Notes under the pieces: model-generated
Database searches by the model: none
Seen by the model: only the letters and a program-made list of their open reading frames with translations
Told to the model about the DNA's origin: nothing
Made by a program: the position numbers and the translations under genes
Source: Octopus sinensis
Lineage: Eukaryota
Reading direction: 5' to 3'
Length of the DNA stretch: 64,000 nt
Assembly: GCF_006345805.1 (NCBI RefSeq)
Contig: NW_021831041.1
Location: forward strand, 1 to 64,000
Shown: one piece after another, positions 1 through 64,000 of the stretch
Numbering within the stretch: position 1 is the first letter of the stretch
Layout of the letters: each line of letters opens with the position of its first letter

Positions 1-608
1 CGAGAAAGTCGTTTGTCGGAATAAATGACGATACTTTTGGCTTTAAACAGGGAAAAGAAAGAGTCACCGTACTTCTTTGTTGCAATTCTATGGGAGAAAA
101 ACTTGAGCCATTGATTGTTGGAAAATTTAAAAACCCTCGATGTCTCAAAAATTTCAATGTGAAAGATTTTGGAATTTCATACTCATTATCTAAAAATGCA
201 TATTACTCAAATTATCTGATTCAGTTTTTGTGCTTTGAGGATGATGGTGATGAATTCAAACGGTCGATAAACAAAATAAACCTTCGTCAGGTAATCCTGC
301 TAATTTCTAAAAGCTGGGAAAAACTTGATATTTAATTGTTGGAATCAAGTTGAAAAGATTCGTGATTCCGTAATAATTAAAGATAGCATTACAGAAGAAT
401 TAATCAACAATGCCGTAAACGAAACATTGGATGGGGAAAATGACGAATTCGTCGATAATATTTATAACGAAGGTTTAGAAAACGATAACATGGAAACAAG
501 TCTAAGAGAAACGCAAGATTCTCTTGATCAGTTAAAAAAGAAAATTTTTCACATATCTCCTGAAATGCTCAAAGAATTTTACGATTTTCGACTTAATTTT
601 ATGAAAAA
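1..608 (+). mobile_element. Tigger/pogo (CENP-B-like, DDE_1) transposase relic, internally deleted
   Basis: Translates GKRRVTVLLCCNSMGEKLEPLIVGKFKNPRCLKNF, the typical Tigger DDE_1 motif region; broken frames; cut at 608 by a Helitron end. Confidence 0.75.
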
Positions 609-908
609 CTAGCTCGGCAGCTCGCTTCGCTCACCGCGACCTAGCTCCTGCGGAGGGCCTGTTTCATCAAACAACTATAAGTTTATGTAGATGTATAAAA
701 CTACCTGGTTTAATTTAACCCTATTCTATCGCCTGTTGATAAACGATGTTTGTCGTCCGTCCTTCCTTGGCATATATGAATAAATTTTCTCTTCTGCTTA
801 CCCTCGAGCATCCCACATACAGCTGTCCATGTGAAAAGCACTCACTCTCTAAAAATAACCCAACTACCTTTAATGACTGTCCCTGGGCCTTGTTTATTGT
901 CATTGCAC
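609..908 (-). mobile_element. Helitron 3' end with PIF1 helicase C-terminal remnant
   Basis: AMTINKAQGQSLKVVGLFLESECFSHGQLYVGCSRV (PIF1 C-terminal motifs); GC-rich subterminal segment, terminal CTAG at 609-612 followed by T on the minus strand. Confidence 0.9.
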
Positions 909-1337
909 ACTTTTTTTTCATTTTTTGTGGTTTATTTTTTTTATATTTAATTTTTTCATTTTTCCTTTGTAATTTCCTTTTTTTTCTTTTTTTGTTTTTT
1001 ACTGGCGGAAATGGGGCAGGGGGAGATGCGGCAGGCGGAAATGCGGCAGGCAAGAAAGCGACACACAAAAAAGCGACACACAAAAAAGATTTAATTAATT
1101 ACCTTATTAAGCTGACCGTTTTTTCTTCAGCTTCGTTTTTCCTCCTTCGGTTATCTATTTAAAAAATTATTTTTGAATAATAAAAAAGTTTAGGAAAAGA
1201 GGCATACCGAAAATAAATTCTATCTTTACGAAAAACTCAAGTAAATAGTTAATATTTTTACGCAAATTCTTCTGATTGCGCTGTCAATTGGTGGTAAATT
1301 GTGTTAATGGTTGTGCTAATGTGGTTTCAACTATCAA

Positions 1338-2430
1338 AGAAAGTCCTCGACTCACATGATGTGGTTCCCCAAAACCTTCAAGGTAAAAATTAAAAAAATT
1401 ATTTTCTGCGTTTTTGTTTGTTTAAATGAACAACAAGAAAGTCCTCGACTCACATGATGTGGTCCCCCAAAACCTTCAAGCCAAAAAATTAAAAAAAATT
1501 ATTTTCTGCGTTTTTGTTAAAATGAACAACAAGAAAGTCCTCGACTCACATGATGTGGTCCCCCAAAACTTCAAGCTAAAAAATAAAAAAAATATTTTCT
1601 GCGTTTTTGTTAAAATGAACAACAAGAAAGTCCTCGACTCACATGATGTGGTCCCCCAAAACTTCAAGCCAAAAAATTAAAAAAAATTATTTTCTGCGTT
1701 TTTGTTAAAATGAACAACAAGAAAGTCCTCGACTCACATGATGTGGTCCCCCAAAACCTTCAAGCTAAAAAATTAAAAAAATTATTTTCTGCGTTTTTGT
1801 TAAAATGAACAACAAGAAAGTCCTCGACTCACATGATGTGGTCCCCCAAAACCTTCAAGCTAAAAAATTAAAAAAATTATTTTCTGCGTTTTTGTTAAAA
1901 TGACCAACAAGAAAGTCCTCGACTCACATGATGTGGTCCCCCAAAACTTTCAAGCCAAAAAATTAAAAAAATTATTTTCTGCGTTTTTGTTAAAATAAAC
2001 AACAAGAAAGTCCTCGACTCACATGATGTGGTCCCCCAAAACCTTCAAGCCAAAAAATTAAAAAAATTATTTTCTGCGTTTTTGTTAAAATGAACAACAA
2101 GAAAGTCCTCGACTCACATGATGTGGTCCCTCAAAACCTTCAAGCCAAAAATTAAAAAAAATTATTTTCTGCGTTTTTGTTAAAATGAACAACAAGAAAG
2201 TCCTCGACTCACATGATGTGGTCCCTCAAAACCTTCAAGCCAAAAAATTCTAAAAAAATTATTTTCTGCGTTTTTGTTAAATGAACAACAAGAAAGTCCT
2301 CGACTCACATGATGTGGTCCACCAAAACCTTCAAGCCAAAAATTAAAAAAAAATTATTTCTGCGTTTTTGTTAAAATGAACGACAAGAAAGTCCTCGACT
2401 CACATGATGAGGTCCTCCACAACCTTCAAG
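1338..2430 (+). repeat. Tandem array 1 of ~95 bp satellite (~12 copies)
   Basis: Unit GTTAAAATGAACAACAAGAAAGTCCTCGACTCACATGATGTGGTCCCCCAAAACCTTCAAGCCAAAAAATTAAAAAAATTATTTTCTGCGTTTTT; period 93-96 bp. Confidence 0.97.
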
Positions 2431-2935
2431 CCTCGTGAGGCCATTAATTAGCTTAGCTATCTTTTTTCGATGACATAAATTCTTTTTTGTTAAATTTTCG
2501 TTAAAAAAATAAAATAAAAGCTCTAATTGTTATCGACCATGAATAGACTGTGCAATTATCAGATTTTGAAAACCACTAAAAAGGAAAAAGCAAAAATTAT
2601 TAGAGATTTACATAATTGATTCTTTTTAACTGCCGAAACTGACAAATTCGATTATGCTACTGTTTAGATTTCTTAAAAGATAGAGGCAAATAAAATTTAA
2701 ATTAGTCATGTAAATTTCAATTTGCCTATATTTAAATCTCCTTGATTTAACAGGCTTTAATTTTTTTCCTTATAATACTACAAAGATGAAGCTGATTATC
2801 ATTTTCTTTACCGAAACAGACAAGTTCGATTATGCTAAAGTTTCAATTCCTTTAAACATAGAGGCAATTAAGTATAATCGCTTTGATTGGATAATACACT
2901 TTACATAAATTTCACTAAATAAATTTACGTAGAAA
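2431..2935 (+). repeat. ~505 bp Helitron-internal segment duplicated at 5611-6112
   Basis: Near-identical from CCTCGTGAGGCCATT to TTTACGTAGAAA in both copies. Confidence 0.95.
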
Positions 2936-3129
2936 TCTTAATAATAAAATGGTATGGTGTGTGTCTGTCTGTCTGTCTGTGTGTCTGTCTGTGCACACCC
3001 ACATTCAAATTGTTACAAACCAGATCAAATTGTCAAAACCTTCCCTTTTGTAGTTATTCGATAATGAGGCACAATAAAAGGTTGATATCCTCTAAGAACC
3101 TTCCTGTCAAAAAATTTTAATAAGAAAGA

Positions 3130-5610
3130 ATATCCTCGATGATGAGGTCCCCCAAAACCTTCAAGTCAATTTTCTGCGTTTTTGTTAAATGAACAACAAG
3201 AAAGTCCTCGACTCACATGATGTGGTCCCCAAAACCTTCAAGCCAAAAAATTAAAAAAAATTATTTTCTGCGTTTTTGTTAAAATGACAACAAGAAAGTC
3301 CTCGACTCACATGATGTGGTCCCCCAAAACCTTCAAGCCAAAAAATTAAAAAAAATTATTTTCTGCGTTTTTGTTAAAATGAACAACAAGAAAGTCCTCG
3401 ACTCACATGATGTGGTCCCCAAAACCTTCAAGCCAAAAAATTAAAAAAAATTATTTTCTGCGTTTTTGTTAAAATGAACAACAAGAAAGTCCTCGACTCA
3501 CATGATGTGGTCCCCCAAAACCTTCAAGCCAAAAAATTAAAAAAATTATTTTCTGCGTTTTTGTTAAAATGAACAACAAGAAAGTCCTCGACTCACATGA
3601 TGTGGTCCCCCAAAACCTTCAAGCCAAAAATTAAAAAAAATTATTTTCTGCGTTTTTGTTAAAATGAACAACAAGAAAGTCCTCGACTCACATGATGTGG
3701 TCCCCAAAACCTTCAAGCCAAAAAATTAAAAAAAATTATTTTCTGCGTTTTTGTTAAAATGAACAACAAGAAAGTCCTCGACTCACATGATGTGGTCCCC
3801 CAAAACCTTCAAGCCAAAAAATTAAAAAAAATTATTTTCTGCGTTTTGTTAAAATGAACAACAAGAAAGTCCTCGACTCACATGATGTGGTCCCCCAAAA
3901 CCTTCAAGCTAAAAAATTAAAAAAATTATTTTCTGCGTTTTTGTTAAAATGACCAACAAGAAAGTCCTCGACTCACATGATGTGGTCCCCCAAAACCTTC
4001 AAGCCAAAAAATAAAAAAAATTATTTTCTGCGTTTTTGTTAAAATGAACAACAAGAAAGTCCTCGACTCACATGATGTGGTCCCCCAAAACCTTCAAGCT
4101 AAAAAATTAAAAAAATTATTTTCTGCGTTTTTGTTAAAATGAACAACAAGAAAGTCCTCGACTCACATGATGTGGTCCCCCAAAACCTTCAAGCCAAAAA
4201 ATTAAAAATAATTATTTTCTGCGTTTTTGTTAAAATGAACAACAAGAAAGTCCTCGACTCACATGATGTGGTCCCCCAAAACCTTCAAGCTAAAAAATTA
4301 AAAAAATTATTTTCTGCGTTTTTGTTAAAATGAACGACAAGAAAGTCCTCGACTCACATGATGTGGTCCCCCAAAACCTTCAAGCTAAAAATTTAAAAAA
4401 TTATTTCTGCGTTTTTGTAAAATGAACAACAAGAAAGTCCTCGACTCACATGATGTGGTCCCCCAAAACTTTCAAGCCAAAAAATTAAAAAAATTATTTT
4501 CTGCGTTTTTGTTAAAATAAACAACAAGAAAGTCCTCGACTCACATGATGTGGTCCCCCAAACCTTCAAGCCAAAAAATTAAAAAAATTATTTTCTGCGT
4601 TTTTGTAAAATGAACAACAAGAAAGTCCTCGACTCACATGATGTGGTCCCTCAAAACCTTCAAGCCAAAAAATTAAAAAAAATTATTTTCTGCGTTTTTG
4701 TTAAAATGAACAACAAGAAAGTCCTCGACTCACATGATGTGGTCCCTCAAAACCTTCAAGCCAAAAAATTTAAAAAATTATTTTCTGCGTTTTTGTTAAA
4801 ATAAACAACAAGAAAGTCCTCTACTCACATGATGTGGTCCCCCAAAACTTCAAGCCAAAAAATTAAAAAAAATATTTTCTGCGTTTTTGTTAAAATGAAC
4901 AACAAGAAAGTCCTCGACTCACATGATGTGGTCCCCCAAAACCTTCAAGCTAAAAAATTAAAAAAATTATTTTCTGCGTTTTTGTAAAATGAACAGCAAG
5001 AAAGTCCTCGACTCACATGATGTGGTCCCCCAAAACCTTCAAGCTAAAAAATTAAAAAAATTATTTTCTGCGTTTTGTTAAAATGAACAACAAGAAAGTC
5101 CTCGACTCACATGATGTGGTCCCCCAAAACTTTCAAGCCAAAAATTAAAAAAATTATTTTCTGCGTTTTTGTTAAAATAACAACAAGAAAGTCCTCGACT
5201 CACATGATGTGGTCCCCCAAAACCTTCAAGCCAAAAAATTAAAAAAAATTATTTTCTGCGTTTTTGTTAAAATGAACAACAAGAAAGTCCTCGACTCACA
5301 TGATGTGGTCCCTCAAAACCTTCAAGCCAAAAATTAAAAAAAATTATTTTCTGCGTTTTTGTTAAAATGAACAACAGAAAGTCCTCGACTCACATGATGT
5401 GGTCCCTCAAAACCTTCAAGCCAAAAAATTAAAAAAAATTATTTTCTGCGTTTTTGTTAAATGAACAACAAGAAAGTCCTCGACTCACATGATGTGGTCC
5501 CCCAAAACCTTCAAGCCCAAAAATTAAAAAAAATATTTTCTGCGTTTTTGTTAAAATGAACGACAAGAAAGTCCTCGACTCACATGATGAGGTCCTCCAC
5601 AACCTTCAAG
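3130..5610 (+). repeat. Tandem array 2 of ~95 bp satellite (~26 copies)
   Basis: Same unit as array 1, inside the Helitron at 2936-7261. Confidence 0.97.
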
Positions 5611-6329
5611 CCTCGTGAGGCCATTAATTAGCTTAGCTATCTTTTTTCGATGACATAAATTCTTTTTTGTTAAATTTTCGTTAAAAAAATAAAATAAAAG
5701 CTCTAATTGTTATCGACCATGAATAGACTGTGCAATTATCAGATTTTGAAAACCACTAAAAAGGAAAAAGCAAAAATTATTAGAGATTTACATAATTGAT
5801 TCTTTTTAACTGCCGAAACTGACAAATTCGATTATGCTACTGTTTAGATTTCTTAAAAGATAGAGGCAAATAAAATTTAAATTAGTCATGTAAATTCAAT
5901 TTGCCTATATTTAAATCTCCTTGATTTAACAGGCTTTAATTTTTTTCCTTATAATACTACAAAGATGAAGCTGATTATCATTTTCTTTACCGAAACAGAC
6001 AAGTTCGATATGCTAAAGTTTCAATTCCTTAAACATAGAGGCAATTAAGTATAATGGCTTTGATTGGATAATACACTTTACATAAATTTCACTAAATAAA
6101 TTTACGTAGAAAATTTAATATAAATTACTGATTCGCGTTTACAAAATCATAAGAATGTCCTATAAAGAGAGATCTGAGAATGTTAACAAACAAGAGAATA
6201 TGAACCATATAACAAAAAAAGAGAAACGAGGGAAGATGTGCTTAAATGGTGAGGGAACTTAGACAACAGCTGAACAAGGTCAGGACTGCTGTTAGACTCA
6301 ACTACGGGTAATAGAATTATGCATTCTAG

Positions 6330-7127
6330 GTTAATTGTTTGGGATGAATGTACGATGGCTCATAAAGGCGCATTCAAGCAGTTGACCGAACATATAGAGA
6401 TATCAAGAATTGTAGCGACCATTTGTTTGGCGGAGCATTAGTTGTATTGGCAGGTGATTTTAGACAGACGCTGCCAATTATTCAAAGAGGGACGCCTGCG
6501 GATGAATTGAATGCCTGCCTCAAATCGTCATATTTGTGGACACACGTGAAAAAGGTAAGCTTAGATGTAAATGTACATGCACATTTACAAGGCGTTAATA
6601 GCATATTCCCACAAATCCTTCTAGATATTGGAAATGGGGCAATCACTTCAAAAATGCACGACCAGAAAATTAGGCTACCGGAAGAATTATGTATTTTCGT
6701 AGAAACAGCAGAAGAATTATTGAATGCCGTCTATTCCGAACTATCTGAACACTACGTGAATTTCGACTGGCTGCGTGAACGAGCTATATTAGCTCCACTT
6801 AATGATGAGGTACTTAATATAAATTTAGATTTATTAATGAAAATCCCTGGCAGAGAAAGAATATATAAATCGGTCGACGTTATTATGGACCATGAAAGGG
6901 CCTGCGATAGATTTAAGAGACTACAATTTCCGCTGAAGATAAGTTTTGCTATGACAATAAACAAGGCCCAGGGACAGTCTTTAAAGGTAGTAGGCTTATT
7001 TTTAGAGAACGAGTGCTTTTCACATGGCCAGCTGTATGTGGGGTGCTCAAGGGTAGGTAGAAGAGAAATTTATTTATATTTGCCAAGGATGGACAGACTG
7101 CAAACATCGTTTATCCACAGGCCTTAG
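6330..7127 (+). pseudogene. Helitron PIF1-family helicase fragment
   Basis: GDFRQTLP, RAILAPLN, FPLKISFAMTINKAQGQSL and FSHGQLYVGCSRV motifs; internally deleted, no Rep domain seen. Confidence 0.9.
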
Positions 7128-7261
7128 AATAAGGTTATATCAAAGCAGGTCGCATTTATATATCTACATAAATTTATAGTTATTTAAGGAAACTGCGAGC
7201 GTAGCGAGCTGGGCCTCCGCAGGAGCTAGCTCGCAGTGAGCGAAGCGAACTGCTGAGCTAG

Positions 7262-9945
7262 TTCTTAATACGTGAGATTTTTGCCTTGAAGGTTTTAATG
7301 GACCTCATCATGAATGTCGAGGACATTCGAGTTGTTCATTTTAATCAAAATGCAGAAAATAATTTTTTGATTTTTTGGGGGAAAGGTTTTAAGGACTTCA
7401 TCATGTAAGTCGAGGACATTGTAGTTGTTCATTTTAACCAAAATGCAGAAAATTTTTTTTTAATTTTTTTTGGGGGGGAAGGTTTTAAGGACTTCATCAT
7501 GTAAGTTGAGGACATTGTAGTTGTTCATTTTAACCAAAATGCAGAAAATTTTTTTTTAATTTTTTTGGGGGGAAGGTTTTAAGGACTTCATCATGTAAGT
7601 TGAGGACATTGTAGTTGTTCATTTTAACCAAAATGCAGAAAATTTTTTTTAATTTTTTTTGGGGGGGAAGGTTTTAAGGACTTCATCATGTAAGTTGAGG
7701 ACATTGTAGTTGTTCATTTTAACCAAAATGCAGAAAATTTTTTTTTAATTTTTTTGGGGGGGAAGGTTTTAAGGACTTCATCATGTAAGTTGAGGACATT
7801 GTAGTTGTTCATTTTAACCAAAATGCAGAAAATTTTTTTTAATTTTTTTGGGGGGGAAGGTTTTAAGGACTTCATCATGTAAGTTGAGGACATTGTAGTT
7901 GTTCATTTTAACCAAAATGCAGAAAATTTTTTTTTAATTTTTTTTGGGGGGAAGGTTTTAAGGACTTCATCATGTAAGTCGAGGACATTGTAGTTGTTTT
8001 TTTAACCAAAATGCAGAAAATTTTTTTTTAATTTTTTTGGGGGGAAGGTTTTAGGACTTCATCATGTAAGTCGAGGACATTGTAGTTGTTCATTTTAACC
8101 AAAATGCAGAAAATTTTTTTTTAATTTTTTTGGGGGGAAGGTTTTAAGGACTTCATCATGTAAGTCGAGGACATTGTAGTTGTTCATTTTAACCAAAATG
8201 CAGAAATTTTTTTTTTAATTTTTTTGGGGGGAAGGTTTTAAGGACTTCATCATGTAAGTCGAGGACATTGTAGTTGTTTATTTTAACCAAAATGCAGAAA
8301 ATTTTTTTTTAATTTTTTGGGGGGGAAGGTTTTAAGGACTTCATCATGTAAGTCGAGGACATTGTAGTTGTTTATTTTAACCAAAATGCAGAAAATTTTT
8401 TTTTAATTTTTTTGGGGGGGAAGGTTTTAAGGACTTCATCATGTAAGTCGAGGACATTGTAGTTGTTCATTTTAACCAAAATGCAGAAAATTTTTTTTTA
8501 TTTTTTTGGGGGGGAAGGTTTTAAGGACTTCATCATGTAAGTCGAGGACATTGTAGTTGTTCATTTTAACCAAAATGCAGAAAATTTTTTTTAATTTTTT
8601 TTGGGGGGAAGGTTTTAAGGACTTCATCATGTAAGTCGAGGACATTGTAGTTGTTCATTTTAACCAAAATGCAGAAAATTTTTTTTTAATTTTTTTGGGG
8701 GAGAAGGTTTTAAGGACTTCATCATGTAAGTCGAGGACTTGTAGTTGTTCATTTTAACCAAAATGCAGAAAATTTTTTTTTATTTTTTTGGGGGGAAGGT
8801 TTTAAGGACTTCATCATGTAAGTCGAGGACATTGTAGTTGTTCATTTTAACCAAAATGCAGAAAATTTTTTTTAATTTTTTGGGGGGGAAGGTTTTAAGG
8901 ACTTCATCATGTAAGTCGAGGACATTGTAGTTGTTCATTTTAACCAAAATGCAGAAAATTTTTTTTTAATTTTTTGGGGGGGAAGGTTTTAAGGACTTCA
9001 TCATGTAAGTCGAGGACATTGTAGTTGTTCATTTTAACCAAAATGCAGAATTTTTTTTTTAATTTTTTTGGGGGGGAAGGTTTTAAGGACTTCATCATGT
9101 AAGTCGAGGACATTGTAGTTGTTCATTTTAACCAAAATGCAGAAAATTTTTTTTTATTTTTTTGGGGGGGAAGGTTTTAAGGACTTCATCATGTAAGTCG
9201 AGGACATTGTAGTTGTTTTTTTAACCAAAATGCAGAAAATTTTTTTTAATTTTTTTGGGGGGGAAGGTTTTAAGGACTTCATCATGTAAGTCGAGGACAT
9301 TGTAGTTGTTCATTTTACCAAAATGCAGAAAATTTTTTTTTAATTTTTTGGGGGGAAGGTTTTAAGGACTTCATCATGTAAGTCGAGGACATTGTAGTTG
9401 TTTATTTTAACCAAAATGCAGAAAATTTTTTTTTAATTTTTTTGGGGGGAAGGTTTTAAGGACTTCATCATGTAAGTCGAGGACATTGTAGTTGTTCATT
9501 TTAACCAAAATGCAGAAAATTTTTTTTAATTTTTTGGGGGGGAAGGTTTTAAGGACTTCATCATGTAAGTCGAGGACATTGTAGTTGTTTATTTTAACCA
9601 AAATGCAGAAATTTTTTTTTAATTTTTTTGGGGGGGAAGGTTTTAAGGACTTCATCATGTAAGTCGAGGACATTGTAGTTGTTTATTTTAACCAAAATGC
9701 AGAAAATTTTTTTTTAATTTTTTTGGGGGGGAAGGTTTTAAGGACTTCATCATGTAAGTCGAGGACATTGTAGTTGTTCATTTTAACCAAAATGCAGAAA
9801 ATTTTTTTTTAATTTGTTTGGGGGGGAAGGTTTTAAGGACTTCATCATGTAAGTCGAGGACATCGTATTGCCAATTTGAAGTTGGTGTGCACACACAGAC
9901 AGACAGACAGACAGACAGACACACACCATACCATTTTATTATTAA
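7262..9945 (-). mobile_element. 5' portion of a second Helitron-like element (microsatellite plus satellite array)
   Basis: 9880-9945 is the reverse complement of the 2938-3000 terminus (TTAATAATAAAATGGTATGGTGTGTGTCTGTCTGTC), followed by array 3. Confidence 0.75.
7285..9865 (-). repeat. Tandem array 3, ~92 bp diverged subfamily of the same satellite (~28 copies), inverted
   Basis: Reverse complement unit GGTTAAAATGAACAACTACAATGTCCTCGACTTACATGATGAAGTCCTTAAAACCTTCCCCCCAAAAAATTAAAAAAAATTTTCTGCATTTT aligns with arrays 1 and 2. Confidence 0.95.
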
Positions 9946-10659
9946 TTTGCAATTTTTTGCAATTTTTTGTAGTCATTTTACAATTTTTTGCAATTTTTTT
10001 AAATTAAAAAAAAAAATTTTTATTAAAAAATATGTTTGTTGTAATGGGTAAAAGGACAGTGTCACAGAAAATTTCATTTTATGCAAAGAAATTCCCCGAG
10101 TTTGTTATTGACAGTGAAGGGAATTTATTTTGCTCCAATTGCTCAACTGTTGTACGGTGTGACACAAAATTTTTTGTTGATGCGCACCGTTCTTCAAAAA
10201 AACATTTAAAAGCACACAGTATTTCTTTGAATTTAAATTTATAGAATGGACAAATTCATCTCAGAGTTCACAAACATTTCTTTCGGCGATAACGGATACT
10301 CGAAAGGATTGGGGGATCAAAGTAACACAAGCGTTTAATAAGAATCTATCGTATTCTTGAATTCTCAAATAAGAATCTATCGCCAGAAGTTTATTCACAT
10401 CTCAGAAAATGTAGCGCAAGTTCAGCATCTATCGAAAGGGCAATATCTCTTTTGACGAAAATTCTTAGTAAAGAGAGGAACTTTAAACCTGAAAATGTTC
10501 AGGAATATTTGATTTCCTATTACAATAAATAATTTCGTTAATTTTTTGCATAATGTAATGTTTACAATTAAAAAAAATTATTTTTGCAATTTTTTACAAT
10601 TTTTAAAATTCATTTTTGCAATTTTTTTTATTAAAAAGTGCAATTTTTTGGTTGCCCTA
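9946..10659 (+). mobile_element. Internally deleted hAT element of CGGBP1-like type
   Basis: N-terminal zinc finger LFCSNCSTVVRCDTKFFVDAHRSSKKH; C-terminal hAT dimerisation motif SASSASIERAISLL...KERNFKPEN; right terminus GGTTGCCCTA at 10650-10659. Confidence 0.7.
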
Positions 10660-10699
10660 CTGATTATTTTTCTAAAATTGATTTTTGATGTTTAAAAAT

Positions 10700-10778
10700 C
10701 TCTGTTTTTATTAAACCCCTGTTTTTGGGGCACCCCCGCTTTTTGGGGCACTTGGTGCCCCAATTCGGGGTCGGACTG
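10700..10778 (-). mobile_element. Probable pogo/Tc1-mariner terminus with GGGGCAC subterminal repeats
   Basis: Minus strand TA|CAGTCCGACCCCGAATTGGGGCAC, repeated TTTTTGGGGCAC, 9-bp perfect hairpin at 10743-10763. Confidence 0.35.
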
Positions 10779-10904
10779 TACATTGAATAATGAATTTTCT
10801 AAAATATTCATTGTTTCTTTGATGTTATAATTAACAATTTCAGAATTACATCCATCATATAATTGAGAGTCATTTTCAGATCCATAAAATTCTAGTGATT
10901 CAGT

Positions 10905-11190
10905 GACCCGTGTATCCAAGCTCAATGGGATGCCATCTCATGTGAAGCTCTTGACGTACATCTACGCAAAAATTTCGATCAGCACAGACTTGCATGTCTC
11001 CGCGCAGGCTGCTGCACAGGGAGTGGGGCCTGGCTGGATGCTCTCCCTGTCCCTGCCACCGGTAACCTATTAGACAGAATACAAATGACCGGAGGGAGAC
11101 GAGCTGGCTTTTCCAGCGCATCTCGGTTGCAATTCTTCGCGGGAACTGCCTCTCTATCCGCAGTGCTTCGTCGTCGGACTAACCCTCAAG
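10905..11190 (+). mobile_element. CRE-clade non-LTR retroelement fragment
   Basis: QAQWDAISC..DQHRLACLRAG..GAWLDALPVPATGNLLD fused to the 3' QRISVAILRGNC motif. Confidence 0.75.
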
Positions 11191-12945
11191 TTCACGACAT
11201 TAATTCTCTATTAATTATATTGTACAATTAAAAAAAATTAAAAAACAATTTCTCAAAATTCATTTGTAATGGGAAAAAATTGTTTACAATTTTCTCCAAT
11301 AATATCCTTTACGATGTTCAAATTATTTTTATTGTTTTGACATGGAGGGAATTGTTCTACACGTCATATGTTATGAATGTGGATATAACCCCGAAAACAT
11401 ATATTCAATCTATTGAACTAAAGAAATTAAATATTGAAAAATGTATATAATCAATTTTTTAAGATTCTGAAATATTAAAGAAGAATCTAAAAAAACAAGG
11501 AATAGAGACGAAATGAATATTCAAGTTAGATTAAGGAAACTGATAGCCAATTGTAAGAATGAAAAGTTTTTTTAATCATACTTCAAAAGAACTCTACTCA
11601 GGCAGCAAGCTTCCTCACTAGCCACTGTTTTAACCTAACTATTTTACAGGGTAAAAAATTAATAAAAGTTAAATAAAAATTTTCTTTAATTTTCCACCTA
11701 GCCTTGTTCCTCGCACGTTTGCGAATGTCCTCAAGACTAAAAATAAGTAGATGGATGACTATTTGATGTAGTGCATTTAAATACAAAAAGCACAATACTG
11801 TTGCATCATTGGGAAACTACCATTGTATGGTAGTACTATGACATGTGCACAACATAACAAAAACCATACTAAAGCATGCTATATTCATGTTTAATTTAAA
11901 AATTATTAAATAATTTACATACAAATAAATATTATAATAAATTTTAAATCAATTTTCTATGATTTGTGAAGAGAAAGCAGCTGTTTTATAAATATGAAAT
12001 TTGAATATTTAATTTTCATTTTATAAATATACAAAAAAGTAAAAGAATTTTGAAAGAGACGTCGTTTGCTTGAGACTTGCTAGAAATAAAGAAATCGGAA
12101 GAAAAGTCAAGAAAACCGCCTTTTTAGCTGCAGCTTCCTATTAAAAATTTGCCAACAAAAACTTTACCAGAAAAGAGTTTTCAATCCACAGGAATTAAAA
12201 AACAGCCTTGAATTAAGTTCTAATAAAACCAATGATGTCAAATATTTCTCATTTATGAAGTTTGAAATAAAGCAGGCCTCTGTTTCTCTATTTTATTATC
12301 TTGGAAACAAAACAGATACTGATGATAAACGTGTAATTCTTCGAGTTTGATAATGGCTCTCACATTCTTTCAATCATTCGAACTAGTCTCTATTTCCATG
12401 CCGATTGAACGTGTACAAATCTCCACGATGAACAATAAAGAACCGTTAGTGCATCAATTACTGTGGAGTACAAAATTATCCTAAATACTTCCGGTTGGTT
12501 TTTCTAATGAATGGTTGATTTTTATTCTGGAAAATTTGATGTACCATATTCTCTCCACGCTATTTTTCATTCTTAAGGCTGGGATAAAGATATATTAATC
12601 TAATCACAACAATCCCTATAATGATGTTAATGCAGCAGGAAATGCAACTCTGACCAAATTTAAAGCACAATTATTATAAAGTGCTTTGGAATATCCAATA
12701 AAAATACGGCATTTGGAAAAATGCTGAAAAAATTATTGCAACAAACGGCCAATTTTGTGCATTTTAAAAATTGATGCAAAAAATGTCTATATTGCTTATC
12801 GCATTGTCAAAATTGAATGTTGATCAAATTTTTTGATTAAATGCTGTTTTACAATTTTTTCTTCACGATTCACTAAATAACAGAATATTCAGTTACAGTG
12901 TTAGATATCTATTGTTTTTTGAAATAAAATTATTTGTAAAAAATT

Positions 12946-13263
12946 ATGGGACTAAAAGAATCACAAAATTCAGAAAATCAATTTTCCGATGACAATAACT
13001 CTCCATTTCAAACACAAAACATGAATGAATCAGACGACTCTCTAAAGCCACTTGATTGGTTGAAGGACATGAAAACGTTTCCAGATATTACTCCCTTAGA
13101 TTTTGATGACAGCAACTCTCCGTTTCAAACACAAAACATGAATGAATCAGACGACTCTCTAAAGCCACTTGATTGGTTGAAGGACATGAAAACATTTTCA
13201 AATTTTACTTCTTTTATGGATACTTCTCCATCAGAAGAGAATCAAGACAGGTTCTCTCCTTAA
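12946..13263 (+). CDS. Hypothetical 105-aa acidic protein with a 39-aa internal duplication
   Basis: ORF contains a 117-bp tandem duplication (starts 12988 and 13105) that stays in frame; no family recognised. Confidence 0.35.
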   Translation: MGLKESQNSENQFSDDNNSPFQTQNMNESDDSLKPLDWLKDMKTFPDITPLDFDDSNSPFQTQNMNESDDSLKPLDWLKDMKTFSNFTSFMDTSPSEENQDRFSP

Positions 13264-13444
13264 ATGTCTTAAATACTAAAATACTAACACTACTAAAATA
13301 CTAACACTACTAACCATGTCTCTCTCGTTAATTAACAATAATGGAGCTGTTGAATTTTATTAGTTAAATCTGGTCCTCTATTACAGAATTGGAATGACAT
13401 TGTGAACAAAGTAAATAACTACAAGTTAATTAATAAAAGCTTCA

Positions 13445-13560
13445 TGGGCGGGAAGCCGACGCGATCGAGAAAAAGTTAGAGCGTACTATCGCGAGGGATA
13501 TCCGCTCAAAAAACCATCTCGATTTGCGGGCGTCGCCTGTGATAGCAGACATGCGGGAAT
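13445..13560 (-). mobile_element. CRE-clade retroelement 3'-end fragment
   Basis: Translates SRMSAITGDARKSRWFFERISLAIVRSNFFSIASASRP*. Confidence 0.7.
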
Positions 13561-13714
13561 AAAAAAGACGAAAATAATATTTTCCAAAGTCTTATAGCTG
13601 GATATATACATCTAGATTTTAGAAGGAAAGATTGTTTCTTACATTTTTACTAATTTTCAATCCAAGATATACTTTATCCCATATTTCAAAAGTTTTTGGT
13701 AGTGGATTTTTCAT

Positions 13715-14325
13715 TTATAGTGGGCTGTTATATTCCAAGATTTGATGACTGTGATGTCTTTTTCCAATAGAAACAGAGCTATTTTCACCAGAAATCGAAC
13801 TAAACGTTTCATGGAGCCTGCACTGTTCCATGAAAATGACAGGATTATTGTCTTTAACAGCGGCATGAAAATCTCTTTGACATCACTTGCAGTTGCAGGC
13901 ATGATGATTTTTATTCCGAAGATATCAACAAATAGGTTGTGCATGTATTGGGAATTATGTGTCTCTTGTCCTTAACCTCTTTCCATAATAAGACGAATAA
14001 CAAGTTGAAATTTAAGGTGTTCAGCAGAAATTTAGTTCCATTTCGCGGCGTTGTTAATGAGTTGATCACAGGCATGAACGAACAAAATTGACGTGGTGGG
14101 AACAAAGAATCGGTCGTATCCCTATTAAAGCTGTTCCAATAACAAAACCAGTAAACGAATTTTCTGACAGAGGCATATCCATCACACGCACACTGCCAAA
14201 CTGCTCTGCTAAACTACCTGACTTATAACTTGTTGCACCCTGACCTATAAAGTAGACACTAGAATCGGCTTCTAAGATTTCTTTGTGGCTTCTAAAATCG
14301 TATCGTTCTATTTCAACTCTCTCAT
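13715..14325 (-). pseudogene. Decayed bacterial-type 2-oxoacid/acetoin dehydrogenase E1 beta subunit (transketolase-like)
   Basis: Manual translation across frameshifts: MRELK*NDTILEAT/EILEADSSVYFIGQG..LAEQFGSVRVMDMPLSENSFTGFVIGTALIGIRPIL/ACDQLINNAAKWN*..LVIRLIMERG*GQETHNSQ..GIKIIMPATASDVK/AVKDNNPVIFME..LHE..SIGK/DITVI. No introns. Confidence 0.85.
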
Positions 14326-14332
14326 CAGGGCC

Positions 14333-14425
14333 TCACTCAGCGTATGTTTTTTCATCATCAAAATCGAAGATTGGGAATGCACTTTCTTTTGCAAAAGAAA
14401 AGTTATAGTCCATTTCAACATTTCA
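14333..14425 (-). pseudogene. C-terminal remnant of the bacterial-type E1 alpha subunit
   Basis: NVEMDYNFSFAKESAFPIFDFDDEKTYAE* resembles the E1-alpha C-terminus (FA.ES.FP); stop lies 7 nt upstream of the beta ATG, with GAGG overlapping it. Confidence 0.65.
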
Positions 14426-14845
14426 GCCCTCTTGGCTGAAGACTTGGACAGTCGTGAGTTCGATTCCGAAGGAGGCAGTTTTTCATCCTGGGTCAATTTT
14501 CGTTATCGTTCCCCTGCCCGTGAGGCAACGAGTACTTCTGGCACGACACAGTTGGAAATGGGGATCTCTTACCTTCCGGATTTAGCGTGGCGTTATGGAG
14601 TCCACCATGTCAGTTGGAAAATTCCATTCGGATATGGCAACGCTCAGGAGGCACTTAATGCCTACCGAAAAAGAACTTCTAGATCTCTGGCCCTGGGACA
14701 TCGTCGTCTCTGTCCGATCATTGTGAGCAGGATTGAACCTTTCAGAAGGATCTCCCTCGCTTGATTTGGGGATCACGGGGGATTATAATCAACTGGCTTA
14801 CCCTGGTCCTTTGGTCAATAAAATGTGTTAAATGTGTTAAAAGAG
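14425..14845 (+). mobile_element. Candidate tRNA-derived SINE
   Basis: A-box-like TGGCTGAAG, B-box GTTCGATTCC at ~14458, GC-richer ~350 bp body, AATAAA and an (AAATGTGTT)2 tail. Confidence 0.45.
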
Positions 14846-15099
14846 ATATTTGATTCCATCGTTTCCAAGGCTTGCGTTGTTAGAGTTTGATCTTTGAAAA
14901 CTTTTTTTTTGATAAAGTATGATGGGGGCAGCGCTCTTTCCGGGTTGTAACTTCGTTTTTTACTACATTTTTTTTGGTAATTGCGTCTTGCTTGTAGGAG
15001 AGCGTAACAATTATTTTTACAAAAAAAGTTTTTAGGGACGAAGTTCAGCGTTTCTGGGAGAAGAACACTTTGCAGTTGAAACAAATATCCAAACAAACC

Positions 15100-15225
15100 T
15101 GCCTACAGGCCTCTTAAAGACCATCCAAGATACGACTCCATTCACTTTAAACTTTTTGGGGACGAAGCCCAGCACTCACTGCTGATCGCCTGATGACAGC
15201 CGGCCTCATACAAGCTAGAGAAGTC
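15100..15225 (-). mobile_element. LINE reverse-transcriptase C-terminal fragment
   Basis: LYEAG...CWASSPKSLK*MESYLGWSLR resembles the post-RT motif of APE-type LINEs. Confidence 0.35.
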
Positions 15226-15449
15226 GTGGTAACTAACTAACTAACTAATTGGAGTGATGGGGGAGCATTCCTAAGATCTATATTGAATGGTGCGGCAAAA
15301 ATTTTCATTGCCTGAAAAATTTTATTAAAATTTTTAAAATGCACTTAATTTTAATAAATCTTAGAACTTTTTTCAAATTTAACAATAATGTGACTAATAA
15401 TGATAGTATATTTTTCTAATGAATCTTTAGCTTTATTTTCGCTTAAAAA

Positions 15450-15960
15450 GTAAAATGAACCGTATTTTGGGAATTATTTGATCTCTCGAAAGTTTTAATT
15501 TTGATATAAAAGAAGCAATAGATTCACAGAGTTGATGGCAAAATGGTACTTTTGTAGTAGTCTACAGCCACTTTTTAGCGAGTTTCAAAATAATACCATA
15601 AAATTCAATTTCTATTCAAGCAAATATATCTTTTGAGGCAGGCGGAACGACTCAACATGAAACAGTGGTATGATAAAGCACATCACTATGGACTGTCAAT
15701 TTCCACTAATATTTTTTGAATCTCCTATGATTGAGAGATTTGCCACGTATCCAATTCACAATAGACAACACCGTATTTATTACATTTTGCATTGACTTTG
15801 CGATTATATTCTCCTGATGAATGAGACAATGTTGCCAAAATATAGCATCAAGATTTATTTCGAAATCTCAATTCTGAAAAAAGTCCATAAAACCGTTTAT
15901 TAGATCAATCATATTAACCCCTCCATCAATACAAATGGTCCTTGCTACTTTAATTGAGAG
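15450..15960 (-). mobile_element. hAT (GTF2IRD2/ZBED-like) transposase relic
   Basis: ICIDGGVNM..HCLIHQENIIAKS..VLSIVNWIRGKSLNHRRF..DVLYHT motifs. Confidence 0.75.
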
Positions 15961-16722
15961 AATTTCCTGGGGTTTCATGTAAAAAAACTTAAAAAACCCT
16001 AACTTAATTATGATTAAAATAATTCTCGGGTTCGAGTCTGAACGCTGCTTATCCGATGAAAGATTCTATACATCTGAGATGCTAAAAAACTTGACGAGTA
16101 GGCCGTTATTAGTGAAGACTCATTGCAGAACTGGATCGTCTATCTTGGACCCAAACACAAAAAACAGATAAAGATAATTTCCTGGCTCTACCTACAATCA
16201 GTTAACCTTGAGCCTACCTAGTTAAAAAATTAACTCTACTTTAAAATACAGTTACTGTCCTGCCTTTGCGGAGCTATAGAATACTATGTTATAATGTTGT
16301 TATAAGAAAAATTAGAAGGGTTCCTATTTTTATTTGCTTTTCAACTAAATGTATATCAACTAATGTACTAATGTTTTCGCATAAATGTATTATAGCACGG
16401 TGAAATGGGATAAACGCTGAGTTTTTTGTTGCTGAATGAATACTTATATTGTAGTTATAGACAACTAAATAAAGACTCGTAGACCATTCGTGATTTTCTT
16501 TTACAACCAGTCTTTTTTGTTACCAACGCATTAACGTTTGGTTGCACTTTTTAATTTGACCCTGTGATTGATGGTGCCTTGGCCGACTAAACTTTGCATG
16601 GTACAGAGGCGTATATCTTTGTTTTTATTTTTATTATTCTTATTTCTTAAACGTATTTTTATATAAGTTTATAATAATTTGATTTATAATAAAAAAAATT
16701 CTGGCAGTTTCTCTTGCCAACA

Positions 16723-19561
16723 ATGAATGTTAATTTGTCTGACTTTGAGTTCGAAACTATTCCTAAAACATTAAAGGTTTTTTAAAATATTTTCATATAA
16801 AATGTAGTCTGAAGAGGAGCTTCAAAGTCTATCAGTCCCTGAGGATGTTTCAGAAATAGAAAAATCAATTCTCTTGTTAAGGTTTTTATATATTTTGTTA
16901 TCAACATTTTGCTGAGCTTATTTAAGTATATTTTTAAAAGTTTAGTAGGAATATGTTAGAAGAAATAGATTATAAATAATTTCCTAAGCAACAAAAATAA
17001 TATTTTATCAATTTTATCGAGCAAAAAAGACTCTTAATCAATTTGATTCAAAAATATATTTAATGTAGTAATGGACTACAAGTACAAAAATTATGCGCAA
17101 TCGGCAACATACCGAAATTGGTCAAGTCACACTACAATGAATGCGTTTCTAAAATTATTCCACTTCTCATCGTAATTTGTGATGTGGCATTATTTAGGAC
17201 TTGATTAATGACTTTCCGTTTCCTCTCCACACATCTTTGTGCAACAGTTTTGTACTAATAGCAGAGGATATCTCTTTTGAGGAATACGACCAGCATTTTT
17301 TGCCTGTTGTTCTGAAAGGTGTTTCTAATGAAGTTGATGGTGGACATTTTCGATTATATTCTAGATATTTCTAAAACGTGGTTTGAAGGACTAATTCGAG
17401 TGACTCCTTATTTGACCCAAGACACTGTGATGTGCCAAATAATGCCTCTTTCAATACAAAATGCAATTATTTCCAAGTCAGTGGGAAGTAGGATTCTCAG
17501 TTGTCGACTAATCACTCCTATGTTAAATAAAATTAGAAACAAGACGTGTCATGTATGTTTTCAAATCTTAGGATGGTTGAAAAAATGTTTCGTCTAGTCA
17601 AAGATCTATGTCAAGATATTGACTACGACGTACGAGCTGCAATGTGTGGAGAATTACGTCACATATCGCGGTACATAAAATGTGCTATTAGAGTAGAATT
17701 GGTGGCCAGAACACAGCCATGTCAATAGTTCCAGAACTCCTGGAATTGTTGAAAGACGATTCTATTATTGTCAAATCGGCTGCAGTGGAAACGTTGGCTT
17801 GCATCTTGCCGATTCTAGACACCGGTAATGTACCGACATCTCCTCATTAAGTTTGTCAGAAGTCAAGAAAGGATACATTTCCATGATTATAAAACTGTTC
17901 CAAGAATCTTACAACAAATGCGAAGACACACTTCAAGTGATTGCTCGACAGTTTTCATTATTCCTCGACAATTTTAAACGTTTGATGAGAATTAAATGTC
18001 ATGTCTCAGGAGACATCACTGACCATCAAATGCGTTGGTTCGTTGAGTATTTTGCCAACCTTTGTTTTCTCGATGATAAAAATGATGTTCTATTTTTTAT
18101 TTATTATAGGAAATATTTCTTCTAAAAATTTCAAAATCGCTGAACCTTAACTGCAAACTGGGCTTTGCAATGAATTTTGGAGTATAACTGGATTTGTTTT
18201 TTGCTTAGAAAGTTTTACAAATTGCAGGGGTTGCTTTATTCCATTCACATCTCCACATCTGTCTTAAAACGCTCGTGAAAGATTCTGAACTTGAACTTAA
18301 AAAAACAGTCGCAAAAACTTTTTTGGAGGTTATTTAGTTCTGAATAAAGATGATAGATCATGTTGGGTTTGGGTTTGAGTGTTTACTGTGTCCAGCCTCA
18401 ATTTGTAGAGCTATGTAAAAATGTCAAACTTGAGGTTTTTTTTAGCAACATGATTAGGTTATTTGTGAGATAATTCCCAATCTGGGTGAAATAGTCACTT
18501 TGTTCTTAAATATCCCAAAAGGGCACAAGGAAAGTAAAAATATAACCGTACTTCTTTCTAATAATCCACTAGTGTGAGTATATCAACGAATTTATAAAAA
18601 TCTTTCAAGAAATAGAGGCCCTTTTGATTAATACATACGAATGGCATCTTCACGTAAAATTTGTCGAACAGTTTAAAAAGTGTTGGAAATTACTTCCATC
18701 GAACGTAATTTACCAAAAATTTGTTCCCTCTATTTGGAGACATCTTAAAAGCTCGGTGACTTAAAAATTTTTGTTTATATCATAGCTTCCATTACCGGTC
18801 ATTGATTCGTATGTTTCGCTGATTATTATGATTATTCGGTATACAAAGCCAAAGCAGAAACAACAGGAATTTCTGCAAAAAATATTCAATGGTTTTTAGT
18901 GGCTTATTTGACATTTAGAATTCTGTTTCAATCAAAATTGTTATTTTCGGATTATATTCATTGATGTTGCAAAAAACTCGTTTGAACTAAATTCCAGGAG
19001 GTTCAACAAAATTCACTTTGTCTCTCATCTGATTGACATGATCAATGACCCCGTCCCCATTGTGCGACTGAGTCTCTGTTCGGTCATCATGCAATGTCGC
19101 CGGTGCATAAAACCACAAGACATCGACGAGTTGAAAAAATTGAAAATATCACTGAGACACGCTGCGATCACAGAGCAGGATAGTGAGGTCTTGAATGAGT
19201 GGATAAAAGTATTAGGACAAATAAAACTTTATAGATAATTAAAGAAATTGATTGCTACGATATATCGAATGTGCACGTAGCGTTTGTTTTTTATTTCATA
19301 GAGCAAATCTTTTGGCATAATAACGGACGAGGATCTCGATGATCTTACGAAAGAAAACGAAGAACTAGAACTTGAAGATGTATGGGCCTCTGGTTTATGT
19401 TTAGAATGTGGAACGCCCGAATGCTACCCCAGTTTCTACAAATAAAGGTTAGATGTTCGTGGTAAGTAATCAATAGCTAAAATAAGTACAAAATCTACTT
19501 CAGCTAAAAAAAAGTATCAATCTAATTTATATATTTTAGGAAATTTCCATCTAAAAAATAA
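16723..19561 (+). CDS. PPP4R4: Serine/threonine-protein phosphatase 4 regulatory subunit 4 (HEAT repeats), multi-exon
   Basis: LKSEEELQSLSVPEDVSEIEKSILLL and LVKDLCQDIDYDVRAAMCGEL match remembered PP4R4 segments; also VPELLELLKDD..IVKSAAVETL and DMINDPVPIVRLSLC; many short introns; end coordinate approximate. Confidence 0.85.
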
Positions 19562-19793
19562 AACGAAGTGCTTTTTAAATGTGAATACATATTAGCTCTA
19601 AAATAATTATCAATCAATTTTTTCCATTATAAATCTAATTAAAATATTTAACCAAGTTATTTTTAAAAAAAGCCCAATTTAATATTTTCACAGATTACGA
19701 TGAGAAGTGAAATAATCTTTTAGTTCTACACGATGCTTAATTGATATTTACTAAGTAACTATAACACCTCTCGGTGAGCAGTCATGTTGTAAT

Positions 19794-20400
19794 TAGGGCA
19801 ACCGGAGAGTTGCTCTCAAAAATATTAAAAAAATGATCTTAAAAGTCGACTAAATTGCATTAAAAAATTAAAAGTTTCAAGAAACAGAAATTAATTTATC
19901 AAAGCACAACATTAAATAATATTTAACATTTTCAGGTAGGAAATTGCAATATTTGGTTAAAATTTTATGAATAATAGAAAATGACCTTTTTACTTTGCAC
20001 GATGTTGCCGGACAATAATGCGTGACGAAATGAAGTAATTGGTAGCTTAGATAACTCCATTGTTTCTAAAATGTCGTTTCTTGAAATTTGTAAGCTTATG
20101 TAGTCTTGAATTTTACAGGAATCTTCTTTAAAATCAGTATTTTTCAAAAATGATACGCTCTTGAAATAGTGAATTTATTTGATTCAATATTTTTAATAAA
20201 AAAATCCTCTTCTTGAAGATTTCTGTTAAATTTTTTGCAAGTCAGCAGCATTTGACCAGCTGCCCCATCTAGTTACAATGGGCTCGGGTGAATATCCAAT
20301 TTCTGTAAATAATTGACGTCGTAAATTCTTTTTGACAACAAGTGCTTTGACGCACAATACCAAGTGATCTACCGCTGGATAAATTAATATTTGTTCCTAT
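19794..20400 (-). mobile_element. Second CGGBP1-like hAT relic
   Basis: ALVVKKNLRRQLFTEIGYSPEPIVTRWGSWSNAA; terminus TAGGGCAACC at 19794-19803 matches the 10650-10659 terminus. Confidence 0.7.
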
Positions 20401-21184
20401 ATTTTTTGTATTAAAAAAAATATATTTTCAAAAGTTTTTAAAAACAATAGTTAAAGGCGTAAAACGTGTTTTTAGTGACGTAAAAATCCGGACACTTTTT
20501 AGCTAAAAGACTCAATTTTTTAATTATTTTGAAAAATAGTAATGGATTTTTTAAAGGGACAAGTTATATCCTACTGACAGCAAAATTTTTCTTATAGGAG
20601 AAATAATGATACACTTGGTGTCCCAAGATTGATTGTATTTTATGTTGCTTAGATATACATCAACGAAGGAACCATTTGTAGAAAAAGATTCTGAAAGACC
20701 AACATTTCTGGATACAAACAAAGTTAAAATACTTTTCGAACTTCCTGGAGCAAATTGTGCAAAATCCGCTAAATATCTGTCGTTAGAAATGGAAAAAATT
20801 ACTAAAAAAGTAATTTTCCCCCGAACTATTACTCTCAATTTAAATAAGAATGGTGTATTTCGTGTCAAATGGTATATATCTTTTAGAATCGAGTTGGTAA
20901 ACGGATTAATTTTTACTTAAATTCACAGGGCTAATAGATCTGATGAAAATGCAATATTTTTGCCATATAGGAGTAGAGAAGAGACTTATGGAATAATAAA
21001 AATATGATAAGAGTTGCTATGTTAGTACTCTGAATGGAATATAGGGTTGGGACGTCCACAGTGGAAAGAGATCTGGCAAATTTTTTAGATAATTTATTAA
21101 AAAAGCTGTTACTGTGCAGCGGGGTCGTGTAAACGAACGCAAGCTCCAAAATGTTTTGATAATAATAATGACGACTAAAATCTT

Positions 21185-21310
21185 CAAATTGTACGTTTAG
21201 TCAAGATTGGACTCATGAATATTTCTTTATTGAGGATAATGGAAAACCTATAAGCTTAATATCCTTCGAAAAAGTTGCTGTCCAATAACTTTATAACATC
21301 AATCGAGTTC
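21185..21310 (+). mobile_element. hAT (SPIN/GTF2IRD2-like) N-terminal fragment
   Basis: TFSQDWTHEYFFIEDNGKPISLISFEKVAVQ*LYNINR. Confidence 0.6.
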
Positions 21311-21349
21311 AGATCTCATGTGGAAACTAATAACTCCCAAATGGACCTT

Positions 21350-23700
21350 AAAAACTTTCGTCTCTGAGTACCATCAAACACGGAAGCCAATCTACCTTCT
21401 GATTTTGGATTGTATATGATCTCTAAGAAAGCCCCAAGTATGACCTCAGCTTGGAAGAAACAGCAAACTGTGACTCCATTTTTGGAAGAATCGTCTGTAA
21501 ACAGAAGTCTTTAAAAGCAGTGTATCCATTGGAACCCAAACGGATGAGCCTACGGACTCAAATATAATGACTATAGATCTGGAAGCAGCAGAAGTCTCAA
21601 AATTAATTCCGGAACAAAAAACAACGAAAGGCAGGGGTCTCAAAAAGAAGTCATCCTTAAAAAGGAACTCAATATGTCGATAGACAGGTGACTTAAATCA
21701 ATTGAGGGGGAAATCATTTAATTGGGATAGAACGATGTGATCTCTAACGAAAAAGATCGATATTTACGAGAGATGGTGGCGTAAAAGGCTCTCTTGTGGT
21801 CATCCTCCTAAATGTCAGATCAATATGGAGACGGCCTTCCGAGCTAATCCGGCTCGTGGCTTTCCATCAGCCGGATATTTTAGTAGTAAACGAGTCAAAA
21901 TAAAAACATGGAATGATATACCTTGGATGGCTATACTTCATATGGTGTCCAGTTGCTGGCACGGTCATCTTCTATATGAATTGGTTAAAGATGGAAAACT
22001 TGAGAATAGAAAACGAAACTATTTTTAAATTTTTGTCTCTCGAGTTTTAATGTAGACAGGAATGGGTTCTGCTTGGGGGAATTTACTATAAGAAATTAGC
22101 TGAAAACAAAAACTTAATTGCTGATTTCTTTAAAGAAAATCAATTTTCACTAATTGCTGGAAATCTAAATTCTAAATGCCCATCTTCAGTAGAAAAAAAG
22201 CCTGCGAGCTATATCCGATCATGTTGGTTTTGATGTTTAAACATCGGAAGAGCCAAATTATTTTTCATGTCATGGAGATGATTTCTTACGGCTGTTCCTA
22301 ACTTCACCCTCATTGAAGCTCTTATGCAAACCTACGAGGAAAATCGAAAACATCGGCGGTGATCATACTTCCAAGATGATGACTATAATGCTGTATTCAA
22401 CATTAATGACGTCTGAGAGGATGCCTCTCGATCCAAGAGGAGATTACTGAAATCCTCCGCAATCAGCTCGCAGCTGTTTCGGAAGCAGATCCATCTGCCT
22501 TTTTACCAAAGCGTCCTCCAGCAAACTACACACGCAGATTGCAACGTTACACGATTATTGAGTCTGAGACTCGAGAAGTAATAAGCGTAGTCAAAAATGC
22601 GGCCCCAGTATATGACAAGATTCCAATGGCCTGTATTAAGCATGCACTGATTTGTTTGATGTCTGTGCTTACAAAACTCTACAATTCCAGCCTCCGTTCT
22701 AACATCATGGAAAAAACCTAAGTTCGAATAATTCGAAAACCTAAGAAATTTAAAAAAGCCTTGGACTATAGGCCTATAAGTCTAATTTGATCTACATCAA
22801 AGATAATGGAGAAAATCATATATAGAAGTCTAGTATTGCATATAGAATCACTGGCTCTCTCACGATCAGTGGGGTTTTCGTCCGGGCCGAACCTTGCTGA
22901 CTTCATCTATCGACTGAATTCGATAGTATCTAAGGCACGAGATTCTGGCTTATCGAACAGTATTGTCTGCTTGGATGTGTCGAAGGTTTTCGACAGTGTC
23001 TGTCACTCAATCTTGCTGGAAAATCTTGAATATTGTGATGTCGATGCAGAAACCCTTGATAGTTAGCGAGTTTTTTGAATGGGAGGATCTCCTTTGTCAA
23101 ATATCTTGGTTAAGATTCAAAAGTTATTCTTCAAAAAAGGAAGTACCTCAAGGCTCAGTTCTCACCCCATTTTTGTTCATCGTGTACATGGCAGACTTTC
23201 CAAAAACCTGTGTGCATCTCAACGAATGTATTCCTTTATGCTGATGACGTTATTATCACGAACGAGGCAGCCCTTCCGACGACGTCGGAAATAAAACTAA
23301 AATCTACTTAAAGCAAATAAAACAGTGGATGGTATTGAAGTACTTGACTCTGTTAATTGAGAAGTGCACGCTCACTAAAGTATAAGCAAGAAGTGCAAAA
23401 ACCTTACCATATACGATTGAATCTATTCGGAAGAGCTAATCGTTTTTGTACCTGGAAGTCTAATTTTTTTAATGAAATGTTTACACAAATGATTATGGAC
23501 CTAATCAAACTACCCCGGAGACTGTGCTATTTATTTTCCGGGTAGTCATTCTTTCTGTGGTGATGTCTGGGCTGGAAGGGCGGATCTTGTCCCTTTCTAA
23601 GGCAAGAATTATAAAACTACTGGAAAAACGAGGAGATTAGCTCTCAAGGTGGCCTTTAGCGTAAATTTGAGAGAAAAAATACCGAGCTGTCACAAAACCT
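21350..23700 (+). mobile_element. Degenerate Jockey/I-group LINE (ORF1 tail, APE, RT)
   Basis: LLNVRSI (APE start), DYRPISL, KIMEKII, CLDVSKVFDSVCHSILL, VPQGSVLTPFLFIVY and LYADD motifs with many stops and frameshifts. Confidence 0.85.
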
Positions 23701-23774
23701 TTTTTATGAGCTGTCACGAAATTGGTGACTTGTCGAAAGCCAGTTCCTAAAGTTTCTAGACAAGAGAAGGAAAT

Positions 23775-24966
23775 TTTTTTTTTTTAATTAAGTTAATTTA
23801 TACAAACAAGACAAAAATTACAGATAGCTAAGTTAGTTAAAGGCCTCACGAGACACCCGACCAGCCGCGCGAATGGCGAAGACGTTCCCTCGGATCACAG
23901 CAATCGACAGACGTTCCAGGAGCCAAGAAAACTCTCTTGGATCGTGACTAGTCCTTGAAATATGTTGACCGAGCGAGCGAAGGAAGCGGAGTGTCTTGGG
24001 ACCGAAGATCCCGGAGGACTCCAAGGCAATTGGAGTAAAGAGGAGCGAGTTGGACAGGTGGCCGTACTTGAGAATCTTTCGCTCCTCGGCCTGCCTGGAA
24101 GCGTGACCAGGATTGGCGGCGGACAGCGCGAGATTTCCCAGCGAGAACGTGTCCGAGCAGGTAGAATCCCAAATAAGGGATTTCCCCTGCTCGTAGGGGA
24201 AGGTGGACATGCCGTCAGGGCGTTTGCCATCCCCTCTATCCAATCCAACAGGTTCAAGGATAGACGGGATGCCTGCTGAGGCGAGGGCTCTCTGTACGAC
24301 TGAGTTGAGTTCACTGTGACGGGGGGCACGACCGGCACTCCGCCGGCAAGCGAGGGGATGCAAACCGTACTCGTCAACAGTTCCGCCACAACGGCATTTG
24401 TGCGACTGGCAGATTTTCAGCCCGACACGGAGGGAGATTGCAATTCTTAGGCATTCCTTGTCCAACAGGTTCCCGATGGAAGGGAGAGGGAGAGCCTTTA
24501 ACCAGACACCGCTGCTTTCACAGCGACCTGCACGGAGGCAAGCGACACGGTGTTGATTGGAGACAGGAAGCAGGCCTTCGAAGATTGCCTGACAAGAGAT
24601 TTCGTCCCATTGGCGCTGTACAGATTGAGAGTTGGGCAGCTTCGAACCAAACCGAGCCTCCCACCGACCACGGGCTGCAGAGTAAACTTCAGACAATTTC
24701 CGTTCGGGGAGGTTTCTAAGAACGATGTCTGAGAGAGTACGAGAAGCGTGATGAGCGGATAGGAATGCCGGGAGGGCAAGATCGGAATAGGATCTCAAGC
24801 CAAGGCCACCCCAGCGCACAGGCAGGGATGCCTGAGTCCAGCCTGGATCGTCGAAAGCCAGATTGCAAAGAGAGCTCGTACCGAGCCTGAGGATATTGTG
24901 AAGGTCGGAAAGAAGGTCGCCTCTTTGAAAGCAGGGTGCACATCTTAGGGTGTAAAGGATCTTAGG
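23775..24966 (-). mobile_element. 5'-truncated CRE-clade retroelement with poly(A) tail and 12-bp TSD
   Basis: Intact 383-aa ORF with zinc-knuckle region (CRCGGTVDEYGLHPLAC), RPDG/WD/ES..K..KY RLE motifs and ERLSIAVIRGN; TSD AGAGAAGGAAAT at 23763-23774 and 24967-24978; T-run at 23775-23785. Confidence 0.92.
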
Positions 24967-25499
24967 AGAGAAGGAAATAGCCATGAACGACTTAGTGTAT
25001 AAGGCCTGCTACTTTTCTTTAATTTTATATCAAGTATTCTCTTTGTGAAAATAAACCTATCTTTATCTTCCTATTTATTGGAAGTAAGGCTATACTTTCA
25101 GGATCATTTCTAAGAGAGAACGTTTATCAAAAATGTTTTTAGACAAAACTGTAATAATGTTCTTTACTCTGCATTGCCTGAACGTGACTTGGCGTTCGCT
25201 TTAGAACGTTAAGAAGATTGTTCCCGTTGACTGGAGAGCATTTTGTTCTTTTTTAAAATATCACTCTTTACATTTTAATTTTTTTCGGCGAATTTTTTTT
25301 TGATTTTGAATTTAAACATAGAAAAGAATTATTTTGAACTCTTCCGTACAAGATGGGTTGCAGTTCTCTCGGAAGATCGCTAACGAGACTTTTTGAAAAA
25401 GATGACAAGTCTGGTTGGGATCCTTATTTTCCCTTGTAATTTTCGTTCCAAGCCGATGAAGAAAAATAATTGTTTATAGTTAATCGTTTTTAAAAATTG

Positions 25500-25790
25500 T
25501 CGAATCTCTGCGGGAAACTGCTTGGGCGATCTCATCACTGAAGCGGTAAATTCCGGATGGACTTTTTCGGATCCGTCTTCAGTCCTTGTTATCAAAACCT
25601 CAGGAATATTCGAAAGGCTGTGACTCAACTCCTCACTGACAATGTTAGGAAAATCTCCTCGAAAACAGACGACTGGAGAAATACGAGCTGGCACTTTCGC
25701 GAATCTCGATTGCCGTGCTCCGCGGAAACTGCCATTCAATACGCATGGGGTGTCGTTGAGCTGACTAACATCTAACCTTTTATATTGAAT
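25500..25790 (+). mobile_element. CRE-clade 3'-end fragment
   Basis: KISSKTDDWRNTSWH/SRISIAVLRGNCHSIR motif. Confidence 0.75.
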
Positions 25791-25799
25791 GAGAGAAGA

Positions 25800-26680
25800 T
25801 AGTGAGAAAAAACAAGCTCGATCTGCAGCATTGCCAGAGAACATCCTCGAGCGATAATGTGGGAGACGTTTTTCAGAAATTTTGATTTTTGCAAGCCGAA
25901 GGCTCCGGAGGTTTCGAATATCGGAAGGACAGAGAAATGTTGAGGGGCAATTTGATTGCACTTTTCCGTTATGTTGACTTCGCCAAAACCGCAGCCGATC
26001 CAGGAGAAGATGCGGATGGGGACTAAATTGTATTCGTAGCATCCCAGATGTGGCATTTGCCATTACGGAAAAAGAAGGTTCCCATCCTATTTAGAGGCTT
26101 GCCGTCCCCCCTGTCCAGACCGGCTAGTTCGAGTAAATTCAAGAAACCGGCAACATTGAGTGCTCACGAGATGACGTCGTTGAGTGCCCCGTGACGAGGC
26201 GTGCGGCCTGTTCTCGGGAGCTTCCACATTCACCATACCTTCCCATCGGCAACAACAGGGCGTACAGATATCAATACCCAACCGAAGAGCAACTCGAATT
26301 CGGAGATTCTCGTCATCCAATAACTAGCCCGTTGATGGCGTCTGGGAGACGTCGAGTCAGGAGTCACTGTGTTTGTGAACTGCAGAAAGCAAGCACGCCA
26401 GGCGATGTTGGTCCAGTAGCGGCTGTAGCATGGAAAAGGAGTGTGCTGCCCAGATCTCGTCCTAAATACTCTGTCTGGACATCTCAGAAGGAATTGGGAG
26501 GTTGACTATGGTCCGAAATTCCTGCAGGTCGTCGGCCGGTAGATCCAGAGAGAGTTCGTTTAAAAAGGCTACATGCAGGAAGCGCAAACGTATCAGCTGT
26601 AAAAATACCAGCGCGACAGAAAAATCAGAAAAACTAAAACTTAATGATGAACTCGGAAGAACCATCTACAACAACTAGGT
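25800..26680 (-). mobile_element. Degenerate CRE-clade retroelement
   Basis: DQHRLACL, LLDDENLRIRVALRLGIDIC, IWDAT, PGSAAVLA and FETSGAFG motifs. Confidence 0.8.
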
Positions 26681-26966
26681 GACAAAATTTTCGCTTGTGC
26701 TAAACAATTTTTCACAAGCCAGAGATAGAACAATAAAGTTAATTATTCTATGTTATTTTACGTCTATAGATTATTCTTTGTTGATTAAATGTCAGGCTAC
26801 ATCGTACGAAGTGGAACGATTATTTTTATTCTTAACAGAATCTTAACTAAAGATATGAATTTTAAAGCGGATAATGTAGAATATTACTTAATTGTAAATA
26901 ACTCGATAAACAATGAATAAGATTACTTAAAATTTTCATAAGAGTAGTTTATTTATGAAAATAAAG

Positions 26967-27020
26967 TTGTAGATAGTATGAAAATTGTAGATAGCATGAA
27001 AATTGTAGATACTATGAAAT
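26967..27020 (+). repeat. 18-bp tandem repeat x3 upstream of HOGA1
   Basis: TTGTAGATAGTATGAAAA and two variants. Confidence 0.8.
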
Positions 27021-27113
27021 ATTAATAGCTTTAAATAATGATTAATTTATTTAATAAATAACAAAATATTAAAAAAAATAATAAAAGTACATCAATTAAA
27101 TATCAAACCATAA

Positions 27114-28200
27114 ATGGGAGTGGCACGATCTTTGAGCAGTATTATTCACACATCGATGGCTTCACGAAGATATATAAGCAAGATAAGAGGGATCATTCCG
27201 CCTATCCCAACCCCATTTGACGATAAAGGCAATGTTATCACCCAAAAACTGACCGAGAATATTGGCAAGTGGAACGAGACTGACATAAATGGAATAACCA
27301 TGATCGGATCGAACGGGGAATACCCTCTATTGAGTCCTTCCGAACGTATCCAAGTGGTGAGCACTGCCAGAAAAGCTTTGAATAGTAGCAAAGTATTGAT
27401 TTCGGGAGCTGGATATGAAAGTACATCCGTTAAGTATAACTGCAGCCCCGAGGGCAACGATCGAGCAAATAAACCAGCTGGCGGACTGTGGGGTGGATGC
27501 AGTGCTGGTGAAACCCCCATACTACTACAAACCACAAATGAATGCTGCCACATTTCGTTTGTACTTCAACGAGGTGAGAGTGCTGTAATTTATTCAGGTG
27601 GCCGACGCCTCGCCCCTCCCCGTCATTATGTACAACATTCCTCAATTCACGGGCATCGATATGGACTCACAAATCATCGCCGAAATGGCCCAACACCCAA
27701 ATATAATCGGATTGAAAGAGAGCGGCGGAGATGTGAGTCTCATTTTATAATCTCAGATCATCAAAATATCACAAGTCGTCTCTTTAACTAAAAACTGTGA
27801 GTTTAATGTCTTTATGGGCTCCGCCTCTCTTCTTCTACCTGCCTACGTTGCAGGTACCCTTTTTTTCTTTACCCGCAGGAGCCAAATACTGCATCAGTTC
27901 GTTGGCGGGAGTACTCCCTCGATCAGCCTGCAGGTTGTACTCCCTCCTCCAGTCATCGTCCTTCCAGGAAGCTCTTGAGTTGCAGCAGAGCTTTCTTCCA
28001 CTCAATCACCTCGTTCTATTATTGCTCAGTCACTGAAGGTTGCAAAAAAATCTTGTTCTGCCGGGTATAAGTTTGCCTTGGATGTGATTGGACTTTACGG
28101 GGGACCTGTCCGGGCTCCTCTGGTTAACCTCGACTCCCAGGGACAAGAAGAGTTGAAGACATTGCTTGTTCAATACTACAATAAGTATCAAATTTACTAG
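27114..28200 (+). CDS. HOGA1: 4-hydroxy-2-oxoglutarate aldolase (DapA family), mitochondrial
   Basis: GIIPPIPTPF, GSNGEY, PVIMYNIPQFTG, HPNIIGLKESGGD, GLYGGPVRAPL; R/S-rich N-terminus; introns of 25, 24, 24 and 25 nt. Confidence 0.88.
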
Positions 28201-28812
28201 CAGGACTTATTTACTAATCACTCGTTATCAATTAATATCGATTTGTTCAGTACTTATTAGTCCTCTTTTGTCGTTCGAGTTTACCATTATGTAAAAACTT
28301 TCTAAGGTGGCAAACAGGGCAGTTAAGATATAAATATTATTAAGGAGCATCAGTCACAGTATATTGTCAATACACATTCTCTGCCTCTCTGCAAACGATC
28401 TATCGACGGTGTTGGCTTCCTGTGCAAGATTCATTTTAAAGTTGATTCGGCGATAGAAAATATTATATTGATTGCCCCATCATTAGGAAAATACTGATGC
28501 TCCAGACTAGCAGGATTTTGAAAGATTTGTCGCACCCATTCGAATGCGAATAGAAAATTTGATCAACGCGCAATTGAATGCAAAACCTATTTAGAGCTAT
28601 AAATGCGCTGTCTTGTGGGCGGATTTGTGTGGAACCTCAATAGTAGTAGATAAAATTATTTGATTCAAATTAATAGAACGTCAAATAAATCTTGGACCTG
28701 TGAAAAGCTTAAAGAGGAAAGGAATAGAAGATTGAATCGGGAAATGACTAAAAAGGCAGAAAAAAAGTCGGCATAACTCCCCTCTAAGAATAGGTTACAA
28801 AAATGAAATTTA

Positions 28813-30008
28813 TTAATTCAAAGATTGAATTATGTCATAAAATATAGGAGAAAGCACTTTTCTGGAACTAGACTGATCGTCTTGTCTAAAAACAAGACAA
28901 GTGGGGAATTTCATCGACAGACCAAGATTGATTCGACTACAAAGACGGTCAACGAACTGCAAAATAAACATCACCACCCTTTCCTCATTCATACGCATCA
29001 AACAACTGTGGTGTACGACTATTCCTCGTTCGAAGCCTGAGTCATCCAAAAACCAAGTCAGAATTATTAAAAAGTCCAAATTGTTGCTTTTTGAATAATT
29101 CTCAATTTCCTGGTCCAATTCCGGAACCACTCTAATCAACTCCTAGCAAATATAAATGAAAGCCAACATCGAGTTTGAAGGGGACTGATGCAATTTGTGT
29201 TGAAGGACGCTTCGGGTTTGGCTGAATTTCCTTCATGTCTTTCCTGAGTATTTGTTCGAAAGTTAAATCTAATAAGTATTTTGATTACTTGACAGGTCGC
29301 TCCTAGCAGACCATAATTCTCGGGATATGAGATGCCTCTCCTTTGGGTCCCTACCAAGCAGATCTTCAAGAGTATTAATCATCTCCAGATCTCTAGGAGT
29401 ACCCTTAGAACACGTTTTGTGGTCAGTGAATGCGCAATCAAGCAAGATTGTGTCTAAATTGGCTGACAAGACCAACCATATAACAACTGGGCTAAAATTG
29501 TGTCGAATGGTGTCAAAGTGAGCACTTTTTCGGCTACCAATGTCGAACAGGACCCCACTTTGTGAATGAAAACGTGGTCGGGGATTAGACTGAGTGAAGA
29601 CTCGTCGGTGATTTGGTGATGGTCGACTACTGAAAATAAACATCCAGAAAGTCGTTTTGAAAATCCGACGGGAAAATTGTGGTCTACCAAGGATAGCCTT
29701 GTGGATTGAGGATTTGTGGAGAAAGGAAAATTCAAGTCATCAAAGCACACCAACAGAGAGTCGTGTATGTCCATTTTGCGGAATAAATACACCACTTCTG
29801 TTTTCGTCGGTAATTCTTTACGGTGAGTATTACAAACAGGAATGCAGGTCCATTCTGGAAAAGCGAAATGGCAGTAGTAGGCCAATCCTATTGCGGACAC
29901 GACAGAATCCAAATCGCATGATTCATTCCCGACAATGAAATGGACGTGGTCGGGAATTGAGGATTTGATCAACTTTGTCGTTTTTATTAAAAATTCCTTT
30001 AAACTCAT
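28813..30008 (-). CDS. PRUNE1: Exopolyphosphatase PRUNE (DHH family)
   Basis: VGNESCDLDSVVSA, LSLVDHN, VVDHH, VGSCSTLV motifs; DHHA2-like C-terminal exons. Confidence 0.9.
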
Positions 30009-30637
30009 TACAACAAAAAATTTTATTTAATTTTAATAAACAACTTAAATTTGATAAATTTTCAAATCTTATCAAAAAAATTATAGTTTATAAAAGCTTA
30101 GATCGCTTTCTCAATTATCTGAGCGTAACTCGACAACTTGAATAAATATTGAAGGACTGAATCGGTACAACTGGTAATCCTAAGGGAAGAACACTCTTAA
30201 TCTTGAAAAAAGACTTGAAAAGATACTAATTCACATTATTTGTACTTTCCGCCGTACCAAGGTGGTTTTTCACAAAGGAAGATCGACGTTGTGTAGCCAC
30301 ACAAATGAGATGCGCGACCGTCCGATACTCCGTCTGTCAACTTTTGGGGATCAAGGTATCAAAACATTTGAATCGGTCGAGAAAATCAGGCTCCTACAAA
30401 TATATGGAGGCGAAAATTTTCCCATTCAAAGGGGACTAATATTTGGGATATCCCCTGATTAACTTTAATTTCAACTAAAACATGAAATCATCAATTTGAA
30501 AAGTTGGATCCCATCTGAACGGGCCAGGAGAAAACACATGAAAATACGCTGGATATCTACAAATAGAAATTTATAAATTTAATAACTAAATGCAATTCAA
30601 TTTTTAAATAAAATACTGTTTTTCGTGTGCTGTCTTT

Positions 30638-30934
30638 ATGGGAGTAGTGGACAAGTCAAAATATGTGGCAAGAACAGTATTTTGCAATGGAGATTTAAAT
30701 GAGGCATACAGCACTCTTCAAAAGTACCCCTTCTTGATTGTTTTTAGAATTCTATCAAAAGAAAAAATAGATAAAGAATTCAAACGCAATCTTTTTACTG
30801 AGAGACCTGCAATCAAACGTAACAGAATCGGCAAAGAGCGTTTTATGAGGATTTACAACAAGAAAATGGATAGCAAGGTTCAACTAGTCAAAACCATACT
30901 TCTGCGTGATAATCCGCACCCCTGGAATTGTTAA
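30638..30934 (+). CDS. MRPS21: Mitochondrial ribosomal protein S21 (bS21m)
   Basis: KYVARTV..AYSTLQK/ILS..ERPAIKRNR..RIYNKKMDSKV..HPWNC follows the MRPS21 pattern; probable 24-nt intron at 30724-30747. Confidence 0.8.
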   Translation: MGVVDKSKYVARTVFCNGDLNEAYSTLQKYPFLIVFRILSKEKIDKEFKRNLFTERPAIKRNRIGKERFMRIYNKKMDSKVQLVKTILLRDNPHPWNC

Positions 30935-30959
30935 TTAAACAAAATAAACCTTTTATATT

Positions 30960-32940
30960 TAAATCGTTATATTTATTAAAAATATGGAAAGCTAAATTAA
31001 TCAGAAATTAATCGGCCAGCAAGCCGGATGGAACAGCTGTTCCCACGCACAACGGCCAACAGGATCCTTTGGATTAGGAATGTAAATTCCCTAGGATCCT
31101 TGGAGCGTAAAGAACAGAGGTGGCCAAGTTTCTTTAGATGATCAACTGTCTTTGTGCCAAAGACGCACGAAGTCTCAACAATTGGCCAAAACCAAAAGCC
31201 GTCTAACAAGCCCTGGTATTTTACGGATTTTGTATGTTCAGCCCTATTAGCACGGGACCCGGGCAGAGAGGCGGATTCGTTGATGGCCGACTTAGAGAAG
31301 GAATCAACACACGTGGCGTCCCAAACTAGTGGTTTACCAGTGTCGAAAGCGAACAACGTCGAGCCATCAGGCCTTTTTCCATCACCACGGTCAAGACCAA
31401 TTGGCTCAAGGACAGAAGGATACCCTGCCTTTTCGAGGGGATGGTGAATGATCTTGTTAAGAGCCGAATGACGAGGTATGCGACCTGCGCTTTTCTTGCA
31501 GGAAAGGGCATGGAGCCCGTATGTGTCCATCGTTGATCCACACCGGCAGGGGTGGGGATTACAAATCGGTAGTCCCAGACGAAGGCATATTCCAAAACGG
31601 AGGGCATCAGAGTCTAGGCAGGTATCCAAATGGGTCGTGGGAAGGCAGTTAAGCCAGGAGTCAGAATACGGTTGGCGACTGGCACGGAAGCAAGCTAGTC
31701 TGTGCTGGTCCAAGAGACGCTCCAACGAGACAACGTAATATTCACAAATAATTTTGTCCCATTCACGTTGGAGAGATCGTTCTGACGGTAAGACGAAATG
31801 CTTTTCCTTCCAAAGCAAGAGTGCAGAATTGATATCAGAGTCCAAAGTTGATTCGGGTGATTTTTCAAGAATCTTATGGACAAGAAGATACAATCTGAAG
31901 AAGATGAAAGGAAAGCGGGAAGAGAAAGGTCGAGCGCGGAGCGAAGCCCCAGACCGCCAGAGGATACAGGAAGTTTGGCCTGACACCAACCAACGTCATC
32001 AAACTTGACATTAAAAATCTTCTCAGCGGAAGAACGCACCAGAGCGTCGAAAGAATCCAAGGCAATAGGAATAGAAAAGCAGCGGGAACTCCTTAGGACA
32101 TAATTGATTTTCGGGATCAGAAGATAATTTTTGAGAATGAAATAAGCAGGGTGGGGATCAATATCTGCAAGTTTATCACAAAGGAAAGAAAGGGCATTCC
32201 TCTTGGAATTAAGAATACGAATGGCGGATTGGTCGTAGATCGGAGCACCCAAGATTTCGAGATCAGCAGTGAAAGTATGTCTCAGATCGGGCAAAAGGCC
32301 TCGAAACTGAGAAAAAATGTTTTGAATACTAACACGATCGATGTTAACATTTACGATTTCAGATTTGAGAGAATTAATTTCGAGACCAATGGATGACAAA
32401 GCTGGGATTAGAGATTCCAAGTCCTTTATCAAAATATCGGGCGGACCACCAATAGTACAATCATCCAAATACCAAATATTCAGAGGCGACAAATTCTTAC
32501 GGGCAATAAAAGGAAATAAAGGAATCACCTGCAGTCAAAAGGCTCGGGTATCCATATAAAAGAAAAACAAATGGCAGCAATGAAGGAACTCTGTCTTTAC
32601 AAACCTCAAGTAGATGCTCTCTGTTGAGAGAATTGAACGCATTTTAACATCCAATTTTAGCAGTAGCCGGGGCTTTTCAGAGAGGTGAGTCGAATCAATA
32701 AAACACCGGGATGCGTGGACCGCGGCCTCGCAACCGCCAGGCACGCCAACGCCCAACTGAATGGGCTGGAGTTCGTCACTAATAGACGGAATTACCAGTT
32801 TGCACCCGACTTTTGCAAACAAACGGCGGAAAACATTTCCGACGGCACCTTTTATATTGTTGCGAATACTAATTCGAATAATGTCAGCTTTTTGTTTTGC
32901 TTGAATGGCCATGTTCTGAAATTGTTGATCTTAGAAACAA
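30960..32940 (-). mobile_element. CRE-clade retroelement, RT plus RLE, frameshifted and internally deleted
   Basis: LQPIQLGVGVPGGCEAAVH, LLKLDVK, WYLDDCTIGG, KLPVSSGGLGLR, RPDG and QRILLAVVRGN. Confidence 0.92.
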
Positions 32941-33339
32941 ATGACATTTTCTAAATAGATAATTTCACATAAGAATTATTAATGATTTCAAGTATTGTAA
33001 GAGATTAGGTAGACAGTTTTGCGTATATTCATTCATTTGAGGATTGGTTGTCAGGCTACTTTCAAAGTAAGTATCTAAATTAAGTATGGACATAATTTAC
33101 ATGCAGAAATAAAATGGATTATGTTAGTGTTTGTTTACTTAGCTATGAACAGGACGGAAGAGTCAGAACAGATTTTAGGTTTTGAAATTCTGACTTTTAA
33201 CGTATTTGAGACTCTTGCTGTAAATGTAGCAAAATGACTTATCAGTCTGGTATTTATTGTAAACATTAAGTTTTAACAGAAATTGTATCTTTTCTGTCTA
33301 CGAGCAGATTATATTTTCTTGAATATGCCATTTTTTATT

Positions 33340-34105
33340 AAAAAAGAAACTAATTAACTAAGTAATTTTGCTAACTAAGTCCAGAGCCTTCGAAGTGAGC
33401 AGAAGGTGGCACTCCACGCACCTCCTCCCCTTCTTCCTCCTCTTCTCTGGCACTGTAGACCTTCGAGAAGGTGCAGTCCAGCGCCTCTTGCTGACTAAAC
33501 GTCAGGAAAGGGCTGGATCGGCGAGCATCAAACGAGACACTCTCCAGAGTCCTCTTAAGAACAGTTGACTGTATATAAGCCTGTAGAGACTTATCTACAT
33601 CCAACTGTCTTAAGTACCGCTTGTGGTATTTGGTGACCAGTCCATCCCATGTCATCACACACGGATGACATGGACTTTGCACTGGTGCATCAGTCCTAGC
33701 TCGTTTGCAAGGAGGTCATACTTCCTCCTTTTCTCCACTTCCACTATCTGCAAACGGTCTAGGCACGTGATGCCCACCTCCACGATAACAATCTCCCCGG
33801 TGACCTTATCGTGGACCACAATGTCGGGTCTGTTGTGCTGGACAACAATCGAGGTGCGTATGGGGGTATCCACCTTAATGCACACCCGCGAGTTCTCACA
33901 CACCGATTGAACTCGATGGGTTCGCAACTTTCTGGACCGCCTCAAGCCATACTTATTGCAGAGCAAAAGATGGAGGGACCTCACCACCTCGTTATGCCTC
34001 CATGTGTAATCATGGTAAAGCATACTCCCGCACTTCGTGGCTAAATGGTCAACAATCATTGCCTTACTCTTACAGTGGTTACACTGTTTCCGTTGACCAT
34101 TAAAA
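33340..34105 (-). mobile_element. 5'-truncated R4-like non-LTR element (RLE domain)
   Basis: VDHLATKC..RHNEVVR..NRPDIVV..EVGITC..EKRRKYDLLANELG..PCVMTWDGLVTKYH..YIQSTVLKRTLE; ATTAAAAA present at both flanks (possible TSD). Confidence 0.85.
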
Positions 34106-34417
34106 AGTTTCTATCCTGCAAATATGAGAACAACCCTTCTGATCGGGGAGAGTTATTCCCATATTTCAGCCACGTAGATGACGACGATACGTCAATGTGC
34201 GTTGAATATGCCATTAAGTGAATTTTATTTTATCAGTAATATTTTGAAAAATTTTCCGAACTATTTGATTGCTAAACAGAAAATTCAGGTCTAAAAAATT
34301 AAATCTACAGGATTGCTATAGAACAATACTGGTTGATAAAAACACATGGCCGGAAAAAATGTTTTCACCACAGGCCTGGATAACGGTGGGCGAAACGTTG
34401 AGGGACCAGAGTTAAAA

Positions 34418-34490
34418 CGACCATGCTGGGACTCGAACCCAGAATCTCCCGATCCGTAGTCGGGTGCGTTATCCATTGCGCCACACGGCC
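34418..34490 (-). tRNA. tRNA-Arg (ACG)
   Basis: GGCCGTGTGGCGCAATGGATAACGCACCCGACTACGGATCGGGAGATTCTGGGTTCGAGTCCCAGCATGGTCG; 73 nt, full cloverleaf, anticodon loop CT-ACG-GA. Confidence 0.96.
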
Positions 34491-34599
34491 GTTTGTTGGG
34501 CCAATGATTCCTTATTAAATATTTCTAAATTATCTGGTATTTCATGAATTACTGTGTTAATTCTACAAATTCTTTAATATCAATTTATACATGATATTA

Positions 34600-35500
34600 A
34601 ATTAATTAAGATCGATTAATCGAAGGAAAGGCCAGCAGCCTGGCGGATTGCCAAACTGTTTCCCCGGATAACGGCGATCGAGAACAGTTGCATTAGCCAG
34701 TCCACCTCCCGAGGATCGTGAGTGCGCATTGAGATTTTGGCTCCAAGCTTGCGGAGGAACTTTTCAGTCTTTGAACCAAGAGCACCCGACGTCTCCGCTG
34801 CTATCGGCACCACGAAAAACTCCTCCGAAAGAGCAGAATATTTGGATAGCTTTAAATCTTCAGCCTTTTTAGCAGCAGATTTAGCCTCCAGAGCACATGA
34901 AATTAAATGTGAAGCAGAAAAAGTGTCCCAGCAGGTTGCATCCGATACGAGACCTTTTCCGCCTTCAAAAAGGAAAAGGGTCATCCGTCAGGACGTATGA
35001 TGTCATTCATAGCAAAGTGCCTCGGAAAACGTCCGGCACTCCACCTGCACAATAAAGAATGCAGACCAAAAGAGTCAACAGTGCAGCCACAACGACAAAC
35101 GTGAGAGACACATTGCCTTACCCCGAGAGAGATTCCGATCCTTATTAATTCATCGTTGAGGAGAGTCCGTTCGGGAATGCACAAAGCCAAGCTCAACTAG
35201 CTGGGGATGCTGCCGAAAGAAGGCAAGCGCGGCGGTGCTGGTTGGACTACTCGAGCAGCAGATTGAAAGTTTGCTTGCATCTAATTCGATCCCAGGCTCG
35301 TTGAGACATTCGATTTTCTGGAAAGTCAAGACCTTGTTCCCTCCAGACTTCGCTGAAATGCGTCACATTTGTGTCCAAGGAAAATTCAGAAAAAGAGCGT
35401 AGAATTTCCATGACAAGTGTGTGGCTCGATTTTTCATCACCCCGAAAGATACCAACCGGTTACAGGATAGACGGGAATCCCGCGGAATTAAAAGCCCTTC
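34600..35500 (-). mobile_element. CRE-clade retroelement 3' fragment(s)
   Basis: LHSLLCRWSAGRFPRH, VSDATCWDTFS, LKLSKY, IAAETSG, QLFSIAVIRGNS; extra AGFPSIL*PVG piece at ~35460-35490. Confidence 0.85.
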
Positions 35501-35907
35501 TAATCACTTTATTCTTATAAATTATTGAATCTCTTACAATGTAGGTCACTCTTTTCTTCGAAGAATGAATTTTTGTAAATCAATTAACATTCCACAGACA
35601 CTTGGTTTTAAGAAAGACATTAGAGAGCATAAAATATCTCATTTTAAATTAAACGAAAAATGCAGTGAATGACGGCAAGATTTTATAATTTCAAGAAACG
35701 TGATAATTCGAAAAGGGCAAATAATGAGAAATCGTTTAAAAGAACAAACTTGTCTAAACTCGAGCAGAAGTGCATAATCGAGGAAATATAATTAATTGTT
35801 TGATTTTTACTGTTCGATATTTTAATAATATTCTTGCAATACACGTTGATTTTGATGTCACGTTGAACAAAAAATTAAATTTAAAATCAATTTGTTGGAC
35901 AATTTAC

Positions 35908-36737
35908 ATGCCCATCTTTACTCTCGAATATATTTGGCCACATCCTTTAAACAATCCACCAACTTTGATCGAATTTGTGACCATTTCCATAACCGAATGT
36001 CAAAAAATTTCACAAATCCTGACATATCTCAACAAATTCTTCCCACTGACTAACTACCAGCATTTAAGACGTATCAAAAAATCCAAATCTACCCAAATTT
36101 TACTTTGGCCTAACTCTATTTCCTGCAAGAACGAACAATTTAACGACCTGCAAAGAAACTACCCATTCCTTAATGAAAGTGACCTCTCAATCGTGTCCGT
36201 CCCCAGTACTAACCTACATTAAAACTCCACCACCGACAAGCAATGTCCCACTGGCCAGTCAACTTCTATCCTAATCCCCAATTGGAGTTCAAAATCTCTT
36301 CTGAAAACCTGACAAACCTGGCCAACAAAATCAGTCCACAAATCACGTGCCTTCTTGATTTGATTTCCCTTTCGACCCACAATCCGGACTTTGGATGTCT
36401 CTGCACGAGGGTTCAAATCGTGGATCCGAGGACTGGCAGGGTTGTGGGGGAAAGCACGTATCACGACAGTAGACAGGCCCATTCCACATTCCGAGCAATA
36501 GAGAGAGTGTCCTCAGCTGGATTGGATTCCTCATATTACTTATGCACGGGATTCGACGTGTATTGCTGTCATGAGCCCTGCCTGATGTGTTCGATGGCAT
36601 TACTCCACAGTCGTATTCGCACGTTGTTCTACATGTGCTCGTCTCCCAATGGAGCTCTCGGGTCACGGTATTGTCTCCATCGTGTCCCCCACTCTCTTAA
36701 TCACCACTTTGACGTTTACTACGTGCACGTGTCCTAA
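35908..36737 (+). CDS. ADAT3: tRNA-specific adenosine deaminase subunit ADAT3/Tad3
   Basis: QHLRRIKK, HWPVNF, YLCTGFDVYCCHEPCLMCSMALLHSRI, LNHHFDVY; catalytic Glu position replaced as in Tad3; frames join via a probable 35-nt intron near 36207-36241. Confidence 0.88.
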
Positions 36738-36797
36738 ATTTATTGTGTTTTTTTAAATTAAAAAAAATTGTCAAAATAAACAAAAAAACAAAAGTGG

Positions 36798-37227
36798 TTA
36801 AAATTCAGTTTTTACTTCATTTCCTATAAATAAATTAAAATAGAGAATTACTAAGGATTTCCAGAAGGGCTTGCTGGGTCTGCTTTTCGAGGATTTCAAG
36901 TCGGGCAGCGAGATCCCTCTTCACGTCACTGTCTCTGCTTTTAGGGGCCAAGTCGTGAATGTTCTGAATGTTTAAATGACAGTACAAGTTTGTCCATTTC
37001 GTCATTGACATTGTTGGTCTGTTGTCCTACTTTAATGACTGAGATATGATTAATGGAGGGTACATTCTGGCAGGTCGGGGGTGGGGAGGGATGCCTTCTG
37101 GAGAGATTCGTCGGTGGGTTGGTAGTTCCGGAATTTCAGTCTTTTAGACTATAAATTGTGATAAATACTTTTTTAGTCGTTCTTTTCGATTTATCGCATT
37201 TTCTTCCAACTTTCCAATTTCTGTCAT
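36798..37227 (-). CDS. CCDC12: CCDC12/Cwf18 splicing factor (absent from the ORF track because of introns)
   Basis: Spliced: MTEIGKLEENAINRKERLKKLKFRNYQPTDESL..DLAPKSRDSDVKRDLAARLEILEKQTQQALLEIL; introns of about 28, 25, 22 and 28 nt. Confidence 0.85.
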
Positions 37228-37521
37228 AACACGTTGAATAAGCACCACAAAAACAATAAAATTGATTTAAATTAATTATTTGTTTCAATAAATACAATTA
37301 TAAATTAATAATCCTTAGATTTAAAGCTAAAAGAATTTATAGTATCAATATAAATTAATAATCTTTGATATTAAAAATCAGAAATCCAAGAGGGGGCAGA
37401 AGTATGAGGCCGAAAGATATGAAAGGGATAGAAAAGGATGCTCATCCAATTTAGATTTATTAAATTAAATATAAATTAAATAAACAATATTTATTTGTTT
37501 ATAAAATAGACTTTATATCAC

Positions 37522-39114
37522 ATGTCCTCCCTCTCTAGTGTCCACCAATATATTGATGACCACCAAGACACCTTTATTCAGAGACTGGCAGATGCCGTGG
37601 CTGTACAAAGCGTGTCGGCCTGGTTTGAGTCCCGCCCAGAAGTAGTCCGAATGATGCAAATATTCGGAAAAGTCCAATTTAATATATAAACAAAGATCCT
37701 GGAAAACCTGGGAGCCCACGTGGAATTAGTGACCCCACAAGATATCCAGAAGTACCCCGACGGGCGAGAACAGGCACTCCCTCCAGTCATCCTGGCCTCC
37801 CTGCCCTGCGGGAGACCCGACGCCAAAACAGTCCTCATTTATGGCCATTTGGACGTCCAGCCTGCCAAAATAGTAAATGTCAATAAATATGGCCAAAGCA
37901 AGACGGATGGGACACTGATCCATTCATCCTGACCAATGTGGAGGGGAAACTCGTGGGGAGGGGTGCCTCTGATGACAAGGGACCCGTCTATGGCTGGGTA
38001 CACGTCATCGAGGCCTTCCAAAAGACGGGGACTCCCCTTCCTCTCAATATCAAGTTCTGTCTGGAAGGAATGGAGGAAAGTGGGTCACTCGGACTGGCCC
38101 AAGTCATCGAGTCACGGAAAGACGACTTCTTTTCCGTGATTGGACGGAATAATGAATATAGGGAGTGGACTATGCCTGTATATCCGACAACTACTGGCTG
38201 GGGACACGGAAGCCGTGCATAACCTACGGACTGAGAGGAGTCGTCTATTTCGAACTGAAAGTGAGATGTGCAGAGAAGGATCTCCATTCGGGTGTATTTG
38301 GAGGGACAGTGTGAGATATCCTCATTAGTGGCAGGAATGAGGCACTGGTGGACTTGGTGCATGTCATGTCCTGCCTGGTGTCGTCGGATGGGAGGATAAG
38401 AGTGCCCGGAGTGGACGACGAAGTGGAAGGACTCACCTCTGCCGAGTCACACCTGTATGAAGTGATGGATTTCGATTTGGTTATTCTGTGAAATCATGGT
38501 AGGAGGAGTATAGGGGGGGCATTGGGTGTGCTCGGTTAGTGCATGACAAGAATGGCACACTCATGCACCGAATGCGGTATCCCTCCTTGTCCTTTCACGG
38601 AATCGAGGGAGCCTTCCACGAGGCAGGGTGCAAGACTGTGATCCCTGCCTGTGTGAAGGGCAAGTTCTCCATTCGGACAGTCCCCAACATGGACAACCAC
38701 GATGTTATCAACAAGGTGGAGAAATACTGTCAACAAGTCCATTCCGCTCTCAATTCGTCCACGGAAATGACGTTTGTGGCAGTAAATAGTTGGCAGAGTG
38801 AGGTGTATTCACGAGGGGCCGTGCTGGTTGGGGGCGATTGGGGATAAGAACTTTGAGGCGGCCAGACGTGCGACAATGCAGGGTGTTGGGTGGAGTAGAG
38901 TGTAGTGTATGGAGTTGAGCCTGATCTGACCCGGGAGGGTGGCAGCATTCCGATTGTGTTCGACATTGAACGGGCTACTAGGGCGAGTGTTGTCCTCCTT
39001 CCCTGTGGCCGTGGGGACGATGGGGCTCATTCTCAGAACGAGAAACTCGACTTGTCCAATTATATTAATGGTACTAAATTGTTTGCTGCCTATCTCACCG
39101 AACTGGCCAATTAA
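37522..39114 (+). CDS. CNDP2: Cytosolic non-specific dipeptidase (M20 family)
   Basis: [65 protein letters not shown]. Confidence 0.95.
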
Positions 39115-39208
39115 TTTCTCTTGTTTTGGTTTCAATTTATTGTTTTTTTATTTATTTTAATAATGTTAGAATTTAGATTATTCAAATTTATGGAATAAAG
39201 TTTTTTGC

Positions 39209-39661
39209 ATGTTTGATTTTACTTGCTATCAAAGTTTTTAAAGCGTTTTATTTAATAAACAAAGATTTTAAAATTCTTCTTGTTGGATTCGGATTGTTAT
39301 TTATTCTCTTTGGTTTTTCGATTCTTGACCGAGGACTGCTGGCATTAGGAAATGTACGATTCTAAAATCACATTAGGTATTTACCTTATTTGGAATTTTC
39401 TTGCACATTGGCCTAAAAAACGCTGCTATTTTCTTTACCAATGGAAACAGAAAGGTTGCGACTTCTCTATTAGTCGGAGGGATTGTCTTGGTTATCAGTG
39501 GATGGCCATTTCTGGGCATTTTGTTCCAGATTGTTGGAATTGCGAATATTATTAAGACTGTCCTTCCTTCCTTGTTTGACCATATTTCCGGGGCTCGATT
39601 TGTCAATATTATATTTTATTGCATTCAATTAATTAAGAATATATATAAATCAATTTTATAA
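39209..39661 (+). CDS. GOLT1: Got1/GOLT1 vesicle transport protein
   Basis: GFGLLFILFG..LDRGLLALGN..IGLK..VGGIVLVISGWPFLGILFQIVG. Confidence 0.82.
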
Positions 39662-39703
39662 TCAATTTATTTAAATAAACTTATTGTTTATCACGTGGTT
39701 GTT

Positions 39704-40070
39704 ATGGTGGGTTTTAGTGGGCATATTAAATAGGTAAATATTCCAAAACAAATCAAAAAATGTTGCATTTACTGCAAAACTCACACTATGCACAAAGTGA
39801 GTCTTTACAAAAAGTCAAAAGAGAGGAAGACCGCCCAAGGGAGAAGACGATATGACCGGAAACAGCAGGGATTTGGTGGTCAAACTAAGCCTATTTTGCG
39901 TAGAAAGGTGATTGTTATTGCAAAACACACAGGCGAAAAACACAAAGAAACCAGTTTTAAAGACCGAGTGTAGCAAATGCAAGAAAAAATCACAAAAGAC
40001 TCTCAAACGATGCAAAAAATTCGAATTGGGGGGAGAAAAGAAGAAAAAGGGTCAAGTAATGCAATTCTAG
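39704..40070 (+). CDS. RPL36A: 60S ribosomal protein L36a (eL42)
   Basis: M|[36 protein letters not shown]|[16 protein letters not shown]; introns of 27 and 25 nt. Confidence 0.95.
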
Positions 40071-41399
40071 TTTACATTCAAATTTTAATAAATTTCTTGA
40101 TTATTTTAATTTCGTGGTAAAATGATTAAATTCATCGTTCGCTTTGTTCTGAAATTAAGTATTTTCATTAGTCCAACATGGTGGGCACGTAGGCTGATTT
40201 TTGTCTTGCGGAACCTTCTACAGTACATCTGATTGAGTAGAGTATTTTATTCTAAACGTTCATTTTATCACATATCTACCCGAATAGAGTGATGCTGTGA
40301 TTTAATTAGGACTACAGTGTTCCGAAAACAGGGGTTTTGTTTTTTCATTATAAAATCTTTTATTTTAAATCCCATAAATGTAATAAAAGGTAAGATTTTA
40401 TCTTGTGATTAATAATATTTTTCAAAGCACTCTTTAACAAAGTAATCGGTTATTTTTCCTCCAATATGTAGCTATTTAGGATGTTTCTAATCACTGTCAT
40501 TTGGAATTTTTAGTATTTTTACTGATTTTATTTTTATACAGGAAATGTTCCATTGTAATCAAAGTTTGTAAAATTTATTTCTCGGCCACGTTTTTGTTTT
40601 CAGCTATATTCTATTATATACAGTCGCATTCAATTGTTTCTTCATCAGCTTCTGTATTTCATTTACAACTTTGGTCATTATTTCATTAGTTAGGTGATCG
40701 TCAATAACTAAGACATCACGATTTTATGTCAATTTGTAACCAAAAATCTGTGATTTAAATTTCTGTTAAGTCAAACAATTTTTTGAAACCATTATTGACA
40801 AGATTTAATTTTGAAAAACGTTCTTTAGTATCACTTTCGATGATAGCATAAAAATTCAACTAAAAAATAGGATTAATAGTTTTTGAATATTTTGCATGAT
40901 TCACATATCTAATGATTGTACATAGCATTGTTTCTTAACTTTTTTTGATTGGGGACCACTTTAGTCTGCTGAATTTTTTTGGGGACCACCAGTAACAAAA
41001 CAATTTAATAAAAAAGCTAACAAAATTAAAAAGTCATAGAGTGAGAGTGATTTTTGATCCTGCTTTTCAGAAACTAGCTGTTCAATTTTTGGTACAATGT
41101 TGGTAAGTCGGTTACGAACTTTACTTTTCAGAATAACAAGACATTACCATTTCACATAAATGAGTGGTTGGAAAGGGAATTATCTCTATCAGTGCATTTT
41201 TATTTAAGATTGGATATTAATTAATAACAGAAATCCAGAATTCCATAATCGAATGCGAATTAAATGTCAATTTGCGAATTTCGTAATTCAATCAACGGTT
41301 CTTGGAAATCAATTTCTTGGCCTTCATAAATTAATTTATTTAAAAGGGTGTATTATAAAAGTCGCAATTGGTTCAGTAACTGGGAAATAATCTTCGATT

Positions 41400-41845
41400 T
41401 TACTTTAAGATTTTCGAGATGATCAATAATCAAAAAAGAATATTCCCCGTAGAACCATTGACTGAGCAGAATTTTATAGAATACGGCTACACTAAAAATG
41501 ACGAACTACTCGAAATGTTTCAAGATGATGCATCTGAAAATTTCAAAACAGTTAGAAAAAAAATGAAAATATGGATATTTTAGAATCTTTTCGCGCTTGG
41601 ACAAACTATTTTAAACTGAATGTGACAGATATTAAAACTTTAAACATGTTGAAAAATATTGGTAAAAAACTAAGAAAATCGGCATTAAAACTAAAATTTC
41701 TGATTTTTTTAATAAAAAAGTTTTCATGTGTTCATAAGAAAATAATTAACAAATCGATAAAAAAACCCCTCTAATCCGCCAAATTCTCGAATTCGCCACA
41801 TTTCTGTCAGGAACCAAAAATGGCGGATTCGAGAGAGTTGTAATT
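41400..41845 (+). mobile_element. Possible Tigger/pogo 3' remnant
   Basis: Ends TAATCCGCC...GGCGGATTCGAGAGAGTTG|TA, resembling Tigger right termini. Confidence 0.35.
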
Positions 41846-42229
41846 CTATTTTTTAAATATGGTTTAATATATTCGGATGATCTATTTCTCTGGTTATTAA
41901 AAATTGCAAGTCTAGAGTGCCGTTATGTGGTCCATCAAGTCAGTTGGATCTTTTATTTTATATGGATTTTGAAACTTTCAGGGGACACTTAATGCCCACC
42001 AAAAAAGGACCATTAGCATTCATTTTTCCGAGACATTCTAGCACAATGCACTTTCGTACGATGGATCTTTCCAAGAGGAAATCCTTAGAAGTGGAAAACA
42101 CTTTACTGCTATCCTGCTAAACATAAATGAAATTAAAGGGAATATCATAGAACTGCGCTCACTACTGACAAACCTGAAAAGTAATGTGGCTATGAGACCA
42201 AACTATTTCCTATTTTCACATTCCCTGAT

Positions 42230-42500
42230 TGCAAGGCTATCAAGTGAAACGAGGCGATGGACTGATCACACTAAATATCTTGAAATGTATTGTCAATACA
42301 TAGAACTGTCAATACATCGAACCATCCTTTTCCTACGCCTGTGCTTTATGGGGACTGCTTTTATCTTGGACAAACAGGAGGAAAATCGAGGAGGCCCTGT
42401 ATTGGCAGCTCAACTGCTGATCAAATCGAGAACGAAATATACACCCCAATCAAGACTTGGAGTACTCACTAGACTAATTCTCAGAAACAACACATAATTA
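42230..42500 (+). mobile_element. Penelope-like RT remnant
   Basis: YGDCFYLGQTGG..P..ADQIENEI..IKTW resembles the PLE RT FY.Q..G..MG.P region. Confidence 0.4.
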
Positions 42501-42789
42501 TTTTCGAGACTGCGGGTTTCAACTGTCCAGATACTACGTCTTACAACAACAAATAGTCGACTTTGAAGGATGCCGCCATCGGTGATCGTTTCTTGTGTTG
42601 CACATGCCTTGTTATAATTATTATGGCAAAGCGAGAAGTGCTTAATAACATATGTAACAAAAACATATCAGTATACTAAGAAAGGTGGTGTCTGTCTCAG
42701 TAACTGTTAGTTAATATGGAGCTGGGATGCGATCTACTGCTCAAAGAAGTGCGATTTTGGGTGTTTTTTTATTTAATTAGTTAACAAAA

Positions 42790-43830
42790 GGACCAGGTAA
42801 GCCAGTTAATTAGAATCCCATTGATCCCAGATGCATTTTGGAAGCAATGGGGATTCTCAGAAAAGGCTCGATCCTGTGCAAAGTGATCGTTCTAAAGATA
42901 CGATGTCTCATTTTGGCTGTTTTGAAGCTTTTTATATGCATCGAGCCATCCTCGTTTAAAATTCTATCGTGTTACACTTATAATTATTTTCTGTACCCAA
43001 TTCACAGTTTACTGAGCAGGATACTTAATTCCATGTTTCCAAACTACGAATCATTTGTTCTCTATTGACGATCTAAAGATATTCGCCTTTAAAAAACATG
43101 TAGTAATTAAAATGATGGGAGCGGTGGATGGATTCTTGAAACCTTTGGTTTGGAAATGCATTCAGAAAAGTCTGCATCAAATGTTAAATCGTTGTCTTGG
43201 GAGACGTTGGAAGGAGTCAATGGAGGAAGTAATATCTTCAAAAATAAAGTTATGAAATCCATTCTTGAAAATGTTAAGAAAAGGATAATAATGCTTTCGA
43301 GCGCAAAACTAAATTCGGTTAACTTATTCCGTGCTATGCCATTTCCTTATACCACTACTAACTACAATGGACACATCAATTTTAAGCCTCATGAATTTGA
43401 TTGTATCTACCATCAAATACGACAACTTTTAACGGCTCTCAGAATGCATCTCAAAACTGCAAACAAAAAAAAGGTTATATCTAAACCGGAAATCTTTGGG
43501 GAGAATACTTGCTTTGGTTTCTTCAAAGACTGAACTGATGCTCCTCTATTTCTGAAAAGTTTAGAAATGCAGTCGACAGTATCCTTACGAAGGACGGGAA
43601 TTCTGCGAGTGATAAAAAATAAATGGCAGTAAGCTACAATTGCATGATTTCTCGCATTCAAGTATGCAACTGTCGACATGAAGAAAATGGATGTTGAGCT
43701 CATCAAAGATGTTCAAAGAAAAGATTTGCTTAAGAACATTAATTGTCAAGTGCTACATTCGGTGTTTTAAAATGTATTGGAAGAACAAAATGGTGACCTA
43801 GCCACGTCCTAGAAGTGGTTGTCTAAAAAA
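42790..43830 (+). mobile_element. Degenerate R4-like non-LTR RT fragment
   Basis: NHLFSIDDLKIFA, EMHSEKSASN, KLNSVNLFRA, IRQLLTALRMHLKTANKKRLYLNRKSLGR. Confidence 0.75.
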
Positions 43831-44519
43831 CAACGATCTACGAAGTGTGGGAGTGAGGTCTGCAGACAGGGAGTCCAAGGCGATTGCAGATACCCAAAGG
43901 GAGTGAATCCCCATCAAGGACAGTATCCAAAAGCGGAGAAGAGAGTACATTCAGCCAGAAGCCTGAGTATGGGTGACAGGCGGAACGGAAACAAGCCAAT
44001 CTGTGTTGGTCGAGGAGTGCGAGGCCCGAATTAATATCAGTCCAACGATGATTCAGTGATTTTTTTAAAAATTATAATGAATTTCATAAAATGCTTCTTT
44101 TAAACCTTCATCTTTTGTGAAAATTTTCATTGAATCCGAACCTGATGAATTTCAAGCTCAATCACAACAAAATGCGTTATTACGATGTTAGTCGAATTGT
44201 GGTTGCTGAGTTTTATGTTTTTCTTAAGAATTGTATGTTTATATTCTTCTCAGTTGGTTTCGGTACAAATTTGTTTATTTCATGTTTATTCCCCATTCGA
44301 TCCGTTATACGTCAGGACGGGGAGAACAAACGTGTTATAGATCTTTAGTTTTGTGTTTGTATTTAGCTTTCTTAGACACCAGAGCGATTGATTCATGTTT
44401 CTACGAGTGACATCTTCAGAGTCACCCAGCAGTGATCCAACTTTTGTATACTTTCTCAAGAGTTCTAAGTACGCTTAACTCGAAAAATAACTTTCTCACT
44501 TTTGGTATCTAATAGCCTG

Positions 44520-44830
44520 TTTTCAATCAGCACCCAAAACGTAAGAAGATTCAATCTCATGTAAAAAGGCTTCAACTTGCTAGAAATCTGCTACGAAGCA
44601 AAGTGCCCATCTGTTGTCTGCAAGAGACAAATAACAGAGCATGCAAGATATCAAATCACACACTTATTACCATCCCATCGACCTGTCGTCACCACAATCT
44701 GGGATTCGCTTCCACCGAAAATTGGAAAAGCACGTATCCCCGGTGTGGTCCGTCTCGAACAGGACAGCGTTGTTCCGACTCAAACGCGTGTACACATTGT
44801 AAACCCGGAAGAACTTTCTAGATTGGGATG
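44520..44830 (+). mobile_element. LINE AP-endonuclease fragment (RTE-like)
   Basis: ISTQNVRR...ICCLQET...LGF motifs. Confidence 0.55.
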
Positions 44831-45783
44831 GTGAGTGACCTCAATAACACAACGAGGTTTTACAGGCCCGAATGGAGGCTGCTTATATTACAAAATAGAT
44901 TGTGAAGGGTATTAAAGTCCCCACACTACTCGCACTCATTTTCTCCCATCAGAGGACGATGTCGACTTGTTTGTCAAAACAGTTCCGACATATTTTAAAT
45001 CAGGAGCAAATTCCTTAATTTTCAAATGGAAAATAGCCGTCACTGCACTCACGGTTTTATGATTGTCAGTGAAAATTGAACTTTTGCTTTGTGTTTTTTT
45101 GCTTATTGTAAAGTTTATGATGCAATTTACTAGCTAAGAGCCGTTCTCATGGAATATATGAACAGGGCTATTGGGCCGTCTCACTGACCGGTTCGGTTTA
45201 CAAAAATTGGTCCTTTTTGCTCGCAGAAAATTTTTTAACTTATATTTACTTTCATTTTAACACTTATATTTCCATTTACTAAACCACCCTTTAGTTGTCA
45301 AAACCAGTGTCTTCTGGCTGCGAAAGATTTATCTGCCTCAAATGCGTCAAAACGGTGCTTTAAAAGTTGCTTCTTCAAACCCAAAACGCCTTGCCTCTAT
45401 TCCTGTTGAATGTTTGAATTCCTCTCACCCCTCTTCTGTCGGAAAAAGTCTCAAATGCTCCCGTCTTTGTTGGGTCTCTATGCTTTGGAAGTTGATCCAT
45501 CGAGCTGCAGCCATCGGAACAAAATGTTTTTCTCGTGGCTGGGATGAATGAGGCATCAAACCTCTCAGTGACTCGGGGATATGACTCCTTTAAGGGAATG
45601 ACTTGGAAGATCCTGCGCTATTTCTCAATTGAATTTGACATTTCCTAATTTGTTAAGACATTAAGTTTAGTAGATTTTATAATGACCTAAATAAATTCAA
45701 TATTATAATTGTTTTTTATAATAGTTAATAAATAGTAATTAAGGATATTAATTGGAATAAATAATAATTAATCAATTCCTAAT

Positions 45784-46687
45784 ATGGTTTGATTAGGTGG
45801 TGCCTTAATCTTTGTTAGACAGACAAAGAAGTAGACTGTGCCCTCGACCTATGCCGTCGTCTTCCACCACAAAACATAAACAAAATAATGAACGACATCA
45901 TCAAACTCAAACCAGAGATCTGCGAATCCCTCCTTGCCCTAGTAGACCGACCTCTCCCAATAAAACGAGACTCCAGTGGAAGGGACTTTCTCATCTGCGA
46001 CTACAACCGAGACGGGGACTCCTACCGTTCTCCGTGGACCAACACCTACACCGACAATTTCGACGGAATACTCCCCTCCGATGAACTCCGTGAACTGGAA
46101 ATGCGATTCAACGACGTTTTCGTGGCCTACACGGACATGTACTACGGAGGGGCAGTCTCTTCCGTGTATTTATGGGACATGGACTCGAAGAAGATCGCCA
46201 ATTTCGGAGGGGCAGTCCTCATCAAAAAAGTGGGGGAGAATTCAAGCAAAGTGAATGCCACGTGGGACTCGATTCATATTTTTGAGGCGAATGTAATCCT
46301 AGAATGTGAGTAGTAGACGTCGGGAGGGAAGTGTACTTACAAATTGGTGACCTCCATAATGTTGTGGATGCACTCTGAGAAGGAAGTGGACATCAATTTG
46401 GGGGGGAGTCTGATAAAGGAGGTTGTTGTGGTGTGTGAGGGCAGACCAGTCAGCAAATGGCACTGTCGGACATTCAGGGGCATATCAGCAATATGGGCAG
46501 TATTATTGAAGCACAGGAGAATTCCATGAGGAGTTCTCTTTCGGCTGTGTATTTTGATAAGACTAAACATATTATGAATACGCTCAGACAGACCGTCTCC
46601 AAGAAAGACAGAGAACGACAGACAGCTATGATTGATACTTTGGCCAAGGCTATCACACACAAGGACTTGCCTGTTTCGGAGGCTTAG
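45784..46687 (+). CDS. CAPZB: F-actin capping protein beta subunit
   Basis: DCALDLCRRLPPQ, GRDFLICDYNRDGDSYRSPWTNTY, YYGGAVSSVYLWD, WDSIHIFE, SHISNMGSIIE, YFDKTKHIMNTLR. Confidence 0.97.
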
Positions 46688-46914
46688 ATTACTATACTAA
46701 TCTTATCAACAGATCTATTTAATGTTATTACTGCCTTCTTAATGGGCTACTAAGAACAGGAAGTCAGCAAGTGCGTCTAAATTATAATAATGCGGAAGAA
46801 AAGATTAGGTTGTATTTGGGATTAAGTTTTGACCTGGAAATATATAATAATTGTTTTATATTATTTAATTTAATTTATTATCAACAATAAAATAATTTAA
46901 TTGTTGTGGGACTA

Positions 46915-47977
46915 ATGAATACAACACGAAGTGGTAGAGTAATTAACAAACCACACCACCTCGAAGACCAATCAGCCAACATGGTAATTTATTACAATTA
47001 TATGCCCAAATAGTCCACTCAATCCACTGAAAAGATCCCCTATGGAGAAACAAGTCAGGAAACTACCCAGGAGACCTCCCAAGTGTCCCGTAGACCTGGT
47101 CCTCAGCGAAACCTGGCATCGAATCGATTCGAAGTGAACCACTCTCGTCTCCCAACAGTCCGTCTGAGCAACAAAAAACGGAATCGACTGAAGAAGCGGA
47201 AGAAAGTGTACGCGGACGGAGAACATGACAAAACACGACCTCAGTTGACTGAGGAAGAAGTTCGGAAAAAGCGGAGAAGACAACGTTCTGAGCGAGTTGG
47301 CTGCCTGGTTGACCGTAGAAACTGAAACGGCCGTGGAATGCCTACCAAGTGTGGGGAGAGCCCCTTCGGAAGCGCATTCTGACGAAATACCCGGATATGG
47401 GTAGGCGTAGGTTAAGTGAGTGTAGATCTTGGTCAGGTGAGCAGTCGACTGGCGGAGATGTGGAGAAATGTGCCCGAGTCGGACAAAGCTGTACTTGTTG
47501 TGTGTGATAAGTCAGTCGTGGAGGGCGAAGGCGCGGATGTTGGCAGGCGGGTCATTTCCCCCCTCCCGTCCGTCTGCGGGGTCGAACGAGTTCACGTCGA
47601 ATTACCTGGCGGCGACGGAATTCCACCGTCTGTTGCCCAAGACGTACCACGACGACGTGTTGTTTGACAATGTGAGTGGAGGAGTGTATTGTAGACCCCC
47701 TCTCTGCATCCCATTTCCACGGCCACCTATTTCAAGTTGTTGGGGGAGTCACTCACCACTGTGGGGGAGAAGTTGTTGGATCACAGGGTGGGCAGGCTGC
47801 TTATTGTAGGGGACTATTGCTATTAATGGGAGTTATTCAGTCATTCTTGATTCCGTTCTGTGCATGATTGGCCCCATGTTGTGTCTCACTCACCAGGTCC
47901 CCAGTCTGGCCTGTCTTGACAAGTCTCAGCTCGGCAATATCCTCGAGTCTATCGTTTACATTATGCCCGGACTTTGA
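46915..47977 (+). CDS. HMGXB4: HMG-box protein HMGXB4-like
   Basis: HMG box (YPDM..DLGQVSSRLAEMWRNVPESDKA..WRAKA) and C-terminus HLFQVVGESLTTVG..GSYSVILDSVLCMIGPMLCLT..LESIVYIMPGL*. Confidence 0.88.
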
Positions 47978-48192
47978 TTTCTTTTTGGTTAATTTCTCTT
48001 CCTTTTGTTACTTATTATATTTCTTGTTAATATAAATTATAAATGGGCGCATATTTAATATTTGTTGTGGTGTTATGGATGGGTCTATAAAACCAAGCAA
48101 TATTTTACACAAAGCTATTCTTAGAACTATAACTGATTCAGCATACGCCATCAGGTTAAATTATAATTATATAAATCACCAGTCCTAATGAA

Positions 48193-48704
48193 ATGATAAA
48201 AATTATTCCTTCTCTGAACTCGGATCCTGATTGGTTGAATGAATACAGCAATGTGGTGAAGGACTATGTCACCTCCATCTATGTAGACCCATTATTTACT
48301 TCCAGAGAAAAGTCCTCTCCAATTTAGAACGTTTGGATGTACTCCAAAGAGTCGACAGTCTCCAATCCTTAGAACGAGTGTCGTCGGACAAGGCGTGGTT
48401 TGACGGACATGCTCGATTTGTCAGTAGGCCGACGTGGAGGGCAGACCAGGATGGCATTTGTTTTCAGAATTGTGTCAAGAAAAAACATTTGTCCAAACTG
48501 GATGAGTTGTTGGAGTTGTTTTCACGTGCGATTGACTCAAAAAAGTTTAAATTTGAAATGATGAAGGAAAATTTTGATGTGCTTCAAAAAAAGCTCTCAG
48601 ATTTGACTGTCGAGGCAGATAATGATAAAATGCACATACAATTTGCTGACAAAATGTATAAAAGACTCGACAGGACTTGTAATTTTGTTAGTTTTTTAGA
48701 TTAA
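48193..48704 (+). CDS. Hypothetical coiled-coil protein
   Basis: ATG at 48193, probable 23-nt intron (GTAGACCC...TTCCAG) and a long open frame with heptad-like C-terminus; family not recognised. Confidence 0.55.
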
Positions 48705-49879
48705 ACTTTGTGTTTATTTTTTCTGTTTTAATTGTTTATTTTGGTGATCCTCATACTATAGATAGGGATATCAAAGGAATTGCAAATTATTGATGAGGGT
48801 GTGGATGTTTAATTAGACTTAAACAATTAACTAAAAGATATACTCTCAACTACATTTCCTGGTTTATAACAGTGAGTGGATGATAAAACTGGGAAAGCTG
48901 TTGATCAGTGCTTAAGTGGTAGTGAGTCTAGTCCTCTGGATATTGTGGGAGACTGTCTTGTCCATCTGAGTTTGCTTATTGAGTGATGTGTATTACTCGA
49001 CTGTTTGGTTTCTTTCCTTAACGAGACCAGTAGGAGTGGTGATCTTGTCAGTCAACAAACACATTTCTTGATTCTGCACATCCACTGTTTCTGGGATGTG
49101 TTTTGGTTTGGTGTATTCTCTCTATTCTGGTTATTATCTCAGTCTACCATGCTACTCACTTCTCCTCCTTAACCCTCATTAGTCGGTTGTGTCGAATCTT
49201 GACACATATTCATCCCATAATTGTTGATTTAACTCGAAGTGCTTGTTTTGATAAAAACGATTATGCTGTCCAGAGTTTTTGTTATAGTTAGAGACTGTCC
49301 GAATGTTGAATAATTTTGAGTATTCTAAAAAGCTCGAAAATTCAAACTCGTTAGAAAAAAAAATCATATTTCCATAAATTTTTCCTTGCAGATTTTTTTA
49401 GACTTAAGGATATTACACTAAGAGGCAATACTAACACAAAGAGCATCGATTATTCTCTATGTGAACATATAAATATGAGTTTAACAATTTATTAATCTCA
49501 ATCAGGTATAGACAACTCTCTTTCTTCACTTCGCCATTTTAGTGTCCACAATTTCCCAGAGTTTCACAGCTTCTTATTACTTATTGTCAAACTTGGTTTC
49601 TTTTTTCAATTCGATCTAAATGTTGGGAAAAACAACTAATCATTAATCGGTTATTAGACATTGTAATTTTTACTTTTCATTTTGAATTCCAATCCGTTGT
49701 CCGTGTTTAAAATTTGACAATATCCAATTTGACAAATTTTTTTTAACTTATTTTTTACTTTTATAAGTAGATGTTTTTAACTTTTAAGTTTTGTTAAAAG
49801 CAGATTTATTTTTAAGAATTTGCAGACTACGAATTTGCTGTAAATTTCAATAATTGTTAATATCCAATTATATCCATCG

Positions 49880-52800
49880 TTAAAATCTATATCTTCCAAC
49901 ATCAATTAGATCTGCCTGAAAAATACTTTTAATGGCCGAGAACATTTACAAATTTCAAAGTCATTTATAATTTGTTCGATAATAGGTCGTTTCACAGTAA
50001 AATCAATGATCTTTTCGTCCAGCTTGGGACGGGGCTTCGTGAGTCAAGCCTGTAAGCTAGCATCAAATTTCAAAGTCATTATAATTTGTTCGATAATAGG
50101 TCGTTTCACAGTAAAATCAATGATCTTTTCGTCCAGCTTGGGACGGGGCTTCGTGAGTCAAGCCTGTAAGCTAGCATCAAATTTCAAAGTCATTTATAAT
50201 TTGTTCGATAATAGGTCGTTTCACAGTAAAATCAATGATCTTTTCGTCCAGCTTGGGACGGGGCTTCGTGAGTCAAGCCTGTAAGCTAGCATCAAATTTC
50301 AAAGTCATTTATAATTTGTTCGATAATAGGTCGTTTCACAGTAAAATCAATGATCTTTTCGTCCAGCTTGGGACGGGGCTTCGTGAGTCAAGCCTGTAAG
50401 CTAGCATCAAATTTCAAAGTCATTTATATTTGTTCGATAATAGGTCGTTTCACAGTAAAATCAATGATCTTTTCGTCCAGCTTGGGACGGGGCTTCGTGA
50501 GTCAAGCCTGTAAGCTAGCATCAAATTTCAAAGTCATTTATAATTTGTTCGATAATAGTCGTTTCACAGTAAAATCAATGATCTTTTCGTCCAGCTTGGG
50601 ACGGGGCCTCGTGAGTCAAGCCTGTAAGCTAGCTTCAGCGCTTAGCGTCGAATTTTTCTGCATTTCCTGTTAATTTTCTCAAGATCTTTCAAGTAGTACT
50701 ATGCTTACAGCAAGCTGGGAAGGATGGTTGCGTGGAACACAAAGAGGAAAGTCCTTGGATCCAGATGCATGAGAACTGCACCGTCAAGAAACAGTCGCTG
50801 CAGCTCCGTCCCGAGCGGAAACCCCATTGCTGCAGAACGTTCTTCTCTTCGGCCAGGAAATCAAGGGGCTTTGCCATGATTTTTCAATTAGCCTTGAGAT
50901 AGTTGGGATAAGGCTTATTGGACGGTAACTGCGAGCTCGATTCGTCGGCTTTCCAGGTTTCTTGATTATTCGGATATTGGAAATTTTCCATGCTTTTGGG
51001 ACATGACCCCATCTTTCTCAAACTCGCTGAAAACTGTCGCCCCAGGCACATGTGTAGCTCCTCAGAACCCTCCTTGAAAGGCGGATAGTGAGCTTGTCGT
51101 GCCAGGTGCGTTATCTTTGGACAAACGGATAGCCCAGGTCACCTCAGCTGTAATGATTGGGCAGTGTTCCGACGGCAATGGGCACGACAGTGGCTTTTAC
51201 ACTGAGGATTGCCACTTCCCTTGAGGAGCCTTTTGAGTTACGGCCAAATATTCGGCAAAAAATGTTTGGGATCTCCTCAGGCGAGGCAGGCATTCCAAAT
51301 TGGTTGTGCAGTCTCGGCGTGGAGGACTTTCCTGCGAGGTTTGACACCTTATGAAAACATTTCCAGAAGTTTTGGTTTTTGTGGTTAAGGTTTTTACAAG
51401 CCTTCTCCCTTTTTCTGTCTGTGTCAAGCTTTGTACAGATATCTATTTTTCACTGATTTCAGAGATCATCTCCTTGAGTGTGGCCCAGTCAAAGAGGTCA
51501 ATATAGCGTCTGAGTTTATTCCTCAAGCGCTTTCTCTCCAAGACAAAGATCGTCACTTTTGCACATAGTCCTCACCACGTATCCATTGCGTAGGAGGTGA
51601 GGTAGTCGTGCATAAATTTGATTAATCCATCGCTCGCAGTCGATATCGAGGACAGAGTCGTAGCGAACCTTGCTATTGTTGTCCCGTAAGAAGACATTTA
51701 ATGAGTTTCTATAGTGTAGCCAGTTGATCTACAAAAGTGAGAACCGAGTAAATTCGTATTTCTGCCTTTCAATTCCGGCGTGAATTTTGATCTCCATTAA
51801 CAGGTGGTCGCTCCCGATATCATCAAGGACTGTGAGCTCTTCCATAAGGTTAGCAACAGTGTGGGTGCAGATACTTAAGCATAAGTTGTCCGGTCCGTTA
51901 GGCGAATAATGATTCGGGATTTTTGAGGTCATTAAGCTTGTCAGTGACTTTTTTCGGTGTCTGACCATCTTGGTTGGTCGTCCGACAGCCAAACGCTGTA
52001 TGGTTCGAGTGAGCAATATCCTGGGAGTTCATACGACTGGTTTTCCCTTAGCTTTGACTCGTTGACGACAATAATGTCAGGATGGCTGCTGTTTACCATC
52101 TCAACAAAGTCGTGATGCCGTCTCTTAATAGACCGGACAATCACAGCAATGATTTTCAAGGGGACTATGTTGCTGAATTGCTCCCTTCTAGCATATCCAC
52201 TCAGAGTTTAGTCAGGGTTCCTACACAACTGCAAAAGAATTCATTAAAGCTTCTCTGTTGTGTAGGTCCAACTCGAAGTGGAAACCTTGTTGTGGCAGGG
52301 CTTTGTCACGGAGGTCTTCTGCCTTCTTACGGAGGACAGCCGAGCGGTCAACTTTTGTGTTATGAAGCTCATCAGTGTTTGACTTCGTGTTGTTGTGGGG
52401 ACCGGGGTCAGGCGACGTCTGAATGCACGCATCGGACGGGCTTGAGGGTGACCCTTTTGTCCAGACTGACTCAGTGGATTTGGCTTTTACCCAGCGGACT
52501 GGGCTTTTAGTCTGCGGGTTCTTCGCAACCCTTGAGGCTGCTGTGGCGGCTTTGGCAAACGGACATCCACCGTAGCACGCCAGGTGACCAGTGTTCTTGC
52601 AATCAATGAAAGTTTTTGCAGCTGGGACGTTGGGTATGACCACCATGTCGGCTCCATTCCGAGTGTATCTTTCGAATTTGAATCCTGATTCGAGAGTTTA
52701 AATGGAGTTCAAGGTCGTTGTTCGAGATCCAGTGAGGGATTCCCGTTAGGATCAAGACAGTGACCTTCCTAGATACTGAGGCAAGTTTATCAAACATTTT

Positions 52801-53110
52801 GGTTTCCGAGAGCTCAGCTTTGAAAGCAGCAGCATCATCGGGGCATCAGAATCTTAGATTAATTGTGCCCGACCTCTGCAAAGTTACCCGGGCTTTTGAA
52901 GTAGTTGGCGATTTGGAAAGAAGGCTAAACCTCTTGATCTTTCCCAGTGCTGGGTTTTCGATATTGAGGATGTAGAAAAGGTTTGAGCTGTCAGGCTCAG
53001 TTACCCGCTGAATAGGTTTTTTAGGTTCAAAAGATTTTTGAGTCTCAGTGGGTTTTTGAGGTTCCATGGGTTCAGAGAAAGATTTTGGCTCGTTTTTGTG
53101 CTTTCGCGCA
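49880..53110 (-). mobile_element. Jockey/I-group LINE with ORF1 (pre-C2HC/zinc-knuckle-like), APE and deleted RT
   Basis: LILTGIPHWIS, CKNTGHLACYGGCP, HPDIIVVNESKL, DDIGSDHL, QWGFRSGRSC, EKINRKC..ALKLAYRL. Confidence 0.88.
49950..50635. repeat. 115-bp tandem repeat x6 derived from the LINE ORF2 3' end
   Basis: Unit AAATTTCAAAGTC...GTAAGCTAGCATC starting at 49950, 50065, 50179, 50294, 50409 and 50523; minus strand continues the LINE reading frame. Confidence 0.93.
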
Positions 53111-53982
53111 AGCTTTAACCATTAGAAGATTATCGTTTTTCTTAACGATCATTTTAATTAAAATGACGCTGTTATTCGTTTCGTTGTTATTTGAATGTCA
53201 AACTATGTAGGATAGTTATTTGTGTAGAATGCAACAAGTTTATTCAAACATATAACAGTATTGGGATGTGGGATCTTTTTTGATATTTACGATTGTTCAA
53301 TACCAATCCTTCTATCTTCTACTTCTCACCGCCAGAGACTATTCTTATATTTTCAAAAATTCTCCAGTCGCTCAGACTATGCTTAGAATAATCAGTGTTG
53401 CTCCTCGACGAGCGAGAACAGAAGCCTTTGTTTGGGATCGAAACAAAAAGTCTTATTCGTTATTCACGTTCTACAATGTTCGCAGTCTGAACAAGTACGA
53501 CAAGAATAAGCAGTGCATTGTGTGATATACTTTATTGTTGCAGATTTTCATTCCACTGGATTTTCTTCAGAGTTGGGTACATCAGCAATGTAAACTTTTA
53601 TCTGCCAGGATGTACGGGAAACCTTTTATCCTTGCTTTAGGTCACCACAGTGTGTTCCAGTGTAATTGCACTTTAGTAATTCCAGAGTATATAAATTAAA
53701 AAATTGACTCTTACACCACGGTGAGCGTGGGTAATCCACTCTTTTCAGCAAGGCCATGAAAGCATCAAGCCAGAGAAATATTTATCTTATGCTCATTAAT
53801 TTGTCGATAGTGTGTTGTCTGTCTTTTTTGAAAGTGGATCCTTTAATGGAGTACTGCTGTCGTATCAATGCTCATCCGTTGAAACAATCGGAGCAATACA
53901 TCAAGTTGTATTCACCAGGACTGTCTCATTTAAACAAGTCAATTCCTCCATTAATTATGATAATCGAAACGTCACTCTACAC

Positions 53983-56144
53983 CAGGGGTCACCAAACTTT
54001 TTGCACTCGCGGGCCGGATTGACCCCAACACAATGAACGCGGGCCGGAGCACGTGCATAGGATTATAATTTTACTAGAAATTCATAAGTGTGTTTTTTAC
54101 AATAAAACTAATTTAAACAAAATAAAGTAAACAAAAATTTTAATGAGAGCTATGGAACTGTGATCTTTTTTGATAAGTTCATCAATATTGGTTTTAATTG
54201 CTGCATCCTATCATGAGAATTGATTTTAAGTGTCCGTCAGTCAATCTTGCACGATGGGCAGACTTAGCATATTTCATCCTCGAAAACGTTTGCTCACATT
54301 GGTAAGTTGTGCCAAATATAGAAATCATCTTTATCGCAAAATTCTTTAGTCTCGGAAACTCATCATCCTTGAGATATTCGTAGAACTCAGAGTTTGGTCC
54401 GTCTGTGACAATCTTTGAGCTGTTCATTTGATTGTAAGTCAATAACTTCTAATTGTAATTCATGTTGAACATTTTCAACATTACAAGAAAATGGATTTTC
54501 GAACAAAATTATATCGCTTTCAATTTTGTCAAGTTCAGAAAACTTATGTAAAAAATGATGTTTTAATTCTTTGATAATTCCAATTTGGAAAGTAATGTCG
54601 ATCTCATTACAGTTTGCCTCACAAAAACTTTTAAAACAAGAAAAGTGTGAAAACTGACGTACTCCAAGTTGTGACTCGAATAACATCAATTTTTGTCGAA
54701 ATGCTTTAATTATCCTGTAGAAATCACAAATTAAGTTTTCCTTTCCTTGTAATTTCAGATTTAGCTCATTCATGTGAGTTGTAACATCAACCAAAAATGA
54801 TAATTTTGATAGCCAAGCAAGATCTGATAATTCGAGATAATAGTTATTTTTACTGGTTAGAAAAATATAAATCTCATTCGGAGTTTATAAAATCTATTTA
54901 ATACATTACCACAGCTAAGCCATCTAACTGCAGTGTAATATGGTAAGTCAAAATATTCAGATCCAAAATCGTCAAGTAAAACTTTAAACTGACGGTGATT
55001 AAGTGAGCTCCTCGAACAAAGTTTATTATGCGAATAACTGGATTCAACACACATGAAATATTAAGAGCCTTCGCACATAGTGCGTGCTGATGAAGGATGC
55101 AATGAATGAACAAAGTGTTTGAAATATGTAATTCCTCCAATTTATTAGTTATTTGCCCAACTAGACCCTTTTTAGAACCAGCCATATTCTTTGCCCCGTC
55201 AATCGTAACACAACTCAGTTTCTCCCATTCAAGGTTATAGTCACTTATAGTTTGTTCCAATTCATCAAAAATATCTTTTCCAGTGGTTGTTCCATGAATA
55301 GAACAAACAGATGCCAGTTCTTCAGTTATGGAAATATTCTCATCAACTCCACGAATAAAAATAAGAAGTTGCGATGTTCCCGAAATGTCAACTGACTCAT
55401 CCAATGCAAGAGAATACCACAACATATTACTTGTCTTTTCACAAATTTGTAAATATATATTTTTTCCAAGCTCTTCAGTTCTCCGTGATACAGAACTCGC
55501 CGACAAACTTATTCCATCAAATAAGGAAGAATTTAGTGGGCACAAACAATTAACTGCTTCAATAATGCAATTTTTGATATACATCCCATCACTAAAGGGT
55601 TTCCCGTTGTGTGAAATAATTTTCGTTATCTCGTATCCAGCTCTTGTTACATTTTCATTATTTTCAAAATTTTTTTATAAGGCCTTGTTGAATTTGTAAA
55701 GTGCGTTTCAGTGATTCAACTTTATCCTCACGTAGCTTTCCAGTGTACTTGGAATATATCGGAGCATGATTCGTTTCATAATGACGTCGAATGTTATACT
55801 CCTTCATAACAGAGAGATGTTCGTGGCATATTAAACAATAAGCTTTCTGCTTTAATTCATCTTTCGCAAAAAAATACTTCAACTCCCATAATTTATTGAA
55901 TACACGGCATTCGCGGTCAACCTTTCTTTTCATATTAGACATAGCAACAAAGAAAAATTTAACGTTAATGCTGATAAGTTTTTTTTCGAATTAAATCTTG
56001 CAAAATAGTTTAATTTTTTAATTAAAGTTTTTATTTAAGTTAATTATTAAAGTATTAATTGAATATCTCGAAATAGTGCGCGGGCCGGATAAAATGTTGT
56101 CGCGGGCCGGATCCGGCCCGCGGGCCGTAGTTTGGTGACGTCTG
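53983..56144 (-). mobile_element. hAT Buster/SPIN-like transposon with both TIRs, 8-bp TSD and frameshifted transposase
   Basis: TIRs CAGGGGTCACCAAAC / CAGACGTCACCAAAC; TSD CTCTACAC at 53975-53982 and 56145-56152; KRKVDRECRVF, LALDESVD, TIDGAKNM, HCILHQ, VRWLS and FGTTYQCEQTFS motifs over five ORF pieces. Confidence 0.96.
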
Positions 56145-56524
56145 CTCTACACTGACAGTCTTTTTCTCAGACTTAGGTTAGTAGTTGTTAGTGGTAGCAT
56201 TCCACCGATATAAGACAAATGTTCCCATGTTCACACATCTCCAGGCATTTTATCGACTCATTGAACTGTGGATTGACGACACCACTTGAGCCAACATGAC
56301 TCGGTCGCCCCCTTCTTCCCTTTAATTAGCTAGTTCGGAAATGGTTACAAAATGCATGCTGAGTTGATCGGTGTTAAAAAAACATCTGATTCAGGAGATA
56401 ACTACTTCTAATACAGATTTAGAAAAGTCAGGTTTACCTAAATAGATTGTCAAATAGAGAGTCAAACCAAGACTAAATAGAAACAACAAAAGAAGTGATT
56501 AAAGAAATGACAATAATTATAATA

Positions 56525-57942
56525 TTAACTAAAATAGGAATCCAATTTGTCTTTAACAGCCGTAATAAAGTCCAGTGTGGAAACATAATGAGAAGTAGAA
56601 AGACTAAAAACATGCAAAACAAAAAAAACTCTTTTCCATGAACACACAAAGCAAGATCCTTGGTCATGACCCCTCCTTCGATAGTATCAATACACGCCTT
56701 CTCCAACGAGTCACAAAACTGGACAAGTCTCTCATTCTCGTCCAATTTACCACGATGACGGAGCCCACCCGTCCATGCAAATATACTGGCCACCGAATTA
56801 GTACTCGTTGGCTTGTTCTACAGAACTACGGAATAAACAAATCACAGCTTGGTGGAGTCTGTAGTGCCTCGTCACCGTCCCGTGGGCAGCCTCAGCCTCC
56901 ACTGTCCTTCCGTCCGAACTGACCAACACACTTTTCATAAGTCCGAGTGATCCATAGCCCTGTGCCACAATATCCGACTGCACATCCCCGTCATAATTCT
57001 TGCACGCCCAGACAAATCCGCCCTCCGACTTTAAAGCCTGAGCCACCATGTCGTCAATAAGTCTGTGTTCGTACCACAAACCGACCTCCTCAAACCTTCC
57101 TTTGAAATCTCTGAACACCTCAACCAAAGGGGATACCTTTCGTACATATCTTGGAATATATCTTTAAACCTTCCGTCATATATTTTCAATATTGTGTTCT
57201 TTGTGCTTAAATAAAGCGGCAGTCCCCTCCCCAGTGCATAATTAAAACAACACAAAGCAAAGTCCCTGATAGACTGGAGTAGTATATATATGAATACTTT
57301 ATCCGTGTTGTACATGCCCATAGCTATCCCCCCCTCTTTGTAGGAGAATAATGTCCTCGCAGTAGGAGGGTCACCACAGTCGGGAGTGAATATCAACTCG
57401 ACCTTCCCTGGTTGACTAATCGATAACTCCACTGCCTTATACTGACATTTTTGTGGTTAAAAATTAAACTTGGTCAGCATGAGAATGTCGGCCGATTATT
57501 ATTGGGTTAGTCCAGTTGGGGACTATTCGAGGAATATTCCTGCAGAGGATTGGCTCACGGAAGATTGTTCCTTCCACAATATTCCTTATTGTTCCATTCG
57601 GACTTGGATACATTCTTTTGAGGTTGAATTCTTAAAAGTTGGGTTTTGGGGACTTGCCTGCCACACGGGCTTGGTCTGGGGTGATTGTGGCACATTTTAT
57701 TCCCACGTTGCATTCTTTGATTGCTAGGGCTGCCTCGGTCGTTATTGGTCGTCTGTGGCGTCTCTGTTTTGGATGGACAGGTCAAAGTATTTTATATCAA
57801 TGTCCAAATATGGGAAAATCAACTATGCTTGGTTGTAAAGGAATACTTTTTCTTTTATTGCTGCCCAGATTATTCCTGTCATTTCATCCCCGTCTAGTTC
57901 GGCTACTTTCCCCGTTACTTTGATTGGAAACTGAGTGCACAT
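56525..57942 (-). CDS. IDH1: NADP-dependent isocitrate dehydrogenase, no mitochondrial presequence (IDH1-like)
   Basis: [90 protein letters not shown]. Confidence 0.95.
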
Positions 57943-58929
57943 CCACTAAAACTAACAATAACTTGAGTTTTATTTTCTAGAGGTTTATTATTTGAACAAC
58001 AAACAATTTTATTAAACATATAATTGTTTTAAATTCAATTATTTAAGAAATTTATTAGATTCTTGTTCAAATTTGAAAAAAGACGAAATTCTGTTTGAGA
58101 AAATGGCATGGGAGATGAAAACTGATAAAATTTTGACATCAAAGTATTTTTAAATAAATTTTAAAATGTATCAAAAACAGTATACTCCGAGGAATTTTCT
58201 AACCTTAATGAAGCAGAGATTTTCCACAATCTTATTTCATCTAAAAATATTTTCAAGACTTATTGAAGGATTTAAGGATCGGGTATCTGTGCTGTTGTGT
58301 GCAAATATGTTTGAGAATCACAAACTAAAGCCTGTTTCAATTTGAAAATGTCAAACTGATTAATTTTGACAACTTTTTGACAAAGGAAACAGTCAATTCT
58401 ACTTTTAATTATGTCATTGTCATTTTATTGTCATCTTGTAACTATAAAAATTATGTTTTTCGCAAATTCCAACAGGAATAATTCAACCAGACAACGTGTC
58501 GGCTTATAAATCTTATAAACATTTAAATCTTAAGGAAATTATTGTTTATAAAAATGGATTGGAAAGATGTATAACAAATGAAAAATTTTTCAAAAAACTA
58601 AAAAAATAGATTTTGAAGAACAGTCTACAAATAAAATTTTAATTGAAAAATTGATAATTAAAACAGATATTTATGATCTTATTCGAATCGAAGAATTCAT
58701 TTATATTTTTGCAACAGGATAGAACTAGGAGTGACCATCTGCCAATCAATGTTGTATCGGACGTCCACGGGGTACGATGTGTCTCCCATGTTCAACATAT
58801 ACACGAGACCCCTCTCCTACATGCACTTGTCCACAAGTGAAGTATGATCTCTCGAATGTCTCTAAGAAGCCATGTGATAACTTTTCTGGATAGATTTGCA
58901 TCTAAAAAACTTTATTTCTATGACTCCAA

Positions 58930-60906
58930 TGTCACTAAAGTCCACTTATCGTCATCTACGACATTTCTCGCTATTACTTTGTAGTAAAAAACATCAAGGG
59001 TTTTTGAAACATGCTGCCTTTGTTAGTTAACTTTACACTGTTGTGAGGATAAAAATCTTGTCTGAATGTGCACCATTAATTAGATTTTGGTGTGAAATGA
59101 TATCCAAATATCACAACATTGGATTTTTTGATTTTGTTTCCACCATCTGCAAACAAGGATTTGGATCATTGTTAAATTTAGAATCAGTTCATCTTGCAAA
59201 ACTAAATGTTCCGGTATGTCTGTCATCGAAAGATATAAAGATTAGTGGTTGATAAAAAACGTCTCATTAACTAAAGATTTTTTTGCTGTACTAAAGGTGA
59301 GTATGAAGTTGTTATAGGGGATGTTATTACCATCAAATTAAAAGACCAATTCGTAACAGAAGATCATTTATATATGTCTAATCATGTATATAGTAGATCT
59401 TGTTCAAATAATTAAAATCCGTAAAAATGACGAAAATAGTATGAAAATCTGCAACAATAATCGGGTGAAAACTTCCCCTGCAAAAAACGTAAGCAGAAAC
59501 TGAAATATGCACTATAAACAAGCCTACGGAAACATTTCTTTCTTAACAGGTAAAATTAACTGAAATTAATTTCAAGATGAAAAAAGTCGTGAGATCATAA
59601 AAAAATTTTTGAGTAAAAGAAAGATGAACAAATACTACATTTTTGTAAAAAATAGTAAAAATTTTAGAGCTTGGTTCAACTTGTTTAAACAACAATAAAA
59701 TGTAGTTTAGTTTTAACAGAAGAGGACAACATTCTGTTTGTTGTTCGGTAAACTCAATTTTTCAAAACAAGACTTGGTTTGTCAATGAGTGGGAAATGAG
59801 GGACTTTTCATCAACAAATACGGTCGAGTTTTGATTAGTGGAATCAATCCAATCGTCTACAGTTGAGTTTCCACTCCTAACGAAGATTTGGTTTCCACAA
59901 TTTTTGTTACAATTTTTATTTGCCAAAGCAATTGTGCCCAGATGGCTAATCTGATTGATGAAAGTGTTATTGAATACATATTGGAATTGATTGTGAGAAT
60001 GGTTTTCCACTTCATATAATTTTTTTGAATTATTTTTAGTAAATTGGACCAATTTATTTCTTTTTATCACTGAGGTAATGACAATAAGCGCTGGAGTGAT
60101 AACAATTTTTGGATATTCTGTTTTTCTGCAAAATTTGATAAAATAGGTGTTGTTTGGATAGGAAATATTTTTTATTAATCTGAAATATTTTTTTATAGTT
60201 TTAAACAATTAATATTAATTTTTTAAATTATGTCCTCGTGTGGATGTAGTTTAGACTTTGATTGTGCAGTACTACTGGCTACAAGGACCATGATATCCGG
60301 ATTGGAAAAACTTTTTAATTCATACATTGAAGTAAAATATTATTAAACATATTCATTAAATAGTCTGCTAACGATTTGTGTTCTTCTCTGCTTGCTAGCA
60401 TAGTCAATATTCTTGAACAGAAAAAGTCATTGGACTTGTCCAGGAAGTTGGATAATATCGAAATACCTGAATCATTCATTTTCGAAAAACTAAATTCAAC
60501 ATTTTTCTCAAAAATTGGTTTACTCCGACACCACCTGTACGACCATTTTATCACATTCTCACAGAAACGGACTAAAAACCCAATATTTGGGACTTTTTGA
60601 CGAAACAGTTACTTCCTTTGGTCGTAATTGCCTGGTACCCCCACAAGGAGTGCAATCCAACGCCACCATCCAGATGAGTCAGATAATTCCCCACAATTCC
60701 CAGGTATTCCAACAGTTCTACTTGTTTCGACAACTTTTAAAAAGAAGGTTTGACATAAAACTGAAATGGCCAGTTTGGAAATAAAATACTCAATTATCGA
60801 GGATATTTATCAATTTAAGGGGTGTCCTGAACTGGTCGTGAAGGTTTGGAATAGCGGGGATGACGTGTTGATGTCCCAATGGAAGTCTCTACATAAAGTC
60901 TGTTAA
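58930..60906 (+). CDS. Possible divergent multi-exon gene, unidentified
   Basis: Protein-like plus-strand frames (59043-59252, 60376-60600, 60515-60784) and a plausible terminal exon ELVVKVWNSGDDVLMSQWKSLHKVC*; no motif recognised. Confidence 0.3.
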
Positions 60907-60999
60907 TGTAATAAAAGTGCTTTTTTAATAAAAATAAACAAGAATAAATAATGCAGTTAGTCTGTAGGGCCACCATTTCTTAGTCGTGGCAATATGCAC

Positions 61000-61630
61000 T
61001 TTTAAGTAACAGAAATAGAGGAATATTGCAAGTAGCAACTAAAGGAAGAACAATTATTAAATTTTTTTAAAAGTCGTCAAAGTTAACGAATAATTTGAAG
61101 TTAGCGAATAACGATAAAGAATTCTAGCAATTGTATAGTCGAGCCCACAAATTATAGTTTTGAGGCATTCAGTAACGTACACTCTTCTGGCATTTTTTCG
61201 ACATTCATCAGGTTTATCATGGACGATTTCATGTTAGCCAGTCCATATTTTTAGTATTGATTCATCAACTGCAACATTTTTAATGAAACCATATTTGATA
61301 TTCCAAGAAGTAAAACTGCTAGTCTCTCAACATCGTGGACTCGTCTATTTGAATAAAAAACCATTATAATTATTTAATCGGATCAGTAACTACGCTTCGA
61401 TATTTCGTGAAAGTTCCCGAATTCGCCTTGAAATAGTATTATTGGAGAAAAATACAAAATCTAGTTCCTTAGACATTTCTTCACCATGAATAAACTCGAT
61501 GATCTTTTGGAATATGGCTTTATAAGATTTTCGGCAATATATTAATTTTATACACCCCAAAATGCTCTGGCAGATTTCTTTCGCAAAATGTGACATTTCC
61601 AACTTGCACTTTGTAGATACAATCACTTTG
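61000..61630 (-). mobile_element. hAT (ZBED5/SCAND3-like) transposase relic
   Basis: IHGEEMSKELDFVFFSNNTISRRIRELSRNIE and DESTML motifs. Confidence 0.75.
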
Positions 61631-61894
61631 TTTCGAAAAAAAACAAATATCTTTTAAATGAAGATGCTTCAGCAATAAATGTCCAGACATTCTGGTAGGA
61701 ACAAAAAATGAGCTAGGCATTATATGATGGAAAATTACACATTCTGCAGAATCAGATCCGTTCTGAGAAAACCCGTATGAAAAGTAGCTTTCATCATATT
61801 TTTTTTTTATTGTTAATTAACCTTATCATGGAAGCCATTTTTTAAAAGATAATAATAGTTAGTTATTTAATAGCACTTCGATAAGTGTCTAGAG

Positions 61895-63510
61895 CAGGGG
61901 TTCTCAACCTTTTTAGCTCAAGGGCCAAATCGATAATTAAAATTAGCTTCGCGGGCCGCACAAAAAATATTTTATATATTTTTATATTTTTCATTTTACT
62001 AAATATTGATTTGCATAAATATGTAGATTCATATATCCATTGTGTGTTATATTTTTGAATTTTTCTTGAGGAATCGCACCATGCTTTGCCAATCCCGAGA
62101 GTCTTTCCAGATTCGACCATGCTCTTAGGACTTGCCTCGAATCAATATGTAATGCACCATTCGACGATCTTGGCTGGGAACAGGCAATACTCCCTATCAG
62201 TCATGGCGGCATCGGTGCGCGCTCAGCCACTGACCTTTCTTTGCCAGCATTCCTTTCTTCCACACATGCCACGAGCACCCGCCGCAAAAAGCCGCTGGCT
62301 TGGGTTGTCTTTTGAGCTCCCTCAGAATCCGCACGCACAGGTCGAATGGGACAGGATCCTCTGCGACCAGAAGCTGAACAGCTCAAGCCTAAGCTTAACC
62401 AACATCGCTTGACTTGCTTATTGGCTGCCTCACAACCATATTCGGGGGCTTGGTTGACCGCTATCCCAATGGGTTCTATTGGAACTTTATTGGACGATGA
62501 TTGCCTGAGGATCGGCACATCACTGCGCCTAGGACTGAACGTATGCCGGGAACACCGGTGTCGCTGTGGATCGACCGTTGACCCCTTTGGATTGCACCCG
62601 TTATCGTGCTAAAGAAGTTCCGGACGCTTCCCTCGACATACTGCTCTGAACGACATAGTCAAGCGGACTCTGGAAACGGCCGGATTCCCTTCACAGCTGG
62701 AACCGGTCGGGCTGGCTCGGGAGGATGGTAAACGTCCTGATGGTCTAACGACCTTCCCATTTGAAAATGGCAAGTCTCTCATCTGGTACGCTACTTGCAC
62801 GGATACCTTCTCCGCCAGGAACATCTTGACGTCAGCCTCAGAGCCGGGCTCTGCAGCCAACCTGGCCGAAACGCTAAAAATCAAGAAATACAGTGCATTA
62901 TCTCACCGCCATATCTTTGCCCCGATCGCAGTGGAGACATCGGGAGTCCTCGTCCCCAGAACTAAAAAATTCCTTATTAAACTGGGGGATTTGGCAAGCA
63001 GAAGAAGAAATGATCATCGGGAACGGACATGGCTTTTCCAACGCATATCAATAGCCATCTTGCGTGGGAATTGCCATTCCATCTTATCCTCTGCTGCTAA
63101 TTAAATACTAAATAACAGATCTATGGCCACTGCGACTATCAGTTTGATTTGAGGAATTAATTCGTAAAAATTAATAATGGATGCATTTTTTAGCAATGCT
63201 GCCAGTTCTATATCATGTTGTAAATTAATGAGTTCTAGTTGAAACTTTGCAGACGCATCCTTAATTTCCACGCTGAATGGAGTTGCGAATATTTTCATTA
63301 AAGGAAGGAATTCTTTAAAATTCTAAAAATTAAATTTATATTAATGTACCCCAAAACGTGTTTCAAATTGATTAATGAAATCACCAATTATGGATATGTT
63401 TAACCTTAAGAATGAATAATTAAATTTAAACATTATTAAAAAATTACAAAAGTTAGTTCCTCTAGAGGGGCCGCAAAAAAAATCCTGGGGGCCACATTTG
63501 AGATCCGCTG
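61895..63510 (-). mobile_element. Non-autonomous hAT Buster element with 8-bp TSD, interrupted by a CRE insertion
   Basis: Termini CAGGGGTTCTCAACC and TTTGAGATCCGCTG; TSD GTCTAGAG at 61887-61894 and 63511-63518; relics QLELINLQ and ESTYLCKSIFSKMK. Confidence 0.9.
62075..63148 (+). mobile_element. 5'-truncated CRE-clade retroelement with 9-bp TSD
   Basis: CRCGSTVDPFGLHPLSC, RPDG, IAVETSG, FQRISIAILRGNC; TSD TTGAGGAAT at 62066-62074 and 63149-63157. Confidence 0.92.
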
Positions 63511-63529
63511 GTCTAGAGTTTTGCTTGTC

Positions 63530-64000
63530 CCCTACTCTTAACTATCCATCTAACCTTGTTCCTAGCACGTTTACAAATATCCTCAAGATCGTCACTAGTT
63601 TTTAGTCGGCTCCCAATTCTTGCAGGATCATCACTCAGGCAGAAGGGAAGCATGCTTCTTGTCGACACGGAAATCCAATTCCGTGATTAGAAAAGTAATA
63701 TTACATAATTGGATTGCAAGAAATCATTTCGTCCATTATCAGAACAAGTCCGAAAAATCTCCAGAGTCGTTTTGGATAATCTGTCGCTATTTATATTCGC
63801 AATTTTTCTCAATTGTTCTCTATGAAAAACGTCTAATCTTCCAAGGTCTGTTTTCGATGTTCCCCTGAGATTTATAATAAAATTAGTTGTAAAAACGCAT
63901 GGTACAATTTTAGGAGATAACTTCTCTGCGTGTCCAGATAATCCATGTTTTTTAGTACACACGATGCCAACATTTTCCTGTGGGAAATGTCCTTAGAATC
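63530..64000 (-). mobile_element. RTE-clade LINE RT C-terminal fragment
   Basis: LGRLDVFHREQLRKIANI motif. Confidence 0.55.

Follow-up and report, generated by a model that had tools for sequence, protein, structure and literature searches.

A decayed fragment of a bacterial E1-alpha/E1-beta operon, probably of chlamydial origin, in a transposon-rich stretch of Octopus sinensis DNA

Results

A broken operon on the minus strand

The minus strand between positions 13727 and 15056 of the window (the whole 64-kb stretch of Octopus sinensis DNA analysed here) carries a non-functional copy of a bacterial E1-alpha/E1-beta operon of the thiamine-dependent 2-oxoacid dehydrogenase-like type. Its parts, together with the repeat that splits it and the nearest retrotransposon fragment, are as follows, with donor coordinates referring to the metagenomic contig L001.

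14957-15056, minus strand: E1-alpha piece A, residues ~152-192; L001 9482-9604, blastn 69% over 123 nt, E 2e-9
14841-14958, minus strand: E1-alpha piece B, residues ~255-294; L001 9789-9907, blastn 88.4% over 121 nt, E 1e-38
14418-14840, plus strand: inserted dispersed host repeat, SINE-like, 423 bp; donor collinearity interrupted between 9907 and 9909
14333-14417, minus strand: E1-alpha C-terminal tail, residues 295-321, reading EMDYNFSFAKESAFPIFDFDDEKTYAE (14416-14336), with the original TGA stop at 14335-14333
14326-14332, minus strand: intergenic spacer GGCCCTG, 7 nt, identical in L001
13727-14325, minus strand: E1-beta relic, residues 1 to ~213 of 356, Transket_pyr domain only
13448-13576, minus strand: LINE 3'-terminal coding fragment, located 150 nt beyond the 3' end of the relic and in the same orientation

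Translation of the minus strand from 14520 to 13550 in three frames gives E1-beta-like stretches interrupted by stops and frame changes, with the motifs HACDQLINNAAKWN*ISAEHLKFQLVIRLIMERG*GQETHNSQ. The original prediction had recognised E1-beta motifs in a decayed frame, and all of its sequence statements were found on this strand; the tryptophan that it had guessed in RG(W)GQ is a TGG codon in the donor and TAA in the relic. The stitched E1-beta peptide matches the Pfam family Transket_pyr (PF02779) with an E value of 4.8e-16, and the domain is also detectable in the raw frame. The coding region starts at ATG 14325-14323, giving a protein that begins MRELK, and its homology ends at donor residue ~213; neither the flank nor the 64-kb window as a whole gave a match to the Transketolase_C part of E1-beta. 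At the DNA level, window positions 14417-13764 align with L001 9909-10578 (85.8% identity over 671 nt, blastn) and positions 13762-13727 with L001 10603-10638 (83%, blastn). The reading 'MDYNFSF...', considered as an alternative E1-beta start, was rejected on comparison with the donor contig, which shows an E1-alpha tail and a genuine TGA stop.

The original prediction had placed here an operon junction and E1-beta, both of which are present, but the relic is larger than it had proposed, E1-alpha going on at 14841-14958 and 14957-15056. About a third of the E1-alpha gene remains (~110 of 321 residues, compared with ~213 of 356 for E1-beta), detected by tblastn with the donor E1-alpha at E values of 5e-9 and 7e-7 and with 88% identity in DNA; the C-terminal tail accounts for the stronger match, with 81% identity over 27 residues (E 5e-9). 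Piece A is heavily decayed and contains several indels, yet is collinear with the other pieces, its tblastn alignment setting ETLNF..VPKNFFCKNNCYAL opposite ETLNFAALKKLPFLFVCENNRYAV. Between pieces A and B approximately 185 nt of the donor (L001 9605-9788) have been deleted. The relic as a whole corresponds to L001 9482-10638, covering E1-alpha from residue ~152 to its end at 321 and E1-beta from residue 1 to ~213; ~1.16 kb of donor sequence is represented in ~1.3 kb of the window.

The relic is isolated. A six-frame scan of 12300-17285 gave no Pfam match to E1_dh, with Transket_pyr the sole domain found there. In Smith-Waterman alignments with the donor operon and the genes around it, the flanks did not outscore shuffled sequences, and no donor homology was seen past either end of the relic. 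Tblastn with 258 ORF segments from nine chlamydial loci found only the relic within the 64-kb window, and the GC-rich patches in the flanks matched none of the chlamydial loci by tblastx and blastn. No further bacterial genes were found in the 64-kb window. At the right-hand border a 25-nt direct repeat (15025-15049 and 15149-15173, 84% identity) scores higher than any of 300 shuffled sequences. One of its copies belongs to the E1-alpha relic, the other to the right flank at a distance of 124 nt, and the pair could represent a small duplication or microhomology at the border of the insert.

The operon junction

The two reading frames are joined as they would be in a bacterium: between the E1-alpha stop codon TGA and the E1-beta ATG lies the 7-nt spacer GGCCCTG, and a GAGG sequence, predicted to be the ribosome-binding site, overlaps the E1-alpha stop. 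The original prediction of a stop codon 7 nt upstream with an overlapping GAGG is exact to the base. The entire 33-nt junction GCTGAGTGAGGCCCTGATGAGAGAGTTGAAATA, comprising stop, GAGG, spacer and start, is identical in the window and in L001. Seven of the seven other chlamydial loci compared also have E1-alpha directly upstream of E1-beta, each with a different junction sequence, indicating that the junction found in the octopus is specific to this donor lineage.

Relatives of the relic and the donor contig

Searches of 5.8 billion proteins with the stitched peptide gave as best match a 356-residue protein, P0001 (67% identity, E 6.5e-66, 240 bits), followed by matches at 51-56% and then a long series at 40-47%. 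An E value of this order in a database of this size, together with 86% DNA identity over 671 nt, excludes a chance resemblance. The named relatives among the matches listed are almost all Chlamydiae (Chlamydiia, Simkaniaceae, Simkania sp. and Neptunochlamydia), and none of the 120 matches listed is encoded by an animal. P0001 is encoded on L001, a 28-kb metagenomic contig (ENA ERZ27256796, JGI 3300017991, Logan SRR6963352), to which the relic DNA is 86-88% identical; other chlamydial genomes reach only 65-69%. Papers that mention the JGI sample identifiers give no description of the sample.

The gene order on L001 is topoisomerase I with a SWIB domain, an autotransporter, Wzy_C, a GT4 glycosyltransferase, a 196-residue protein without a family, E1_dh, 7 nt, P0001 and ABC-2 transporter genes. 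The fusion of topoisomerase I with SWIB is typical of chlamydiae. Both E1 genes are intact, encoding 321 and 356 residues. L001 E1-alpha scores 286 bits against the NCBIfam PDH equivalog, below its cut-off of 394, so the donor enzyme is to be described as PDH-like and not as a proven PDH; E1-beta scores 326 bits against an NCBIfam subfamily with a cut-off of 321. The genes alongside suggest a role for the donor enzyme in glycan synthesis, and the association with polysaccharide clusters made in the original prediction fits the donor operon, which adjoins the Wzy_C, GT4 and ABC-2 genes. The 196-residue protein (L001 8441-9031) has no Pfam or NCBIfam match and its gene overlaps the start of E1-alpha by 4 nt, for which reason it is probably co-translated with the E1 pair.

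In a neighbour-joining tree of 44 sequences with 100 bootstraps, the relic is sister to P0001 in 100 of 100 replicates. The terminal branch of P0001 is almost zero whereas that of the relic is long, and the two fall in a clade with Simkania sp. Pac_F2b and metagenomic proteins, inside a larger chlamydial group. Both the blast searches and the tree thus place the relic inside a bacterial clade, bearing out the bacterial origin first proposed for it, and on their evidence the donor was a Simkaniaceae-like member of the Chlamydiae. The nearest named genome to the donor, Simkania sp. Pac_F2b, belongs to a symbiont of coral tissue (PMC11809670), showing that this clade does live inside marine invertebrates.

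Decay of the copy

Three premature stop codons interrupt the E1-beta relic, TAG at 14310-14308 (TAC>TAG at E1-beta codon 6), TAA at 14034-14032 and TAA at 13974-13972, the latter two derived from TAC and TGG in the donor. There are also four frameshifting indels (-1 near 14281, +1 near 14083, -1 near 13870 and -23 at 13763) and in-frame deletions of 12 and 3 nt near 14230; the full series of relic indels relative to the donor is -3, +1, +1, -1, -12, -3, +1, -1 and -23 nt. The E1-beta relic is a pseudogene derived from its family (PDH-E1-beta-like, NF006667) and not a working member of it. Some of the 1-nt indels could be assembly errors if the assembly was made from noisy long reads, but the substitutions and stops could not.

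Relic and donor differ at 93 of 799 aligned coding positions. These differences are distributed 35/23/35 over codon positions 1, 2 and 3, which is not different from uniform (chi-square p = 0.21), and dN is 0.121, dS 0.144 and omega 0.84 (Nei-Gojobori). When the 52 amino-acid differences between the relic and P0001 were polarised with nine outgroup proteins, 46 were assigned to the relic side and 2 to the P0001 side, with 4 left unresolved. The changes from donor to relic are dominated by G>A (24) and C>T (20), the reverse changes A>G and T>C numbering only 4 and 8, and 44 of the 93 changes are transitions from G/C; GC content, 43.4% in the donor, has dropped to 37.9% in the relic, towards the 32-38% of the surrounding DNA. 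CpG-driven decay was not detected, C>T and G>A being no commoner at donor CpG sites than elsewhere (Fisher p = 1.0). By its omega, its flat codon-position spectrum and its drift towards A+T, the relic has evolved neutrally under the host regime after its transfer. The decay asserted by the original prediction is thus real, in the form of three stops, four frameshifts, internal deletions and an omega of 0.84.

A host repeat inside the relic

The E1-alpha relic is split by a plus-strand insert of 423 bp, at which donor collinearity breaks at a single base. Two diverged copies of the insert occur elsewhere in the window (nhmmer; 41910-42086, plus strand, E 6e-12, and 42910-42778, minus strand, E 6e-11). 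The single-base break and these two relatives identify the insert as a dispersed repeat of the host, acquired later than the bacterial DNA. It has a B-box-like sequence, GAGTTCGATTCC, near its 5' end and a tail composed of AATAAA and (ATGTGTTA)x2, and its longest ORF found only four weak, uninformative matches among 1.84 billion protein representatives. No tRNA head was recognised in it, either as an Rfam tRNA match at E <= 10 or as an ARAGORN call, and no target-site duplication was found around it; its status as a SINE is for these reasons only probable. The SINE-like element noted previously to the right of the relic is therefore present as a dispersed repeat, but it is inserted into the relic and does not flank it. 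Exactly at the left junction of relic and insert there is an 8-nt tandem, CATTTCAA CATTTCAG (14411-14426), the second copy of which restores the donor base absent from the first.

The surrounding host sequence

On the 3' side of the relic, a GC-rich patch at 13448-13576 (minus strand) encodes the last ~40 residues of a non-LTR retrotransposon of the RT/REL-endonuclease type, as shown by tblastn with seven full-length relatives of the LINE ORFs in the window (E 1e-5 to 9e-7, residues ~840-900). The 'CRE fragment' reported earlier on this side was right in kind, this being the C-terminus of an RT/REL-endonuclease LINE; the clade name may differ from CRE, as Dong-R4 is the abundant LINE of this type in the O. 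vulgaris repeat annotation (PMC13282606). The same LINE group is represented by eight copies or fragments in the 64-kb window (10902-11161, 13448-13576, 23863-24966, 25847-26503, 31036-32846, 34619-35513, 43853-44011 and 62076-63101). The copy at 23774-24966 is 98.7% identical to the Octopus sinensis contig VCDQ01011229.1, and its ORF is 99% identical to O. sinensis LOC115227578; it carries an open frame of 383 residues which, with the 98.7% identity, suggests recent LINE activity. An intact tRNA-Arg(ACG) gene (34417-34491, minus strand, 58.5 bits) lies ~125 nt 3' of the LINE copy at 34619-35513 (minus strand).

Exon-sized ORFs in the window match F-actin capping protein beta, a DHDPS-like protein, a deaminase and PIF1, and a PRUNE-like exon has only 36% identity to sea anemone proteins and is misleading as to the host, which the LINE ORF shows to be an octopus. 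Taken together, the matches assign the host to the O. sinensis/vulgaris group or a close relative of it. Two ORFs, 721-1083 (minus strand) and 6423-7127 (plus strand), share the C-terminal motif AMTINKAQGQSLKVVGLFLE.ECFSHGQLYVGCSRV; the second matches the Pfam PIF1-like helicase family, and both look like the remains of Helitron or PIF1-type transposons. To the left of the LINE fragment a 112-nt segment is present as a tandem duplicate (12981-13092 and 13100-13209, 92% identity) with an open plus-strand frame reading SPFQTQNMNESDDSLKPLDWLKDMKTF..., and may be a repeated host exon. Exact look-ups of five ORFs from the window, three of them spanning relic junctions, found no record elsewhere. 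Within this one assembly the relic is continuous with host sequence that includes mobile elements, and it almost certainly lies inside an octopus chromosome.

Discussion

The explanation that best accounts for these observations, and which we consider very probable, is that the locus is a dead nuclear insertion: a piece of a Simkaniaceae-like E1-alpha/E1-beta operon that entered the octopus germ line, integrated in a transposon-rich region and decayed neutrally. An intracellular chlamydia would have infected the octopus germ line, and DNA from lysed bacteria may then have been joined at a chromosome break by end-joining. The piece would have begun midway through E1-alpha, crossed the operon junction and ended midway through E1-beta. 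Incomplete from the outset or soon afterwards, and lacking a eukaryotic promoter or introns, it would subsequently have evolved as junk DNA, acquiring A/T-biased substitutions, stops and small indels, a deletion of ~185 nt and the insertion of a host SINE-like element. The relic almost certainly has no present function.

It is conceivable that the piece was duplicated to this site from a larger, or still functional, chlamydial transfer at another octopus locus, and is itself only a broken secondary copy. In other animals, long stretches of inserted bacterial DNA have often been broken up and duplicated, as with transfers from Wolbachia. We think this unlikely here, given that the 120 protein matches listed include no animal-encoded relative and the 64 kb contain no other piece of the donor.

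A second alternative, which concerns the mechanism of entry only and not the bacterial origin, is that a LINE reverse transcriptase switched template onto a polycistronic chlamydial mRNA in the host cytoplasm, giving a chimeric retro-insertion comparable to U6-L1 chimeras. Such a switch is conceivable because the 3' fragment of a LINE follows the relic in the same orientation; the order E1-alpha/E1-beta, 150 nt, LINE C-terminus and tail is the one expected, and the relic, truncated at both ends and crossing a cistron boundary, resembles a piece of operon mRNA. Against this, relic and LINE fragment are set apart by 150 nt of AT-rich sequence assigned to neither, and no direct repeat of at least 8 nt flanks the composite of the two (no shared 8-mer). 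LINE fragments are also so dense, with eight in 64 kb, that adjacency and matching orientation are quite likely to arise by chance, and entry by this route seems to us decidedly improbable.

The chlamydia-like bacteria known to inhabit the tissues of marine invertebrates (PMC11809670) could in principle have contributed a contaminating read that was mis-joined into the octopus scaffold. A living bacterium's gene would not show three stops, four frameshifts, a 185-nt deletion and an omega of 0.84, however, nor would it be interrupted by a repeat of which the same animal window contains two further copies, and the piece is only 1.3 kb long with no further bacterial gene on either side. Contamination or a chimeric assembly is on these grounds very unlikely, and the original argument for integration is upheld by the host repeat inside the relic, the LINE fragment 150 nt away and the decay. 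Lastly, derivation from the animal's own mitochondrial PDHB or BCKDHB, as a processed or duplicated pseudogene, to which the common Transket_pyr domain and the place of PDH E1-beta chains as best matches among solved structures might point, deserves virtually no credence, as the best matches are bacterial (240 bits for the chlamydial P0001 against 69 for human PDHB and 47 for BCKDHB, in keeping with the sequence differences from both proteins remarked on at the outset) and as an E1-alpha tail, a bacterial stop-spacer-start and 86% identity to bacterial DNA are impossible from a eukaryotic mRNA.

The age of the nuclear insertion can be estimated roughly. The Jukes-Cantor (JC) distance between relic and donor is 0.126, and on the repeat clock of O. 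vulgaris a distance of 0.09 corresponds to 25 My and 0.12 to 33 My (PMC13282606). By this clock the transfer would have occurred roughly 35 My ago or less, the figure being an upper bound because changes on the bacterial side are included in the distance. At such an age the relic may also be present in O. bimaculoides, which split off 13-33 My ago. On the chlamydial side very little seems to have altered since the transfer, in that dS exceeds dN by only about 0.02 and there are 2 changes on the P0001 side as against 46 on that of the relic, while the octopus copy has changed by 12%. So static a donor beside a relic changed by 12% is not what would be expected if the evolution of bacteria is faster than that of their hosts. 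Chlamydial evolution may be slow, the mutation rate of the host may be locally high (with 44 of the 93 changes being transitions from G/C), or the transfer may be younger than the clock implies. A more far-reaching reading, that there was an ancient germ-line association between octopus and chlamydia, that a nearly unchanged descendant of the donor is alive, and that this is the first chlamydia-to-cephalopod transfer, perhaps by way of operon mRNA copied by a LINE, is speculative and on balance unlikely.

The closest parallels to the relic are the nuclear Wolbachia transfers ('nuwts') of insects and nematodes, in which DNA of an intracellular bacterium likewise resides in the host nuclear genome, mostly non-functional, decaying neutrally and invaded by host transposons. 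The relic differs from these in having as its donor a Simkaniaceae-like chlamydia, not an alphaproteobacterium, and as its host a cephalopod mollusc, and in that only one 1.3-kb piece is seen. NUMTs too are organelle or endosymbiont DNA captured at chromosome breaks and then decaying, whereas the source of the relic is a free-standing bacterial lineage that is still almost unchanged in the environment. The E1 pair on L001 shares with the relic its gene order and the stop-GGCCCTG-start arrangement, but is intact where the relic has stops and frameshifts. PDHB (PDB 6cer_B, 1ni4_B) and BCKDHB (1dtw_B) belong to the same superfamily and share the Transket_pyr fold region, but unlike the relic they are not encoded beside E1-alpha with a bacterial spacer.

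Wolbachia and a few other germ-line symbionts of arthropods and nematodes have left well-documented DNA fossils in animal chromosomes. To our knowledge very little has been documented for molluscs or for Chlamydiae, and full-text literature searches combining octopus or cephalopods with chlamydiae or gene transfer gave nothing relevant. Both the donor phylum Chlamydiae and a cephalopod host thus appear to be new for bacterium-to-animal nuclear transfer.

Since the relic is almost certainly functionless, its value is historical and methodological, not physiological. With an unusually clean three-way comparison of donor, relic and outgroups, the neutral mutation spectrum of an octopus genome can be read directly. 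If verified, the insertion would mean that the germ line of the octopus had been accessible to a chlamydia-like bacterium. It would also provide a datable marker, at about 35 My or less, of an association between chlamydiae and octopuses, and would indicate a living relative of the donor for which octopus tissues can be screened.
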